Shown: positions 1 through 64,000 of the stretch, one piece after another
How the letters are laid out: each line of letters begins with the position of its first letter
Numbering within the stretch: the first letter of the stretch is position 1
Assembly: GCA_037446495.1 (NCBI GenBank)
Contig: JBBIIL010000003.1
Span: forward strand, 10,757-74,756
Length of the DNA stretch: 64,000 bases
Direction of reading: 5' to 3'
From: Chloroflexota bacterium
Lineage (GTDB): Bacteria > Chloroflexota > Limnocylindria > Limnocylindrales > CSP1-4
Position numbers and translations under genes: made by a program
Notes under the pieces: model-generated
What the model was told of the DNA's origin: nothing
The model's input: only the letters and a program-made list of their open reading frames with translations
Databases searched by the model: none

Positions 1-335
1 GCGACGCGCTGGCCGATGCCATGGAGCGGGCGACGCTGGTGGTCAACCCGATCGTCTACGGCGAGCTCAGCATCGGCTTTCGGACCATCCAGGCCCTCGA
101 CGAGGCGCTGCCCGCGGCCTTCTACCGCCGCGAGGCCATCCCGTACGCCGCGGCCTTCCTGGCCGCCAAGGCCATTCAGGCGTATCGCGAGCGCGGCGGC
201 ACCCGCACGCCACCGCTGGCCGACTTCTACATCGGCGCGCACGCGGCAGTCGCGGGCTACCAGCTCCTCACGCGCGACCTAGCGCGCTACCGCACCTCGT
301 TTCCGCGCCTCGCCATCATCGGACCCGGCACCTGA
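1..335 (+). CDS. PIN-domain (VapC-like) toxin, 5'-truncated by the window edge
   Basis: Translation ...VVNPIVYGELSIGF...ADFYIGAHAAVAGYQLLTRDLARYRTSF matches the C-terminal half of PIN/VapC nucleases. The ORF runs off the left edge of the window. Any antitoxin partner would lie upstream, outside the window. Confidence 0.55.
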   Translation, partial: DALADAMERATLVVNPIVYGELSIGFRTIQALDEALPAAFYRREAIPYAAAFLAAKAIQAYRERGGTRTPPLADFYIGAHAAVAGYQLLTRDLARYRTSFPRLAIIGPGT

Positions 336-408
336 GGCCTCCGCCACGGTCCTGCTCTACTGCCGATAAGGCAAGTTATGTCATGTGAAGCCGTTGTTCC
401 CGGACCCG

Positions 409-1060
409 TCAGCCCCCGCAAAGGTGGCCCTGATGGTCCGCCCTGCCGGTGCACAGGAGCGGCACCAGGACCTCCAGGGCATCCTCGAACCGGGCGTAGA
501 CAAGGTCGTCGGGGACGCCGAAGGCCTGGGACACCCAGCCTGCATCGCCCGCCTCCATTGCCGAGCACGAACCGGCCGCCGCTGATCTCGTCGATCGTCG
601 CGGCCTGCTTGGCGACGAGGCCGGGATCCCGGTACAGGCTCGCCAGGACCCACGACCCCACCGGCACCCGCGACGTCGAGGCGGCAACGCGCGCCAGCAG
701 CGCCACGGCATCCCAGAGGCCGAGCACCGGATCCTCCGGGGCGCGCCGTGCGAGGAGGCCGTCGGGGATCCATACGGTGTCGAACCCCGTTGCCTCGGCG
801 CAGACCGCCAGATCTCGGACCTCGCGCCAGAAGAGCGGGACTGGCTCGGCGTGCGAGCGCCACGAGTTGAGGGCGACCCCGATCTCAAAGCCGGCCACGT
901 CACTCCCACCCTGCTCCGTCGTGGCCGGAAGTACAGGGGGCAAGGCCGCCCGGACGCGGGGGGGAGCGCTCGGGCGGCCTCCCTCAGCATACGCGCCTCC
1001 TGCGCCGCGAGCAGCCAACGGACGTAGATCCAGAGGGATCGACTTCGTCTGGTCGGCCAC
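409..1060 (-). pseudogene. LLM-class (luciferase-like, F420/flavin-dependent) oxidoreductase, frameshifted and C-terminally truncated
   Basis: ORF 287..1060 (minus) carries the LLM N-terminal region (GFEIGVALNS...FDTVWIPDGLL...GRFVLGNGGG) and then degenerates into Arg/Pro junk. The LLM similarity resumes in the frame of ORF 409..990 (WVSQAFGVPDDLVYARFEDALEVLVPLL) and stops at 409. This implies a single frameshift near 541-545. The remaining approximately 150 aa of a normal LLM protein are missing. Confidence 0.45.
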
Positions 1061-1079
1061 AGTCGGCTAGGATGCGCCG

Positions 1080-2333
1080 ATGAACGACCCCGCTGACGAC
1101 ACGGAACCCCGATCGCCGGCCACGGCGCGGATCCCCGAGCGAGCCCGGGGATTCGCGACGCGGGCCATCCGCGCGGCCACCACCGCGCCTCGCGTCGGCC
1201 AGCACCCCAACGCGGTGCCGATCTACCAGACCGCCACGTTCTCGGCCGACAGTGCGCGGGAGTTCGCTGAGGTGGTCAACGGCGCGGGCCACGCGTACAG
1301 CAGGATCTCGAACCCCACGACGGACGCGCTCGCCGACGCGGTGGCGGTCCTCGAGGGTGCCGAGGCCGGCGTGGTCACCGCGTCGGGGATGGCCGCGATC
1401 CACGCAACCCTGCTCGCGCACGTCGCCGCAGGCGACCGGGTGGTGGCGACCAAGGCGATCTACGGCTCCACGCGCTCGCTGCTCGACCGACAGTTCGGCA
1501 AGCTGGGCGTCGCGGTCGAGTACGCGGACATCACGGACCTCGCCGCAGTCGAGGCAGATCTGGCAGCCTCGCCGACTCGCCTGCTGTACGTGGAGACGAT
1601 CTCCAATCCCTCGATGGTGGTCGCCGACCTGGCCGCGCTGGCGGCCGCCGCCCATCGCCACGGCGCCCTGCTCGTCGTGGACTCCACGTTCGCCTCCCCG
1701 TACCTCCTGCAGCCGCTGGCGCTGGGGGCGGACCTGGTGATCCACTCGGCGACCAAGTTCATCGCGGGCCACAGCGACGTGCTGGCGGGGGCGGTGGTCG
1801 GTCGCGAGGCGCTCCTGGCGCCCATCCGTGCCGTCACCGTGGACACGGGCGGAACCCTCGCGCCGCTCGCCGCGTTCCTGGTCCTGCGGGGCATCGCGAC
1901 GCTCGCAGTCCGCATGGAGCGCCACTCCGCCACAGCGCTCGGTCTCGCGCGCCGCCTGGAGGGCCGCCCGGGAGTCGCCCGCGTGGTGTACCCGTGGCTC
2001 GCGAGCCACCCCCAGGGGGACCTCGCCCGGCGCCAGTTCCGCACGGGCGGCGGGATCCTCGCCGTCGAACTGGAGGGCGGGCGCGCCGCGGGTGAAGCCT
2101 TCATCGACGCCCTCACGATCCCCGAGAAGACGGCGTCGCTGGGCAGCATCCACACGATCGTGGCGCACCCGCCGTCCAGCACCCACCGCCAGTTCGACGA
2201 CGTGGCCCTGGCAGAGGCCGGGATCCCGCCCGGCCTGCTCCGCGTGTCGGTGGGCCTCGAGGACCTCGACGACCTAGTCGCCGATTTCGACGCCGCGCTC
2301 GACGCCGCCAGGGCGACGGCTGCTGGCACCTGA
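1080..2333 (+). CDS. PLP-dependent Cys/Met-metabolism transsulfuration enzyme (cystathionine gamma-synthase / O-acylhomoserine sulfhydrylase / Met gamma-lyase family)
   Basis: 417 aa. Typical family sequence: PIYQTATF...NPTTDALADAVAVLEGAEAGVVTASGMAAI...LVVDSTFASPYLLQPLALGADLVIHSATKFIAGHSDVLAG, with the PLP-lysine motif SATKFIAGHSD. Confidence 0.85.
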   Translation: MNDPADDTEPRSPATARIPERARGFATRAIRAATTAPRVGQHPNAVPIYQTATFSADSAREFAEVVNGAGHAYSRISNPTTDALADAVAVLEGAEAGVVTASGMAAIHATLLAHVAAGDRVVATKAIYGSTRSLLDRQFGKLGVAVEYADITDLAAVEADLAASPTRLLYVETISNPSMVVADLAALAAAAHRHGALLVVDSTFASPYLLQPLALGADLVIHSATKFIAGHSDVLAGAVVGREALLAPIRAVTVDTGGTLAPLAAFLVLRGIATLAVRMERHSATALGLARRLEGRPGVARVVYPWLASHPQGDLARRQFRTGGGILAVELEGGRAAGEAFIDALTIPEKTASLGSIHTIVAHPPSSTHRQFDDVALAEAGIPPGLLRVSVGLEDLDDLVADFDAALDAARATAAGT

Positions 2334-2371
2334 CCGCCCGCGCGCGCTGGGACCGGAGTGATCGCCGGGCG

Positions 2372-2611
2372 TCAGGCGGGGATCTCGTCCTCAACCAGCG
2401 CCTCGAGGTCCGCGAACGTGCGGACGTCCGCGATCCCCGCGTCGAGCTCGATGCCGAAGTGCTCCTCGACCGCCATGAGCATCTCAGCGAGGTCGTCGCG
2501 GGAAAGGTTCAGATCCTGGTAGAAGTCGGTCTCGGCCTCGAGCTCCTCGAGGTCGATCTCGATCGACTCGGCGCACACGGCGCGGAGGCGAACCTGGTCG
2601 GCCGTGTTCAC
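2372..2611 (-). CDS. small acidic carrier-protein-like (ACP-like) protein
   Basis: 79-aa product from a GTG start preceded by GAGGAG: VNTADQVRL...DFYQDLNLSRDDLAEMLMAVEEHFGIELDAGIADVRTFADLEALVEDE. It resembles ACP helix II ([23 protein letters not shown]), but the Ser sits one position off the canonical DSL motif. Upstream, the N-terminal part of the maximal ORF is low complexity. Confidence 0.4.
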   Translation of the reverse strand: MNTADQVRLRAVCAESIEIDLEELEAETDFYQDLNLSRDDLAEMLMAVEEHFGIELDAGIADVRTFADLEALVEDEIPA

Positions 2612-2817
2612 AGCGCTCCTCACATTGGCTCCAGCCTGGACGCAACCCATCGTCGGGCATGCGGTGCCAGCGGCGCAATGGTCCGAGTGGCCCACTCCGA
2701 GCGCGGGCCCATGTCCAGGCCCGGGGGCCACCCGCCGCACGCCCGAACATGCCCGAGCATCTGGCTACGCCGCAGTCAGTTCTCGACGCTACAATCTCGC
2801 CCGTGCAGCGCATCCAT

Positions 2818-3255
2818 GTGCCCAAGAACAACCTGATGCTCATCGCGGGCTTGGTGTGGTGCGTCGCGGGCGCGATGGTCCTGCTTGTGGGCCTGCCGCT
2901 CCTGTTCAGGCTCGAGCCCGTGGACCCGATCCTCGTGCCCCTCGCGATGGTCATCTTCGGGGTGTTCTACGTGTTCGTGTTCTCGAGCCTCGTGAACAAG
3001 CACACGGACCGCATCCGGGCGCGCGACGAGGAGCGGCTCCCCTTCTGGAACTTCTTCAACGCCTCGTCCTGGATCGTGATGTTCGTGATGATGGGCGGAG
3101 GCATGGCGCTGCGGTTGTCCCATGCGGTTCCCGACTGGTTCATCGCGTTCTTCTACAGCGGGCTCGGCATCGCGCTGTTCCTGTGCGGGCTCCGCTTCCT
3201 GGGCGTGTTCCGGCGCAAGGCCGTCCTCGAGCCCATCCCGGTCGGCCAGGACTGA
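2818..3255 (+). CDS. hypothetical integral membrane protein (4 predicted TM helices)
   Basis: Hydrophobic segments LMLIAGLVWCVAGAMVLLVGLPLLF, ILVPLAMVIFGVFYVFVFSSLV, SSWIVMFVMMGGGMALRL and FIAFFYSGLGIALFLCGLRFLGVF. The start is uncertain (GTG 2818 or ATG 2836). Confidence 0.45.
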   Translation: MPKNNLMLIAGLVWCVAGAMVLLVGLPLLFRLEPVDPILVPLAMVIFGVFYVFVFSSLVNKHTDRIRARDEERLPFWNFFNASSWIVMFVMMGGGMALRLSHAVPDWFIAFFYSGLGIALFLCGLRFLGVFRRKAVLEPIPVGQD

Positions 3256-3479
3256 CCACCGCCAGACGGCCCCGCCTCGCCGGACAGGGCGCCCTCGCGC
3301 CTTCGACCGCGAGGTCACCATCGCCCGTGAGCACGACCCATGCGGCACCGTCCAGACCGTGATGTCCCGCGACTGGTGCCGGATGGATCCCCAACACCGG
3401 TCATCAGGCGACAGGCGTGCCGGCAGCAGACATGCAACCATCGCGCCGAAGGGGCGGCAGCAGGCGAGGCGGACGAAAC

Positions 3480-4709
3480 ATGACGACCGGGGCAGCGAAC
3501 CTCGACGTGACGGCTGGGCTCGGCGCCGCGGTCATCGCGCAGGTGGAATCACATGCGGCCCACAACTACCACCCGCTCCCCGTGGTCCTTGCCCGGGGCG
3601 AGGGGGCCTTTGTCTGGGATGCTGACGGGCGCCGTTACCTGGACATGCTGGCTGGCTACAGCGCCCTCAACTTCGGCCACCGCCACCCCCGCCTGGTTGC
3701 CGCGGTGGAAGCCCAGCTCGGCCGGCTGACGCTGACCAGCCGCGCCTTCCACAACGACCTCCTCGGGACGTTCGCCGAGGAGCTCACCGCGCTGTGCGGC
3801 ATGGACACGATGCTGCCGATGAACACCGGCGCCGAGGCCGTTGAGACCGCGCTCAAGATGGCACGCAAGTGGGGCTATGAGCGCAAGGGCGTGCCCGAGG
3901 GCCGCGCCAAGGTCATCGTGATGGGCGGCAACTTCCACGGCCGGACCACCACCATCATCGGGTTCTCCGACGACCCCTCGGCCCGCGATGGCTTCGGGCC
4001 ATTCACGCCCGGCTTCGTGCGCGTTCCGTTCGGCGATTCAGACGCGCTGGCGGAAGCCATTGATGACAACACTGTGGCCGTGCTCCTGGAGCCCATCCAG
4101 GGTGAGGGCGGCGTGGTCATCCCGCCGAGCGGCTACCTGAGCGCCGTCCGGGCGCTGTGCACCGAGCGCGGCGTGCTCATGCTGGCCGATGAGATCCAGT
4201 CGGGCCTCGGGAGGACGGGCCTCACGTTCGCCTGCGATCACGAGCACGTCATTCCCGACGCCTACATCCTGGGCAAGGCGCTCGGCGGCGGGATCCTGCC
4301 CGTGTCGGCGGTAGTGGCGCGCCGGGATGTCATGGACGTCTTCCGGCCGGGCGAGCACGGCAGCACGTTCGGCGGCAACCCGCTCGCCTGCGCCGTGGGC
4401 ATCGAGGTGGTCCGGATGCTCGAAACCGGCGAGTACCAGGCGCGTGCGCGCGAGCTCGGGGAGGTGCTCGCGTCGGGGCTGGCAGCGCTGCCCGTCGAGC
4501 GCGTGTCGGCGTTCCGCGTGCGCGGCCTGTGGGCCGGCATCGACATCGTTGGCCGCACCGGCCGTGACGTCTGCGAGGGCCTGATGCGTCGAGGCGTCCT
4601 GGCGAAGGACACCCATGGCGGCACCATCCGCCTCGCCCCGCCGCTCGTGATCGAGCGCGACGACCTCGACTGGGCGATCGAGCGGCTGCGTGAGGAGCTG
4701 GACGCCTAG
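3480..4709 (+). CDS. rocD: ornithine--oxo-acid aminotransferase (class III PLP aminotransferase)
   Basis: NYHPLPVVLARGEGAFVWDADGRRYLDMLAGYSALNFGHRHPRLV...LLEPIQGEGGVVIP...LMLADEIQSGLGRTGLTFACDHEHVIPDAYILGKALGGG is typical of RocD/OAT. Confidence 0.85.
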   Translation: MTTGAANLDVTAGLGAAVIAQVESHAAHNYHPLPVVLARGEGAFVWDADGRRYLDMLAGYSALNFGHRHPRLVAAVEAQLGRLTLTSRAFHNDLLGTFAEELTALCGMDTMLPMNTGAEAVETALKMARKWGYERKGVPEGRAKVIVMGGNFHGRTTTIIGFSDDPSARDGFGPFTPGFVRVPFGDSDALAEAIDDNTVAVLLEPIQGEGGVVIPPSGYLSAVRALCTERGVLMLADEIQSGLGRTGLTFACDHEHVIPDAYILGKALGGGILPVSAVVARRDVMDVFRPGEHGSTFGGNPLACAVGIEVVRMLETGEYQARARELGEVLASGLAALPVERVSAFRVRGLWAGIDIVGRTGRDVCEGLMRRGVLAKDTHGGTIRLAPPLVIERDDLDWAIERLREELDA

Positions 4710-4760
4710 GGCCGTCGACGCCGGCTCGACGGCGCGTCGCCGCGCCAACATGCCGCGGAC

Positions 4761-6755
4761 ATGGCCGTCCCGGGCCGGATGGGGCATCATTCGTCGCGTT
4801 CGCGCCTGAGCCCGCATCCCGGCTCGTCCCCTCGGACCACCGTGACGAGAACCCCCGACTCCAGCGCCCCGAGCGAGCCCGGCGAGCCAGGGCCGGCTGC
4901 CCCTGTCGTCGAGTCGGACACGGTGGCCGGGGACGGCCCGCTCCCCTCCCCCGCCCCTCCCCGACTGCGCCGCCGCCTCGGGCTCTTCGCCGTCGCCTTT
5001 GTCCTGGGGCTGGTCGCCGTCATCGCGGTGTCGGGCGCCGGCCTCGCCGCCTGGGACTCCAGCTACGGCGCGCGGGTGCTGCCGGGCGTCCACGTCGGGG
5101 GCATTGACCTCTCGGGTCTCGACCGCGCCAGTGCCGCTGCCGCGCTCCGGGCCGGCCTGCTGTACGACCAGGGCGAGTTGATCCTGCGGACGCCGGGCGG
5201 TGACGTCTCGATCCCCTACAGCGCCTTCAACCGCCGGGCCGACGTGGATGCGCTCGTTGATGCCGCGCTCGGCTCCGCCCGCACCGGCGACCTCGCGACC
5301 CGAGTCGTCAGCCAGCTCGGCCAGGCCGTCCACGGGGTGTCGCTGGCGGCGCCTGTCGTGTTCGACGGTCAGGCCCTCGCGGCAGCGGTCACCGCGGCCC
5401 TGGCGCCGCTGGATGCCGGCCCGGTTGACGCCACGATCGCCGTGACCCACACCGGCTACGCGGTGACGCCGGCGCGGGACGGCAGCTCAGTGGACGCCGC
5501 GCCCGTGATCGCCGCGGCCGTCGCAGCAGTCGAACAGGCCGGCGCCGCCGCCCAGATCGTGATCCCGGTGACGGCGTCGCCGGTCCCGGCGGTCGTATCC
5601 GACGAAGCGGTCCGGGCCGCGGCGTTCCGCGCCGGCCTGATCACGAGCAGCGCCATCACCATCACCTCCGGCAAGCGGTCCTGGACCATCACGGCCGCCA
5701 CGATCCGAACATGGGTGGGCTTCTCGGCGGCGCCCGACGGGTCGCTGCAGCCGACCATCGACCTGACCAAGATTCCGGCAGCGCTCAAGAGCGTGGCCAA
5801 GAAGCTCCTCACCCCCGCCACGTCGGCGGTCTTCCTGCACGCGAAGAGCGGGACGATCGTGGGCGTGGCAGCGTCGGCCGACGGGAAGCAGCTCGACCTC
5901 GCGGCCACCTCACGGCGCATCTCGGACGCCCTGCTGGCGCGCATCCCAGCCTTCGGGATCGCGGCCCCGGTGAAGGTGGCGATGGCGCCGGTCCCGCCCA
6001 AGCTCACCACGGCGCAGGCGAAGCAGAAGGCCCCCGTGTTGACGCTGCTGGGCACCTGGACCACCTACTTCCCGATCAGCGACCACAACTACTTCGGGGC
6101 CAACATCTGGATCCCCGCCCAGATCATCAACGGCACCGTCCTCGCGGCCGGCCAGACCCTCGACTGGTGGAATGCCGTTGGCGACGTGACGCCGGCCCGC
6201 GGCTTCGGGCCCGGCGGCGTGATCCAGGGCGACCACACCGACCCCACGGGCGCGCTCGGCGGCGGCATGTGCTCGAGCTCCACGACCCTGTTCAACGCCG
6301 CGCTCCGAGCCGGGCTCCAGATGGGCGCCCGCGGCAACCACCGCTACTACATCAATCGCTACCCGCTGGGCCTCGACGCGACGGTCTGGAAGGTGGGCAC
6401 GGCCGTCCAGGACATGTCGTTCACCAACGACACGGGCAACCCGATCCTGATCCTGGGCATCAAGTCCAGCTCGGGGAGCGCAGGCTACGTCACCTACCAG
6501 CTGTGGGGCACCCCGGACGGCCGGAGCGTATCGCTGTCCTCGCCCTCGGTGACCAATGTGGTCCAGGCCACCACGACGACCCAGCTCGTGGGAACCCTCC
6601 CGCACGGCGTCCGGAACCAGACCGAGTACCCGTCCAACGAGATGGACGTGGCGGTCACGCGACAGGTCAAGGACAAGGGCGGGCGCCTGATCCACTCCGA
6701 GGTGTGGAGCTCGCACTACGTGCTCTGGAACGGGATCATCCAGATCGGCCGGTAG
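4761..6755 (+). CDS. VanW-family protein with an N-terminal TM anchor and a peptidoglycan-binding-like region
   Basis: N-terminal TM segment LGLFAVAFVLGLVAVIAVSGAG. VanW core: GFGPGGVIQGDHTDPTGALGGGMCSSSTTLFNAALRAGLQMGARGNHRYYINRYPLGLDATV. Confidence 0.8.
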   Translation: MAVPGRMGHHSSRSRLSPHPGSSPRTTVTRTPDSSAPSEPGEPGPAAPVVESDTVAGDGPLPSPAPPRLRRRLGLFAVAFVLGLVAVIAVSGAGLAAWDSSYGARVLPGVHVGGIDLSGLDRASAAAALRAGLLYDQGELILRTPGGDVSIPYSAFNRRADVDALVDAALGSARTGDLATRVVSQLGQAVHGVSLAAPVVFDGQALAAAVTAALAPLDAGPVDATIAVTHTGYAVTPARDGSSVDAAPVIAAAVAAVEQAGAAAQIVIPVTASPVPAVVSDEAVRAAAFRAGLITSSAITITSGKRSWTITAATIRTWVGFSAAPDGSLQPTIDLTKIPAALKSVAKKLLTPATSAVFLHAKSGTIVGVAASADGKQLDLAATSRRISDALLARIPAFGIAAPVKVAMAPVPPKLTTAQAKQKAPVLTLLGTWTTYFPISDHNYFGANIWIPAQIINGTVLAAGQTLDWWNAVGDVTPARGFGPGGVIQGDHTDPTGALGGGMCSSSTTLFNAALRAGLQMGARGNHRYYINRYPLGLDATVWKVGTAVQDMSFTNDTGNPILILGIKSSSGSAGYVTYQLWGTPDGRSVSLSSPSVTNVVQATTTTQLVGTLPHGVRNQTEYPSNEMDVAVTRQVKDKGGRLIHSEVWSSHYVLWNGIIQIGR

Positions 6756-6891
6756 CGGTGAACCTGTCCGGGGTCAGCCCGGCTCGGGCGGACCCGTCGG
6801 GCGGCACCACGACCGGGTGCGCTGCCCCTGCGGCGACGGCAAGGCTGTCCAGCTGGCCGATGATGGTCGCCGTGCCCACGGACCGCCGCCG

Positions 6892-7959
6892 CTACGGCAG
6901 CGGGCGCCAGAGGCGGCCCAGGAGGAGCCCGAGAGCGGTGAGCAGGCCCGCGAACGCCGCGAAGCCCGCCCCCACCTCGATCGTCTCGTGCTTGACCACC
7001 AGCGACATCGGCAGGCTCGCGAAGACCTGCTCGAGGTCGCCCGCGCTCTCGGCGGGATAGTACTGGCCGCCCGTGAGCTGGGCGATCTGCTTGAGCGTCG
7101 CATCGTCGATGCCCCGGCGGAAGCCGCCCTGCCCGCCCCCGAAGTTGCCGCCACCGAAGCCGAAGCCCCCGCCAAGGTTGGGCTCGCGGCCGAGGAACTG
7201 CTGCGCGCACTTGGCGCTCAGTGCCCCGCCGCTCGCGGTGCCGAAGCCGATGGTGTAGACGCGGACGCCGCGGTCCGCCGCCTCCTGCGCCGCGTCGAGC
7301 GGGGCCGGGCCGGTGTTGCTCGCACCGTCGGTCAAGAGCACCACGATGTCCGGTGCGTAGGCTCCGGGCGCGACGGGAACGGGGCCCTGCCCGCCGATCG
7401 CGGTCGTGGGGGCGACCGCGGGGTCCACCGTGGAGATGGCGCCGAGCGCGGCGAGGATGCCGCTGCCGATGGCGGTCCGCCGTCCCGTCGTGAGCGAGTG
7501 CAGGGCGTCGAGCAGCTTCGCCTGGTCAGTCGTGGGCGCCGCGATGAGCTCGGCGAACGTGGAGAAGGCCACGATCCCGATCTGGGTGGTGGCGCTCTGG
7601 TGCGTGATGAAGTCGGACGCAGCCGCCTCGGCGGCCTGGATGCGGGTGGGCGTCACGTCGGTGGAGCACATCGAGCCCGAGACGTCGATCGCGAGCAGGA
7701 CCGTCGTCCGGTTGGTCGGGACGGCCGCCACCGTGACAGGCCTGGCGAGGGCCACGGCGAGGCTCGCCACGGCCGCGAGCACGAGGACGATCGGGATGTG
7801 CCGGCGCCGGGACGCCCGGGGCATCGCCTCCCGCACCAGCGACAGGCTCGAGTACCGGACCGCCGCCGGTCGCCTGCGGCGAAGGGCCAGCGCGTACAGT
7901 GCCGCGAGCAGCGGGACGAGCACGAGGAGCAGCAGGAAGCCGGGCCACAGGAACTGCAT
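6892..7959 (-). CDS. VWA domain-containing membrane protein (BatA-like)
   Basis: N-terminal TMs FLLLLVLVPLLAALYALAL and IPIVLVLAAVASLAV. VWA MIDAS motif: TVLLAIDVSGSMCSTDVTPTRI...VVLLTDGASNTG. C-terminal TM. The stop/start overlaps the next VWA gene at 7959. Confidence 0.8.
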   Translation of the reverse strand: MQFLWPGFLLLLVLVPLLAALYALALRRRRPAAVRYSSLSLVREAMPRASRRRHIPIVLVLAAVASLAVALARPVTVAAVPTNRTTVLLAIDVSGSMCSTDVTPTRIQAAEAAASDFITHQSATTQIGIVAFSTFAELIAAPTTDQAKLLDALHSLTTGRRTAIGSGILAALGAISTVDPAVAPTTAIGGQGPVPVAPGAYAPDIVVLLTDGASNTGPAPLDAAQEAADRGVRVYTIGFGTASGGALSAKCAQQFLGREPNLGGGFGFGGGNFGGGQGGFRRGIDDATLKQIAQLTGGQYYPAESAGDLEQVFASLPMSLVVKHETIEVGAGFAAFAGLLTALGLLLGRLWRPLP

Positions 7960-8969
7960 CAGGGGAGCCTCCCGAGGAATGCGAGGGAGGTCATGACGCT
8001 GAGCACGACGAACGCCAACGCGGCCCCGGCCACCAGCGCCGTCAGCTCGATCGTCTGGTTCTCCATGGTCACCTTGGGCGCGATGGCGCTGTACACGTCG
8101 GTCAGGGTGGCCTGCGCGTCGGGCGCGTAGTACGTGCCCGCGGTCAGGGTCGCGATCTGCTGGAGGAGCGCCCCGTCCAGCTGCGAGTGGACGTGGAACC
8201 CGTTGAGGTTAAGGTCCGCGCCGCCTGCGGTCCCGATGGCCACAGTGTCCACGCGGATGCCCAGGTCCGCCGCCTGCTGCGCCACCGCCAGCGGGTCCGG
8301 CTGCTCGTTGTTCTCGCCGTCGGTCAGCAGGACCACCGCCGCCGAGCCGTGGCTCCCCGGCGGCACCGGCGCGGGCGTCGCGGTGGGCCCGGGCGCCGGC
8401 GAGGCGCTGCTGTAATAGTCCACTGACGAGCCAGCCTGCGCGACGGCGATCAGGTGGAGTGCAGCCTGCAGCCCCTGCCCGAGCGCCGTCCCCTTCTGGG
8501 GCGCGAGCTGCTTGATCGCCTGGAGCACCTCCGCCTGGTCCGTGGTGGGCGTCTGCACGGCGATCCCCGAGTCGCTGAACGCCACGATCCCGATGGCGAT
8601 CCCTGGCGGCTGGTGGCCGACGAAGTCGGTTGCCATGGCCTTGGCCGCGTCCATGCGCGTTGGCGACCCGTCGGTGGCGGCCATGCTGCCCGAGACGTCG
8701 AAGGCGAGCACCACGACACCCTGTCCCACCGGCAGGCTGACGGTCCCCTGCGGTCGGGCGATGGCGACGACGATGGCGACCAACGCCAGCAGCAGCAACG
8801 CCGTGGGGACACCGGTGCGCAGCCGCGCCCAGCGGCCGTCCGACACGCGACGCGGCACAGCCAGTCCCCCCGCCCGACGCGCCCGGCGGCGGCCGATGGA
8901 ACGGTAGGCAATGGCGCCCAGGGGGATCAGCAGCAGCAGCAGGAGCGCCCACGGCCAGGCCAAGCTCAT
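7959..8969 (-). CDS. VWA domain-containing membrane protein (BatB-like)
   Basis: WALLLLLLIPLGAIAY...VVVLAFDVSGSMAATDGSPTRMDAAK...AVVLLTDGENNEQPD, with a C-terminal TM segment. It is a paralog of the downstream VWA gene. Confidence 0.8.
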   Translation of the reverse strand: MSLAWPWALLLLLLIPLGAIAYRSIGRRRARRAGGLAVPRRVSDGRWARLRTGVPTALLLLALVAIVVAIARPQGTVSLPVGQGVVVLAFDVSGSMAATDGSPTRMDAAKAMATDFVGHQPPGIAIGIVAFSDSGIAVQTPTTDQAEVLQAIKQLAPQKGTALGQGLQAALHLIAVAQAGSSVDYYSSASPAPGPTATPAPVPPGSHGSAAVVLLTDGENNEQPDPLAVAQQAADLGIRVDTVAIGTAGGADLNLNGFHVHSQLDGALLQQIATLTAGTYYAPDAQATLTDVYSAIAPKVTMENQTIELTALVAGAALAFVVLSVMTSLAFLGRLP

Positions 8970-8972
8970 CCG

Positions 8973-9803
8973 CTACCTCCGCTGCTTCCGGAGCTGGGCC
9001 ATGCGCACGATCGCATGCACGAGGTCGTCGTCGGTTGACAGCGGCAGCGCATCGACCCCGGCCCGCCGGAAGGCGGTTGCAATCCCCGCCTCGCGGCTGC
9101 GCGCGGCGGCCTCGAACCGCTCGCGGAAGGCCCGGTCGCCGGTGTCCACGTACAGCTGCTCGCCCGTCTCGGCGTCCTGGAGGACCAGCGGGCCAGCGTC
9201 GGGGAGCTCCGCCTCGCGCGGGTCGGAGAGGCGGACCGCGATCACCTCATGTCGGCGCGTGAGCAGGTTGAGCGGCTTTTCCCAGCCCGGCTCGCTGATG
9301 AAGTCGGACACCACGAAGACGAGCGAGCGCCGCTTGATGCCCGCCCCCGCCGCGGCCAGAACGGGCCCGAGGTCGGTCATCGGCGATCGTTCGGGCGTCT
9401 CCTGGTCGACCAGGTCGCGCACGAGGCGCAGCACCTGCCGGCGCCCGCCGCCCGCAGGGATCGTCCGGTCCTGGGCACCGCCGTAGAGCATCGCCCCCAC
9501 GCGGTTGCCACGCCGGGTCAGCAGCCGCGCCATCGTGGCCACGAAGTCGATCAGGACGGTGCGCTTGACCCGCTCCGACTCGACCGTGCCGAAGTCCACC
9601 GAGGGGCTGATGTCCAGCAGGAACCACGCCGTGAGGTCGCGGTCCTCGTGGTAGTCGCGGACCCACGCCTCGTCCATGCGCGCGGTCACGTTCCAGTCGA
9701 TGTACCGGACGTCGTCACCGGGCTGGTACGGGCGCAGGCCGGCCAGGTCCACCCCGTTGCCCACGAAGAGGCTTCGGTAGTCGCCCTGGAGCAGGCCGTC
9801 CAA
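8973..9803 (-). CDS. DUF58 domain protein (MoxR-associated)
   Basis: LLQGDYRSLFVGNGVDLAGLRPYQPGDDVRYIDWNVTAR is the DUF58 signature. It lies between the MoxR ATPase and the VWA genes. The maximal ORF uses a TTG start. Confidence 0.8.
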   Translation of the reverse strand: MDGLLQGDYRSLFVGNGVDLAGLRPYQPGDDVRYIDWNVTARMDEAWVRDYHEDRDLTAWFLLDISPSVDFGTVESERVKRTVLIDFVATMARLLTRRGNRVGAMLYGGAQDRTIPAGGGRRQVLRLVRDLVDQETPERSPMTDLGPVLAAAGAGIKRRSLVFVVSDFISEPGWEKPLNLLTRRHEVIAVRLSDPREAELPDAGPLVLQDAETGEQLYVDTGDRAFRERFEAAARSREAGIATAFRRAGVDALPLSTDDDLVHAIVRMAQLRKQRR

Positions 9804-9843
9804 CCGGCGGACGACCTTCCAGTCGAGGCGTTCGAGGATGCGC

Positions 9844-10860
9844 TCAGGCGCTGAGGCGACCGTTGGACGGCTCCCGCATGGGCACCACGGGGGCGGCCAC
9901 CCGCACCAGCAGCGCGTCCAGGATGTGGTCGGCGGTCACGTTGTCCGCGAGCGCCTCGAACGAGAGCACCAGTCGGTGGCGCATGACGTCGAGCGCCATG
10001 TCCGTGACGTCTTGCGGAAGGACGAAGTCGCGGCCGCGGATGTAGGCGAGCGCCTTGGCCGTGAGGACCATGTTGATGGAGGCGCGGGGGCTGGCGCCGT
10101 AGGTGATGTACTTCTGCGCCTCGGGCAGGCCCGCCTTCTGCGGCGCTCGCGTGGCCTCGGCGAGGCGCACCGCGTATTCCATGACCGCCGGGTCCACGTA
10201 GATCTGGTCCACCTCGCGCTGGAGTCCGGCGAGCTGGCCCGCGCCCAGCACCACGGCCACGGGCTCCTGCGGTCCCGTCTGGCGCTCGACGATCACGAAC
10301 TCCTCGGTTCGGGTCGGGTAGCCCACAAGGACCTTGAGCATGAACCGGTCCACCTGCGCCTCGGGCAGCGCGTAGGTGCCCTCGGTCTCGATCGGGTTCT
10401 GCGTGGCGAGGACCAGGAACGGATCGGGAACCCTGTGCGTGTCGTGGCCGATGGTCACCTGGCGCTCCTGCATCACCTCGAGGAGCGCGCTCTGGACCTT
10501 GGCCGGCGCTCGGTTGATCTCGTCGGCGAGCAGCAGGTTGGTGAACACCGGGCCCAGCGACGTGGCGAAGTCGCCGGTCTTCTGGTTGTAGATGCGCGTG
10601 CCCACGAGATCCGCCGGCACGAGGTCCGGGGTGAACTGGATCCGCTTGAAGTCCCCGCCGATCGACGAGGCGAGCGTCTTGATCGCCATCGTCTTGGCGA
10701 GCCCGGGCACACCCTCCACGAGCAGGTGGCCGCGGGCGAGCAGCGCCACGATCATCCGCTCGAGCAGGTGGTCCTGCCCCACGATGACCTTCTTGACCTC
10801 GTAGAGCACGCGCTCCATGGGGGTCGTGCCCACGCCCGGCGCCTGGCCAACAGGGTTCAC
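9844..10860 (-). CDS. MoxR-family AAA+ ATPase
   Basis: VIVGQDHLLERMIVALLARGHLLVEGVPGLAKTMAIKTLA...LLADEINRAPAKVQSALLEVMQERQVTIG: Walker A/B and the MoxR signature. Confidence 0.9.
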   Translation of the reverse strand: MNPVGQAPGVGTTPMERVLYEVKKVIVGQDHLLERMIVALLARGHLLVEGVPGLAKTMAIKTLASSIGGDFKRIQFTPDLVPADLVGTRIYNQKTGDFATSLGPVFTNLLLADEINRAPAKVQSALLEVMQERQVTIGHDTHRVPDPFLVLATQNPIETEGTYALPEAQVDRFMLKVLVGYPTRTEEFVIVERQTGPQEPVAVVLGAGQLAGLQREVDQIYVDPAVMEYAVRLAEATRAPQKAGLPEAQKYITYGASPRASINMVLTAKALAYIRGRDFVLPQDVTDMALDVMRHRLVLSFEALADNVTADHILDALLVRVAAPVVPMREPSNGRLSA

Positions 10861-10872
10861 GTCCGGCCCTCC

Positions 10873-11832
10873 TCAGTACTGGGGCAGGCCGGCCGCGCCG
10901 CCCGCCACATCGATGGGCACCGCGAGGCCCACGCCCACGAACACGTCCTGGCTGGTCGGGTTCACGAGGGCGTCCACGACGCCCACCACCTGTCCATCGC
11001 GGTTGACCAGCGGCCCGCCCGAGTTGCCCGGGTTGACCGCCGCGTCGATCTGGATGAGCCCGGTCAGCTTGGTGCCGCCGGCCTCCGTGAATGAGCGCCC
11101 GAGCGCCGACACGACGCCGGAGCTCATCGAATCCGCAAGCCCGAAGGGGCTGCCGACGGCGAACACGTCGCTGCCGACGCGGAGCGCCCCGGGATTGCCA
11201 AGGGTGGCGGGCTGAACCGCGGACGGGATGGTCGCCGCCTGGAGGACCGCGAGGTCGAGCTCCGGATGCGTCTGGCTGACCACGGCCTGCGCCGTGGTCC
11301 CGTCGATGAACGTGACCGAGATGCTCGTCGCGCCGTCCACGACATGGAGCGCCGTCATGATGTCGCCCCGGTCGTCCACGACGACGCCGCTGCCCAGCGA
11401 GGTGCCGTGGCCGGCGCTCGGTGCCGGGCTGCTCGACGGCGACCCCGGTGTCGCGGAGCCCGAGGCAGTGGGCAGCCGTGTCGCCTGGACGACCACCACC
11501 GACGGCGCCACCCGTGTCCACGCGGTCTCTGAGAACGCCGGCGGGGGCGTGACCGACGCGAGCGCCGACGCGATGGCGGTGTTGACCTGTGCCTGGCTGA
11601 GGGGCTTGGCGGGCGGGAACGCCGCCGACCAGACCGCCACGGCGACGAGGGCGGCAACGACCCCGCCCGCGAACGGCGCGAGGCGGACACCACGACCCCG
11701 CCAACGTCGGCGGGCGCCGGCCTGGGGAGCGGCCGCTGTATCAGAGCGGGGCGACGCGTCCAGCGGTTCGGTCTCCGTGTCCACGCGGCGTGGTCCGCAT
11801 CGTGGTCCCCGGCCCGGGGAGTGGATGAGCAT
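10873..11832 (-). CDS. trypsin-like serine protease (S1C/HtrA-like catalytic domain, no PDZ), membrane-anchored
   Basis: Catalytic triad contexts TALHVVDGA (His), HPELDLAVLQ (Asp) and NPGNSGGPLVNRDGQVVGV (Ser), with a TM anchor APFAGGVVAALVAVAVW. The true start is probably downstream of the maximal ORF start. Confidence 0.7.
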   Translation of the reverse strand: MLIHSPGRGPRCGPRRVDTETEPLDASPRSDTAAAPQAGARRRWRGRGVRLAPFAGGVVAALVAVAVWSAAFPPAKPLSQAQVNTAIASALASVTPPPAFSETAWTRVAPSVVVVQATRLPTASGSATPGSPSSSPAPSAGHGTSLGSGVVVDDRGDIMTALHVVDGATSISVTFIDGTTAQAVVSQTHPELDLAVLQAATIPSAVQPATLGNPGALRVGSDVFAVGSPFGLADSMSSGVVSALGRSFTEAGGTKLTGLIQIDAAVNPGNSGGPLVNRDGQVVGVVDALVNPTSQDVFVGVGLAVPIDVAGGAAGLPQY

Positions 11833-11897
11833 GCGCGCTCTTTCTGAGGGATCCGTGAGGCCCGAGCCGTGGCCGGACCACCACCGACCACCCTAGA

Positions 11898-13334
11898 ATG
11901 CCGCTCATGCCCGTCCGCCCTCGCCGCCGCACCCTCCTCGGCCTCCTCCTCTCGGTCCTGGTCGCCGCCTGCGGCGGCTCCTCGGGCGCGACCGCGACCA
12001 GCCCGGTCGCCAGCGCCGCGCCCACGGCGTCGGGCCCTGCGTCGGCGCCGCCCACGGGAAGCCCCGCGGCGACGCCCGTCGGGTCCGCCATGCTCGGCCC
12101 CACTGGCGGCGGTCTCACGCTGGTCGAGCCGCTCCCCGCGCTGTCCGCGGGGGATGGCTCGGTGGACCTCACACCGGCAGGCTCGCTGGTGATGCTGCAG
12201 TCCGGCGTGGACCTCAAGCTCCACTCGCTCGACTGTGCCACCAACTGCGGCGATCCGGCGACCTGGAGCGCCACAACGCTGGAGCCCGGAGTCTCGTGGG
12301 CGCATCCGCTGATCCGCGCCCGCGACGACGGATCGCTGGTGGCGGTGGTGGACGACTCCACGGCCGGGCAGAGCGGCGACGTCCTGGGAGTGTGCACCGC
12401 CGACTGCGCCGCCGCCGGCTCCTGGACGTGGTCGAAGATCCCGCTCCCCCCCGACGCTACAACGATGCGTGCGGCAAGCCGCTACTTCGCGGTCAGCGGC
12501 GACGCGATGATCCTCGGCTTGGGCTCGGGATCGCCCATGGGTGCCCTCGTCTGCGGCGGCCTGTGCGAGTCCGCGGCCAGCTGGACCCGCGTCAAGTTCA
12601 GCGATGCCGCCTGCAGCGCTCCGAGCGTTGCCGCCAGCCCGTCGGGCGCGATGGCATTCGCCTGTGTCACCGCGAATCCCAACATGACCCCGACCGAGAG
12701 CAGCGAGGTGTGGTCATGTCCGGGCGCGTGCACCAGCCAGGCAAACTGGGGCGGCGTGACCGGCCTCGCCGCCGGCGACGGCCTGGCGGTGGACGTGACC
12801 GTCGGTCCCCAGGGCATGGTCAACGCGGCCGTCAACCTGGGCAACCGGGCCGATGCTGCCAACGCGAACCGGCTCGGCTGGTTCCAATGCCTGGGCGGCT
12901 GCGGCGAGCCCGCCAGCTGGCACGGGATCGTGGTGGGCAGCGAGGTCCTGTACGCCCGGCGCGTCGCCGCCGTGACCGACCAGCAGGGCCGCTCAGTCAT
13001 CGCCTATGACGGCACCAGCTCCGCGGGCAGCGGGCTCCTGTCTGCCGCCTGCGTCGCGAACTGCCTCAAGCCCGGCTCGTGGTCCGTCGCGCTCCTCGAC
13101 GACGCGAAGCGGGTGGCCGCGCAGATCCCGGTGCCTGCACCACAGGGCTGCGAGTCGGCGGTCTGGGTGCCGGACAACGTGACCGACATCGCGATGCGCG
13201 GAGACTGGGGGGCCGTGACGTCGGGCTACAGCGCCATCGGCGCTGGCGGGACGTGCCCCGCCAGCCCGTTCCCTCCGTCCAGCGCCTTGCAGCCCATCCG
13301 GAGCGTGGTCAGCGTCGCCATCCTCGGGCCGTAG
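11898..13334 (+). CDS. secreted lipoprotein with six periodic Cys-x3-Cys-x5-Trp repeats (possible disulfide-stapled beta-propeller)
   Basis: Lipobox LSVLVAACGG. The motifs CATNCGDPATW, CTADCAAAGSW, CGGLCESAASW, CPGACTSQANW, CLGGCGEPASW and CVANCLKPGSW recur about every 55 aa. Confidence 0.6.
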   Translation: MPLMPVRPRRRTLLGLLLSVLVAACGGSSGATATSPVASAAPTASGPASAPPTGSPAATPVGSAMLGPTGGGLTLVEPLPALSAGDGSVDLTPAGSLVMLQSGVDLKLHSLDCATNCGDPATWSATTLEPGVSWAHPLIRARDDGSLVAVVDDSTAGQSGDVLGVCTADCAAAGSWTWSKIPLPPDATTMRAASRYFAVSGDAMILGLGSGSPMGALVCGGLCESAASWTRVKFSDAACSAPSVAASPSGAMAFACVTANPNMTPTESSEVWSCPGACTSQANWGGVTGLAAGDGLAVDVTVGPQGMVNAAVNLGNRADAANANRLGWFQCLGGCGEPASWHGIVVGSEVLYARRVAAVTDQQGRSVIAYDGTSSAGSGLLSAACVANCLKPGSWSVALLDDAKRVAAQIPVPAPQGCESAVWVPDNVTDIAMRGDWGAVTSGYSAIGAGGTCPASPFPPSSALQPIRSVVSVAILGP

Positions 13335-13361
13335 CACGGGTCGGGCGCGGCCCGCTCCCCC

Positions 13362-13989
13362 TCAGCTGTGCACCGGCGTGCCGGCCGGGCCGCCGAAGCG
13401 GTCCGTGCGGAATGCGTAGACCCGAGCCGAATGGTCCCGCCACGCGCCCCGCGGCAGCCCCGCCTTGCGGGCGGCCGTGTCCAGCATGGCAACGCGATCG
13501 AGGCCGTTCTCATCGGCCACCTCGGGCAGCAGCAGGCCGCGCCGACCGCCCAGCTCCACGACGATCCCGTCCGTGCCGAGCCGCCACGCGAGGGGGTCCG
13601 CCAGCGCGACCATGGGGCCAAGCACTGAGACCTCGAGGTGGAGCCCGGGCAGCTCGTCGGGGGCCACCGGCCGGAACCGGGGATCGGTCCTGGTGGCGCA
13701 GGCAGCCGCCTCGGCCACCGAGTCGTGGACGGGCCGCGTGGGGTCCAGGATCCCCATGCAGCCGCGCAGGTCGCCGTCGCGGGTGAGGGTCACGAACGCC
13801 GACGCGTGCAGGTCCGTCGCCGACGCCTCGTGCATTGCGGCGTCGAGCGCCGCCGACGGCATGGACCGACTGGCCACCGCAACCGCAGTCCGGGCCAGCG
13901 CGAGCAGCTGCGCTCGCGCCGTCTCGTCCACCGCCACGGGTCCCGGCAGCCCTGTCGCGTCGTCCACGCCCGGATGGTCCGTCGTCATC
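13362..13989 (-). CDS. AMMECR1-domain protein (AmmeMemoRadiSam system protein A)
   Basis: MTTDHPG...AFVTLTRDGDLRGCMGILDPTRPVHDSVAEAAACATRTDPRF...LHLEVSVLGP matches the AMMECR1 fold. It lies divergent from the radical SAM and Memo genes. The N-terminal part of the maximal ORF is non-coding-like. Confidence 0.8.
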
Positions 13990-14124
13990 GCCCGCCTCCT
14001 CATCCTGGCGCATCGTGCGCCCGGACGCGGCCGCTGCGCAGGGCGGGATGGCCCGAAACCGGCCGGGCGGCCCTTCCGGCGCGACCGCCGCCGCGCGAGA
14101 CTTGGCGCGGAGGTCCCCCGGTCC

Positions 14125-15189
14125 GTGCCCAACCCGCTCGCCCGTCCTGCGCCCATCGGCCCCGTGCCCGGGCTGCTGGCCGTGCCCCTCGCGGACGGCG
14201 CCGTGCGGTGCAACGTGTGCGCCCACCGCTGCCTCGTCCGCCCGGGCCGCACCGGGATCTGCGGCGTCCGCGAGAACCGCGACGGCACGCTCCTCGCCAC
14301 GGCGTACGGCAACGTGGTCGCTGAGGCGCTCGACCCGATCGAGAAGAAGCCGCTGTTCCATGTCGCGCCCGGGTCCACGGCGTGGTCCATCGCGACGCCC
14401 GGGTGCCCCTTCCACTGCACGTTCTGCCAGAACTGGGAGATCGCGCAGGGACCGCGGCTGGGGCTGGAGGTGCCCACCCGGCTGCTCTCGCCAGACGACG
14501 TCGTCGGCGCGGCGCTGGCGCGTGGCGCTGACGCCATCGCGTACACCTACGTCGAGCCCACGGTGTTCCTCGAGTTCGCGCTGGACACGGGGCGGCTCGC
14601 CCGATCGGCCGGGCTGCGCAACCTCTGGATTACCGACGGGTACGCGACTCCCGAGGCCGTGGACCTGCTCGCCACCTTCGTGGACGCCGCCAACGTCGAC
14701 CTCAAGAGCTTCGACGAGCAGTTCTATCACCGGCTCTGCGGAGCGCGGCTCGCGCCGGTCCTCGAGGCGATCCTCGCCCTGCGGTCAGCCGGGATCTGGC
14801 TCGAGATCACCACGCTGGTCATCCCGGGGCGCAACGACGGTGACGCGGAGCTGGGGGCCATCGCCGGCTGGATCGCAGAGCGCCTGGGCGCCGAGACGCC
14901 GTGGCACATCAGCCGCTTCCACCCCGACTTCCGGCTGCGGGACGTGCCGCCGACGCCCCTCACGACGCTGGCCCGGGCGGCCGCCATCGGACGTGCCGCC
15001 GGCCTGGCGCACGTCTACGTGGGGAACGCCCCGGAGCTGGACAGCGAGGACACGACGTGCGCGGGATGCGGTGAGACGCTGGTCGAGCGCCGCGGGTACC
15101 GCTCGCGGTCGCTCCTCTCCCCCGCCGGGACCTGTCCCGCCTGCGGCCGGCCGATGGCGGGGATCGGTCTCGCCGGAGGCGCCTCGTGA
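14125..15189 (+). CDS. AmmeMemoRadiSam system radical SAM enzyme
   Basis: CNVCAHRC near the N-terminus and the radical SAM cluster motif ATPGCPFHCTFCQNWEIAQ. A GTG start at 14125 is inferred. The stop overlaps the Memo start (GTGA). Confidence 0.8.
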   Translation: MPNPLARPAPIGPVPGLLAVPLADGAVRCNVCAHRCLVRPGRTGICGVRENRDGTLLATAYGNVVAEALDPIEKKPLFHVAPGSTAWSIATPGCPFHCTFCQNWEIAQGPRLGLEVPTRLLSPDDVVGAALARGADAIAYTYVEPTVFLEFALDTGRLARSAGLRNLWITDGYATPEAVDLLATFVDAANVDLKSFDEQFYHRLCGARLAPVLEAILALRSAGIWLEITTLVIPGRNDGDAELGAIAGWIAERLGAETPWHISRFHPDFRLRDVPPTPLTTLARAAAIGRAAGLAHVYVGNAPELDSEDTTCAGCGETLVERRGYRSRSLLSPAGTCPACGRPMAGIGLAGGAS

Positions 15190-16061
15190 GGGAGCCGGGC
15201 ACGGCCTTGCGCCTGCCTGCCGTCGCGGGGGCGTTCTACCCGGCGGGCGAGACCGCGCTTCGTGCCCTCGTGGCAGCGTGCCTCGCCGAGGCGGGGGCGC
15301 CGCCGCCGGGCGGACTCGCGTCTGGCGTCCTGGTGCCGCACGCAGGACTCGTCTACTCCGGCACCGTGGCGGCGGCCGGTTGGGCCACCATGCTCCTCGA
15401 TGCCGCGAGCGCCCCGACGATCGTCGTGCTGGGCACGAACCACAGCGCCCGGTTCGACGGGGTGGCGGTCTTCGAGGCGGGCCTCTGGCGGACGCCGCTG
15501 GGCGACGTGTCCGTGGACGCCGACCTGGCCGCGCGCATCCTCGCGCTCGACGCGCCCTTCGGCGGCGGTCGCCTGGCTCACCGCGACGAGCACTCGATCG
15601 AGGTGCAGCTGCCGCTGCTCCAGGTGCTCCGGCCGGAGGCGCGGATCGTCCCGTGCTCGGTGGCCGCGGGGACCGGTCGTGCGGCGGTCGGGGCCGGCGC
15701 ACGCCTCGGCGGGCTGCTGGCGGGCCTGCGCGCCGCCGGCGAGGACGTGCTGCTCGCGATCAGCACCGACATGGCGCACTACCCGCCCCACGACGAGGCC
15801 GTGCGCGTCACCCAGCGACTGGTGCCGGCGATCACCGCGGTCGACGGGGTCGGGCTTGCCGTCCGGGAGCGGGTGGAGACGCAGTCGGGCGCGCGCGGCA
15901 TGGCCTGCGGCATGTGCGGGATCCAGCCTGCGGTACTCGGGCTGGCGGCCCTCCGCGCCATGGGAGCGACCGGCGGCACGGTTGTGGCATCCGCGACATC
16001 AGCGGACGCGGGCTCTGCGCCGGACCGGACCGTCGGCTACCTGGCAGTCGTGTTCAACTGA
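15186..16061 (+). CDS. Memo-like protein (AmmeMemoRadiSam system protein B)
   Basis: AGAFYPAGETALRALV...GVLVPHAGLVYSGTVAAAGW...DEHSIEVQLPLLQ are the Memo/MEMO1 family motifs. Confidence 0.8.
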   Translation: MREPGTALRLPAVAGAFYPAGETALRALVAACLAEAGAPPPGGLASGVLVPHAGLVYSGTVAAAGWATMLLDAASAPTIVVLGTNHSARFDGVAVFEAGLWRTPLGDVSVDADLAARILALDAPFGGGRLAHRDEHSIEVQLPLLQVLRPEARIVPCSVAAGTGRAAVGAGARLGGLLAGLRAAGEDVLLAISTDMAHYPPHDEAVRVTQRLVPAITAVDGVGLAVRERVETQSGARGMACGMCGIQPAVLGLAALRAMGATGGTVVASATSADAGSAPDRTVGYLAVVFN

Positions 16062-16138
16062 GGGCGGGCAGGCGATCCAGCTGTGACAGGTCCAGTGCCA
16101 CTGGAACCCCCACCAGACGCGTTACCCCGACGCTTGCC

Positions 16139-17494
16139 TCAGGAGGCGGCCACATTGCCGGCCACGAACCGGGTCATCAGGTCCGTGTAGGCCGGCATGC
16201 CACGCTCGTAGCCGATCGCCCAGAAGCCGCCGCCCGCGAGGCCCCGAGCCTCGGCGAGGCCGAGCTTGATCGCGAGCGTGTCGGGCGAGTCCACGTACAC
16301 GGCCGTCCAGGTCACGGTGGACGGCAGGAGGGGGCGCAGCGCTCCCACCGAGGGCGACGGCCCGGCCGACGGCGACGCGTCGGCTGACGATGGTGCCGGC
16401 CCGGCCGGCGACGACGCGTCGGCTGACGGCGCCGCGTCCGGGGGCACCGCGCCCGACGGCGCCGCCATGCTCCCGTCCGACCCCAGGAAGTACACGTCCA
16501 CAACCTCGAGCGGATCCGTCTGGGGCACGGCAGCCGGGTTGGTCAGGACGTCCAGGTGGCGGCGCAGGATCCAGACGCCACCCGGGGCCGTGGCCGGCGC
16601 CCCGATCACGGGACCCGCCACCGGCCATGCAACGCCGTAGAGGGGCAGTCCGAGCAGCAGCTTCTGGGGCGGCACGCCCGCGGCGGCGTACAGGTCCAGC
16701 GACCACGTCAGCGAGCGCCCCTCGTCCGCGCGGGCCACGGGGGCGCTGGCGCCGGGCGACGAGGTGGGCGTCCGGTAGTCGTAGCCCATCAGGAATACGC
16801 GGTCAACCCCCGCGGCCACGGCTGCCGAGGCCATCGCCACCCCAGTCGGCCCGGCGCCCGTCGCCACCGAGACCGTGTGGCCAGGGTCGGCCGCCACGAT
16901 CGCGCTGCGCAGCTGGCCCACGAACCCGCCGAATTGCGGGGCCAGATTCACGTCGAGCCCCTCCACGTCCAAGTTGACGCCATCGATTCCCAGCGTCGCC
17001 ACGAGCGCCACGAGCGACTTGACCGTGGCGCTCTCGAGGGCTGCGTTTGCGAAGAACGTGCGGTTCCGCGGCCCTCCGAAGCTGGTGAACACGATCTCGA
17101 CCCGCGTCCCACGGCCATGGGCGGCTGCGATCATCGCCGCCCCCACCTGACCGGCAATCAGCTTGTAGCCGTTCTGGCCCGCGTCGATCGCACCCCTCGG
17201 GGTGTTCGTCACTGAGAACAGCCCGACGGTGGTCAGGGGCGTGGTCGCGAGGTGGTCCGCGATGGTGGCGTCCATCTCCCAGTACGGGACGAAGCCATAC
17301 AGCTCGTGGCCCGGCGCCGGGATGGCCGAGACGGACGGTGCCACCGCGCCCGAGCCTGACGGCAGGACGCCGCTTGCGTCGGCTGAGATGGGGCTCGGCG
17401 GCGGCGTGATGTTCGATGGGGAGCCGCACGAGGCCAGCAGCACGACCACCAGCACGGCCGCGACCGACCGCTCTCCAGCCGGCAGGTGCATCAT
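16139..17494 (-). CDS. glycoside hydrolase family 18-like lipoprotein
   Basis: Lipobox VVVLLASCGS. GH18 catalytic motif GIDGVNLDVEGL (DxxDxDxE). A Pro/Ala/Ser-rich segment contains an in-frame tandem repeat. Confidence 0.7.
   Translation of the reverse strand: MMHLPAGERSVAAVLVVVLLASCGSPSNITPPPSPISADASGVLPSGSGAVAPSVSAIPAPGHELYGFVPYWEMDATIADHLATTPLTTVGLFSVTNTPRGAIDAGQNGYKLIAGQVGAAMIAAAHGRGTRVEIVFTSFGGPRNRTFFANAALESATVKSLVALVATLGIDGVNLDVEGLDVNLAPQFGGFVGQLRSAIVAADPGHTVSVATGAGPTGVAMASAAVAAGVDRVFLMGYDYRTPTSSPGASAPVARADEGRSLTWSLDLYAAAGVPPQKLLLGLPLYGVAWPVAGPVIGAPATAPGGVWILRRHLDVLTNPAAVPQTDPLEVVDVYFLGSDGSMAAPSGAVPPDAAPSADASSPAGPAPSSADASPSAGPSPSVGALRPLLPSTVTWTAVYVDSPDTLAIKLGLAEARGLAGGGFWAIGYERGMPAYTDLMTRFVAGNVAAS
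16362..16433. repeat. in-frame 36-bp tandem duplication inside the GH18 gene (encodes PSADAS-type low-complexity linker)
   Basis: gacgcgtcggctgacgatggtgccggcccggccggc is followed by gacgacgcgtcggctgacggcgccgcgtccgggggc. Confidence 0.5.
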
Positions 17495-17618
17495 CCCCAG
17501 AGGTTGCCCGCCGTCGTCGCGCCGGTCAACCGCGCGCAGGGAGCCGGAGGGTTGAGAAATCTTCGCCCCATGACTCTTGTGCGCGAAACACGTCAAGACC
17601 AACGTGCCGAGTATCAAA

Positions 17619-17874
17619 GGAGGTGGTTCGGTTGGCGGCAGTCGAGCTCGTCCGAGACGGCTCGGTCCGGGGCGACGGGTCTGGCACGCTCGAGCGGCGC
17701 GCCTTGGCCCTCTGGCCCCGCCTGGACCGCGCCGCCCTCCGCCGCTGCCACAACAATGCGCACCGGATCGCTGCCCTGGTAGCCCGGCGGACCACGATGC
17801 CCCCCGAGGCGATCCTCAGTGTCCTGACCATGCCGCCCGTCGCGGACGAGGACGTCGACACCTGGTTCGGCTGA
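17619..17874 (+). CDS. hypothetical small protein (about 80 aa) with a strong RBS
   Basis: AAAGGAGG sits immediately upstream of GTG/TTG. Product: AAVELVRDGSVRGDGSGTLERRALALWPRLDRAALRRCHNNAHRIAALVARR.... No recognisable family. Confidence 0.25.
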
Positions 17875-17893
17875 GGCATCGGCTGCCCCTCGC

Positions 17894-18787
17894 TCAGGCG
17901 CGTGCGACCGCGACGAGTGCCCTGCCGATGACGGCGGCGAAGGCGAGGGCCGCGACGCCAACGATCCCGACGGCCGCCCACGCGGGCACCGCCACCGCCG
18001 GGACCGACCCGACGCCCCAGCGTGCCAGGCCGAGGGTCGCGCCGATGACCCCCGCACCCGCTCCGGCCCACGCCAGCGCCCGGTCCATCCTGCCGTAGGC
18101 AGTCGTCCGGTACGAGGTCCGCGCGATCCCCGCCCCGTAGCCGCGCGCCTCCATGGAGATGGCGAGGCGGCCAACGCGCTCGAACGCCGCCACGAACACC
18201 GGCAGCAGGGCCGGCAGCAGCGCGCGGATCCCCGTGGTCCGAAGTCCGCGCGCCCGCTGTGCGTCCAGCACGATCGCAAGCTCGCGCCCGAGCAGCGGCA
18301 CCAGGTCCATCGTGGTGGCGAGCACGAGCGCGACCGGGTGCGGCGCGTGGAGCCGCCGCAGGGCGCCGAAGAAGTCGGCCGGGCGCGTCGTCACGAGGAC
18401 CACCACGGCGACGGACGCCATCGCCAGCAGGCGCAGCACATACGCGATACCGCGCCCCAGCGCCTCGGCCGTGATGGTCAGCGGGCCGAGGGTCGCCAGC
18501 GGCGAGCACCCGCCCGGGCAGCTGGTCGGCGCCGCCACCTGCAGCACGACGATCGATGCCGCAAGCGGGCCCAGCACCCGCATCGCCCGCCACATCGGCC
18601 CGCCCACGCCGGCCCCGAGGGCGAGCGCCCACGCGGCGGAGAGCACGAGCGCCAGCGGCACGGGGTTCAGCGCAACCAGGCAGAACACGAGGGCGGCAAT
18701 CAGCCAGACGAGCTTGGGCACGGCGCTCAGCCGATGCAGGCGCGAGGCCCCCGGAACATAGGCGAACGGAGAGGTCGCCAGCGTCAC
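17894..18787 (-). CDS. ecfT: ECF transporter T component (EcfT/CbiQ family)
   Basis: FAYVPGASRLHRLSAVPKLVWLIAALVFCLV...RARGL are the EcfT motifs. The inferred GTG start overlaps the EcfA stop. Confidence 0.75.
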   Translation of the reverse strand: MTLATSPFAYVPGASRLHRLSAVPKLVWLIAALVFCLVALNPVPLALVLSAAWALALGAGVGGPMWRAMRVLGPLAASIVVLQVAAPTSCPGGCSPLATLGPLTITAEALGRGIAYVLRLLAMASVAVVVLVTTRPADFFGALRRLHAPHPVALVLATTMDLVPLLGRELAIVLDAQRARGLRTTGIRALLPALLPVFVAAFERVGRLAISMEARGYGAGIARTSYRTTAYGRMDRALAWAGAGAGVIGATLGLARWGVGSVPAVAVPAWAAVGIVGVAALAFAAVIGRALVAVARA

Positions 18788-20625
18788 GGCACCGCATCCC
18801 CTTCCCCGACGCGATGGTCCGCGGACCCGGCCACGCGCAGCGCAAGGACCGCCTCCTCCAGCGAGACGGGCGGCCACGGCTCCGCGCCAACGTCGCCGAG
18901 CCGCAGCGCGACCCGCGTCACGGCTGGCGCCTCCAGGCCCGCCATCGCCAGGAGCGGTGCGTCCACGAAGACCTGCCGCGCCGGCGCATCCGCCACCAGA
19001 CGCCCGCCGTCCATGACGATCAGGCGCTGGGCCACTCGTCCAAGGAAGGCCATGTCATGGCTCGCGATCAGCACCGCGCAACCGTTCGCCGCCGCCGCGC
19101 GCACGCGCTCCTCCATGATCCCGGCCAGTCGAACGCCTGCCCCGGTCGTGGGCTCGTCGAGGACGAGGACCCGCGGATCCATCGTGAGCACCGCGCCCAG
19201 CGCCACGAGCTTGCGCTCCGCCCGCCCCAGTCGCAGCGGGTGGCGCTCCAGCAGGTCGCCCAGCTCAAGTGCCTGCGCCAGCTCGCGAACGCGCTCGCTG
19301 ATGCGCGCCTCGGACAGCCCGAGCGCCCGTGGCCCCAGGGCCAGCTCGTCCGCGACGGTGGCCGCGAACAGCTGCCGGGCCGGATCCTGGAACACCGAGC
19401 TGACGTGGGCGGCCAGCGTCCGCACAGGGTGCGACGAGGTGTCAAGGCCATCCACGCTGATGCTGCCCGCAGCTGGCCGCAGGAGGCCGTTGACGAGCCG
19501 CCCGAGCGTGGTCTTGCCGCTGCCGTTGGCGCCGACGATCCCGACGACCTCGCCCGCGGCAACCGTGAGCGACGCGCCGGCCACCGCTGGGGCGGCCGCG
19601 CCCGGGTAGCGGTAGGTGACGTCGCGGACATCGACGAGCACGAGCGAGACAGCCTCCTCCCCTGCTGCCGGTGTGCTGTCAGCCGCCCTGCGCGCTGGGA
19701 GGCCGGCGGCCGCGCCTCGCACCCGGCGCCCCAGCCGCCGCGCGATCTGCTCGACGGTCGTGGGCACCGGCGCCGGCAGCCCCAGAGCTTCGCCCAGAAC
19801 GGCCGACTCGGTTGAGCGGATGCCGAGCCGGCCCAGCGTCGCGGGCGAGCCGAGCACGTCTGCGGGCACTCCGTCCGCGACCACGCGGCCCTGGTCGAGG
19901 ACCACGATGCGCGTCGCGTCGTCGGCGAACGCCTCCACAGCCTGGTCGGCCACCAGGATCGTCACGCCGTGCTCACGGTTGAGCCGCCGCAGGATCCCGA
20001 AGACCGCGCGCCGGCCCGCCGGGTCCAGGTTGGCCGACGGCTCGTCGAGGACCAGGATCGACGGTCCCGTCACCAGGGCGCAGGCGATGGCCAGCCGCTG
20101 GAGCTCGCCCCCCGAGAGCGTGGACGGCACGCGCGACTCGAAGCCGGCGAGTCCGACCGAGTTGAGCGCGGCTGTGATGCGCGGGTCCATCTCGGCCGCC
20201 GGCACCCCGAGGTTCTCCAGCCCGAATGCGACCTCGTCGGCCACGGTGGCCTGCGTGGCGCCGAGCGAGGGGTCGTCGAACACGAGTCCCACGTGGCGCG
20301 CCCACTCACGGACCGGCACGACGCGCGGGTCCCGGCCCAGCACGCTGATCGCGCCGAACGTCTCGCCGCGCACCAGCTGCGGCACCACCCCGTCGAGCGC
20401 TGTCAGGAGCGTGGTGACGCCGGCGCCGGGCGCGCCCAGCACGCCCACGTACTCGCCCAGTCGCACCTCGAGCGTGACCCGGTCCAGGGCTTCGCGGCTC
20501 GCAGCGACGTGGCGAAAGCCGAAGCCTGCGAGGGCGATGACAGGGTCGGGCGGCTCCGTCAAACTGGCGGGTCCCCAGTCGGGAGCGTCAGGCGGCCTTG
20601 GGCCACAGCAGGGCGGCGACGGCAA
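18784..20625 (-). CDS. ECF transporter fused ATPase (duplicated ABC domains, EcfA1-A2)
   Basis: Two Walker A motifs (GVLGAPGAGVTTLL and GIVGANGSGKTTLG). Two signature/Walker B sets (LSGGELQRLAIACALV...LVLDEPS and a second set). Confidence 0.85.
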   Translation of the reverse strand: MPSPPCCGPRPPDAPDWGPASLTEPPDPVIALAGFGFRHVAASREALDRVTLEVRLGEYVGVLGAPGAGVTTLLTALDGVVPQLVRGETFGAISVLGRDPRVVPVREWARHVGLVFDDPSLGATQATVADEVAFGLENLGVPAAEMDPRITAALNSVGLAGFESRVPSTLSGGELQRLAIACALVTGPSILVLDEPSANLDPAGRRAVFGILRRLNREHGVTILVADQAVEAFADDATRIVVLDQGRVVADGVPADVLGSPATLGRLGIRSTESAVLGEALGLPAPVPTTVEQIARRLGRRVRGAAAGLPARRAADSTPAAGEEAVSLVLVDVRDVTYRYPGAAAPAVAGASLTVAAGEVVGIVGANGSGKTTLGRLVNGLLRPAAGSISVDGLDTSSHPVRTLAAHVSSVFQDPARQLFAATVADELALGPRALGLSEARISERVRELAQALELGDLLERHPLRLGRAERKLVALGAVLTMDPRVLVLDEPTTGAGVRLAGIMEERVRAAAANGCAVLIASHDMAFLGRVAQRLIVMDGGRLVADAPARQVFVDAPLLAMAGLEAPAVTRVALRLGDVGAEPWPPVSLEEAVLALRVAGSADHRVGEGDAVP

Positions 20626-21280
20626 AGGCCACGCCCATCGCGGTGCCCGCGACTGCCGTCCCCAGGATGCCGAATCGCGACTGCGCCGGGAGCCGGACGC
20701 CCGCGAGGTACACCTCGGGCAGGGCGCGGACCAGGGCGAGGCCGATCGACGCGGCGATCAGCTTGTCGGCGGCGTTGCTCACCAGGTTCGAGAAGAAGAC
20801 CGACAGCCCCTGGTCCAGCCCGACAAGCTCGAACAGGAACGTGATCGCGTCCGACGCGCTGCCGGTTGCGCCGCCGTAGAGCCAGAGGACGATCGGCGAG
20901 GCCGCGACCGCAGACACCACCGCCACGACGATCCCGAGCCCGAGGAACGACCCCGCCGACCGGCCCAGGCCGAACCGCCGGATGCCGTAGCCCCAGAGCA
21001 GCGCCACGACCACGCTGACGATCGCGAACGGCACCGTGCCCGGGTCGAACGTGAACGAGGCCACGACGTTGTACGAGACGCCGGCTGCCGCGCCCCACCA
21101 CGGCCCGAGGATCACCGCGGCCACGAACGTGCCCACGGTGTCGAGATAGACCACGGGGATGGCGAGCGTCTTGGCGAGGAACCCGCCGAAGACATTGATG
21201 GCGGCGCACAGGGCAACGATCATCACGGCCTGCGTGGCGCTCACGTACAGCGGCAGGCGCGCGTGGGCTCCCGGCGCCAT
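20588..21280 (-). CDS. ECF transporter S (substrate-specific) component, substrate unknown
   Basis: Approximately 230-aa polytopic membrane protein (6 TM) immediately upstream of EcfA/EcfT. RBS GGAGGAGG precedes an ATG at 21280. Confidence 0.65.
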   Translation of the reverse strand: MAPGAHARLPLYVSATQAVMIVALCAAINVFGGFLAKTLAIPVVYLDTVGTFVAAVILGPWWGAAAGVSYNVVASFTFDPGTVPFAIVSVVVALLWGYGIRRFGLGRSAGSFLGLGIVVAVVSAVAASPIVLWLYGGATGSASDAITFLFELVGLDQGLSVFFSNLVSNAADKLIAASIGLALVRALPEVYLAGVRLPAQSRFGILGTAVAGTAMGVAFAVAALLWPKAA

Positions 21281-21461
21281 TCGAACCTCCTCCACCCGAC
21301 AGTGGGCCCGCGGCCCCCGTCACGGGTCGTAGGCGCACACGATACCGGCTCGCACCACGCGTGCGCGAGCCCCGAAAGCAGGCGCCGAGCCCTGCCTCGG
21401 GCCGACGTTCCACGCGTCAACGCGGCGCATGACGACGGGCAGCCGCACTGGGGTTTGACAG

Positions 21462-21514
21462 CAGCCTCGCCGGGGGGGGACACAGCCTCGCCGGGGGGCA
21501 GCCTCGCCGGGGGG
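21462..21514. repeat. three tandem direct repeats of CAGCCTCGCCGGGGGG (G6-G8 runs) in the ECF-S / methyltransferase divergent intergenic region
   Basis: cagcctcgccgggggggg aca cagcctcgccgggggg cagcctcgccgggggg, with a GGGG run about 10 bp upstream. This gives four G-runs and G-quadruplex potential on the plus strand. Confidence 0.6.
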
Positions 21515-21938
21515 CTTGCGCACTGGGTCGATAATGGAGACCTCCAAACCTCCTCCGTGCATGGGCGTTCCGGGAGGCAACGAGGAATGGCGATGCGATC
21601 GGCTCTGAGCCTGGGCTCGCGACGGCGCCCGAATCTGGCGCGTCGGCTGACGGCGAGCGAAGACGCATCGCACGGTGCCTCGAATCCGGTCAGCCGCCCT
21701 CGCGCGGGCAACATCTCGAGCGACACCCGAGCCGGCCTCTGAGGCGGTCCGGGGCACGGGCTCCGAACCGCCGGGCGCACGAGGGGCCGCTCCGGCCGCG
21801 GCCGGTCCCCCACGCAACCCATCGCGGGCCGCCGTCCACGGACATGGCGGCCCGTTGTCGTGTCCCCCGCGACGTCCGCGCGCCAAGGGCCGCGAGCGCA
21901 ACGCCAAGACCCCTCACGCCGCCGGTAGACTCCCGGGC

Positions 21939-22787
21939 ATGAATCCCGACGAGCTCGACGTCCGACCCGCCACGCCCGAGGAGTCGGCCGACCCCGGCCA
22001 CATGCACGCGGCCAACCGCGTAGCGTGGGACCAGGCCGCCGAGGACTATGAGCGACGCCTGGCCGGATCGATCGAGCGTCTGCGCGTCGGCCGGTCCTCG
22101 CTCCTGCCGGTCGAGCTCGACCTGATCGGCGACCTGCACGCCCGCTGCGACCACGCGATCCACGTCCAGTGCGCTGGCGGCGAGGACACGATCTCGCTCT
22201 GGCTGGCGGGCGCTGCGCGGGTGACCGGCATCGATTTCAGCCCGCGGATGCTCGACCTCGCCCGGCGGCTGGCGGCGGCGGTGGACGTCCCGGCAACCTG
22301 GGTGGAGGCCGACGTGCTCGACCTGCCCCGGGAGCTCGACGACACCGCGGACCTGGTCTACACCGGGCGCGGGTCGATCATGTGGGTCCAGGACCTCGAG
22401 GCCTGGGCGGCCGGTCTGGCGCGCCTCCCGAAGCCCGGCGGCCGACTCGTGCTCTTCGAGGGGCACCCTGCCGAGTGGCTGTTCGACGGCGATGGTGAGG
22501 GCGGCTGGCTCCTGACCGAGTACGACTACTTCGCCGGACCCGAGGCGTCGCGCGGCTGGTCGCCCGCGTACATCGAGCAACTCTCGCTCCCGGATGAGCA
22601 GCAGGCGTGGAAGTTCGCCCGGGCCTGGACGCTGGGCGAGGTGGTCACGGCGCTGTTGGGCTCGGGCCTGCGCGTGGAGACCGTGACTGAGCACCCCGTG
22701 GACTGGTACGGCGGGCACCGCGACGTGCACCCCGCCCAGCGCGGCCGCCTGCCGCTGTCGTTCTCGGTGACGGCGACGCGTCCGTAG
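21939..22787 (+). CDS. class I SAM-dependent methyltransferase
   Basis: VQCAGGEDTISLWLAGAARVTGIDFSPRMLDLAR...VEADVLDLP...DLVYTGRGSIMWV: motif I GxGxG-like plus acidic motif II. Confidence 0.75.
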   Translation: MNPDELDVRPATPEESADPGHMHAANRVAWDQAAEDYERRLAGSIERLRVGRSSLLPVELDLIGDLHARCDHAIHVQCAGGEDTISLWLAGAARVTGIDFSPRMLDLARRLAAAVDVPATWVEADVLDLPRELDDTADLVYTGRGSIMWVQDLEAWAAGLARLPKPGGRLVLFEGHPAEWLFDGDGEGGWLLTEYDYFAGPEASRGWSPAYIEQLSLPDEQQAWKFARAWTLGEVVTALLGSGLRVETVTEHPVDWYGGHRDVHPAQRGRLPLSFSVTATRP

Positions 22788-22799
22788 CCACCGAGACGG

Positions 22800-24011
22800 C
22801 TACGTTCGTACCTGCCCGCCCGGGTGGAGGCGATCGGGCGAGAGCGCCCAGGAGAGCGGGAGCATCGACACCGCAAGCCCAAGCAGCAGCCACAGGCTGA
22901 CTAGGAAGGACCCCGTCGCATCGCGGACTGCGCCGAGCGCGAACGGTGCCGCGGACGCGATCAGGTAGCCCACCAGGAGCATTAGGGCCGACGCCCCGCC
23001 TGCACCGTGCGCGTCGGGCGCGACGTCGGTCGGGAGCGTCAGGACCATCGTGAACATCAGGCCCAGACCGGAGCCGAGGACCACCACCCAGAGCCATGCG
23101 AAGCCGGGCACCAGCACCACCCCGCCGATCCCCACCGCCGCCGAGCCTGCCGCTACGGCCAGCAGCTGGCGGCGCTCAGCGCCTCGCCGCGATGCCAGGG
23201 GTGCCACGACGATCGACGCGAGGCCCGCCAGACTCGAGACCGACAGCAGGGCCGCGGCGGCCGCCGGATCCCAGCCGCGCTCCACGTAGAAGCTGGGCAG
23301 CCAGGCGTTGACGCCATAGAAGACGGCCGACTGGAGGCCGAACAGGAGGCCCAGCGCCCAGACGATCGGTCGGCGCACGGGAATGTGTAGGCGCCCAACA
23401 CCCATGGGGCTCGCGCGGCGGGCACCATGCCCGGCCCGCGCCGTGAGGGCGAGCCAGGCCACCACGCCCAGTGCGGACAGCGCCGACACGAGTCCAAGCG
23501 ACACCCGCCAGCCTCCCAGTGCCATCGCTGCCGGCACGACGAGGCCCGCCGTGATGGCCTGGCCGAGCGTGGTCCCGCCGGCATACGCCGCCGTGCCGGC
23601 GACGCGGTGGTGCGGCAGCGCGCCTCGGACGAACATCGCCAGCATCGGCCCGGCGGTGGCTGTGGCGACACCGATGACCAGCGTGAGGACGAGGATCGCG
23701 GGCTCCCCGGGCACCAGGGCCCGCACAAGGCCGGCCAGGGCCACCGCGCCGGCCGCGAGCGTGATCGCCGGACGGACGCCCAGCCGCCCCGCCAGCACCG
23801 GGCCAGCAGGGGCGAAGAGGCCCATGCACAGGATCGGGATGGTGGTGAGGAGCCCGACGAACGCGTGGCTGACGCCCAGGTCGTCGATGATCCGGCCCGA
23901 CAGTGGCCCGATCCCCGCCAGCTGCGGCCGCAGGGCGAGCGACACCAGAACGAGCCCCGCCAGCACGCCGACCGGTGCGGCGCCATCCGGGGCTCGTCGA
24001 TGGTCGGGCAC
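22800..24011 (-). CDS. MFS transporter (CynX/NimT-like)
   Basis: 12 TM helices with typical MFS loop motifs (GRLGVRPAI, etc.). Confidence 0.8.
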   Translation of the reverse strand: MPDHRRAPDGAAPVGVLAGLVLVSLALRPQLAGIGPLSGRIIDDLGVSHAFVGLLTTIPILCMGLFAPAGPVLAGRLGVRPAITLAAGAVALAGLVRALVPGEPAILVLTLVIGVATATAGPMLAMFVRGALPHHRVAGTAAYAGGTTLGQAITAGLVVPAAMALGGWRVSLGLVSALSALGVVAWLALTARAGHGARRASPMGVGRLHIPVRRPIVWALGLLFGLQSAVFYGVNAWLPSFYVERGWDPAAAAALLSVSSLAGLASIVVAPLASRRGAERRQLLAVAAGSAAVGIGGVVLVPGFAWLWVVVLGSGLGLMFTMVLTLPTDVAPDAHGAGGASALMLLVGYLIASAAPFALGAVRDATGSFLVSLWLLLGLAVSMLPLSWALSPDRLHPGGQVRT

Positions 24012-24037
24012 GCGGCAAGGATGCCAGAGGTCGCTTC

Positions 24038-24292
24038 GTGCGCGCCGCCACGCCCCTTGACGACCCTCCCCTGTGGAGCGAGCATCGCGCCGTGGACGAC
24101 GACGACGATCTCGACCCGCGCGAGGCTGCCCGCGTCCGGCGCCGCGACCACGACGCCGACGCCGAGCGACGCGACCTCCTGCGCCCCGGCATGGGCAAGG
24201 TGTTCAAGCAGATCACGGACACCTGGGAGCGCGAGGCCACCCGGCCGCCGAAGCCCTCGCCCGGCTCGCGGGCGAAGGATCAGGACCTCTAG
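24038..24292 (+). CDS. hypothetical small protein (questionable)
   Basis: In-frame GTG. Acidic segment RAVDDDDDLDPREAARVRRRDHDADAERRDLLRPGMGKVFKQITDTWERE. No RBS was verified and no family recognised. Confidence 0.2.
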   Translation: MRAATPLDDPPLWSEHRAVDDDDDLDPREAARVRRRDHDADAERRDLLRPGMGKVFKQITDTWEREATRPPKPSPGSRAKDQDL

Positions 24293-24360
24293 GGCTCCAA
24301 CAGGCCCGTCCGCAGGGACACCGTTCCGCACGGGCGGGCCGCCTCTGGTAGCGTCGCAGC

Positions 24361-25593
24361 GTGCACCCCGCCGAGCTCCAGACCTCGTACAGCGCTGTCT
24401 TCCGCATCCCCTCGATGGGCAGGATCCTGCTCGGGATGGTCGTCAGCCGGGTCGCTGCGGGCATGCTGGGCGTGGCGCTGGTGCTGTTCACGCTCGAGCG
24501 GTTCAAGTCACCGGAGCTCGCCGGCCTGGTCACGTTCACGAGCGTCACGCCGGGCCTGATCGTCGGGCCGATCGCCGGTGCACTGCTCGACCGCCACGGC
24601 CGCGCGCGCCTGATCATCGTGGACCAGAGCGCGGCGTTCGTGTCGCTGCTCGCGATCGCCGTCCTGGCCATGACCGACGCCCTCACGCCCGCCCTCCTGG
24701 TCGCGATCACGGCCGTCGCCGGCCTGACGCACCCGCTCTCGAACGTGGGCCTGCGGACGCTGTTCCCGCTCATCGTCCCGCGCCGCCTCTGGGAGCGAGT
24801 CAACGCGCTCGACTCCAACGGCTACGTCGTGGCGACGCTCATCGGCCCCCCTGCCGCGGGCGTGCTCGTCGAGACGCTCGGCGGCCCGCCAGCGCTCCTC
24901 ATCATCGCCTCGCTGTATGCGGTCGCCGCCGTCGTCATCGTCGGCGTCAAGGATCCACCGGGCTCCACCTCGGCCGAGGGCCGGATCCTCCGCAATGCCT
25001 GGGACGGCCTGCGCTACACCGCCCACAACAAGACGCTGCTCGGCATCGGCATCGGGCTCGCCGTGCTGAACGTCGGCGGCGGCATCCTGTCGATCGTGCT
25101 GCCCGTCATCCTCCTCGACCATCTCCACCTCGGCGGGGCCGTGGTGGGCGGCGTGTGGGCGGTCATGGGCGTCACCGGCGGGATCGGTGCGCTGCTGGCC
25201 GGGCGCTTGCGGATCAGCGGCATGGAGAAGCAGATCCTGGTCTTCGGGATGGCCGGCTACGCCGCGACGGGCCTGCTGGTGCTCGCCTCCCCAACCCTCG
25301 CGGTGATCCTGCTGACGGTCGCCCTGCAGGGGCTCGTCAACGGGCCGATGGACGTGGCGATGTTCACGCTCCGCCAGCGCCGGACCGACCCCGCCTGGCT
25401 CGGGCGGGCGTTCGCGGTGTCGATGTCGCTCAACTTCCTCGGCTATCCCATCGGAGCGGCGGTCGGCGGACAACTGGTCGGCATCAGCTCGGCTGTCGCC
25501 ATCGGCGTCGCCATCACCGTGACGGCCGTGTCAGCGGTCCTCGCGTGGTGGTTCATCCCGCGCAACGCGCCGACGTTCGACGCGGGGGGCTGA
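24361..25593 (+). CDS. MFS transporter (EntS/macrolide-efflux-like)
   Basis: 12 TM helices. Typical motif LLDRHGRARLII. Confidence 0.8.
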   Translation: MHPAELQTSYSAVFRIPSMGRILLGMVVSRVAAGMLGVALVLFTLERFKSPELAGLVTFTSVTPGLIVGPIAGALLDRHGRARLIIVDQSAAFVSLLAIAVLAMTDALTPALLVAITAVAGLTHPLSNVGLRTLFPLIVPRRLWERVNALDSNGYVVATLIGPPAAGVLVETLGGPPALLIIASLYAVAAVVIVGVKDPPGSTSAEGRILRNAWDGLRYTAHNKTLLGIGIGLAVLNVGGGILSIVLPVILLDHLHLGGAVVGGVWAVMGVTGGIGALLAGRLRISGMEKQILVFGMAGYAATGLLVLASPTLAVILLTVALQGLVNGPMDVAMFTLRQRRTDPAWLGRAFAVSMSLNFLGYPIGAAVGGQLVGISSAVAIGVAITVTAVSAVLAWWFIPRNAPTFDAGG

Positions 25594-25617
25594 GCGCACC
25601 GAACGAGCCGGACGCGC

Positions 25618-25934
25618 TTACGCCTGGGCGGCGTCGATCCCCGTGAAGGCGCCGTCCGCTTCGCGGACCATCCGGCGGACCTCGACCACCGCCAACGGGT
25701 CGATGGCCCCGTAGATGTGCGGAAACCGCTGGTCAGGGTCGTCGAAGCGCCACGAGCTCCCCGTCGCGTCGAGGTCGACGGTCAGGACGACGAACGATCG
25801 CGGGTCGTCGCGGTAGAACCGGTTGGCCGTCGCCACCATGCCGACGTCGCCGTCGGTGCAGTGGATGAACCCCTCGTCGGGGTAGGTTGCCGGGGCGTAG
25901 AGCGTCGTGGGGTCCCGCGACGCCCAGACCTCGG
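25618..25934 (-). CDS. DUF952 family protein
   Basis: MLPAEVWASRDPTTLYAPATYPDEGFIHCTDGDVGMVATANRFY...RFPHIYGAIDPLAVVEV is the DUF952 pattern (FIHCS...FPHLYG). Confidence 0.7.
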
Positions 25935-25961
25935 CCGGCAGCATGTGGAGGGTCAGGCGGC

Positions 25962-28001
25962 TCACGCCTCCCCATCCACCGCCGGCTCGTCCACGCTCAC
26001 CCAGCGACGGTCCACGATCACGTGGATCAGCGTGGGGCCGGAGGCCGCAAGCGCAGTGCGGAGGGCGGGCTCGAAGGCTGCATCGGTGTCCACGCGCACG
26101 CCCCTCGCCCCGCAGGCGCGAGCGGCCGCAGCGAAGTCCAGCGGTCCGAGGTCGGTCCCTGGCGACGCCGGGCTGCCGCGCCGCTCCTGGTGGTCGCGGA
26201 TCATCCCGTAGCGCTCGTTGTCGAACACCACCGCGACCACGTGGGCTCCCTCCCGGACGGCCGTCTCCATCTCGGCGAGCGTCATGCCCATCCCGCCGTC
26301 CCCGATCAGCGCCACGACGCGCCGCTCGTGGTGGACCACCGAGGCCGCCAGCGCGGCCGGGAAGGCATAGCCCATGGCGCCCGAGGTGGGCCCGAGGAAC
26401 GTGCCCGGGCGCCGGAAGCGGAAGCCGCGGGCTGCCCAGCCGGCGAAGGCGCCGGCGTCGGTGGTGACGATGGCGTCCTCGGGCAGAAGCCGCCGCAGGT
26501 CGGCGACGGCCTTGCCCGGGTTGACGCCGGGGCCGCTCCACGGGTGGTGGTCCACGACGCTGGCAGCCTCGTAGGCTGCCCGGTCGGCGAGGTTGGAACG
26601 GTCGCGCGAGGCGACCGGCTCGGCCAGCAGCACGGCGTCCTTGAGCCTCGCCGTGGCGGCGCGCAGGAACGCACGGGCGTCCGCCCGGATCGCGAGCAGC
26701 GGCGCGGGTGCGTCGCCCACGGCCGCGGTGCGCGGCTCGACGTCGATGTGGATCCACCGCTGGCCCGGCGCCGGGAGCGTGTACCCCGCCGTGGTGGGCT
26801 CCGAGAGCCGCGAGCCGATCACCACGAGCACGTCCGCGGCCGCGATCCGCTCGCGAACGACCTTCGGGCTGCCGAAGCCGGTCATGCCCAGGTACAGCGG
26901 GTGGTCATTGGGGATCACGTCACCGCGGCGCCAGGACGACACCACGGGGACGTGGAGCAGCTCAGCGAGACGCACGAGGTCATTGGAGCAGCGGGCGCGC
27001 AGCACGCCGGCGCCGGCGAGGATCAGCGGGCGTTCGGCACCGGCGAGCTCGTGGAGCACGGCGCGGACGTCGGCAGCCGAAGGCGCCTCTGGGTGCGGCC
27101 GAACCACGGGCGCCCTGACGCCGTCCGGGAGCGGCAGGTCGAGCACGTCCTCCGGCATCGCCAGGAGCGCGGGTCCGGGACGGCCGTCGAGGACCGCCCG
27201 GGTGGCCGCCTCGAGCGTGGCGGCGGCGGTTTCGGCGTCCTCGATGCGGCCCGCCCACTTGGCCAGCCTCCCGATGGAATCGACGAGGTCCACCTCCTGG
27301 AACGCCTCGCGGCCACGCACGCTGCGGTCCACGTCGCCGACGAGGACGAACAGCGGCGTCGAGTCCGCAGTGGCGGTGTGGATGCCGATGGCGAGGTTGG
27401 CGGCGCCCACCGCACGCGTGCCGAGGCAGGCAGCCGGGCGGCCGGTGAGCTGGCCATACGCCTCGGCGGCCATGGCGGCGGCACCTTCGTGGCGCGTGGC
27501 GACGACACGGATGCCCGCAGCGTGGAACGCGTCGAGGACAGGCAGGAAGCTCTCGCCCGGGACGGTGAAGGCGAGGCGGACGCCGGCCGCGCGCAGGGTG
27601 GCGGCAATCAGCTCGGCGACCGTCGTGGGGGCCGAGGCGGCTGGCTCCGCGTCGGCCTCCGCCGCGGGCTCGGCCAACTCGGCGGCCGCGGGCTCCCCAT
27701 CGGCGGCGGGGGCGTGCTCGAGCTCCGAGGCGGCCGGTGCGTCCGATCCCGCGGTTTCGGACTCGTCGTCGGCGAACAGGATGGGCACGCCAGGCTCCAC
27801 CACTGCCTGAGGCGTGTCCGTCACCGGCTGCACGTCCGCCTGCGCCTCAACCTCGGCGGGCGCCGACTGCAGCGCTTCGGCACCGGCCTCGACCGGCAGC
27901 GCCTGGAGCGCTTCGGCACCGGCCTCGACCGGAATCGCCGAGCCTCCTTCAACCGACTCGGCCGGGGTCTGGTCCTCGAGCTGGCCTTCGACGTCCGACA
28001 T
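25962..28001 (-). CDS. thiamine-pyrophosphate-dependent enzyme (acetolactate-synthase-large-subunit-like) with approximately 130-aa acidic Ala/Glu-rich N-terminal extension
   Basis: TPP motif IGDGGMGMTLAEMETAVREGAHVVAVVFDNERYGM (GDG...N). N-terminal Pyr domain LRAAGVRLAFTVPGESFLPVLDAF. The extension is MSDVEGQLEDQTPAE...AIPVEAGAEALQALPVEAGAEALQSAPAEVEA. Confidence 0.8.
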   Translation of the reverse strand: MSDVEGQLEDQTPAESVEGGSAIPVEAGAEALQALPVEAGAEALQSAPAEVEAQADVQPVTDTPQAVVEPGVPILFADDESETAGSDAPAASELEHAPAADGEPAAAELAEPAAEADAEPAASAPTTVAELIAATLRAAGVRLAFTVPGESFLPVLDAFHAAGIRVVATRHEGAAAMAAEAYGQLTGRPAACLGTRAVGAANLAIGIHTATADSTPLFVLVGDVDRSVRGREAFQEVDLVDSIGRLAKWAGRIEDAETAAATLEAATRAVLDGRPGPALLAMPEDVLDLPLPDGVRAPVVRPHPEAPSAADVRAVLHELAGAERPLILAGAGVLRARCSNDLVRLAELLHVPVVSSWRRGDVIPNDHPLYLGMTGFGSPKVVRERIAAADVLVVIGSRLSEPTTAGYTLPAPGQRWIHIDVEPRTAAVGDAPAPLLAIRADARAFLRAATARLKDAVLLAEPVASRDRSNLADRAAYEAASVVDHHPWSGPGVNPGKAVADLRRLLPEDAIVTTDAGAFAGWAARGFRFRRPGTFLGPTSGAMGYAFPAALAASVVHHERRVVALIGDGGMGMTLAEMETAVREGAHVVAVVFDNERYGMIRDHQERRGSPASPGTDLGPLDFAAAARACGARGVRVDTDAAFEPALRTALAASGPTLIHVIVDRRWVSVDEPAVDGEA
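27861..27932. repeat. 36-bp tandem duplication (2 copies, first 26 nt of the unit identical) inside the TPP-enzyme N-terminal extension
   Basis: agcgcttcggcaccggcctcgaccgg occurs at 27871 and 27907. It encodes PVEAGAEALQA twice. Confidence 0.6.
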
Positions 28002-28066
28002 GTCGACCTCCTTGGGTCCGGCGGGGACGGCGGTCCGTCCGGCGCCGGGGTGTCGTGTTGTGCCGT

Positions 28067-28180
28067 CTACCGCGTGGGTACGGCGGCGCCCATTCCGTAC
28101 AGCATTCCCGCGAGCAGCCCGGCGATCACCATGACCGCAACAACGATCATCACGATCCGGGCGGACTTCGCTCCCGGCAT
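28067..28180 (-). CDS. possible small membrane peptide (about 37 aa)
   Basis: MPGAKSARIVMIVVAVMVIAGLLAGMLYGMGAAVPTR: a single TM helix, 10 bp downstream of yajQ. Confidence 0.25.
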   Translation of the reverse strand: MPGAKSARIVMIVVAVMVIAGLLAGMLYGMGAAVPTR

Positions 28181-28190
28181 CAGGTTCCTC

Positions 28191-28682
28191 CTACCGGTAG
28201 TTCTCGAACTGGAGCGGCACGGACTCGTCAAGCTCCCGCAGGCGCCCGATGACCTTCTGCAGCTCGTCCTTGCTCTTGCCCGCGACCCGGACGGCATCGC
28301 CCTGGACCCGCGGCTGGACCTTCGGGAACTCGTCCCGGATGAGCTTGACGATCTTGCGGGCCAAGTCGTCTGAGAGCCCGCGGCGCAGCTCGATCTCCTG
28401 GCGAACCTTGGTGCCGCCCGCCGGGAGCACGTCGCCCCAGTCGAAGATCTTGAGCGAGAGGTTGCGGCGGACGGCCTTGGACTCGACGAGGTCGCGGACG
28501 GCCTTGGCGTGCATGTCGCTGTCGGTCACCAGGACCAGGCGGGTCTTCTCCTGCACGAGATCGACGTGCGCGCCCTTGAGGTCGTAGCGCTGCACGACCT
28601 CGCGCCGAACCTGGTCAAGCGCGTTGCGGAGCTCCTGCTCGTCGAAGTCCGACACCACGTCGAACGAGACCTCGCCCGCCAT
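28191..28682 (-). CDS. yajQ: YajQ-family (UPF0234) nucleotide/c-di-GMP-binding protein
   Basis: MAGEVSFDVVSDFDEQELRNALDQVRREVVQRYDLKG...LSLKIFDWGDV...GKSKDELQ matches YajQ end to end. Confidence 0.85.
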   Translation of the reverse strand: MAGEVSFDVVSDFDEQELRNALDQVRREVVQRYDLKGAHVDLVQEKTRLVLVTDSDMHAKAVRDLVESKAVRRNLSLKIFDWGDVLPAGGTKVRQEIELRRGLSDDLARKIVKLIRDEFPKVQPRVQGDAVRVAGKSKDELQKVIGRLRELDESVPLQFENYR

Positions 28683-28694
28683 CGGCTTCCCCTT

Positions 28695-29081
28695 CTAGTC
28701 CGCGAGGTGCTCGCGGGTCACCGTCCAGAGCCGCAGGCGCGCGATGCGCCCGTCCTCTCCAACCTCGGCGGAGAGGAAGCCTGCCTGCCGGACCTTCGCC
28801 CCGTCGGGGCTCCGTGTCCAGCTGGCGCGCCAAGCCGCGAGGGCCGTGTCCCCCGAGACCCAGTGACGCTCGATCGCCAGCTCGTACCAGCGCTCCGCGT
28901 CCGCCGCTTCCAGCAAGTATGCCCGCAGGCCGTTGTGCCCGACGAGCGGTGCCGCGAACGGGTCCACGATGACCTCCGCGTCCGGCGTGAACAGGGCGGT
29001 CAGCTCATCGCCGTCATGGGCGGAGCGGGCGCGGACGTAGGCATCGAGCAGGTCGCCGGCCGCCGCGTATCCCAGGGTCAT
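28695..29081 (-). CDS. NTF2-like / SnoaL-like domain protein
   Basis: 128 aa: DLLDAYVRARSAHDGDELTALFTPDAEVIVDPF...WVSGDTALAAW, a ketosteroid-isomerase-like fold signature. Confidence 0.55.
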   Translation of the reverse strand: MTLGYAAAGDLLDAYVRARSAHDGDELTALFTPDAEVIVDPFAAPLVGHNGLRAYLLEAADAERWYELAIERHWVSGDTALAAWRASWTRSPDGAKVRQAGFLSAEVGEDGRIARLRLWTVTREHLAD

Positions 29082-30592
29082 CGGGCTGCGAGGTGCAGGA
29101 GCAGGAGCTCGCCGATGCGGTACGAGCGGCCGCCGCCCATCACCAGGACAGCGTCGCCCTCGCGGACCACGGTCGCCAGCCAGTGCGCGGTGGCCTCCAC
29201 CGAGCCCGGGGCTGCCACGGGGATCGCCGGGTTCCGCCTCGCAACAGCGTCGGCCAGCCCCGCCGCCGAGGCCACGGTGGTGTCCTGGTCGCGGCCCGCC
29301 CAGATGTCGGCGATCACCACGGCGTCAGCGGCAGCCAGTGCATCCGCGAACGGTTCGAGCAGGGCAGCGGTGCGATGGAAGGTCAGGGGCTCGTACACGG
29401 CCCAGACCCGGCGCCCCGGAGCGCGCTGGCGGACCGCGGCGAGCGTCTCGCGGATGGCCGTGGGGTGGTGGCCGTAGTCGTCGTACACGACGACGCCCCT
29501 CGCCTCGCCCTTGCACTCCAGGCGGCGGCCCACGCCGGGGAACGTCTCCAGCGCAGCGATGACGTCGCGGATGTCGTGCCCGGTCGCCACACAGGCGCCG
29601 ATGACGCCCAGGGCGTTGGACGCGTTGTGGCGGCCGGCGGTGGGCAGGCGGGCGTCGTGGTCTGCGGCGCCGACCACGACCCTCACCGTCGTGCCGTCCG
29701 AGTCCGCGGCAGTGATGTGGCCCGCCACGTCCGCATCGCCCGGCAGCGGGTCCAGGGCAATGCGCAGGACTCGTCCGGGCCAGTCCCCGAGGCGGCCCAC
29801 GACCTCCGCCACGCCCGCGTCGCCGACATTCGCCACCAGCACGGGCCGGCGGGCGCCCGGAGCGCGACCCTCGGCAGCCCGCCGGATCCACGCCTCGAAC
29901 GCGCCGATCACCGCCCGGCGGTCCGCGAACACGTCGGGATGGTCCCACTCGGCCGACGTGAGCACGATGAGGTCGGGGCGGAACGGGTCGAAGTTGCCGG
30001 CGTACTCGTCGGCCTCCACCACGAAGGCCTCCCCTGCCCCGCGCCGGGCCGTGGCCGCCACGCCGATCCCGGTGGTGGCCGCCGGCAGCAGCGCGCCGAC
30101 GAACGCGCCCGGGTCCGCCCCGAGGCCCGCCAGCGTGTGCACGAGCCAGCCTGCGGTGGTGCTCTTGCCGTGCGTGCCCGCCACGCCCAGGAGGAGCCGG
30201 CCGTGGGCCGCGTCCGCGACGACCTGCTGCCAGGGCTCGAGCGCCACGCCAGCGGCCCGGGCGGCGCGGAGCTCCTCGTTGTCGGGGTCGATGGCGGTGA
30301 GCGCCTTGGTCACCCCGAGGCGGGCCGGGCGCCGCGGGCCGAGGACATGCGCCGCGTCGTGGGCTGGTGCCACGGGCACCCCGACGGCGTCCAGCGCAGC
30401 CGCGTACTGGCTTGGGCCGCCGGGGTCGCAGCCGTCCACGTCCGCGCCAGCCCACGCCGCCAAGAGGGCCGCTGCAGAGGCCCCGGCGCCGTGCGCACCG
30501 ACGATGTGGATTCGCTCGCCCGGGGCGATGGCGCGCGCTGACCGAGCGGGCGCCAGGCCGGCGCCGATCTCGGCCTTGTCCCGAACGCTCAC
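29078..30592 (-). CDS. Mur ligase family protein (MurC/Mpl-like)
   Basis: N-terminal IHIVGAHGAGASAAALL...VDGCD. Central P-loop GVAGTHGKSTTAGWL. DEYAGNFDP and GRHNASNALGVIGA motifs. The GTG start overlaps the cinA stop (GTGA). The first approximately 135 codons of the maximal ORF overlap cinA and are not coding. Confidence 0.75.
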   Translation of the reverse strand: MSVRDKAEIGAGLAPARSARAIAPGERIHIVGAHGAGASAAALLAAWAGADVDGCDPGGPSQYAAALDAVGVPVAPAHDAAHVLGPRRPARLGVTKALTAIDPDNEELRAARAAGVALEPWQQVVADAAHGRLLLGVAGTHGKSTTAGWLVHTLAGLGADPGAFVGALLPAATTGIGVAATARRGAGEAFVVEADEYAGNFDPFRPDLIVLTSAEWDHPDVFADRRAVIGAFEAWIRRAAEGRAPGARRPVLVANVGDAGVAEVVGRLGDWPGRVLRIALDPLPGDADVAGHITAADSDGTTVRVVVGAADHDARLPTAGRHNASNALGVIGACVATGHDIRDVIAALETFPGVGRRLECKGEARGVVVYDDYGHHPTAIRETLAAVRQRAPGRRVWAVYEPLTFHRTAALLEPFADALAAADAVVIADIWAGRDQDTTVASAAGLADAVARRNPAIPVAAPGSVEATAHWLATVVREGDAVLVMGGGRSYRIGELLLLHLAAR

Positions 30593-31080
30593 GGGTGTGC
30601 CTCTGCGGCCTCGATCAGCATCAGGAGCGCCGCCTCGGCACTCGCGCGCTTGTTGCCCTCGCGGTCGTGCGGCCACAGGAACCGCCGGACCACCGGCTCC
30701 GAACCCCCAGCGACCGCCACATAGACCAACCCCACGGGCTTCGCGTCGGTGCCGCCGTCGGGGCCGGCGACGCCGGTCACGCCCGTCCCGAGGTCTGCCC
30801 CGAGGCGGGTGCGCACGCCCTCGGCCATCGCCACGGCAACCTGAGCGGAGACCGCCCCGTGCGAGCTCAGGGCGTCCTCTGCGACGCCAAGCACGGCCCG
30901 CTTCACGTCGTCGCTGTACGCCACCACGCCGCCGCGGAGATACCCGGACGAGCCAGGCACCTCCGTGATCAGGTGGGCGACCAGGCCCCCCGTGCACGAT
31001 TCCGCAGTGGCGACGGTGAGTCCCCGGGCCAGACAGGCGTCCTGGAGCCGGCGGGCGTGCCCGACCAGTCGGTCGGCCAC
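30589..31080 (-). CDS. cinA: CinA-family C-terminal-domain protein (nicotinamide-nucleotide amidohydrolase PncC-like)
   Basis: LTVATAESCTGGLVAHLITEVPGSSGYLRGGVVAYSDDVKRAVLGV is the CinA_C signature. Confidence 0.85.
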   Translation of the reverse strand: MADRLVGHARRLQDACLARGLTVATAESCTGGLVAHLITEVPGSSGYLRGGVVAYSDDVKRAVLGVAEDALSSHGAVSAQVAVAMAEGVRTRLGADLGTGVTGVAGPDGGTDAKPVGLVYVAVAGGSEPVVRRFLWPHDREGNKRASAEAALLMLIEAAEAHP

Positions 31081-31081
31081 G

Positions 31082-32512
31082 TCAGGTGCGGTTCGTCTGC
31101 TTCGGCGCGTTCGGCGGCGCGAACAGCCAGGTCTCGGGGTTGCCCGCAGCGCTCATGTGCCCGAGGCTCTGCCCGTTGAGCGTGAAGTACGTCGCGCTCG
31201 ACATGCCGGTGCGAACCTCGATCGTGTGCTGGGCGGTGAAGGTCAGCACCTTGCCCGGGTCGAACACGACGCCCGCGGCGCCGGTGACCGGCGAGAGGGT
31301 TCCATCCACCCAGACCTTCAGCCAGGCGCGCGCGCCCTTGACCTGGATCTGCAGGTTGACGCCCTGGAACTGGATCGAGACTTGGCGGGTGATCGTCGTG
31401 GCCTTCCCGTCAGCGGACATGGCCGTGACCACGACGGCCCAGTTGCCCGCGGTGAGCGTGAGTGGCGTCTGGAACGAGCCGTCCGCCCCGACGTCAACGG
31501 TCACCGGCCCCACGTCTGGTGTGGTGGCGGGCGAGGGCGAGGGCGAGGGCGAGGCAGGCGAGGCTCCGGGCGCGGCAGAAGGCGCGGGTCTAGCCGAGGG
31601 CGAGGGCGAGGGCGAGGCCGTGCCGGTCGTGACGCGGTTCGCGGACACCGTCACCTTGGCCGCGTTGGTGGTGCTGCCGTTCACCGGGATGGCACCGTTG
31701 GAGAACTGGGCTCCATCTGCCGGGGAGTCGAGCGTGAGCGTGGGCGCCTCGACCACGGTGACCGGGACGGTGATGAACAGCTTGATGGTGGTGTCGGAGT
31801 TCTTGCCGGTCTCGGGATCCACCGCGCTGACGTCGAACTCGTTGCGGCCCCGACGGAGCTGGACGTCCGCCGACCACCGCCCGGTCCCGTCGGCCGAGGT
31901 GTTGTAGGGCTGGTCCAGGCCCGGATCCTTGATCGTGACCGTGCCACCGGGGATGGTCGTGCCGTGGAGGGTGTACGAGGTCGTCCCGTCGGCGACGCTC
32001 AGGACCGCCTGCGGCGGGTCGGTGACCGAGATCGTGGGAGGCTTGTTGTAGCGCAGGAGCTGCGAGCCGATGTACGCGCCGAACAGGCCGATCACCACGA
32101 CCAGCAGCCCGGCAACGATCACCACCGGCGAGATGGTGAATCCCTGGCGCGGCGCCTCGAGCGGGCGGGGCACGTTGAGCACGGGCTCGGCGGGGAGGGA
32201 CAAGTCACCCCGCTCCCGCTTCCACTGGCGCGTGACGTCCTCGGGGTCGAGGCCCAGGTACAGGGCGTAGTTGCGCAGGAACCCCTTCGTGTACACGGCG
32301 CCCGGCAGGTCGGCGTAGTCACCCGACTCGAGCGAGGCGAGGTACCGGGCACGGATCTTGGTCTCGCGCTCGGCGCGCAGCAGGTCAACGCCCTTTCGCT
32401 CGCGGGCGGCGACGAGTCGCTCGGGCAGCGTCGGACCGGCCTCGGGCGCATAGGCCCGGTCGCCGTCTCGTCCCTCGGCGCGTCCCCGCCGTGCCTCGTC
32501 GCGAGCCGTCAT
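31082..32512 (-). CDS. rodZ: RodZ-like HTH (XRE) domain cytoskeletal protein with DUF4115-like C-terminus
   Basis: ERLVAARERKGVDLLRAERETKIRARYLASLESGDYADLPGAVYTKGFLRNYALYLGLD, then a TM segment and an SPSPSPS-rich linker. Confidence 0.75.
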   Translation of the reverse strand: MTARDEARRGRAEGRDGDRAYAPEAGPTLPERLVAARERKGVDLLRAERETKIRARYLASLESGDYADLPGAVYTKGFLRNYALYLGLDPEDVTRQWKRERGDLSLPAEPVLNVPRPLEAPRQGFTISPVVIVAGLLVVVIGLFGAYIGSQLLRYNKPPTISVTDPPQAVLSVADGTTSYTLHGTTIPGGTVTIKDPGLDQPYNTSADGTGRWSADVQLRRGRNEFDVSAVDPETGKNSDTTIKLFITVPVTVVEAPTLTLDSPADGAQFSNGAIPVNGSTTNAAKVTVSANRVTTGTASPSPSPSARPAPSAAPGASPASPSPSPSPATTPDVGPVTVDVGADGSFQTPLTLTAGNWAVVVTAMSADGKATTITRQVSIQFQGVNLQIQVKGARAWLKVWVDGTLSPVTGAAGVVFDPGKVLTFTAQHTIEVRTGMSSATYFTLNGQSLGHMSAAGNPETWLFAPPNAPKQTNRT

Positions 32513-34887
32513 GCACCGTCCTCGTCAGCGGCGGTCGCCCCGTCGTCACGGCGGAGGACCATCCGGGCGTTCGAGCCGTCGAACGCCCCCACGTAGCCGC
32601 GCGCCTCGAGCTGGTCGACGATGCGGGCGGCGCGCGCGTACCCGATCTTGAGGCGTCGCTGCAGCAGGGACGCCGAGGCACGATCGTACTCCCGGATCAC
32701 CGAAACGGCATCCATGAGCAGCCGGTCGGCCTCCTCGTCGGCGAGCTGGTCCACCGATCCGGTGGACTCCTCGTCGGAGGTGATGATCGAGAGGTCGTAG
32801 TGCGGGTCGCCCGCGAGCTCCCGCCAGTGGGCGGTGACGCGGCCGATCTCCGGGTCCGAGACGAACACGCCCTGCAGCCGCATCGGGCGGGGCAGGTCCG
32901 ACGGCTGGTAGAGCATGTCGCCGCGACCGATCAGGTCCTCCGCCCCGGGCGCGTCGAGGATCGTGCGGCTGTCGATCTGGCTCGCCATGGCGAACGCGAT
33001 CCGGGACGGGAAGTTGGCCTTGATCAGGCCCGTGACCACGTTGACCGACGGCCGCTGCGTGGCCAGGACCATGTGGATCCCGGTGGCGCGCGCCTTCTGG
33101 GCGAGCCGCACGATCGGGTCCTCCACGTTCTTGCCCTCGCGCATCATGAGGTCCGCGAGCTCGTCGATGACGACCACGATGTACGGCAGCCGGTCCGCGG
33201 GGTCGGCGCGACCGTCGTTGTACGCCTTGATGTTCCGGGCGGCCGCGCCGGCGAACTTGCGGTACCGGCTCTCCATCTCGGTCACGGCCCACTTGAGGGC
33301 CGCCTTCGCCCGCTCGGGCTCGGTGATGACCGGGACCAGCAGGTGCGGCAGCCCGTTGTAGGCGGCCAGCTCCACGCGCTTGAGGTCCATCAGGATCATC
33401 CGGACCTCGTCCGGCTTCGCGTTGCACAGCAGGCTCGTGATCAGCGCGTTGACCATCACGCTCTTGCCCGAGCCGGTGGCCCCCGCGATGAGCAGGTGCG
33501 GCATCCGGGCGAGGTCCACGGCCATCGCCTTGCCCGCGACGTCGCGGCCGAGCGCGAAGGTGAGGCGCGAGCCCGAGGCGGCGAAGTCCACCTCCTCGAG
33601 GATCCGCCGCAGCGCGACGATGTTGAACTCCTTGTTCGGGATCTCGATGCCCACGGCGCTCTTGCCCGGGATCGGGGCCTCAATCCGGATGCTGCGGGCG
33701 GCGAGCGCCATCGAGAGGTCGTCCTGGAGGGCCTCGATCCGGCTCAGCTTGATGTGGGCGGCGGGCGACACCTCGTACTGCGTCACCACCGGCCCGGCGT
33801 TGCGGCCCGTGATCCGGGCCTCGATGTCGAAGCTCTTGAGCTTCTCGATGATCTTGGCCTCGTTCCAGGCGTGGACCGCGTCGGCACTCGCGCCAGCGGC
33901 CGCCGTGGGGACCTCGCTCAAATCGAGCAGGTCGTGGGGCGGCAGGACCCACGCGATCTCGGGCCGACCGGCGGTCGAGTCGCCTGCGTCGGTCACGTCG
34001 TCGGGGTCGCGCAGCGCCGGGCTCGGCGGTGCCGCCACCGTGGGCGCGCTGCCCGGCACCCGCTGTGGCGCGAACGTGGCGGAGGTCGGCACTTGGCCCT
34101 GCGGCGACGGGCCGAGCAGGTCGGCAGGCTGGTCCTGTCCGAAGGCGCCGGTCTGCCCGGGCGCCTCTCCCGGCGCGAGACGCGGCATGCGGCTGCGCCG
34201 GATCCCGCCCTGCGCGGTGCCTTCGTCGATGGCGACCGCGCCGGCGGCCGCCGTCCGCCCGTTGGCTGCGGTGCGAGCGCCGCCGCCCAGCTCCACGGCC
34301 GGCCGCGCCGAGGCGACCGTGGTCGTGATGGACTTGCCAGCCCCGAGCACCGGGTCGACCAGGGCCCGCAGCGGCCTCTGGATCACGATGAGGGTGGAGG
34401 CAATCGTGATCCCGGCCAGCACGACGAACGTGATCGGGTCGCCGAGGACCCTGTCCAGGCTGCTGGCGATCGCGGTGCCGATCCTCCCGCCCCCCCGGAC
34501 CGGCAGGAACTCGAGGAGCCCGAGGAACGAGAGGTAGCCGACGCCGCCGGCGACGAACCGCCACTGCCAGCCCGCCGGCGGCGCGCTCCCCCACTCGACG
34601 TAGGCGCCGCCGCCGATCAGCAGAACCGGCAGCAGGTAGCGACCCGTCCCGAACAGCGGGTTCACGGTCTTCTGGGCCCACTCGGTCAGCGTTCCCTGCT
34701 GGGCGGGCAGGAAGATCATGATCAGGACCACGGCGCCCGTGACCAGGAGGACGAGCCCGAACAGCGACCGTGCGACCTCCGGGTTGACCACGACCGCGGG
34801 CAGCCCGAAGGCGCTCGTCGACGTGGACGTCTTCGTCCGTCGCTTCGCGCTGGTTGTGCGGGCCGGCGTCCGGCGGCGCTGGGCCAA
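32509..34887 (-). CDS. ftsK: DNA translocase FtsK/SpoIIIE
   Basis: N-terminal TMs. Motor domain PHLLIAGATGSGKSVMVNALITSLL...VVVIDELADLMM. C-terminal gamma wHTH domain. Confidence 0.9.
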   Translation of the reverse strand: MAQRRRTPARTTSAKRRTKTSTSTSAFGLPAVVVNPEVARSLFGLVLLVTGAVVLIMIFLPAQQGTLTEWAQKTVNPLFGTGRYLLPVLLIGGGAYVEWGSAPPAGWQWRFVAGGVGYLSFLGLLEFLPVRGGGRIGTAIASSLDRVLGDPITFVVLAGITIASTLIVIQRPLRALVDPVLGAGKSITTTVASARPAVELGGGARTAANGRTAAAGAVAIDEGTAQGGIRRSRMPRLAPGEAPGQTGAFGQDQPADLLGPSPQGQVPTSATFAPQRVPGSAPTVAAPPSPALRDPDDVTDAGDSTAGRPEIAWVLPPHDLLDLSEVPTAAAGASADAVHAWNEAKIIEKLKSFDIEARITGRNAGPVVTQYEVSPAAHIKLSRIEALQDDLSMALAARSIRIEAPIPGKSAVGIEIPNKEFNIVALRRILEEVDFAASGSRLTFALGRDVAGKAMAVDLARMPHLLIAGATGSGKSVMVNALITSLLCNAKPDEVRMILMDLKRVELAAYNGLPHLLVPVITEPERAKAALKWAVTEMESRYRKFAGAAARNIKAYNDGRADPADRLPYIVVVIDELADLMMREGKNVEDPIVRLAQKARATGIHMVLATQRPSVNVVTGLIKANFPSRIAFAMASQIDSRTILDAPGAEDLIGRGDMLYQPSDLPRPMRLQGVFVSDPEIGRVTAHWRELAGDPHYDLSIITSDEESTGSVDQLADEEADRLLMDAVSVIREYDRASASLLQRRLKIGYARAARIVDQLEARGYVGAFDGSNARMVLRRDDGATAADEDGA

Positions 34888-34890
34888 GGC

Positions 34891-36558
34891 CTAGACCTCC
34901 ACCACGACGGGGAACACCATCGGGCGGCGCTTGGTCTGCTCGTACAGGAAGCGCGACACGCCGTCCTTGATCCGGACCTTGAGCAGCGCTGTCTCGGAGA
35001 TGCGGTCGCCCGGGCTGTCCATCACGTCGCGGATCCGGCGGATGGCCTCCTCGATGATGGGGTCCTCCTCGTTGCCGTGGACGAAGCCGCGGGTGATGAT
35101 CTCGGGCCGCCCCACCACGCGCCCGGTCTGCTTGTCCACCGTGACGACGACCATGAACATCCCGTCGTTGGCAAGGGCGCGCCGGTCGCGCAGGACGACG
35201 TCGCCCACTTCGCCCACCGAGAGCCCGTCCACGTAGACGTAGCCGGCCGTCACCGGTGTGCCTCGGCGGGCGGAGCCGTCGGGCAGGATCTCGATCGGCA
35301 TGCCGTTCTCGATGATGAACACGTTCTCCGGCTTGACGCCGGTCTCGATGGCCAGCCGCCCGTGCTGGACCTGCATCCGGAACTCGCCGTGCATCGGGAT
35401 GAAGTGCTTGGGCTTGGTGAGCCCGAGCATCAGCTTGAGCTCCTCCTGGCTGGCGTGGCCCGAGACGTGGGCGCGCTTGATCGTGTGGTAGTAGACGTTC
35501 GCGCCCGACTTGAACAGGTTGTCGATAGTCCGGGCCACGTACTCCTCGTTGCCCGGGATGGGGCTGGCGGAGACGATCACCGTGTCACCGGGCTGGATCT
35601 CCACGAACCGGTGGTCGCGGTTGGCCATGCGGGCGAGGCCCGACATCGGCTCGCCCTGGGCGCCGGTGGTGGCGATCACGGTCCGGTGCGCCGGGTGCTC
35701 GGCGATCTTGTCCTTGGGCAGCAGCTGCGACGGGGCGTACGTGAGGTAGCCCAGGTCCGTGGCGATGCGCGTGTTCTGCTCCATCGACCGGCCGACGACG
35801 GCGACCTGGCGGTTGAACGTGGCGGCAGCGTCGAAGACCTGCTGGATGCGCGCGATGTTGGACGCGAAGGTCGCGACGATCACGCGGCCGTCGAGGCCCT
35901 CCATGATCTCCCGGAAGGCCTCGCCCACCGTCCGCTCAGACGGCGTGTAGCCCGGGTTCTCGGCCCGCGTGGAGTCCGACAGCAGCGCGATCACCCCCTC
36001 CTCGCCCATGCGGGCGAGGGTGGCGAAGTCGGACAGCTTGCCGTCCACAGGGGTGTGGTCGAACTTGAAGTCGCCGGTGTGCACAACGACACCGACGGGG
36101 GTGCGAAGGGCGATGCCCATGGCGTCCGGGATCGAGTGGCCGATGCGGAACGGGATGGCCGTGAACGGCCCGATCTCGATCTCGTCGCCCGGCTCGAACG
36201 CGACCAGCGGGTTGTTGTGGAGCTTGTGCTCCTTGATCTTGTTGCCCAGCAGGCCGCGGGCCAGCTTGCTCGCGTAGACCGGGACGCCGGGGAACTCGGG
36301 CAGCACGTAGGGCAGGCCGCCGACGTGGTCCTCGTGGGCGTGCGTGATGAGGAAGGCCCGGACGTGGTCGCGACGCTCCTTGAGGTACGTCACGTCGGGC
36401 ACGACGAGGTCGATGCCGAACATCTCCTCGTCGGGGAACATCAGCCCGCAGTCGATCACGACGATGTCGTCGCCGTACTCGAACACGTAGCAGTTCTTGC
36501 CGATCTCGCCAACCCCGCCGAGGGGGATGATTCGCAGGGGTGTGCTCTCGTCAGGCAT
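34891..36558 (-). CDS. rnj: ribonuclease J
   Basis: LRIIPLGGVGEIGKNCYVFEYGDDIVVIDCG...ITHAHEDHVGGLPY: metallo-beta-lactamase/beta-CASP RNase J. Confidence 0.9.
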   Translation of the reverse strand: MPDESTPLRIIPLGGVGEIGKNCYVFEYGDDIVVIDCGLMFPDEEMFGIDLVVPDVTYLKERRDHVRAFLITHAHEDHVGGLPYVLPEFPGVPVYASKLARGLLGNKIKEHKLHNNPLVAFEPGDEIEIGPFTAIPFRIGHSIPDAMGIALRTPVGVVVHTGDFKFDHTPVDGKLSDFATLARMGEEGVIALLSDSTRAENPGYTPSERTVGEAFREIMEGLDGRVIVATFASNIARIQQVFDAAATFNRQVAVVGRSMEQNTRIATDLGYLTYAPSQLLPKDKIAEHPAHRTVIATTGAQGEPMSGLARMANRDHRFVEIQPGDTVIVSASPIPGNEEYVARTIDNLFKSGANVYYHTIKRAHVSGHASQEELKLMLGLTKPKHFIPMHGEFRMQVQHGRLAIETGVKPENVFIIENGMPIEILPDGSARRGTPVTAGYVYVDGLSVGEVGDVVLRDRRALANDGMFMVVVTVDKQTGRVVGRPEIITRGFVHGNEEDPIIEEAIRRIRDVMDSPGDRISETALLKVRIKDGVSRFLYEQTKRRPMVFPVVVEV

Positions 36559-36583
36559 CGGTCGTCCGTCTCGCTCCGTGGGG

Positions 36584-37356
36584 TCAGAACAGCGTGAGCT
36601 GGGACGCGTCGTCCGCGGGCGCGGGCGGCTCGACCGGCTTGGTGGGCGCGCTCGAGGTGGCCGGCGAGCCGGCGGGCGCGGGGACTCGGCTGGTGGCGGG
36701 CGCCGGGTTCAGCGCCGAGGTCGAGGCTGCCGCCGGCACAACTCCTGCGACGAGCCCGGCCCTGTGGTCGCGGGACCGCTGGAGAACGTCGGGGACGCGG
36801 GCGATGTCCTCGTAGCTCTCGCGTTCGAGCGCGGGCGTGCGGAGGGCGGCGGCGGGGTGGTACATCGCGAACACGATGGCGTCGCGCGCCCCGGTGGCGG
36901 GGTCGGCGGGGGTCGCGGTCCCGTGGACCTGCCCGATCCGCGCGCCCGGCATGAACGTGCCCATCGAGTACCGGCCCAGGGTGACGACGACCGACGGGTC
37001 GAGCACCTCGAGCTGGCGGCGCAGGAACGGCGCGCAGGCGGCGATCTCGTCGTGCTCCGGGTCCCGGTTGTCCGGCGGGCGGCACTTCACGACGTTGGTG
37101 ATGAAGACGTCCTCCCGCTGCCAGCCCAGGCTCCCCAGGAGCTTCACGAGCAGGCCCCCGGCGCGCCCCACGAACGGGCGCCCCTCGCGGTCCTCGTTGA
37201 ATCCGGGGCCCTCGCCCACGAACACGACCTCGGTGTCGGGGTCGCCCTCGCCGGGCACGGCCCGCGTCCGTCCTTCGCTGAGGCGGCAGGCGGAGCATGC
37301 CCGGACCTCGTTCGCGATCTGCTCGAGCGCCGCACGGCGCTCGTCGCGGGTCACGC
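36584..37356 (-). CDS. uracil-DNA glycosylase, family 4, with Pro/Ala/Ser-rich C-terminal tail
   Basis: ACSACRL...VVFVGEGPGFNEDREGRPFVGRAGGLLVKLL...FITNVVKCRPPDNRDP are the family-4 UDG motifs. The GTG start overlaps the asd stop (GTGA). The upstream part of the 561-aa maximal ORF overlaps asd and is non-coding. Confidence 0.8.
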
Positions 37357-38433
37357 CTGCGTTCCCCCGGCAACGGCCGAACGGTCGCTCGCCCTGCGGA
37401 CCCAGCCGCGGGCGACCAGCACCTCCGCGATCTCGACCGCGTTGGACGCGGCGCCCTTGCGCAGGTTGTCGGACACCACCCAGAACGCGAGCCCCCTGTT
37501 GTCGGGGATCGACGGGTCCTGCCGAACGCGACCCACGAACACCAGGTCCGAGCCCGCAGCGTGCTCGGCGAGCGGGTAGACCTTGTTCGCGGGGTCGTCC
37601 TGGACCACCACGCCCTCGACCCGCGCGAACAGCCCGCGGGCCTGATCCGGCGTGATCGGCGCCCGAGTCTCGATGTGGACCGCCTCGGAGTGGCTCATGA
37701 ACACCGGCACGCGCACGGCCGTGCACGAGACCCGCAGCTCGGGCAGGTGCAGGATCTTGCGGCTCTCGGTGACGACCTTCCACTCCTCCTTGGTGTACCC
37801 GTTGTCGAGGAACACGTCGATGTGCGGCAGGGCGTTGAAGCCGATGTTGTACGGGTAGACGTTCGCGACCTTGGGGCGGCCCTCGGCGTGCGCCCTGACC
37901 TGCTCCTCGAGCTCCACGATCGCCTTGTGCCCGGTGCCCGACACGGCCTGGTACGTGTCCACCACCATGCGCTCGATGCCCACGGCGTCCCGCAGGGCCA
38001 TCAGCGGCGGCATCAGCTGCATCGTCGAGCAGTTGGGGTTCGCGATGATCCCCTCGTGCCAGGCCAGGTCGTCCGGGTTGACCTGGCTGACGACGAGCGG
38101 CACATCGGGGTCCATCCGCCAGGCGGACGAGTTGTCGACGACGGTGCAGCCGCGCCTCGCCGCCTCGGGGGCCAGCTCCGCGCTGGTACCGCCTCCGGCG
38201 CTGAACAGCGCGATGTCGATGCCCTCGAACACCTCCGGGGTGGCCAGCTCGACGGCGATCTCGCCCCACCCCGGCACGACCATGGTCGTGCCGACCGAGC
38301 GCTCCGATGCGAGCAGACGAAGCTCGGTCATCGGGAACTGCTTCTCGAGCAGCACCTTGGTCATGGTGCGGCCCACGGCGCCGGTGGCGCCGACGATGGC
38401 GACGACGAGCTTGGCGGGGCTGGTTTCAGGCAC
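37351..38433 (-). CDS. asd: aspartate-semialdehyde dehydrogenase
   Basis: KLVVAIVGATGAVGRTM...SQVNPDDLAWHEGIIANPNCSTMQLMPPL...SGTGHKAI. GTG start with a GAAGG RBS. The maximal ORF extends upstream as Arg-rich non-coding sequence. Confidence 0.9.
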   Translation of the reverse strand: MPETSPAKLVVAIVGATGAVGRTMTKVLLEKQFPMTELRLLASERSVGTTMVVPGWGEIAVELATPEVFEGIDIALFSAGGGTSAELAPEAARRGCTVVDNSSAWRMDPDVPLVVSQVNPDDLAWHEGIIANPNCSTMQLMPPLMALRDAVGIERMVVDTYQAVSGTGHKAIVELEEQVRAHAEGRPKVANVYPYNIGFNALPHIDVFLDNGYTKEEWKVVTESRKILHLPELRVSCTAVRVPVFMSHSEAVHIETRAPITPDQARGLFARVEGVVVQDDPANKVYPLAEHAAGSDLVFVGRVRQDPSIPDNRGLAFWVVSDNLRKGAASNAVEIAEVLVARGWVRRASDRSAVAGGTQA

Positions 38434-38516
38434 GGTCCGACCTTCTAGCTGCGGGTTGTCGGGCACGGCGGCAGTATACCAGCGTGCCCTCCGCTCCCCG
38501 GGCCTGCCGCCTGCCG

Positions 38517-39500
38517 TCACGCCTCGAGCTGGCCAAGGCCCAGGTCGGCGGCGAGACCCGCGCAGACCTCCTCGGCGATATCGATGAACGCAAGCGTGGC
38601 GGGCGAGCGGTACCGGTCGCGGTGCCACACGAGCGCCACGCGCCGGGGCTCGAGGTCGGTTGGCAGGACGCGGATTGACGGGTCGCCCTGGTCGACGGTC
38701 AGGAGGGGCACCACCGCAACGCCCAGCCCGGCCGCGGCCATCGCCTGGATGGTGCCGTTGTCCTCCGACCGGAACACGAAGTCCGGCTCGTGACCGGTCT
38801 CGCGCAGGCGCTCCTCGGCGAACCGGGTGCTGCGGCACGTCCGGAAGCCGATCAGCTTCTGCTCGGCGATCATCGCGATGGTGGGCCGGTCGCCCAGGGC
38901 CAGCAGCGGCGCGTCGGGCCGCGCCACCACGACGAACGGGTCCCTCAGCAGCTCGATGCCCTCGAACGGTCCGGGCGGCAGTGGGAAGATGCCGAAGGCG
39001 AGCTCGACGGTGCCGTCGGCGATCAGCCCGAGGCCCGCGTCGTCGCTCAACACCTCGGTCATGTTGACGCGGATGCCGGGCCACGCCTGGCCGAAGCGAC
39101 CGAGAACCGCGGGCAGCGCCTTCGCCCCGACGCTCTGGAACACCGCGACGCGCAGCGTGCCCGTCTCCCCCGCTGCGTACGAGGTCAGGTCTGCGCGCGC
39201 CGCCTGCAGGCGATCGGCGATCGGGTCCACGTGCCGGAGGAGCAGGCGCCCGGCCTCGGTCAGGGACACGGTGCGTCGACCGCGGCCGCGGTCGAACAGC
39301 CGCAGGCCGAGGGCCGTCTCGAGGGCGGCGACGTGCTGGCTCACCGCCGACTGCGTGTAGTCGAGCGCGTCCGCCGCACCGTGGAATGAACCCTCCTGGG
39401 CCACGGCCCGGAAGCTGAGGAGCTGGCGGAGGCTGAAGTCCGCGAGGGCGTCAGGCAGCGCTCGGGCTTGGGCGATGTCCGAACCTTGATCATCGATCAT
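38517..39500 (-). CDS. LysR-family transcriptional regulator
   Basis: HTH LRQLLSFRAVAQEGSFHGAADALDYTQSAVSQHVAALETALGLRLFDR, followed by a LysR substrate-binding domain. Confidence 0.85.
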   Translation of the reverse strand: MIDDQGSDIAQARALPDALADFSLRQLLSFRAVAQEGSFHGAADALDYTQSAVSQHVAALETALGLRLFDRGRGRRTVSLTEAGRLLLRHVDPIADRLQAARADLTSYAAGETGTLRVAVFQSVGAKALPAVLGRFGQAWPGIRVNMTEVLSDDAGLGLIADGTVELAFGIFPLPPGPFEGIELLRDPFVVVARPDAPLLALGDRPTIAMIAEQKLIGFRTCRSTRFAEERLRETGHEPDFVFRSEDNGTIQAMAAAGLGVAVVPLLTVDQGDPSIRVLPTDLEPRRVALVWHRDRYRSPATLAFIDIAEEVCAGLAADLGLGQLEA

Positions 39501-39548
39501 GATGTTTCATTGCACCACATGCGATTGCTCTTATCAACTCTACCTCGC

Positions 39549-39665
39549 ATGATGGCGGGCATGGAACTCCTCGTCCCCACCCTGATCATCATCCTCATCG
39601 CCATCCTGGCCCAGGCCGCCGGCGCCGATAGCCGAGACCTGTACCCCGACTGTCACCTCGCCTGA
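39549..39665 (+). CDS. possible small hydrophobic peptide (about 38 aa)
   Basis: MMAGMELLVPTLIIILIAILAQAAGADSRDLYPDCHLA. Divergent from lysR and adjacent to the left direct repeat of the pnp-3'-end insertion. Confidence 0.25.
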   Translation: MMAGMELLVPTLIIILIAILAQAAGADSRDLYPDCHLA

Positions 39666-39748
39666 CTGCCGCATGGACAACGCCCCCGGCGCCGCGAGGC
39701 CCGCCGTCACCGACGGGCCCCTCGCGGAGGCGCTGCTCTCGCGCGCCG

Positions 39749-39874
39749 CTACTTCCCCGGGTGGCGCTCAATCGCGGCCTTGCGGGACAGGTTCACGCGG
39801 TCCTGGCGGTGGATCTCCGTGACCACCACACAGTCCTTGGTGACCGTGCCGCCGATAGAGCCGAAGGAGCGACC
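39749..39874 (-). pseudogene. orphan 3'-end fragment of pnp (S1-domain C-terminus), duplicated copy
   Basis: The minus-strand frame immediately after the oxidoreductase stop reads [41 protein letters not shown], versus the PNPase C-terminus [34 protein letters not shown]. DNA identity of about 80% continues 43 bp beyond the stop on both copies. Confidence 0.75.
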
Positions 39875-41284
39875 TCAGTTGACTGCTGCCGGCCGGATGT
39901 TCTGGTTCAGGTGGAACGTGTTGTTGGGGTCCAGCCGACGCTTGAGTTGTGCCAGCCGCGCATAGGTCGCGGACCCATAGGCGTCGCGGATCCGGTCGTC
40001 GCCCTCTGAGCCGAGGAAGTTCACGTAGACACCGTCGGTCCACGGAGCCATGGCGCTGAAGGCACCCCGCGCCCACGCGATCCCCGCCTCGTCGTCGGCG
40101 GCCCGGTCCCACGTGCCGATGATGTTGAGCGTGAACGCTGCGTCTCGATGTGCGAAGGCCGTCGCCTCCCGCTCGACTCGGCCGACCGCGCCGCCCATCT
40201 GATGAAGGTGCAGCTGCCCGAATGGGACGGGCTTCCGGTCCGACCACTCCACCAGAGTCGTGAGGAACTCGGACTCGAGGGATCGGAGGTATCCGGACTT
40301 CCAGTACTGCCGCTGGCCGGCCGGCGCCGTCGGGTCGAGCATCGTCTGGAGCGCGTTGTAGGGCAACGGCCCGAGCAGGTCGGCGCTAGGCTCGAGCGCC
40401 TTGAGCGGCCGCAGCGCACGCTCGCCCACGGCTGCGTCGCCCGCATGGCAGGCCGCGATCGCGACCGCCGGACGCCCCTGGAGATCAGCCGGCACGAACG
40501 GCGCCGGCGGCGCGGTGATCAGGGCCGCGAGCAGCGTGAGATCGTCGTCAGCGGAAGCCGACAGATCGCGGAACGCCTCGAGGACCTCAGCCGTCCGCGC
40601 GGCCGGGAAGATCGCCATGCCGCCAGTCACCGTGGTCACGGGGTGGACGCGGAACGTCATCGACGTGACGACCCCGAAGTTGCCGCCGCCGCCGCGAAGA
40701 CCCCACAGAAGGTCCGGGTCCCCGTCCGCACCTGCCCGGACGACGGTTCCGTCCGCAGTCACCACCTCTGCGCCGACGAGGTTGTCGCAGGCGAGCCCAT
40801 GGCGACGCTGCAGCCACCCGATTCCGCCGCCGAGGGTGAAGCCGGCCACGCCGGTCGTGGAGACCAGACCGCCGGTCGTGTGGAGCCCGGCGTCCGCGAG
40901 CGCGGCGTCGAATGAGCCCCAGGTGTGACCTCCTCCGATCCGCGCGACACCGGCAGCCGGGTTCAGGTCCACGGACCGCATCGATGACACGTCGAGCACG
41001 AGCCCGTTGTCACAGGTCCCGAACCCGGCGACGTTGTGGCCGCCGGATCGCACGGAGATCTCGAGCCCGGCCTCCCGGGCGAACCGGATGCCCGCCGCGA
41101 CGTCCGCGTTCGAGGCACATCGCAGGATTGCGGCCGGGTACCGATCGATCATCCCGTTCCAGACGCGTCGCGCGTCGCCGTACTCCGGGTCGCTCGGCCG
41201 TACGAAGCTCCCGGAGACCTTAGCAGCAAGGGTGGCCAGGGCACCTTCGGGCAGGTCTCGGCTGGTCGTTTCGCGATCGGACAT
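39875..41284 (-). CDS. FAD-binding oxidoreductase (BBE/GlcD-like FAD-linked oxidase)
   Basis: FAD-binding PCMH domain: ILRCASNADVAAGIRFAREAGLEISVRSGGHNVAGF...GVAGFTLGGGIGWLQRRHGLACDNLVGAEVVTADG. C-terminal BBE-like region. Confidence 0.85.
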   Translation of the reverse strand: MSDRETTSRDLPEGALATLAAKVSGSFVRPSDPEYGDARRVWNGMIDRYPAAILRCASNADVAAGIRFAREAGLEISVRSGGHNVAGFGTCDNGLVLDVSSMRSVDLNPAAGVARIGGGHTWGSFDAALADAGLHTTGGLVSTTGVAGFTLGGGIGWLQRRHGLACDNLVGAEVVTADGTVVRAGADGDPDLLWGLRGGGGNFGVVTSMTFRVHPVTTVTGGMAIFPAARTAEVLEAFRDLSASADDDLTLLAALITAPPAPFVPADLQGRPAVAIAACHAGDAAVGERALRPLKALEPSADLLGPLPYNALQTMLDPTAPAGQRQYWKSGYLRSLESEFLTTLVEWSDRKPVPFGQLHLHQMGGAVGRVEREATAFAHRDAAFTLNIIGTWDRAADDEAGIAWARGAFSAMAPWTDGVYVNFLGSEGDDRIRDAYGSATYARLAQLKRRLDPNNTFHLNQNIRPAAVN

Positions 41285-41394
41285 CGTGTCGCTCCTTCAC
41301 TCCGGCTGATCGGTGTTCGCTCACCTCCGACGATGCGGCCCAAGGGCCGCGCCCGTCAGCGACCTTGGCTTCGGGAGCGGGGAACCTTTGCTCC

Positions 41395-42162
41395 TCAGGG
41401 CGTCGTCGGCCACGACTCCTCGTGCAGGCGTTCCGGCGCCAGCAGGACGACGCCGTCGCGTCCCGTCTCGACCAGGCCCGCGGTCCGGAGGTCGCGGAGC
41501 ACCCGGACGACAACCTCCCGACTCGTCCCGACGGCGTCGGCGAGGGCCGCCTGCGAGATCCGCGCAACGAGGCGACCCGAACCTCGGCCTGGCTGGGCGA
41601 TGTCGAGCAGGTGTCGCGCGACCTTCTGGCGGAGCCCCGAGAAGGTGCTCCCCACGAGCTCGCCCTGGTACGCGATGATGCGGTCCGAGAGTTCGGCCAA
41701 CAGGGCGACGGCGATCGCTGGATCCGTCGTCGAGAGCTCGCGCGCACGGCCAGGGCGAAGCGCCAAGACTCGCGTGTCGCGGAGCGCCACCGCCGCGACA
41801 ACATTCGGAAGCTCCGAGAACAGCGACCCGAAGCCGAGCTGCGCCCCGCCCCGCGCGTAGCGGATCGTCGCCTGTCGTCCGTCGGGTGATGACGCGACGA
41901 TCCTCACGAGGCCGTTGACCAGCAACATGGCGAATGGCGGCCCGCCCTCCGGATGGATGACACCGCCGGCAGGCACGACGTAGTCGAGGGCATCGTCGAG
42001 GAGTTGGACGAGCGACGCCATCGGCGCGCGGCCGAGGAACGACAGCCGCACGGCCGCTGCGATCTCCGGGTCATCGAGCGGCGCACGTGACAGCTTCGCG
42101 TCGGGCTGCGGATTCGGTCCGCTCATCGCCGGGTCGGTCGAGTTTCGGATCCTCGATTCCAT
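41395..42162 (-). CDS. Crp/Fnr-family transcriptional regulator
   Basis: cNMP-binding-like N-domain. C-terminal HTH RISQAALADAVGTSREVVVRVLRDLRTAGLV. Confidence 0.8.
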   Translation of the reverse strand: MESRIRNSTDPAMSGPNPQPDAKLSRAPLDDPEIAAAVRLSFLGRAPMASLVQLLDDALDYVVPAGGVIHPEGGPPFAMLLVNGLVRIVASSPDGRQATIRYARGGAQLGFGSLFSELPNVVAAVALRDTRVLALRPGRARELSTTDPAIAVALLAELSDRIIAYQGELVGSTFSGLRQKVARHLLDIAQPGRGSGRLVARISQAALADAVGTSREVVVRVLRDLRTAGLVETGRDGVVLLAPERLHEESWPTTP

Positions 42163-42241
42163 GCGCGAGAGGGTACGGCAGGAATCGAAAGGCCCGGCGT
42201 CACCGCCGGGCCCCTCGCGGGTGCGCTTGGTGAGCGCGCTG

Positions 42242-44821
42242 CTACTTCGCCAGGTGGCGCTGCATCGCGGCCTTGCGGGAGAGGTTGACGCGGCCCTGGC
42301 GGTCGATCTCGGTGACCACCACCATGACCTCGTCGCCCACCGACACGACGTCCTCGACGGACGGCACGTGGTAGTCGGCGAGCTCGCTGATCCGGACGAG
42401 GCCCTCCTTGCCCGGCAGGATCTCGACGAAGCAGCCGAAGGTCATCAGCCGGGTGACCTTGCCCAGGTACAGCGATCCCACCTCGACCTCGCGGGTGAGG
42501 CTCTCGATCCAGGTGACCGCCTTGCGCGAGTTCTCGCCGGAGACGGCCGCGATCTCCACGGTGCCGTCGTCCTCGACGTTGATCTCGGTGCCGGTCTCCT
42601 CCTGGATCTTGCGGATCATCGAGCCGCCCTTGCCGATGATCTCGCGGATCTTCTCGGGGTTGATCTTGATGGTGATGATGCGCGGCGCGAAGTCGCTCAT
42701 CGTCTCGCGGGCGGTCGGCAGGACCGCGGTCATCCGCTCAAGGATGAACAGGCGGGCGGCGAGTGCCTGCTTGAGGCCCTCGCGGATGACCCGCTCGTCG
42801 ATGCCCTTGACCTTGATGTCCATCTGGAGGGCGGTGATGCCCTCCGTGGTGCCGGTCACCTTGAAGTCCATGTCGCCGATCGAGTCCTCCTTGCCGAGGA
42901 TGTCGGTCAGCACGATGAAGTTACCGGTGTCCCCATCCATGACCAGGCCCATGGCCGCGCCGGCCACCGGCGCCTTGATCGGCACGCCCGCGTCCATCAG
43001 GGCGAGGGTGGACCCGCAGGTCGAGGCCATCGAGGTGGAGCCGTTGCCGGCCACGACCTCTGAGACGAGGCGGATCGTGTACGGGAACTCGTCGTGGCTC
43101 GGCAGGACCGGCAGGAGCGCCCGGCCGGCGAGGTTGCCGTGGCCGATGTCCCGGCGGGACGGGCCGCGCATGGGCTTGTTCTCGCCCGTGCTGTACGGCG
43201 GGAAGTTGTAGTGGTGGAGGTACCGCTTCTCGGTCTCGGGGCTGATCGTGTCGATCCGCTGCACATCCGAGGACGGGCCGAGCGTGGCGACGGTCAGCGC
43301 CTGGGTCTGGCCGCGGGTGAACAGGCCGGAGCCGTGCGCACGGGGCAGGAGGCCGACCTCGACCGAGATCGGGCGGATCTCGTCGATGGCGCGGCCGTCC
43401 ATGCGGATGCCCTCGGCGAGGACGACCTTGCGGACGGTCTTCTTCTGGACGAGCCCGAAGAGACCCTTGCTGACGCGGGCGTTCCGGCGGGCGGCCTCGA
43501 TGAGCCGGGCCGACTCGTCCTTGTCCGTGCGGGTGGCGCGGATCCCGTCGGCGATGCCGGCGGAGAGCGTGTCCAGACGGGCGGGCAGGTCGTTGCCGAA
43601 CCAGATCAGCAGGTTCGCGGTCGCCTCGGCGTCCGGCAGCGCACGGTGGCTCTGCGAGAGCTCGATGCCGAAGTACGCGGCGAGCGTGCCCAGCTTGTAG
43701 TTCTCGAGGTCCGGGTAGCCCTCCCGGGCGATCACGAACGTGTCCAGGTAGTTGCCCTGCGACACCTTGGCGCCCAGGGCCTCCTCGATGAAGCCGAGGT
43801 CGAACCCCACGCTGTGGCCGACGAACGGAGCGACGCCGACGAAGTCCGCGATCTTGCGCGCGGCCTCAGCCGGGCTCGGGGCGCCCTTGACGTCCTTGTC
43901 GCTGATGCCGTGCATCTGGTGGCCGACGATGGCGCGGCCCGGGTTGACGAGCGATGACCACCTGTCGGTGATCTTGCCGCCCTTGACACGCACGGCCGCG
44001 ACCTCGACGAGGTCCGCCATCTTGGGGTCCGTGCCGGTGGTCTCGACGTCCACGACCACGAACTCGCCGCCGGCCTTGGCCAGCTCGACGAACCGCAGGA
44101 CGGAGTTCGTCTGCGGCTCGATGTACGGCACGCGCTTGGCCTTGCCGACGAGCTCGCGCAGCTTCTCCTGGATCTCGACGATCGGCTGGAGCGAGCGCTG
44201 CGCGAACAGGATGGCCTCGGCCATCACGTCCTCGGGCAGGATCTTGACGCCCGCCTCCACCATCATGATCGCGTCGCGGGTGCCCGAGACGACGAGGTCG
44301 AGCTCGGACTCGGCGAGCTGGCTGATGGTCGGGTTGATCACGAACTCGCCGTCGATCCGCCCGATGCGAATCGCCGCGACCGGACCCTGGAACGGGATCT
44401 CGCTGATCGACAGCGCTGCGGACGCGGCGATGGTGCCCAGGACGTCCGGATCGTTCTCCTGGTCCGTCGACATGACGGTGATCACGATCTGGATGTCGTC
44501 CTTGTACCCCTCGGGGAACAGCGGGCGGATTGGCCGGTCGGTCAGGCGAGCGGCGAGGATGGCCTGCTCGGACGCGCGGCCCTCGCGCTTGATGAATCCG
44601 CCCGGGATCTTCCCGGCGGCGTACATGCGCTCCTCGAAGTCAACGGTGAGCGGGAAGAAGTCCAGGCCGGGGCGGGGCTCGCTCCGGTTGGCGGTGCCGA
44701 GGACGAGGGTGTCCCCGTAGCGGACGGTGACGGCGCCGCCAGCGAGGCCGGCGAGCTTGCCGGTCTCGAGCGTGAGGGTGCGTCCGCCGAGCTCGATCGC
44801 GAGCGTTGTGGGTGTGGGCAC
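42242..44821 (-). CDS. pnp: polyribonucleotide nucleotidyltransferase (PNPase) with an inserted DEDDh 3'-5' exonuclease domain
   Basis: 859 aa versus about 700-740 typical. RNase PH-1, KH ([17 protein letters not shown]) and S1 ([20 protein letters not shown]) domains are all present. Residues about 252-410 carry DnaQ-like motifs: Exo I [10 protein letters not shown], Exo II [12 protein letters not shown], Exo III [15 protein letters not shown]. They are inserted within the alpha-helical domain, before the ...[26 protein letters not shown] stretch. Confidence 0.9.
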   Translation of the reverse strand: [859 protein letters not shown]

Positions 44822-44951
44822 AGGAATGCGACCTCCTTGGTCGTCGTTCGGGAGCAGGGTCCCTGGGCGGGTGGGCCGAGATGGTCCGCTTGCTGGTGTC
44901 TCGCCGGTAGCAAGCGACCCCGGGGCGGACCCGGGGTCGAGGCGGCGACGA
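44822..44951 (-). promoter_or_regulatory. rpsO-pnp intergenic leader with two hairpins (rpsO terminator / pnp autoregulatory leader candidate)
   Basis: On the transcribed strand: gaccccgggtccgccccggggtc, then cgcttgctaccggcgagacaccagcaagcg, then AAGGAGG and a GTG start. Stable stems were found by eye. Confidence 0.45.
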
Positions 44952-45221
44952 TTAGCGGCGGAGTCCGAGCGAGCCGATCACGGCCCGGTAGCGCGTCGCG
45001 TCCTTCTTGATGAGGTACGCGAGCAGGCGCCGGCGCTGACCCACGAGCTTGAGGAGGCCGCGGCGCGAATGGTTGTCCTTCGGGAAGCGGCGGAGGTGCT
45101 CGTTCAGGTCCCGGATCCGCTCGGTGAGGAGCGCGATCTGGACCTCGGGCGAACCCGTGTCGCCGTCTTTGACGGCGTACTCGGTGATGACCTCTTGCTT
45201 CTTCTCCCGCGCGAGCGGCAC
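44952..45221 (-). CDS. rpsO: 30S ribosomal protein S15
   Basis: [70 protein letters not shown] matches S15. GTG start with a GGAGGA RBS. The upstream part of the 207-aa maximal ORF is non-coding. Confidence 0.9.
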
Positions 45222-45457
45222 TCGATCCTCCGACACGAACGATGGCGTGGCTAAACAGTGTCTTCTTCTTCGACCGGCGGAGAATAGCAGGATGGCGCCA
45301 GATCCGACAAATCGCGGGTCGAGGGGCGGGTGCCCGTCGCCTCCCGAGCTGGGGCCGTCTCGATCCGGACCTGCGGTCGGCCGGGCGATCATCGCGCCCC
45401 TCCATCCGCGCGCCGCCGACGCCGCGGCGCGCGGCGCGCCTTCCTGTCGGCGGCCGC

Positions 45458-46443
45458 TCAGCCCCCCGCCGCGAATAGCCGCTCGATGGCCCGCGCGTTC
45501 GCCACAGCGTCCGCAGGCGGGACCGGCGGCGGCGATCCCGCTAGGACCGCGGCCGCGAAGGCGTCCGCCTCGCACGCGTACGGGTCCGCGGGGGCGAACT
45601 CGATGACGTCCGTCGCCGGGTCCACCGGCGGGTCGCCGCCCTGGGTCACGAAGATCCGCGTGGGACGGTCAGGCGGGATGTTGAACGGGATCTCGATCGA
45701 CGCCCGCCCCTCGGTCCCGTACACGTCGACCCGCTGGTCCGACTCGACGCGGGTGGCGCAGGTGAACGAGGCCAGGCCCGACGAGAAGGCCAGCGTCCCG
45801 CTCGTGAGGATGTCCACGCCCGACGTCGGGTCCCGGACGATCGTCGCCGCCACCGAGGCAGGCTCCTCAGCGAACAGCATCCGCGAGAGGTTGACGGCGT
45901 AGCAGCCGATGTCGTAGAGGGCGCCGCCCCCGTCTGCGAGGACGTTGCGAATGTTCGCCGGGTCGTCGTTGAAGTAGGAGAACCAGCTGTCCACCGCGGA
46001 GAGCCGGCCGATCCGGCCCGACGCGACGACCTCACGCAGCGCGATCCAGCTGGGGTGGTGACGGTACATGAACGCCTCCATCAGGAGCCGTCCCGCCGCA
46101 TCGGCCGCGGCGAACATGCGCTCGGCGTCGGCTGCCGTGAGGGCTATCGGCTTCTCGCACAGGACGTGCTTGCCTGCCTGGAGGGCCCTGATCGTCCACG
46201 CCGTGTGCAGGTGGTTGGGCAGGGGGATGTAGACCGCGTCCACCGCAGGGTCGGCCAGGAGGGCCTCGTACGAGCCGTGCCACCGCGGGATCCCATGCCG
46301 GCCGGCGGCGGCGCGCGCGGACTCGTCCGAGCGCGACGCAATCGCAACAAGCTCGCCCAGCTGCGAGCGGCGGAGCCCGGGAATGACCTTCTCGGTGGCG
46401 ATCTTCGCCGTCGAGAGAACCCCCCACCGGATCTTGTCCATGC
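45458..46443 (-). CDS. Gfo/Idh/MocA-family NAD(P)-dependent oxidoreductase
   Basis: [23 protein letters not shown]...[31 protein letters not shown] is the Gfo/Idh/MocA N-terminal Rossmann motif and consensus. Confidence 0.85.
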
Positions 46444-46555
46444 CTGCCTCCAGCCTCGGCCTTGTCCGATGGTGCCTTGCCGGGGCACGCTCGTCGGGAC
46501 CGAACCACGTCCGTAACTTGACAGCAACCTTCTGGAGGCTCAGTCTGTCACAGAT

Positions 46556-47815
46556 TTGAGCGGGAGGAACACAAACCCTGTGAGGCCCATCCGGGTGGAT
46601 CTCGGCCAGCGGAGTGAGACCGTACGGCGCGCCAACCTGAGCGCCATCGTCCACACGCTCCACGAGGACGGCCCTCAGTCACGATCCGACCTCGTTGCCC
46701 GCACGGGACTGACCCGCAGCGCAATCCGCGCGCTTGTTGGCGAGTTGACGGCGTCCGGCCTCGCCACCGAGGACCGCGCGGTGCACCTCGGGCGGCCCGG
46801 TCGCCCGTCGCCCGAGGTCTCGCTCGTCGCCGATGCCGCCGTGGCCGTCTCCTTCTCGATCGGCGTGGACTCGCTGTCGGCCGCGATCGTCGGGCTGGGC
46901 GGGGTGGTCCTGGGTGTCGTCCACGCGGACCGCCCACGGGGCCACGACTTCGTGCGCTCGATCGTGGACGACCTCGTGACGCTCCTCGACCGCCTGCCCG
47001 CAGGACGCCCTGCCGAGGACGTCGTGGTCGCGGTGGGGGTCGCAGTCGCCGGTGTGGTGCGGAGTCGCGACGGCCTCGTCGAGACCGCGCCGAACCTGGG
47101 CTGGACCGGCGTCCCGCTCGGCGCTCTGCTCGCGGCGCGGCTCGACTGGAGCGTGCCCGTGATCGTCCGCAACGAGGCCGACCTCGGGGTCCTGGCCGAG
47201 CATCGGCGCGGCGCCGCCGTGGGCATCGACGACGTGCTCTACATCCACGGCGAGGTGGGCGTCGGCGGCGGGTTGCTCGTGGACGGGCACCCCCTCTCCG
47301 GAGCCGCGGGGTACGCCGGTGAGATCGGCCATTTCCCGGCCGTCCGTCCGGGGATCCCGTGTCGCTGCGGCTCGTCGGGCTGCTGGGAGACGGTCGTCGG
47401 CGCGGGTGCCCTGCTCGAGCGGGCTGGCTTCCCCCGCGACGCGGGCGCCCAGGGCATCGAGCGCGTCTTCGCGGGCGCTGCGGCGGGCGACGCGACAGCG
47501 CTCGCGGCCCTCGAGGCCACCGGTCGCGAGCTGGGCATCGTCCTGGGCGGCTTCGTCAACTCCTTCAACCCGCGCCTGGTCGTCCTCGGCGGGCTCTTCA
47601 GCCAGCTCTACCCGTACGCGCAGGATGCCATCTGGGCGGAGCTCGAGCATCACTCCCTGCCAGCGCCGCGCGCGCTCGTGCGTGTCGTTCCGGCGACCCT
47701 CGGCGGGGACGCGCCGCTCCTCGGAGCGGCCGAGGTCGCCCTGGAGCCAGTCCTCGCGGACCCGGCAGGCCGATTTGGGTCACGCGTGGGCGTGCCCGTG
47801 CTGGCGAGCGCCTGA
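46556..47815 (+). CDS. ROK-family transcriptional repressor (XylR/NagC-like)
   Basis: N-terminal w[44 protein letters not shown] sugar-kinase-like domain with the Zn motif GHFPAVRPGIPCRCGSSGCWE. Confidence 0.85.
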   Translation: MSGRNTNPVRPIRVDLGQRSETVRRANLSAIVHTLHEDGPQSRSDLVARTGLTRSAIRALVGELTASGLATEDRAVHLGRPGRPSPEVSLVADAAVAVSFSIGVDSLSAAIVGLGGVVLGVVHADRPRGHDFVRSIVDDLVTLLDRLPAGRPAEDVVVAVGVAVAGVVRSRDGLVETAPNLGWTGVPLGALLAARLDWSVPVIVRNEADLGVLAEHRRGAAVGIDDVLYIHGEVGVGGGLLVDGHPLSGAAGYAGEIGHFPAVRPGIPCRCGSSGCWETVVGAGALLERAGFPRDAGAQGIERVFAGAAAGDATALAALEATGRELGIVLGGFVNSFNPRLVVLGGLFSQLYPYAQDAIWAELEHHSLPAPRALVRVVPATLGGDAPLLGAAEVALEPVLADPAGRFGSRVGVPVLASA

Positions 47816-47976
47816 CGTGGCGAAGACTGTCGTCACCCAGATTCCCAACGCCCATCGGGGCGCTCAGCAGGAAAGGGGGGTGCCATCGCAGTACCCTACA
47901 GCGGTTCGCTAAACGCACGGATGTCGTTGGGCCTGCGACAAACGCAGGCCGTCGATCGGAGGAGGAGATACCGCTC

Positions 47977-49083
47977 ATGGAATTCCGCAAGTTTGCGGTG
48001 ATGGCAGGCATGGTCGCGCTGGTCGCGAGCGCCTGCTCGAGTAGCACCGCGACGACGGCGCCAAGCGTTGCGGCCAGCGTGCCGGCGTCGGCCGCAGCCA
48101 CCGGCTGCGTCGTCGGCGTCTCGTGGAACAACTACCAGGAGGAGCGCTGGGCCAAGTGGGACGAGCCCGCCATCAAGGCCGCCCTGACGGCTGGCGGCGC
48201 CTCGTACATCTCGAACGACGCCAAGTCGTCCGCTGACACGCAGGCGACCAACGTCGACAACCTGATCTCGCAGGGCGCCAAGGTCCTGATCATCCTGGCC
48301 CAGGACGGCAAGGCCATCGAGTCGTCCGTTGCCAAGGCCAAGGCCGCCAACATCCCGGTCATCGCGTACGACCGCCTGATTGACGATCCGTACGTCCTGT
48401 ACCAGACGTTCGACAACGTCCTGGTCGGCAAGCTCCAGGCGCAGGCCGTCCTCAAGGTGGTCTCGGCTGGCAACTTCGCGATCATCAAGGGCAACAAGGC
48501 CGACGCCAACGCCGACTTCCTGCGGCAGGGCATGGTCCAGGCCGGCATCCCCGACGTCGGCGCGAAGGACCCCAACGGCAAGATCAACATCGTCGGTGAG
48601 ACCTACACCGACAACTGGGACGGGTCCAAGGCCCAGACCGAGATGCAGCAGATCCTGACCGCCAACAACAACAAGATTGACGCCGTTCTCTCCGAGAACG
48701 ACGGCATGGCCACCGGCGTCGTCGCGGCGCTGACCGCTGCCGGCCTCGCGGGCAAGGTCCCGGTTTCCGGCCAGGACGGCGACAAGGCCGCCCTCAACCG
48801 CATCGCGCTCGGGACCCAGACCGTCAGCGTCTGGAAGGACTCCCGGCTTCTGGGCAAGGCAGCCGGCGAGGCCGCCGTGCAGCTGTGCGCCAACCCGGAC
48901 ATCACCAAGGTGACCGGCACAGGCACCTTCAAGAGCCCGGGCGGCAACAGCCTCACCTCGACGCTGCTCCAGCCCAACCCGATCACCAAGAGCAACCTCA
49001 ACGTCGTTCTGGACGCCAACTGGATCGACAAGGCGACGCTCTGCCAGGGCGTTCCTGCCGGGACCGTCTCCGTCTGCGGCTGA
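47977..49083 (+). CDS. xylF: D-xylose (pentose) ABC transporter substrate-binding lipoprotein
   Basis: Lipobox MVALVASACSS. Periplasmic-binding-protein class I: GVSWNNYQEERWAKWDE...VLIILAQDGKAIESSVAKAKAANIPVIAYDRLI is XylF-like. RBS GGAGGAG. Confidence 0.8.
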   Translation: MEFRKFAVMAGMVALVASACSSSTATTAPSVAASVPASAAATGCVVGVSWNNYQEERWAKWDEPAIKAALTAGGASYISNDAKSSADTQATNVDNLISQGAKVLIILAQDGKAIESSVAKAKAANIPVIAYDRLIDDPYVLYQTFDNVLVGKLQAQAVLKVVSAGNFAIIKGNKADANADFLRQGMVQAGIPDVGAKDPNGKINIVGETYTDNWDGSKAQTEMQQILTANNNKIDAVLSENDGMATGVVAALTAAGLAGKVPVSGQDGDKAALNRIALGTQTVSVWKDSRLLGKAAGEAAVQLCANPDITKVTGTGTFKSPGGNSLTSTLLQPNPITKSNLNVVLDANWIDKATLCQGVPAGTVSVCG

Positions 49084-49174
49084 GCCGCGGCACCTCGCAG
49101 AACCTGCACCCCGGCCGCAGCCTCGCTGCGGCCGGGGTGCCCTATGGCTGATCGTGGCCAACGAGGGTCCGAGC

Positions 49175-50520
49175 ATGAGCAACGCTGCCAGCACCGTCCC
49201 TGGCCCCAGCACGGAGGTGCGCCCGAGCTCGGCGCGCGGCTTCTTCCATGCCCTGGGCCTGGACACGCGCATCCTGGGCATGGTGGCCGCACTCGCGATC
49301 ATCTGGGTTGGGTTCCAGCTCATGTCGGGTCTGACCGGGCCGACCCACGATCCCCTGAACGGCACGTTCCTGACCGCCCAGAACCTCTATAACCTCTCCC
49401 AGCAGACGGTCACCGTCGCGATCATGGCCACGGGCATGGTCCTGATCATCGTGTCCCGCAACATCGACCTCTCGATCGGCTCCATCCTTGGGCTCACCGG
49501 GTACGTCATGGCGATGATCCAGGCCGTGTGGATCCCCAAGACGCTGGGCCTCGGCTTCGACCAGCCGTACACCTGGCTGGTGGCCCTGGTGATCGGCGTC
49601 GCACTCGGCGCCCTGATCGGGGCGGTGCAGGGGTTCCTGGTCTCATACGGCGGCATCCCCGCCTTCATCGTCACCCTGGGCGGCCTGCTCGTGTGGCGAG
49701 GCATCGTGTTCGAGATCAACCAGGGCCAGACGATCTCGCCACTGGACAAGAACTTCCTCCTGCTCGGCGGCGGGCCGACGGCGTCGATGGGTGAGCTGGG
49801 CAGCTGGGTGTTCGGGATCCTCGCCTGTATCGGGATCGTGTATTCAATGGTCGCCACGAGGCGCAGGCAGCGCGAGTACGGGTTCAACGTCCGCCCGATG
49901 TGGGCGACCGCGCTCCTGATCGTCGCGGGGTGCGCCGTGGTGCTCGGCTTCGTCGCGATCATGGTGGCCTACCCGTGGCCGCCCGGCCTCGCCACCGAGT
50001 ACGCGAAGCAGAACGGCATCATCGAGCCTCCGGGCGGCCTTCAGATCGCAACCGGGATTGCGTACCCCGTGGTGATCCTGATCGGCGTGACGCTCGCCAT
50101 GACGTACCTCACGACCCGGCGCCGCTTCGGCCGCTATGTGTTCGCGATCGGTGGCAACCCCGAAGCAGCCGAGCTCGGCGGCATCAACGTCCGACGGACC
50201 CTGATGATGACGTTCGTGCTGATCGGGGGCCTCGCTGGTCTGGCCGGCGCGGTCCAGGCGGCGCGCCTCCAGGCCGCTGTCACCAGCCTCGGCACACAGG
50301 CCGAGCTCGACGTGATCGCGGCGGCCGTGATCGGCGGAACCTCGTTCTCGGGCGGCATCGGGACGATCCCGGGTGCCGTCCTCGGAGCGCTGGTCATGCA
50401 GTCGTTGCGATCGGGCATGCTGCTCCTGCGCGTCGACTCCCCGATTCAGGACATCGTGGTCGGCATCGTGCTCGTTGCGGCGATCGGCTTCGACAGTTAC
50501 GTGCGGCGGCGGAGCGGCCG

Positions 50521-50524
<4 letters not shown>
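49175..50524 (+). CDS. xylH: sugar (xylose) ABC transporter permease
   Basis: Polytopic protein with CUT2/XylH-like motifs ([15 protein letters not shown]..., [17 protein letters not shown]). Confidence 0.8.
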
Positions 50525-51354
<830 letters not shown>

Positions 51355-51454
51355 CTGTTCGAGAACACGGCAGAACCGTCAGGGCAGAGCGGCGGGCCGC
51401 CCCCCCCCTGACAGCGGTTGTGGCCCGCCAGTCCGACGCTCTCCAGCGATCGGG

Positions 51455-52939
51455 CTACAGCGAGTGGAACGTGGGCGCGAGCGCGGGATACAGCGCCCGG
51501 TACCGCTCATGCGCCTCGGCGTACACAGCCGCGTCCGGGCCGGGCTCGGCGGCAGGCGTCGCGTGCACCAGGGCGTCCGCAGCGGCCTCGACCGTCGGGA
51601 ACCAGCCCGCGCCCACCGCGGCGAGCACCGCCGCGCCGTACGCCGCCCCCTCGGTGGTCGTGGGGGTGGCGATCGCCGCGCCCAGCACATCGGCGAGGAT
51701 CTGGCGCCAGACCGGGCTCGCGGTCCCGCCGCCCGATCCGAGGATCTGCGACGGGCGCGGCATCCCGGCCGCCACCATGAGGTCCAGCCCGTCGCGCAGG
51801 CCGAACGCGACGCCCTCCATCACCGAGCGGGTGAGGTGCCGCCGGTCGTGCGCGAGCGTGAGGCCCACGAACGCGCCGCGGGCGAGCGGGTCCGGGTACG
51901 GGCTGCGCTCGCCCGAGAGGTAGGGCAGGAACAGCAGCCCTGCGCTCCCGGCGGGGACCTCGCCCGCAGCCGCCGCCAGGTCGCCGAACGGTTCGCCCGG
52001 CGCCAGCGCGTCCCGGAACCAGCGCAGGCTGCCCGCCGCCGAGAGCATGACGCTCATCAGGTGCCAGCGCCCCGGGACGGCGTGACAGAACGCGTGGACC
52101 CGGCCGGCGGGCTCGTACAGCGGCGCTCCCGTCGTGGCGAAGACGACCCCCGACGTGCCGACGGACAGCGCCACGCGCCCGGGCACCACCGCCCCGACCC
52201 CCACGGCGTTCGCGGCCTGGTCGCCGCCGCCGGCCACCACCGGTGTGCCCGCGCGCAGGCCCGTGGCGGCGGCCGCCGCGGGCGCGATGACCCCGGTCAC
52301 CTCCGGCCCCTCGAACGTCGGCGGCATCCAGGCCGGGTCGATCCCCAGCACATCGAGGACCTCGGGCGACCAGTCGCGCGCGGCGAGGTTGAACAGCAGC
52401 GTCCCGGCGCCGTCCGCCTTGTCCATGGCGTGGACGGCGGTGAGCTTGAGCCGGACGTAGTCCTTGGGCAGGAGCACGTGCGCGGCGCGGGCCCAGGCGT
52501 CGGGCTCGTGCGCCCGCACCCACGCGAGCTTGGGCGCCGTGAAGCCGGTCAGCGCGTCGTTGCCGGTGACCTCGACGAGGTGCGCCGGACCCAGCGCCGC
52601 GCGGATGGCGTCGCACTCGGCGGCCGTCCGCTGGTCGTTCCACAGGATGGCGGGGCGGATGACCTCGTCGGCCGCGTCGAGCAGGACCAGGCCGTGCATC
52701 TGCCCGGTGAGGCCCACAGCCACAACGTCGTCGCCGGTCAGTCCAGCGCTCGCCAGCGCGCGCGGGATGGCGTCCTGCGCGGCCGTCCACCACAGCCCCG
52801 GGTCCTGCTCGGACCACAGCGGGTGCGGCGCCTCGAACCCGTACTCGGACGAGGCGATCCCGACGACCCGGCCGTCCTCGTCCACGAGGATCGCCTTGGT
52901 CGCGGTGGTGGAGACGTCGATCCCGAGGACGACGCCCAT
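51455..52939 (-). CDS. xylB: xylulokinase (FGGY family)
   Basis: [28 protein letters not shown]...[15 protein letters not shown]- and C-domains. Confidence 0.85.
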
Positions 52940-52943
52940 CCCG

Positions 52944-54294
52944 TCAGCCCCTCCGCCCGGCGGCCCAGACGCTGCGGTTCACCATGTTCTCGAGGCGCTC
53001 CTGGCCGCCCGAGTGGCGGACCGGGTTGACCTCGCCTGCGGCGACCCTCGCCTCGAGGTCGGCCAGCGTCGCCTCCCCGCCCAGGATCGACTGCCCGAGC
53101 TCGCCGTCCCAGCCCGCGTACCGGGCCTCGACGTTGGCCGCGAGCTCGCCGCGCTCCACGAGGTCCGCCGCCGCGAGCAGCGCTCGCGCGATGGTGTCGA
53201 GCCCGCCGATGTGGGCGTGGAACAGGTCGGTCCGGTCGCTGCTCTGGCGCCGCAGCTTGGCGTCGAAGTTGAAGCCGCCGGGGGCGATGCCGCCCGCGCG
53301 GACGATCTCGTACAGCGGCATGACCAGGTCGTCCGCCGAGTTCGGGAACTGGTCGGTGTCCCAGCCGTTCTGGGGGTCGCCCCGGTTGGCGTCGATCGAG
53401 CCCAGCATCCCGTTCGCGGCGGCGTAGGCCACTTCGTGGTGGAACGAGTGCCCAGCGAGCGTCGCGTGGTTCGCCTCGATGTTGACCCTGTACTCGCCCT
53501 CGAGGCCGTTCCGGGCCAGGAAGCCGTGCACCGACTGGCTGTCGTAGTCGTACTGGTGCTTGGTGGGCTCCATGGGCTTGGGCTCGATGAGGAGCTGCCC
53601 CTCGAAGCCGATCTTCGCCTTGTGCTCGGCAACGAGGTGCAGGAAGCGGGCGAGCTGCCCGCCCTCGCGGCGCAGGTCGGTGTTGAGCAGCGTGTCGTAG
53701 CCCTCGCGGCCGCCCCACAGCACATAGTTCTGCCCGCCGAGGCGCTGCGTGACCTCGAGCATGTGCTTCACCTGCGCCGCGGCGTAGGCGAACACCTCCG
53801 GGTCGGGGTTGGTGGCGGCGCCCGCCTGGTATCGCGGGTGCGTGAACAGGTTGGCGGTGCCCCACAGGAGCCTCACGCCCGTCTCCGCCTGGTAGCCCAG
53901 CGCCTCGTCCGCGAGCGCGTCGAGGTTCGCGCTGAACTCGGCGAAGCTGCCCCCCTCGGGCGCCACGTCGCGGTCGTGGAAGCAGTAGTACGGCGTGCCC
54001 AGCTTGCTGAAGAACTCGAAGGCCGCAGCGAGCCGGGTTCGCGCCCCCGCCATCTCGTCGGCCTCGGCCAGCCACGGGCGGTCGAGCGTGCCGATGCCGA
54101 ACATGTCCCGGCCGTCCCAGCTGAACGAGTGCCAGAAGCACACGCCGGGGCGCAGCCACTCGACCATGGGCCGGCCCAGGACGACGCGGTCGGGCTGGTA
54201 GACCTTGAACTCGAGGGGGTCCACGGAGTCCAGCCCGCCGTAGCGGATCGGCTCGGTCACCCCGGTGAAGAACGCCTCGCCCACGATCGACCTC
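52944..54294 (-). CDS. xylA: xylose isomerase (class II)
   Basis: [46 protein letters not shown]...[21 protein letters not shown] start with a GGGAGG RBS. The first approximately 20 codons of the maximal ORF are probably non-coding. Confidence 0.85.
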
Positions 54295-54349
54295 CCGCCA
54301 TCGCCTCTATTTTGTAGAAGGATATCACTAACTCGGGTGGATCGACCCG

Positions 54350-55126
54350 TCACGCCGCTACGCGCCGCAGAAAGGCGACCGTCGTCCTCACGCCCGCTCC
54401 CGGTCCGGCGAGGTGCACGAGGCCCTGCTCGAGCTCCACCCGGGCGAACTGCGCGATGCCGTCGGCTTCGACCATGGCGTCCCAGCTCCCGTCCGGCGGC
54501 AGCGCCACCGGGAGGCCGACGCGGAGCACGCTCCCCTCCCCCGCCGGAACCGCGGTCCCCACGATGGTGTGCAGGCGGCCAAGCAGGGCGGCGGCCCGGT
54601 CGAGGTCGCCGGCGGAGATCGCCGTGCGGACATCTGTGCTGCGGACCGGCCGCCCGTCCAGTTCGTAGGGCGGAACCACCACCACCTCAAAGCCCTGCTC
54701 GCGACCGAGTGCCGCCAATGCCTGGGGCGTTCCCTCCCGCTGGTAGCCGAAGGCCGCGTCTGGCGTCATCAGGAAGCCTGACAAGGGTCCGCGCGCGGTC
54801 AGCTGGGCGACGAAGGCGTCGTACGTGGTCTCGCGCATCCTCTGGTCGAAATGGACCACCACGACCGTCTCGACGCCGGCCTCCTCCATCCGGCGGAAGC
54901 GCTCGTCGGGGTCGCACAGTAGCGGCGGCGCAGCACCCATGAGGAGCTCGTCGGGATGATGGTCGAAGGTGACCACCATCGGGCGGGCGTTCCGGGCGGC
55001 GGCCTGCTCGACAAGGTTCGCAAGCAGGTACTGGTGGCCCCTGTGGAGCCCGTCGAACACGCCCACCACGACGAACGCGGGGTGCTCGGAGGCGTGGAGC
55101 CGGCCCAGGCCGCGGGCGATCCGCAT
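54350..55126 (-). CDS. ribF: bifunctional riboflavin kinase / FMN adenylyltransferase
   Basis: [18 protein letters not shown]...VVTFDHHP (FAD-synthetase HxGH motif). C-terminal riboflavin kinase region. The start overlaps the truB stop (ATGA). Confidence 0.85.
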
Positions 55127-56097
55127 CAGAGCGGCGGTCGGGGGTTCGGGCGCCCGTCGGTGGCGGGGCGAACGGCGAGGACCTTGCTCGGGTGGAGGAC
55201 GCCGCCCACCGCGCGGCACAGCGCGGCGACGTCCCCGGCCGGCCCGATGACGACCACGATGTCTGCGTTCGGCACGTCGAGCGGCGTCTTGGGCCCGGTG
55301 GGCAGACCCTCGCCAAGGCGGCGGACCTCGTCGGCCGTGACCCTGGCGTGCGGCAGGTCCTCCAGACCGGCGTCCACGGGGCGGAGGACGCCGACGATCC
55401 CTTCCGGGCCATCCGTCGCGTGCTCCCGCAGCGTGTCGAACGAGACCGCGTCGTCGAGGTGGAACTGCCCGGATTCCGTGCGCACGAGCGCGCCGAGGTA
55501 GGCGCCCGTGCCCAGCCCGGCCCCGAGGTCGCGGGCCAGCGCCCGCACGTACGTCCCGGCGGAGCAGCGCACGTCAACGACGGCGACGGGGCGCGATGGG
55601 TCGCGGTCGTCCCAGTCGAGCAGGTCGAGGGCGTGGATCGTCACCGCGCGGGGCGCGAGCTCCACCTCCTGGCCGGAGCGCGCCATCTGGTAGGCCCGCC
55701 GCCCGCCGATCTGGACGGCGCTGTACGCCGGCGGGACCTGGCGAAGCGGCCCGGTGAATCCGCGGAGCCCCGTCTCGACGTCTGCCCGCGAGACCGGCAG
55801 GCCATCAATGGGCGTGCGCTCGCCGTCGATGTCGTCCGTCGTGGAGGACTCGCCGAAGCAGATGGTGGCGGTGTAGCGCTTGTCGTGACCGAGGTGGTAC
55901 TCGGCGAGCCGCGTGGCGCGGCCCAGGAACACTGGGAGCACGCCCGCGGCAAACGGGTCGAGCGTGCCGCCGTGGCCCACACGGCGCGTGCCGGACAGGC
56001 GCCGCACCAGCCCGACGACATCGTGCGAGGTGGGGCCAGACGGCTTGGCGACCACGATCACGCCGTCGAGGCCGCCGGTGCGGTCGCGCGGGCTCAT
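55126..56097 (-). CDS. truB: tRNA pseudouridine(55) synthase
   Basis: GVIVVAKPSGPTSHDVVGLVRRLSGTRRVGHGGTLDPFAAGVLPVFLGRATR with the catalytic Asp motif GTLDP. Confidence 0.9.
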   Translation of the reverse strand: MSPRDRTGGLDGVIVVAKPSGPTSHDVVGLVRRLSGTRRVGHGGTLDPFAAGVLPVFLGRATRLAEYHLGHDKRYTATICFGESSTTDDIDGERTPIDGLPVSRADVETGLRGFTGPLRQVPPAYSAVQIGGRRAYQMARSGQEVELAPRAVTIHALDLLDWDDRDPSRPVAVVDVRCSAGTYVRALARDLGAGLGTGAYLGALVRTESGQFHLDDAVSFDTLREHATDGPEGIVGVLRPVDAGLEDLPHARVTADEVRRLGEGLPTGPKTPLDVPNADIVVVIGPAGDVAALCRAVGGVLHPSKVLAVRPATDGRPNPRPPL

Positions 56098-57128
56098 CGG
56101 GCCACCGCCGCAGCCAGACGCTCCGATTCGGCCCGGGCCGCGGCCACCGCAGCATCGAGCCCGAGCGGGATCGTGGCGCCGGCAGCCCGAGTGTGGCCGC
56201 CGCCGCCCCAGACGGCGCACAGCGCGGTGGCGTCCACGCCGCCCGGCTTGGTGCGGACCGAGAGGCGCGTTGACCCGTCGGGAGCCTCCTTGAGCAGCAT
56301 CGCCACCTCGGCGGTCTCCGATTGGCTCAGGAGGTCGATGATCCCCTCGCTGTGCGCCCCGATGGAGCCGGTGGCCTCGAAGTCCGCCTGGCGCAGGGTT
56401 GACCAGATGACCCGCCGGTCGGCCGATGTCTCGAGGCGGTCGAGCACGCGCCCGAACAGCTTGAGCTGCGCATCGGGCTTGGTTCGGTACAGCCGCCGCG
56501 AGATGTCCGCCAGGGGTGCGCCCGCGCCGACCAGCTCCGCCGACACGGCAAGCGTGCGCGGTGTGGCGTTGGGGTGCGCGAAGGTTGCCGTGTCCATGAC
56601 GATGCCGGCCATGAGGGCTGCGGCGAGCGCTCCGCCGGCGGCGGTGAGCGGCACGCCGAGGCGGGCGGCGAGCAGCGTCACGAGCTCGCAGGTGGCAGCG
56701 GCGTCTGCATCGATCCAGTCGGCCTCGCCCGAGGCGCTGTTGCTCGCGTGGTGGTCCACGATGACGCGTGGCAGCTCCGCGAACAGCTCCGGGTGCCGGA
56801 CGGCCACGGCGCCCACCCGCTCCGCCGACCCGCAGTCTGCGAGGACCAGCAGGTCGTACTCGGCACCCGGCTCGGGGTCCTGGCGGAAGCGCTCCGCGCC
56901 CTCGAGAAAGGCGTACAGCGGCGGGACGGGGTCGCTGCAGACGGCCGTAGCCTCGCCGCCCAGCGCTTCGACGATCACGCAGATGCCAATGACCGCGCCG
57001 ATCGTGTCGGCGTCAGGATTCTCGTGGCTCACCGCCACCACGCGCCGGGCGCCCCGCAGCCGCTCCACCAGCAACTCGGGTACCACCGCCGCCGCGAGCG
57101 CGGCGAGGTCAACGCCGTCGTGCGTCAC
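56094..57128 (-). CDS. nrnA: DHH-family phosphoesterase (NrnA-like oligoribonuclease/pAp phosphatase)
   Basis: VVAVSHENPDADTIGA...VLADCG...IVDHHASN (DHH motifs). DHHA1 C-terminal region GGGHTRAAG. Confidence 0.8.
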   Translation of the reverse strand: MTHDGVDLAALAAAVVPELLVERLRGARRVVAVSHENPDADTIGAVIGICVIVEALGGEATAVCSDPVPPLYAFLEGAERFRQDPEPGAEYDLLVLADCGSAERVGAVAVRHPELFAELPRVIVDHHASNSASGEADWIDADAAATCELVTLLAARLGVPLTAAGGALAAALMAGIVMDTATFAHPNATPRTLAVSAELVGAGAPLADISRRLYRTKPDAQLKLFGRVLDRLETSADRRVIWSTLRQADFEATGSIGAHSEGIIDLLSQSETAEVAMLLKEAPDGSTRLSVRTKPGGVDATALCAVWGGGGHTRAAGATIPLGLDAAVAAARAESERLAAAVAR

Positions 57129-57710
57129 GAGCGGGTCTTGGGTTTGTGCTGGCCGCCCCCTGGCCGGTGTCCGTCGCCCTTCGAGCCCTCACCGGATGTG
57201 GGCCGACCGCCCGTCTGGCCGCAGCTGTGGCGACTCGGGCCCCGGCGTCGTGCGGGCTCGCCGTCGGCCGGCGGGCTGGCCGTGAGCTGGTCCACCGCGT
57301 CGCCATCGTGGGGCAGGCGCGGCAGCGGCGTGGGCAGCGACTCGTTGATGGGCTCGATCGCCTCGGGGTCGGTCCCCGCCTCGAGCTCGTGGAGCAGGTG
57401 CAGGACACGCGTGCCCCGCTCAGCAGAATCGTCGAGCCGGACGTGGAGGTCCGGGATGCGCCGGATCCGCAGGCGCTTGCCCAGCTCATGCCGGATGAAC
57501 GGCATCGCGTCGGACAGCGCCCGCAGCGTCTCGTCGCGGTCCGCCTTCTGGCCGATCACGCTGACCCACACCTTGGCGTGCCGGAGGTCCGGCGACGTCT
57601 CCACGTCGGTGATGGTCGCGAACCCGATCCTCGGGTCCTGGACCTCCCGGGCGAGGAGCGTGCCGATCTCCTGGCGCAGGAGCTCGTCGACGCGGTCGGT
57701 GCGCTGGCTC
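57125..57710 (-). CDS. rbfA: ribosome-binding factor A with approximately 80-aa low-complexity C-terminal extension
   Basis: MSQRTDRVDELLRQEIGTLLAREVQDPRIGFATITDVETSPDLRHAKVWVSV...IPDLHVRLD. The tail is Gly/Pro/Arg-rich. Confidence 0.85.
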
Positions 57711-57737
57711 ATCGGGGATCTGCCGTGGACCTGACGC

Positions 57738-59634
<1,897 letters not shown>

Positions 59635-59648
<14 letters not shown>

Positions 59649-59990
59649 GGGCTCCTCCTTCAGGGATCGTGTGGTGCAGGGTGTCGGGTCGCGGGCCATC
59701 GGCCCGCGGAACGTGTGTGGTCGTGGCGGCGAGGCCGCCGGGGCCGGCCGCGATCAGCGCTTCGATGTCCGCCGGCATCTCCGTCCTGAGCGCATGGGCC
59801 AGTGCTCGACGCCGACCCGCGAGGTCGAAACAGGCGGCGTCCCGACACAGGTACGCGCCGCGACCCGGCTCGCGGCCCGTCTCATCCACGGCAACCGTTC
59901 CGTCCGGACGGCGCACGACGCGGATCAGCTCGCGCTTGGAGCGCGGGGTGCGGCACGCAACGCAACTCCGCGTCGGGAGCTTCCGCACCT
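59635..59990 (-). CDS. ylxR: YlxR/DUF448-family RNA-binding protein
   Basis: [42 protein letters not shown] matches YlxR. It lies between nusA and infB. The start is uncertain (GTG near 59990). Confidence 0.7.
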
Positions 59991-60023
59991 CGGGGGGCCG
60001 GGATCGCCCGGCCGTTGCCGCGC

Positions 60024-61400
60024 CTACGACGACACCTCCCCGGGCATCTTGTGGCGAGACTTCTTGACGACCGCGGCACCCGCCACGACCGGTGCGGCAC
60101 CAGCCTCGGATGCGGCTTCCCGGTCGGTTGGGGCTTCCAATTCGACCGGCGCGGACATCGCGTGCACAGCCTTCTTGCGGGGCTTGGCCGTGGGTCCCTC
60201 GCCCTCGGGCGAAGGTCCCTGGACAGCCTCGACGGGCTCTGCCGCGACCTCGACCTCCGCACTCGGCGCCTCGACGGCGGCGATCGCCTGTGTGGCGGCA
60301 GACGGGTCGGGCGGGGCCTCGGCGATGGGTGCCTCGGCGGCCGCGATCGCGACACGGACTGCCTCGGCGGCGGCCACGTCGCTGCGGATGTCGATGCGCC
60401 AGCCGGTGAGCCGCGCGGCGAGCCGGGCGTTCTGCCCCTCGCGGCCGATCGCGAGCGAGAGCATGCGCTCGGGCACGGTCACGCTCGCGATCCGGTGCTC
60501 CTCGTCGATGGCAACGCCAATCACCTGCGCGGGCGAGAGCGCGTTGGCCACGAACACGCTCGGGTCCTCGCTCCACGGAACGACGTCGATCTTCTCGCCG
60601 GCCAGCTCGGCGACCACCGCCTGGACGCGCGCCCCCCGCTGGCCGACCGTGGCGCCGACCGGGTCAAGCCCGTCCTGGCGCGACGCGACGGCGACCTTGC
60701 TGCGGCTGCCGGCCTCGCGGGCGATCTGCTTGATCTCGACCGTGCCGCTGTGGATCTCGGGCACCTCGAGCTCGAACAGGCGGCGCAGGAAGCCTTTGTG
60801 CGTCCGCGACACCATGATCTGCGGGCCGCGGGCTGAGCGCTTGACCTCGAGCACGAACGCCTTGACCGGCTGGCCGATTCGATAGTGCTCGAGTGGGCTC
60901 TGCTCGCTGGTGCTGAGGAATGCCTCGACGCCCTTGCCCACGTCCAGCACGATCGCACGGGGCTCCACGCGGCTCACGGAGCCGGTCATGAGCTCGCCCT
61001 CGCGGCTTGCGAACTGGTCGAAGACCTGGTCCCGCTCGACCTCGCGGATGCGCTGCAGGATGATCTGCTTGGCGGTCTGGGCACCGATGCGGCCGAAGTG
61101 CTCGCCGTCGAGCTGCTCGATCTCCAGGACCTCGCCGGCACGCGCGTCGGGCTTGCTCTGGCGGGCTGCCTCGACGCTCACCTCGAGCTCGGGGTCCTCC
61201 ACCTCGTCCACCACGTGGCGGCCGCGGAACACATCGATTCGGCCGCTGTCCGCCTCGACGCGGACGAAGATGTCCTCCTCGCCGGAGACGCGGCGGTACG
61301 CCTGCTGGATCCCGTCCTCGAGCGCATGCACCAGAGCTTCGCGGGGGACCTGCTTCTCGGCGTTGAGCTGGAGGAGCGCTGTGACGAAGTCGCGGCTCAC
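60024..61400 (-). CDS. nusA: transcription termination/antitermination factor NusA
   Basis: NTD, S1 and KH1/KH2 domains: [35 protein letters not shown]...[16 protein letters not shown]...[22 protein letters not shown]. Ala/Glu-rich C-terminal tail. Confidence 0.9.
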
Positions 61401-61452
61401 GTAGCGCTTCCCTCCTCTGCCCCATCACGGCGGGACCACCTCGACACAAAGA

Positions 61453-61475
61453 AACGTGGGCTGGTCACCCACGTT
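61453..61475. promoter_or_regulatory. perfect 8-bp stem / 7-nt loop hairpin in the nusA-upstream intergenic region
   Basis: aacgtggg ctggtca cccacgtt. It lies 53 bp upstream of the nusA start and 215 bp upstream of the plus-strand lipoprotein gene. Confidence 0.35.
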
Positions 61476-61689
61476 CCGAGGCGGCCCTCATTAGTTGCGG
61501 GAAGTATACACCCGGGGGCGTGGACCGCCATGCGGGCACGCTCGGATCCCGGTCCCTCCACACCGCCATCCAGGCATCGACGCTGACCTCTCAGCGTAGG
61601 GAATCACCCGATGCCCCTCAGGGGGAGACCGCCGTAGCGTTCGTGATGCGGGCACCCGCCCGCTCCGACCAGAGCACGAGCGAGGTGGC

Positions 61690-63291
61690 ATGCGCCCTGC
61701 ACTCCTTCGCCAAGGTGGCGGCGCTCGCCTCTCGATCGTGCTCGCGGCCGCAGTGGTGACCGCATGCGGCCCGGCCACCCCCGTGCCGTCCATCGCCGTC
61801 GGCGGCGCCAGCTCCCCGGTCGCCGCGGAGGCATCCCCCGCCGCGGCGACCGGTAGCCTCCCTCCGGGCTCGAGCCCCGCGCTCACGCCCGACCAAGCCC
61901 TCGCGCTCTACGGTGGCGGGGCCACGAAGGACACCTCGATCACCTATCAGCCCGATGTGGTGTTCATCACCGGCGGCCCGTCGATCGTGCGCTCGGCAAG
62001 TGCGAACGGGCTGACCTGGGCGATCGACCGGAACGCCCCGGGCGCCGCGGACCTCGCCGTGGGCTCCGTGATGGTGGCCACGAGCCTCGCTGCCGGGCGC
62101 GTCGTGGCCATCACGGACGAGGGTGACAGCCGGGTGGTCACGATCGCGCCGATCGAGCTGACCGACATCGTCAAGGACGGGTCGCTCCAGGCAAGCCAGG
62201 GCCTCGACTTCGCGGGCGCCACGTACCGCCAGCTGCCGGCCGACTTCCCGGCCATCCTGCCCAACGACCCGTCGCCCTCCCCCAGCCCGAGCGGCGGCGC
62301 CGACACCACCGCGCCCGGCGAGACCCTCGCCTTCACACTGCCCGCGATCCGGCTGGCCTCGGCGCGGATGCCGGGTGCCGGCTCGTCGGACACGCCGCCC
62401 AACGGGTCGTCGGGCGGCCAGCTCTCCTGGCCGGTCAAGCTGTGCCCGGACATCGGCATCGGCGAGTGGTCGGTCAAGGCCTGCGCCGAGGGCGACGGGC
62501 TGACCATCAGCGTGGACGCCAAGCCTGACCAGAAGCTCAAGGTCGGGTTCTCCGTCAAGCTGTACGCCAAGAATCTGCGCGCCGACGCCGGAACGGTCAT
62601 CAAGGACGGCCAAGTCGTGGACTCCGGCGGCTGGCTCGACGGGCTCGATGGCGTGCAGGTCAAGGTCTACGGCGGCGCCAAGGACGGCGCCCAGGACAAC
62701 ACCAAGCTCAAGTTCGAGGTGCCGGTCGAAATCGACGAGCCCGGGCCGCCGGTCGCGGGCATCCCCACCCGCCTGCGGCTCGAGGCGAAGCTCACCATCG
62801 AGACGGCGTTCTCCGGCAAGAACTCCACGCTGAGCTCGTCGGCCGACTACAAGCTCGACGGACCCATCGGCGTCCAGAACGGCCAGCCCGACGCGCCGAA
62901 GGTGTCGGTGCTCTCGAGCATCCTCGACAACATGACCGGCATCGCCCTGGGCGCGAGCGGGATCATCTTCGGCATCAAGTGGAAGTTCCAGTGGGGCGTG
63001 GGCATCCCAGGGTTCGTGGCCGGCCCGTACGGGACGCTGACCATGGTGTTCAGCATCGGCCGGGGCTCGGTCATCGGAACGCCGATCGCAGACTGCAAGG
63101 GGGCGACCTTCGACATATCCGCCGGCGCCGGTCTCGGCCTGGCGTTGGACCCCAGCCGGATCGCCTGGCTCGCCCAGATCGACAGCGTGTTCACCAAGTA
63201 CGTCAAGGCGAAGGTCGAGGAGGACATCGTGAAGTACACCCTCGTGAGCATCAAGGCGGTGCAGCCCGATGTGCCGATATGCCGTGGTTGA
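61690..63291 (+). CDS. hypothetical secreted lipoprotein (533 aa)
   Basis: Signal/lipobox LSIVLAAAVVTACGP. No recognised catalytic motifs. Beta-rich composition with an SPSPSPS linker. Confidence 0.55.
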   Translation: MRPALLRQGGGARLSIVLAAAVVTACGPATPVPSIAVGGASSPVAAEASPAAATGSLPPGSSPALTPDQALALYGGGATKDTSITYQPDVVFITGGPSIVRSASANGLTWAIDRNAPGAADLAVGSVMVATSLAAGRVVAITDEGDSRVVTIAPIELTDIVKDGSLQASQGLDFAGATYRQLPADFPAILPNDPSPSPSPSGGADTTAPGETLAFTLPAIRLASARMPGAGSSDTPPNGSSGGQLSWPVKLCPDIGIGEWSVKACAEGDGLTISVDAKPDQKLKVGFSVKLYAKNLRADAGTVIKDGQVVDSGGWLDGLDGVQVKVYGGAKDGAQDNTKLKFEVPVEIDEPGPPVAGIPTRLRLEAKLTIETAFSGKNSTLSSSADYKLDGPIGVQNGQPDAPKVSVLSSILDNMTGIALGASGIIFGIKWKFQWGVGIPGFVAGPYGTLTMVFSIGRGSVIGTPIADCKGATFDISAGAGLGLALDPSRIAWLAQIDSVFTKYVKAKVEEDIVKYTLVSIKAVQPDVPICRG

Positions 63292-63874
63292 GCCGCAGAA
63301 CCCGCGACGGGCCGTGCTGGCGGGTGCCATCGCCCTGCTCGTCGCCGCGTGTGGCGGGGGCGGCGCGACACCGGCCTCCGCGATCGCCCTCACCGGGTCC
63401 TCCCCGTCTCCGACGGCCCTCACCGCCTCCATCCAGTCATCGCTGGCCCCGCCGGCAGGAAGCCCGTCGGACGCCCCGGCAGGCACGCCGACGCCCGCAC
63501 CCGTGGACCCCTGCTCGCTGGTCACCCGCGCCGAGGCCAACGCCGTCGCGGGCGTGCAGACGCTGCCGCCCGAGCCGGCAGGCGACCCGCCCACCCGCTG
63601 CGTCTGGGCGACGCCGACGAACGGCGCGATCGGCCAAGTCGAGCTGGACATCGGCGACGGCGCGAAGAAGGCGTACGACATCGACAACACCGTGCTCAAG
63701 CACGCGTTCAAGCCGATTTCAGGGCTGGGCAACGAGGCATACGCCGAGGACGGGTCGGTGTTCTTCCGGAAGGGCGACACGTGGATCGGGATCCACATCG
63801 TCCGGCTCGACGACTCGAAGCTCTGGATGCCCAAGCTCATTGCGCTCGCCATGACGGTGGCCGGCCGGATCTGA
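63284..63874 (+). CDS. DUF3558-like lipoprotein
   Basis: Lipobox IALLVAACGG, then a Pro/Ala/Ser linker and a two-Cys pattern (PCSLVTRAEANAVAG...PTRCVWAT) typical of actinobacterial DUF3558 lipoproteins. Its start overlaps the stop of the upstream lipoprotein. Confidence 0.5.
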   Translation: MVEPQNPRRAVLAGAIALLVAACGGGGATPASAIALTGSSPSPTALTASIQSSLAPPAGSPSDAPAGTPTPAPVDPCSLVTRAEANAVAGVQTLPPEPAGDPPTRCVWATPTNGAIGQVELDIGDGAKKAYDIDNTVLKHAFKPISGLGNEAYAEDGSVFFRKGDTWIGIHIVRLDDSKLWMPKLIALAMTVAGRI

Positions 63875-64000
63875 CACCGGCTCAGGCGGGCTTCGTGACG
63901 CACGCCCGGTGGCCCTCCGCAGGTGGGTCGGCAGCGACGACCCAGGTGAGCTCCCAGGATGCCGTGCTTGCTGGGATCACGGGTGGCATCGGGCAGGGTG

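Follow-up and report, generated by a model that had tools for sequence, protein, structure and literature searches.

In a 64-kb window of DNA (the whole stretch analysed here, taken from a metagenome-assembled genome of an uncultured Chloroflexota lineage, Candidatus Limnocylindria), two foreign genes lie just downstream of pnp and are bracketed by two diverged copies of the pnp 3' end. This arrangement is best explained as the lineage-specific gain of a two-gene accessory module, consisting of a Crp/Fnr-family regulator gene (crp) and the gene for a BBE-like flavoprotein oxidase, in the intergenic slot just 3' of the pnp terminator. The gain would have occurred by host recombination without an integrase, using DNA from a close relative, and we put the probability of this reading at roughly 0.5. 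The insertion looks like a fairly ordinary event. The features of the locus are as follows.

42242..44821, minus strand: intact pnp (PNPase, 859 aa; Pfam RNase_PH twice, RNase_PH_C, KH and S1), the host gene whose 3' end is duplicated
42190..42322, minus strand: right repeat copy, attached to pnp; last 26 codons and stop at 42242-42322, and 52 nt with the terminator hairpin at 42190-42241
42176..42189, minus strand: native U-tract and flank, TTTCGATTCCTGCC (sense strand), not duplicated and kept after the right copy
39830..42175, minus strand: inserted DNA proper (leader of about 49 nt, crp, 110-nt spacer, BBE gene, 45-nt tail)
41395..42126, minus strand: Crp/Fnr-family regulator gene (Pfam cNMP_binding and HTH_Crp_2)
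39875..41284, minus strand: gene for the BBE-like FAD-linked oxidoreductase, 469 aa, full length (Pfam FAD_binding_4 and BBE)
39697..39829, minus strand: left (orphan) repeat copy; 26 degenerate pnp codons at 39752-39829, stop at 39749-39751, hairpin region at 39697-39748
39692..39727, minus strand: extended hairpin of the orphan copy (fold energy -49.7 kcal/mol, and direct reading of the sequence)
39549..39665, plus strand: conserved small hydrophobic ORF of 35-38 aa, divergent from lysR, in the native distal flank; peptide kept in the relatives L176 and L177
38517..39500, minus strand: lysR-family regulator gene (Pfam), the native downstream neighbour

The original prediction had described direct repeats of 172 bp, about 80% identical, at 39706-39877 and 42199-42370. 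The direct repeat is real, but it measures 133 nt rather than 172: the best ungapped segment pairs 39697-39829 with 42190-42322, at 85% identity and an offset of 2493. The local alignment score of this pair was 83, compared with 10.0 ± 1.1 for shuffles (z of approximately 64), which is far beyond chance. The repeat unit comprises the last 26 pnp codons and the stop codon (81 nt) plus 52 nt of downstream sequence including the terminator hairpin, instead of the approximately 40 codons plus 43 bp first reported. Across 39830-39877 identity drops to background (5-7 matches per 15), which rules out a 172-nt homology reaching the BBE stop codon; the orphan homology begins 45 nt past that stop and not exactly at it, as had been thought. 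A gapped extension of the repeat at the protein level (SIGGTV versus SVGDEV) was unconvincing. The 12 nt that immediately follow the BBE stop are part of the module. We found no other such repeat family within the window, where this one has two copies and where the hairpin core has exactly two matches with up to three mismatches allowed (expected, 0). The repeat is therefore specific to pnp and not a generic element.

Comparison with relatives revealed the empty site that had been predicted. In L176 and L013 the gene order is pnp-smallORF-lysR-asd (with a hairpin after pnp in L176) without crp-BBE, most Limnocylindria relatives have pnp-asd, and the inserted DNA is absent from L176, L013, L178, L001 and other relatives. 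Because relatives carry empty sites, crp and the BBE-like gene are a true lineage-specific insertion into a variable slot, the cargo of which, between pnp and lysR or asd, differs among relatives. The flanks themselves, rpsO-pnp on one side and lysR-asd-udg-rnj-ftsK on the other, are syntenic with relatives. By blastn, window positions 42700 to 42176 align with L176 1464-1985 at 92.8%, and positions 39702 to 38407 align with L176 2242-3539, native homology resuming at 39702. The breakpoints relative to L176 thus fall at approximately 42175/42176 (proximal) and at 39702/39703 (distal). Beyond the right repeat copy, native sequence (TTTCGATTCCTGCCG) carries on for another 14 nt, to 42176, which is also the case in L176 and L178; the U-tract/flank motif is common to L176, L178 and L001, and its last G, at 42175, lies just beyond the mapped homology. 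Given this native flank beyond the repeat, the insertion point is intergenic and not inside pnp. At the point where the orphan hairpin and the distal flank adjoin, the sequence GGGC(C)CTC is a microhomology with both of the L176 sites brought together there. Illegitimate joining would be expected to leave a short microhomology (3-10 bp). Between the tail of the module and pnp codon -26, no clear microhomology was seen; the junctions are old and diverged. In the distal flank, the peptide of the small ORF has the motif MELL(V/L)P.L...(I/L)AILAQ.AG.DSRD in the window, L176 and L177, and the ORF was called as a gene in three contigs. A search of 15 relatives for orphan pnp ends behind other cargo of the same slot found none (scores of 11.5-18.5 versus 83 in the window).

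The two copies of the pnp end have fared differently. As originally described, pnp is intact (42242-44821, minus strand) and is completed by the right copy; the pnp product shares 92% amino-acid identity with that of L178 and 87% with that of L001. In its coding part the right copy matches L178 without a difference (100%); in its non-coding part, identity is 94% with L176 and 78% with L178. This copy folds as a 14-bp stem followed by UUUCGAUU. By sequence comparison, the pnp-attached copy is of the native clade type and under purifying selection, and its mosaic composition (L178-like coding, L176-like non-coding) suggests frequent homologous exchange at the locus. Supply of this copy by a foreign element, as had been stated, is ruled out by its clade-native type and native flank; supply by a close relative is possible. 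Sliding identity against L178, L176 and L001 revealed no recombination breakpoint along pnp. As a gauge of whether the two flanks differ in history, identity to L178 was compared at four-fold sites (pnp, 0.76; asd, 0.70; lysR, 0.47); these values could simply reflect codon bias.

The orphan differs from the right copy at 9 of the 81 coding positions (six non-synonymous and three synonymous), and seven of the differences between the copies are unique to the orphan, with none unique to the right copy. The identity of the orphan is 85% to the right copy, 82% to L176 and 81% to L178, and its reading frame is continuous with that of the BBE gene (BBE stop, 39875-39877; orphan stop, 39749-39751). 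Its coding part shows neutral-looking decay and is a non-functional relic. The inner stem of the hairpin has been kept through a paired change from G-C to U.G, and an 8-bp outer stem, CCGCGAGG/CCTCGCGG, was formed with the distal junction. We infer that this hairpin (39692-39727) is likely to act as a terminator for crp-BBE and for the convergent small ORF; it was probably kept, and even lengthened, because it now ends the new operon and the convergent ORF. Rfam and consensus promoter and terminator scans returned nothing relevant. The orphan hairpin is of the type found in the window/L176/L178 subclade and not of that in L001 or L013, and the duplicated segment therefore came from this lineage or a very close relative. 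For the choice between the window's own lineage and a sister lineage, the informative sites split 2:1:1, which may hint weakly at the window's own.

The cargo between the two repeat copies is, as first identified and now confirmed by Pfam, a Crp/Fnr regulator and a BBE-like FAD oxidoreductase. Comparison with the L081 orthologue points to the ATG at 42124-42126 as the likely crp start, in an ORF that could reach 42162. The original prediction had also proposed comparing the base composition of the insert with that of the flanks, and this comparison showed that GC3 of the crp-BBE cargo (0.85) is below that of all flanking genes (0.90-0.97). The nearest homologue of the BBE protein is 90% identical and lies at a different locus. 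An exact look-up of the window protein sequence returned no record, and among the matches listed from a metagenome scan with the BBE alignment, all had at most 54% identity and none had an adjacent crp.

We found the crp-BBE pair as a bare module at a minimum of six other chromosomal sites (at least six), which have no shared flanks and no pnp-like segment. The genes that it follows are pnp, rnhB, nth, hisIE and one of AraC type; elsewhere it adjoins a VCPO-like gene, and in L168 approximately 55 nt separate it from the 3' end of a tRNA gene. L081 carries the copy nearest to that of the window, and homology between these two is confined to both genes, about 12 nt past the BBE stop and at most 30 nt ahead of the crp ATG. 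Downstream of the module, the seven copies have unrelated sequences, and no terminal sequence or terminal repeat is common to them. One other locus, L085, carries a comparable footprint: behind the native end of nth come the module and, after it, a degenerate copy of the last 10-13 nth codons and the stop, a duplicated segment of about 31-41 nt. L179 provides the empty-site control for this insertion. The footprint comes from an independent assembly and is present in three separate contigs; among 178 loci, the L085 repeat core has its own pair in L085, L086 and L087 and nowhere else. At both pnp and L085 the orphan sits in the BBE reading frame, for which the odds of a chance coincidence are 1 in 9. 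At the five other module sites there were no flanking repeats (z < 1.3), that is, five of the seven sites lack a repeat. The insertion-site loci of L081 and L085 are not present in the 64-kb window.

Considering these observations, we propose that the incoming DNA would have come from a closely related strain and comprised a pnp 3' end with its terminator, followed by the module, with pnp serving as the homologous anchor for recombination with the recipient chromosome. In homology-facilitated illegitimate recombination (HFIR), the other end would have been joined 26 codons before the stop of the recipient pnp; alternatively, a circularised fragment would have integrated by a single crossover within the pnp end. 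Either route would yield the order pnp, intact end, module, orphan end and old downstream DNA, after which the pnp-attached end would have stayed under purifying selection, the coding part of the orphan would have decayed neutrally and the hairpin would have been retained. It is thus possible that incoming DNA supplied the intact end and displaced the old one, solely by homologous and illegitimate recombination with DNA of a close relative. Single-crossover (Campbell-type) integration and HFIR have been characterised in E. coli, S. pneumoniae, Acinetobacter and P. stutzeri, and DNA with only a gene end has been shown experimentally to integrate by single crossover, leaving 109-950-bp duplications of that end (PMC3240628). 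At Rhs and T6SS loci, HFIR has been put forward as the origin of orphaned 3' regions (PMC5361080). Two features expected of recombinase-independent acquisition are present: foreign DNA beside a conserved anchor, with empty sites in L176, L013 and L001 for pnp and in L179 for nth, and an orphan duplicate of the anchor end at the distal junction, from the same or a close lineage. Counting against this model are the need for two or more events and a 256-nt indel difference relative to L176, together with the lack of a visible recombination breakpoint along pnp and the weakness of the sign that the orphan stems from the window's own lineage and not from a sister one. The short L085 duplicate would be marginal for a RecA-mediated single crossover and fine for HFIR. 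The donor strain is itself something we infer: among the matches listed, which sparsely sample about 21 Limnocylindria loci with pnp or lysR, none has the module behind pnp with no orphan, and the primary insertion behind pnp therefore stays unexplained.

The main rival, which we regard as possible but on the unlikely side, is a one-step duplicative insertion in place. A nascent strand near the pnp terminator hairpin would have switched to an ectopic crp-BBE template, gone back to the original template at pnp codon -26, 149 nt upstream, and copied the end of pnp a second time, by microhomology-mediated template switching or staggered-break fill-in, and a microhomology-mediated deletion (GGGC.CTC), then or simultaneously, would have removed the second U-tract and approximately 256 nt. 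Such an event needs no separate donor strain with the module already behind pnp, and it fits the purely neutral look of the six non-synonymous and three synonymous copy differences, since the copies would have been identical at the event. Both junctions lie at or beside a strong hairpin, the distal one has the GGGC(C)CTC microhomology with the two L176 sites joined, and a mechanism that itself generates duplications would naturally account for their variable lengths, 133 nt at pnp and about 31-41 nt at the unrelated nth. However, the mechanism is poorly documented in bacteria, the ectopic template is only postulated, the two module junctions have no clear microhomology, and the missing U-tract of the orphan requires the extra or simultaneous deletion. 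Tandem duplication with partial loss seems improbable to us. Here the module would first have settled behind pnp, the segment from the pnp 3' end through the module would have been duplicated, and the second module would have been deleted, leaving the second pnp end. Duplications of this type are common, and one would explain why both copies are of the same lineage type and is compatible with the distal microhomology, but it calls for three distinct events with endpoints that fit by chance, the window contains no trace of a second module, and the same outcome would be needed independently at nth in L085. We also considered that the module may be a recombinase-free mobile unit of Limnocylindria, inserting directly 3' of host genes and co-oriented with them by a dedicated or stereotyped, undescribed mechanism that duplicates both the terminator and the 3' end of whichever gene lies upstream; hairpin-promoted duplicative template switching would be one example. 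The pnp and nth footprints would then be fresh and the five repeat-less sites older, with a decayed orphan. We consider this unlikely; if it were true, the in-frame orphans at both loci would be meaningful rather than coincidental.

The model of the original prediction was an element that integrated into the 3' end of the gene and supplied a replacement end: a site-specific integrative element, later without its integrase, that entered pnp by way of a pnp-like attachment site, by analogy with prophages in icd. Its claim of a true insertion of two foreign genes stands, and there is indeed no recombinase gene; an integrase-type element is not supported, and neither is its decay, as the 2.35-kb insert is filled by two intact genes. 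Direct repeats do flank the foreign genes, one of them completing pnp, empty sites exist, and the L168 module lies near the 3' end of a tRNA gene, a classical integration target. However, neither an integrase nor a remnant of one is present, and both flanks are syntenic with relatives; the insert at 39830-42175 consists of the two intact genes, the 110-nt spacer and short tails. Nor does the repeat abut the insert as an attachment site would, 14 nt of native flank lying between, and the right-copy coding part is identical to the pnp of L178 and is therefore not an independently evolving attP mimic. Module copies elsewhere have no terminal sequences in common with that of the window, five of the seven sites have no flanking repeat, and each site has its own target (pnp, rnhB, nth and hisIE among them), which is not the behaviour of a site-specific element. 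This model is thus largely refuted, and we judge it very improbable. Features of a transposon or insertion sequence were likewise not seen: Pfam identified no transposase, the duplications are 133 nt and about 31-41 nt long, the right copy does not abut the insert, and module copies lack terminal repeats. The module copies share no attC-type palindrome of an integron cassette at the 3' end, given that homology to L081 stops about 12 nt past the BBE stop and that the downstream sequences of the seven copies are unrelated. An assembly artefact, or a generic dispersed repeat or terminator element not derived from pnp, could be suspected from the metagenomic source and from the GC-rich hairpin, which is of a potentially repetitive kind. 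This explanation is already refuted, and its probability is close to nil. Copies that are 85% identical would not mislead an assembler, as the original prediction had argued from their divergence; on both sides the locus continues cleanly into regions syntenic with relatives; the same type of footprint occurs at nth in the independent assembly; and a generic repeat is ruled out by there being only two copies in 64 kb, with 81 of the 133 nt being pnp coding sequence in register with the stop codon.

Under the preferred reading of integrase-free recombination with DNA from a close relative, the pnp locus is a clean natural example, with empty-site controls, of small accessory modules entering conserved housekeeping neighbourhoods without mobile-element machinery, in a soil and freshwater lineage that is uncultured. 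It also illustrates how the leftover of such an event, a gene end together with its terminator, can find a new use even as the coding portion degenerates. For annotation, the lesson is that finding foreign genes between duplicates of a gene 3' end does not in itself point to an integrase-type island. Should this footprint turn out to recur systematically, with the same cargo, at unrelated genes, it would suggest an unrecognised mode of gene-cassette mobility, a minority reading on present evidence.

Prophages and islands that integrate in the 3' end of a protein-coding or tRNA gene, such as e14 and phage 21 at icd in E. coli, carry a replacement end. As at pnp, the target gene stays whole, and beyond the insert sits an incomplete, diverged duplicate of its 3' end. 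These elements are known to encode an integrase and to use a fixed attachment site with an identical core, in the same target each time. Unlike them, the pnp insert has no integrase, no fixed attachment site and no constant target. It resembles the products of single crossover and HFIR (PMC3240628), in which foreign DNA is placed beside a homologous anchor without a dedicated recombinase; as in the single-crossover route, a direct duplication of a gene end flanks the insert, and its 133 nt fall within the range of 109-950 bp. In contrast to those experiments, the event here is natural and ancient, in an uncultured Chloroflexota lineage, and its donor is putative; classical HFIR usually deletes recipient DNA, whereas here a duplicate was left, and the L085 duplicate, at about 31-41 nt, is much shorter. 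The locus also resembles the orphaned 3' regions at Rhs, CDI and T6SS effector-immunity loci, where a conserved upstream anchor receives a new downstream part and the old 3' segment is displaced downstream as an orphan (PMC5361080). Those loci, however, are polymorphic toxin systems in which orphans can stay functional, as immunity genes or toxin tips, and accumulate in arrays, whereas the pnp locus combines a housekeeping anchor with an unchanged end, a regulator-oxidase cargo and an orphan whose coding part is decaying.

The two genes downstream of pnp, encoding a Crp/Fnr regulator and a BBE-like FAD oxidoreductase, make up an insertion accompanied by a relic of the pnp end, and both insertion and relic are real and well delimited. 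Pfam searches confirmed the two genes, as originally predicted, along with pnp and the LysR regulator gene. The features are:

42242-44821, minus strand: pnp
42190-42322, minus strand: attached repeat copy, which completes pnp
41395-42126, minus strand: crp
39875-41284, minus strand: BBE gene
39697-39829, minus strand: orphan repeat copy
39549-39665, plus strand: micropeptide gene

An ungapped comparison (offset 2493) gave 39697-39829 versus 42190-42322 as the best segment, 133 nt at 85% identity, with identity at background on both sides. The original prediction was right that a direct repeat exists, although not in its limits (172 bp at about 80%). Read on the sense (minus) strand, the unit consists of the final 26 pnp codons, the stop codon and 52 nt with the terminator hairpin; the pnp terminus is indeed duplicated, in place of the proposed 40 or so codons and 43 bp. 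Nor does the orphan start at the BBE stop codon, as had been claimed: from that stop (39875-39877) to the start of homology (39829) lie 45 nt of origin other than pnp, and the first ~12 nt after the stop are common to the nearest module copy elsewhere (L081). The repeat proved specific to pnp rather than generic, since the 64-kb window holds no other repeat family of this kind and the hairpin core occurs exactly twice at up to three mismatches, with none expected by chance. A second two-copy direct repeat in the window (7597-7697 and 8610-8710; 101 nt, 73% identity, spacing 1013 nt) may represent paralogous adjacent genes.

A PNPase scan of species-representative genomes assigned the window to Candidatus Limnocylindria (Chloroflexota) and supplied relatives; closer ones were found through the LysR protein. 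Most Limnocylindria relatives have the order rpsO-pnp-asd-udg-rnj-ftsK, and crp, the BBE gene and the second pnp fragment were absent from every relative compared at the pnp locus. The predicted insertion has its empty site in L176 (pnp, hairpin, small ORF, lysR, asd), and L013 (pnp-lysR-asd) also lacks the insert. The closest relative by pnp, L178 (92% amino-acid identity), carries a zinc-ribbon (DZR) gene, a GNAT acetyltransferase gene and a 135-aa ORF in this slot (7282-9090), and L177 has yet another gene set there (55-3784). Because slot contents differ among relatives, the interval from pnp to lysR or asd is a variable cargo hotspot in the clade, with crp-BBE as one lineage-specific occupant. 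Cargo downstream of pnp in L177, L178, L008 and L009 consists of DZR and GNAT genes, a gene for a 744-aa CarboxypepD_reg protein, or 2.6-7 kb of other genes; the orphan pnp end is in none of these four. A gene for a conserved hydrophobic micropeptide of 35-38 aa (MELL(V/L)P.L...(I/L)AILAQ.AG.DSRD...), always divergent from lysR, is found at 39549-39665 and in L176 (2280-2387) and L177 (3843-3950). The window's micropeptide had no Pfam match, and its gene is probably a target of the LysR regulator.

Alignment of the window with L176 is unbroken from inside pnp to 42176 (92.8%) and resumes at 39702 into lysR and asd (80%). Past the right repeat copy the sequence therefore stays native for another 14 nt, TTTCGATTCCTGCCG; L178 has these bases too, and L001 has part of them. 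Insertion occurred between genes, immediately behind the terminator and outside pnp, not within the pnp 3' end as first proposed. At the distal junction, the orphan hairpin is joined at its 3' base to sequence lying 256 nt further downstream in L176, and a GGGC(C)CTC microhomology is present at both L176 sites.

The attached copy is of the native type: over its 81 coding nt it agrees with L178 at every position, and the peptide it encodes is the same as in L013 and L178. The orphan has nine coding differences, six non-synonymous and three synonymous, a ratio that is the expectation for unconstrained decay; seven of the nine are changes found in the orphan alone, and the attached copy has no change of its own. 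Its hairpin type is common to the window, L176 and L178 and differs from that of L001 and L013, so the orphan derives from this subclade. The orphan is most similar to the right copy in the window itself (85%, versus 82% and 81% for L176 and L178), and informative sites (2:1:1) weakly favour an origin in the window's own lineage. The orphan hairpin is structurally intact, with one G-C pair converted to U.G by a paired change, and gains an 8-bp outer stem with the distal flank; we infer that it terminates the new operon and the convergent small ORF. The orphan's change load is ~0.09-0.11 per site and four-fold-site identity in pnp between window and L178 is 0.76; orphan divergence is similar to or somewhat below the per-lineage synonymous divergence from L178. 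This fits an insertion later than the split from L176 and L178, both of which lack it. The attached copy is itself a mosaic: the coding part matches L178 at 100% and L176 at 94%, and the 52 nt past the stop match L176 at 94% and L178 at just 78%. This pattern suggests that homologous exchange once took place here, with a breakpoint close to the pnp stop.

The PNPase is 859 aa long because an exonuclease domain is inserted between its two RNase PH halves:

43598-44068, minus strand: DEDDh (RNase_T/DnaQ-like) exonuclease domain, PNPase residues ~252-408 (Pfam PF00929, E 1.8e-26)

All DEDDh motifs are there: DxE (DVETTG), D (GFDLGF) and Hx4D (HRALPDAE). The long form is kept in all ~19 Limnocylindria relatives; in other phyla the usual length is ~700 aa. 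The domain is absent from every solved PNPase structure; the stretch matches exonuclease domains of PolC, DinG and DnaQ instead, and a literature search found no description of a DEDDh-containing PNPase. From the sequence, one polypeptide is predicted to combine phosphorolytic and hydrolytic 3'-5' exonucleases, a fusion that may be more interesting than the pnp-locus insertion.

The nearest homologues of the BBE protein share 90%, 72%, 66%, 66%, 61% and 59% identity with it. The same Crp-family gene precedes the BBE gene in every contig recovered, and the chromosomal site differs.

Sites of the crp-BBE module in other contigs
L081: after rnhB
L082: after an AraC/DJ-1 gene
L085-L087: after nth
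L168: next to a tRNA gene
L169: beside a VCPO-like gene
L170-L175: after the his operon

Homology between the window and L081 covers only the two genes and a few flanking bases, and their modules have neither ends in common nor any inverted repeats or attachment-like sequences. The compositional contrast that the original prediction proposed checking appears in the cargo's GC3 (0.85 versus 0.90-0.97 in all neighbours) but not in total GC, which equals that of the flanks. In L168 (~2455-2535), direct reading of the sequence puts the tRNA gene ~55 nt past the end of the BBE gene and in the opposite orientation, its 3' end facing BBE; its anticodon loop reads as Thr-CGT.

A uniform shuffle-controlled test, comparing sequence upstream of crp with that downstream of the BBE gene at each module site, found significant similarity solely in the window (z ~64) and in L085 (z ~11), whose host likewise belongs to Limnocylindria. 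In L085 a copy of the last 10-13 nth codons and stop follows the BBE stop at a distance of 17-26 nt; the repeat core matches at 22/23 positions and was found only as its pair, in three independent contigs. The nth C-terminus is CPLR(E/D)RCRFVDPKAP in all nth relatives and in the attached L085 copy; the orphan end reads VCDLCRFVDPKAA. In L179, the corresponding empty site, a response regulator gene lies 43 nt after nth, and the L085 breakpoints fall around the nth stop and 19 nt ahead of the response regulator gene. Given the footprints at nth and pnp, this anatomy has therefore arisen on two occasions, each time with crp-BBE as cargo and at genes unrelated to each other. Both orphans are in the BBE reading frame, continuing directly past the TGA stop (window 39749-39877; L085 5091-5150); the chance of both sharing this frame is ~1 in 9.

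The pnp footprint is of the kind that host recombination leaves. In experiments, DNA with only a gene end mostly entered as a circular form through a single crossover, duplicating that end over 109-950 bp, and in homology-facilitated illegitimate recombination (HFIR) the non-homologous end is joined illegitimately, usually at 3-10-bp microhomologies (PMC3240628). This match favours a history in which the module would have been acquired from a close relative with pnp as anchor, to which we give a probability of about 50%. In the main rival account, possible though unlikely, template switching near the hairpin would have inserted the module and duplicated the pnp end in one step, with a microhomology deletion afterwards; this account needs no donor strain and explains the recurrence more naturally, but is less well documented. 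A good deal less probable again is a stereotyped mode of movement for the Crp-BBE pair in which the end of the upstream gene is duplicated.

The decayed integrase-type element of the original prediction is not supported: the insert encodes no recombinase and leaves no room for the remains of one, the repeat is not directly adjacent to the insert, the target is different at every site and the ends are not conserved. Ordinary recombination, not such an element, is the most likely mechanism. HFIR-like displacement has been proposed for the orphaned 3' regions of Rhs and T6SS loci (PMC5361080), and the pnp-locus insertion is a new instance of an already known kind of event.
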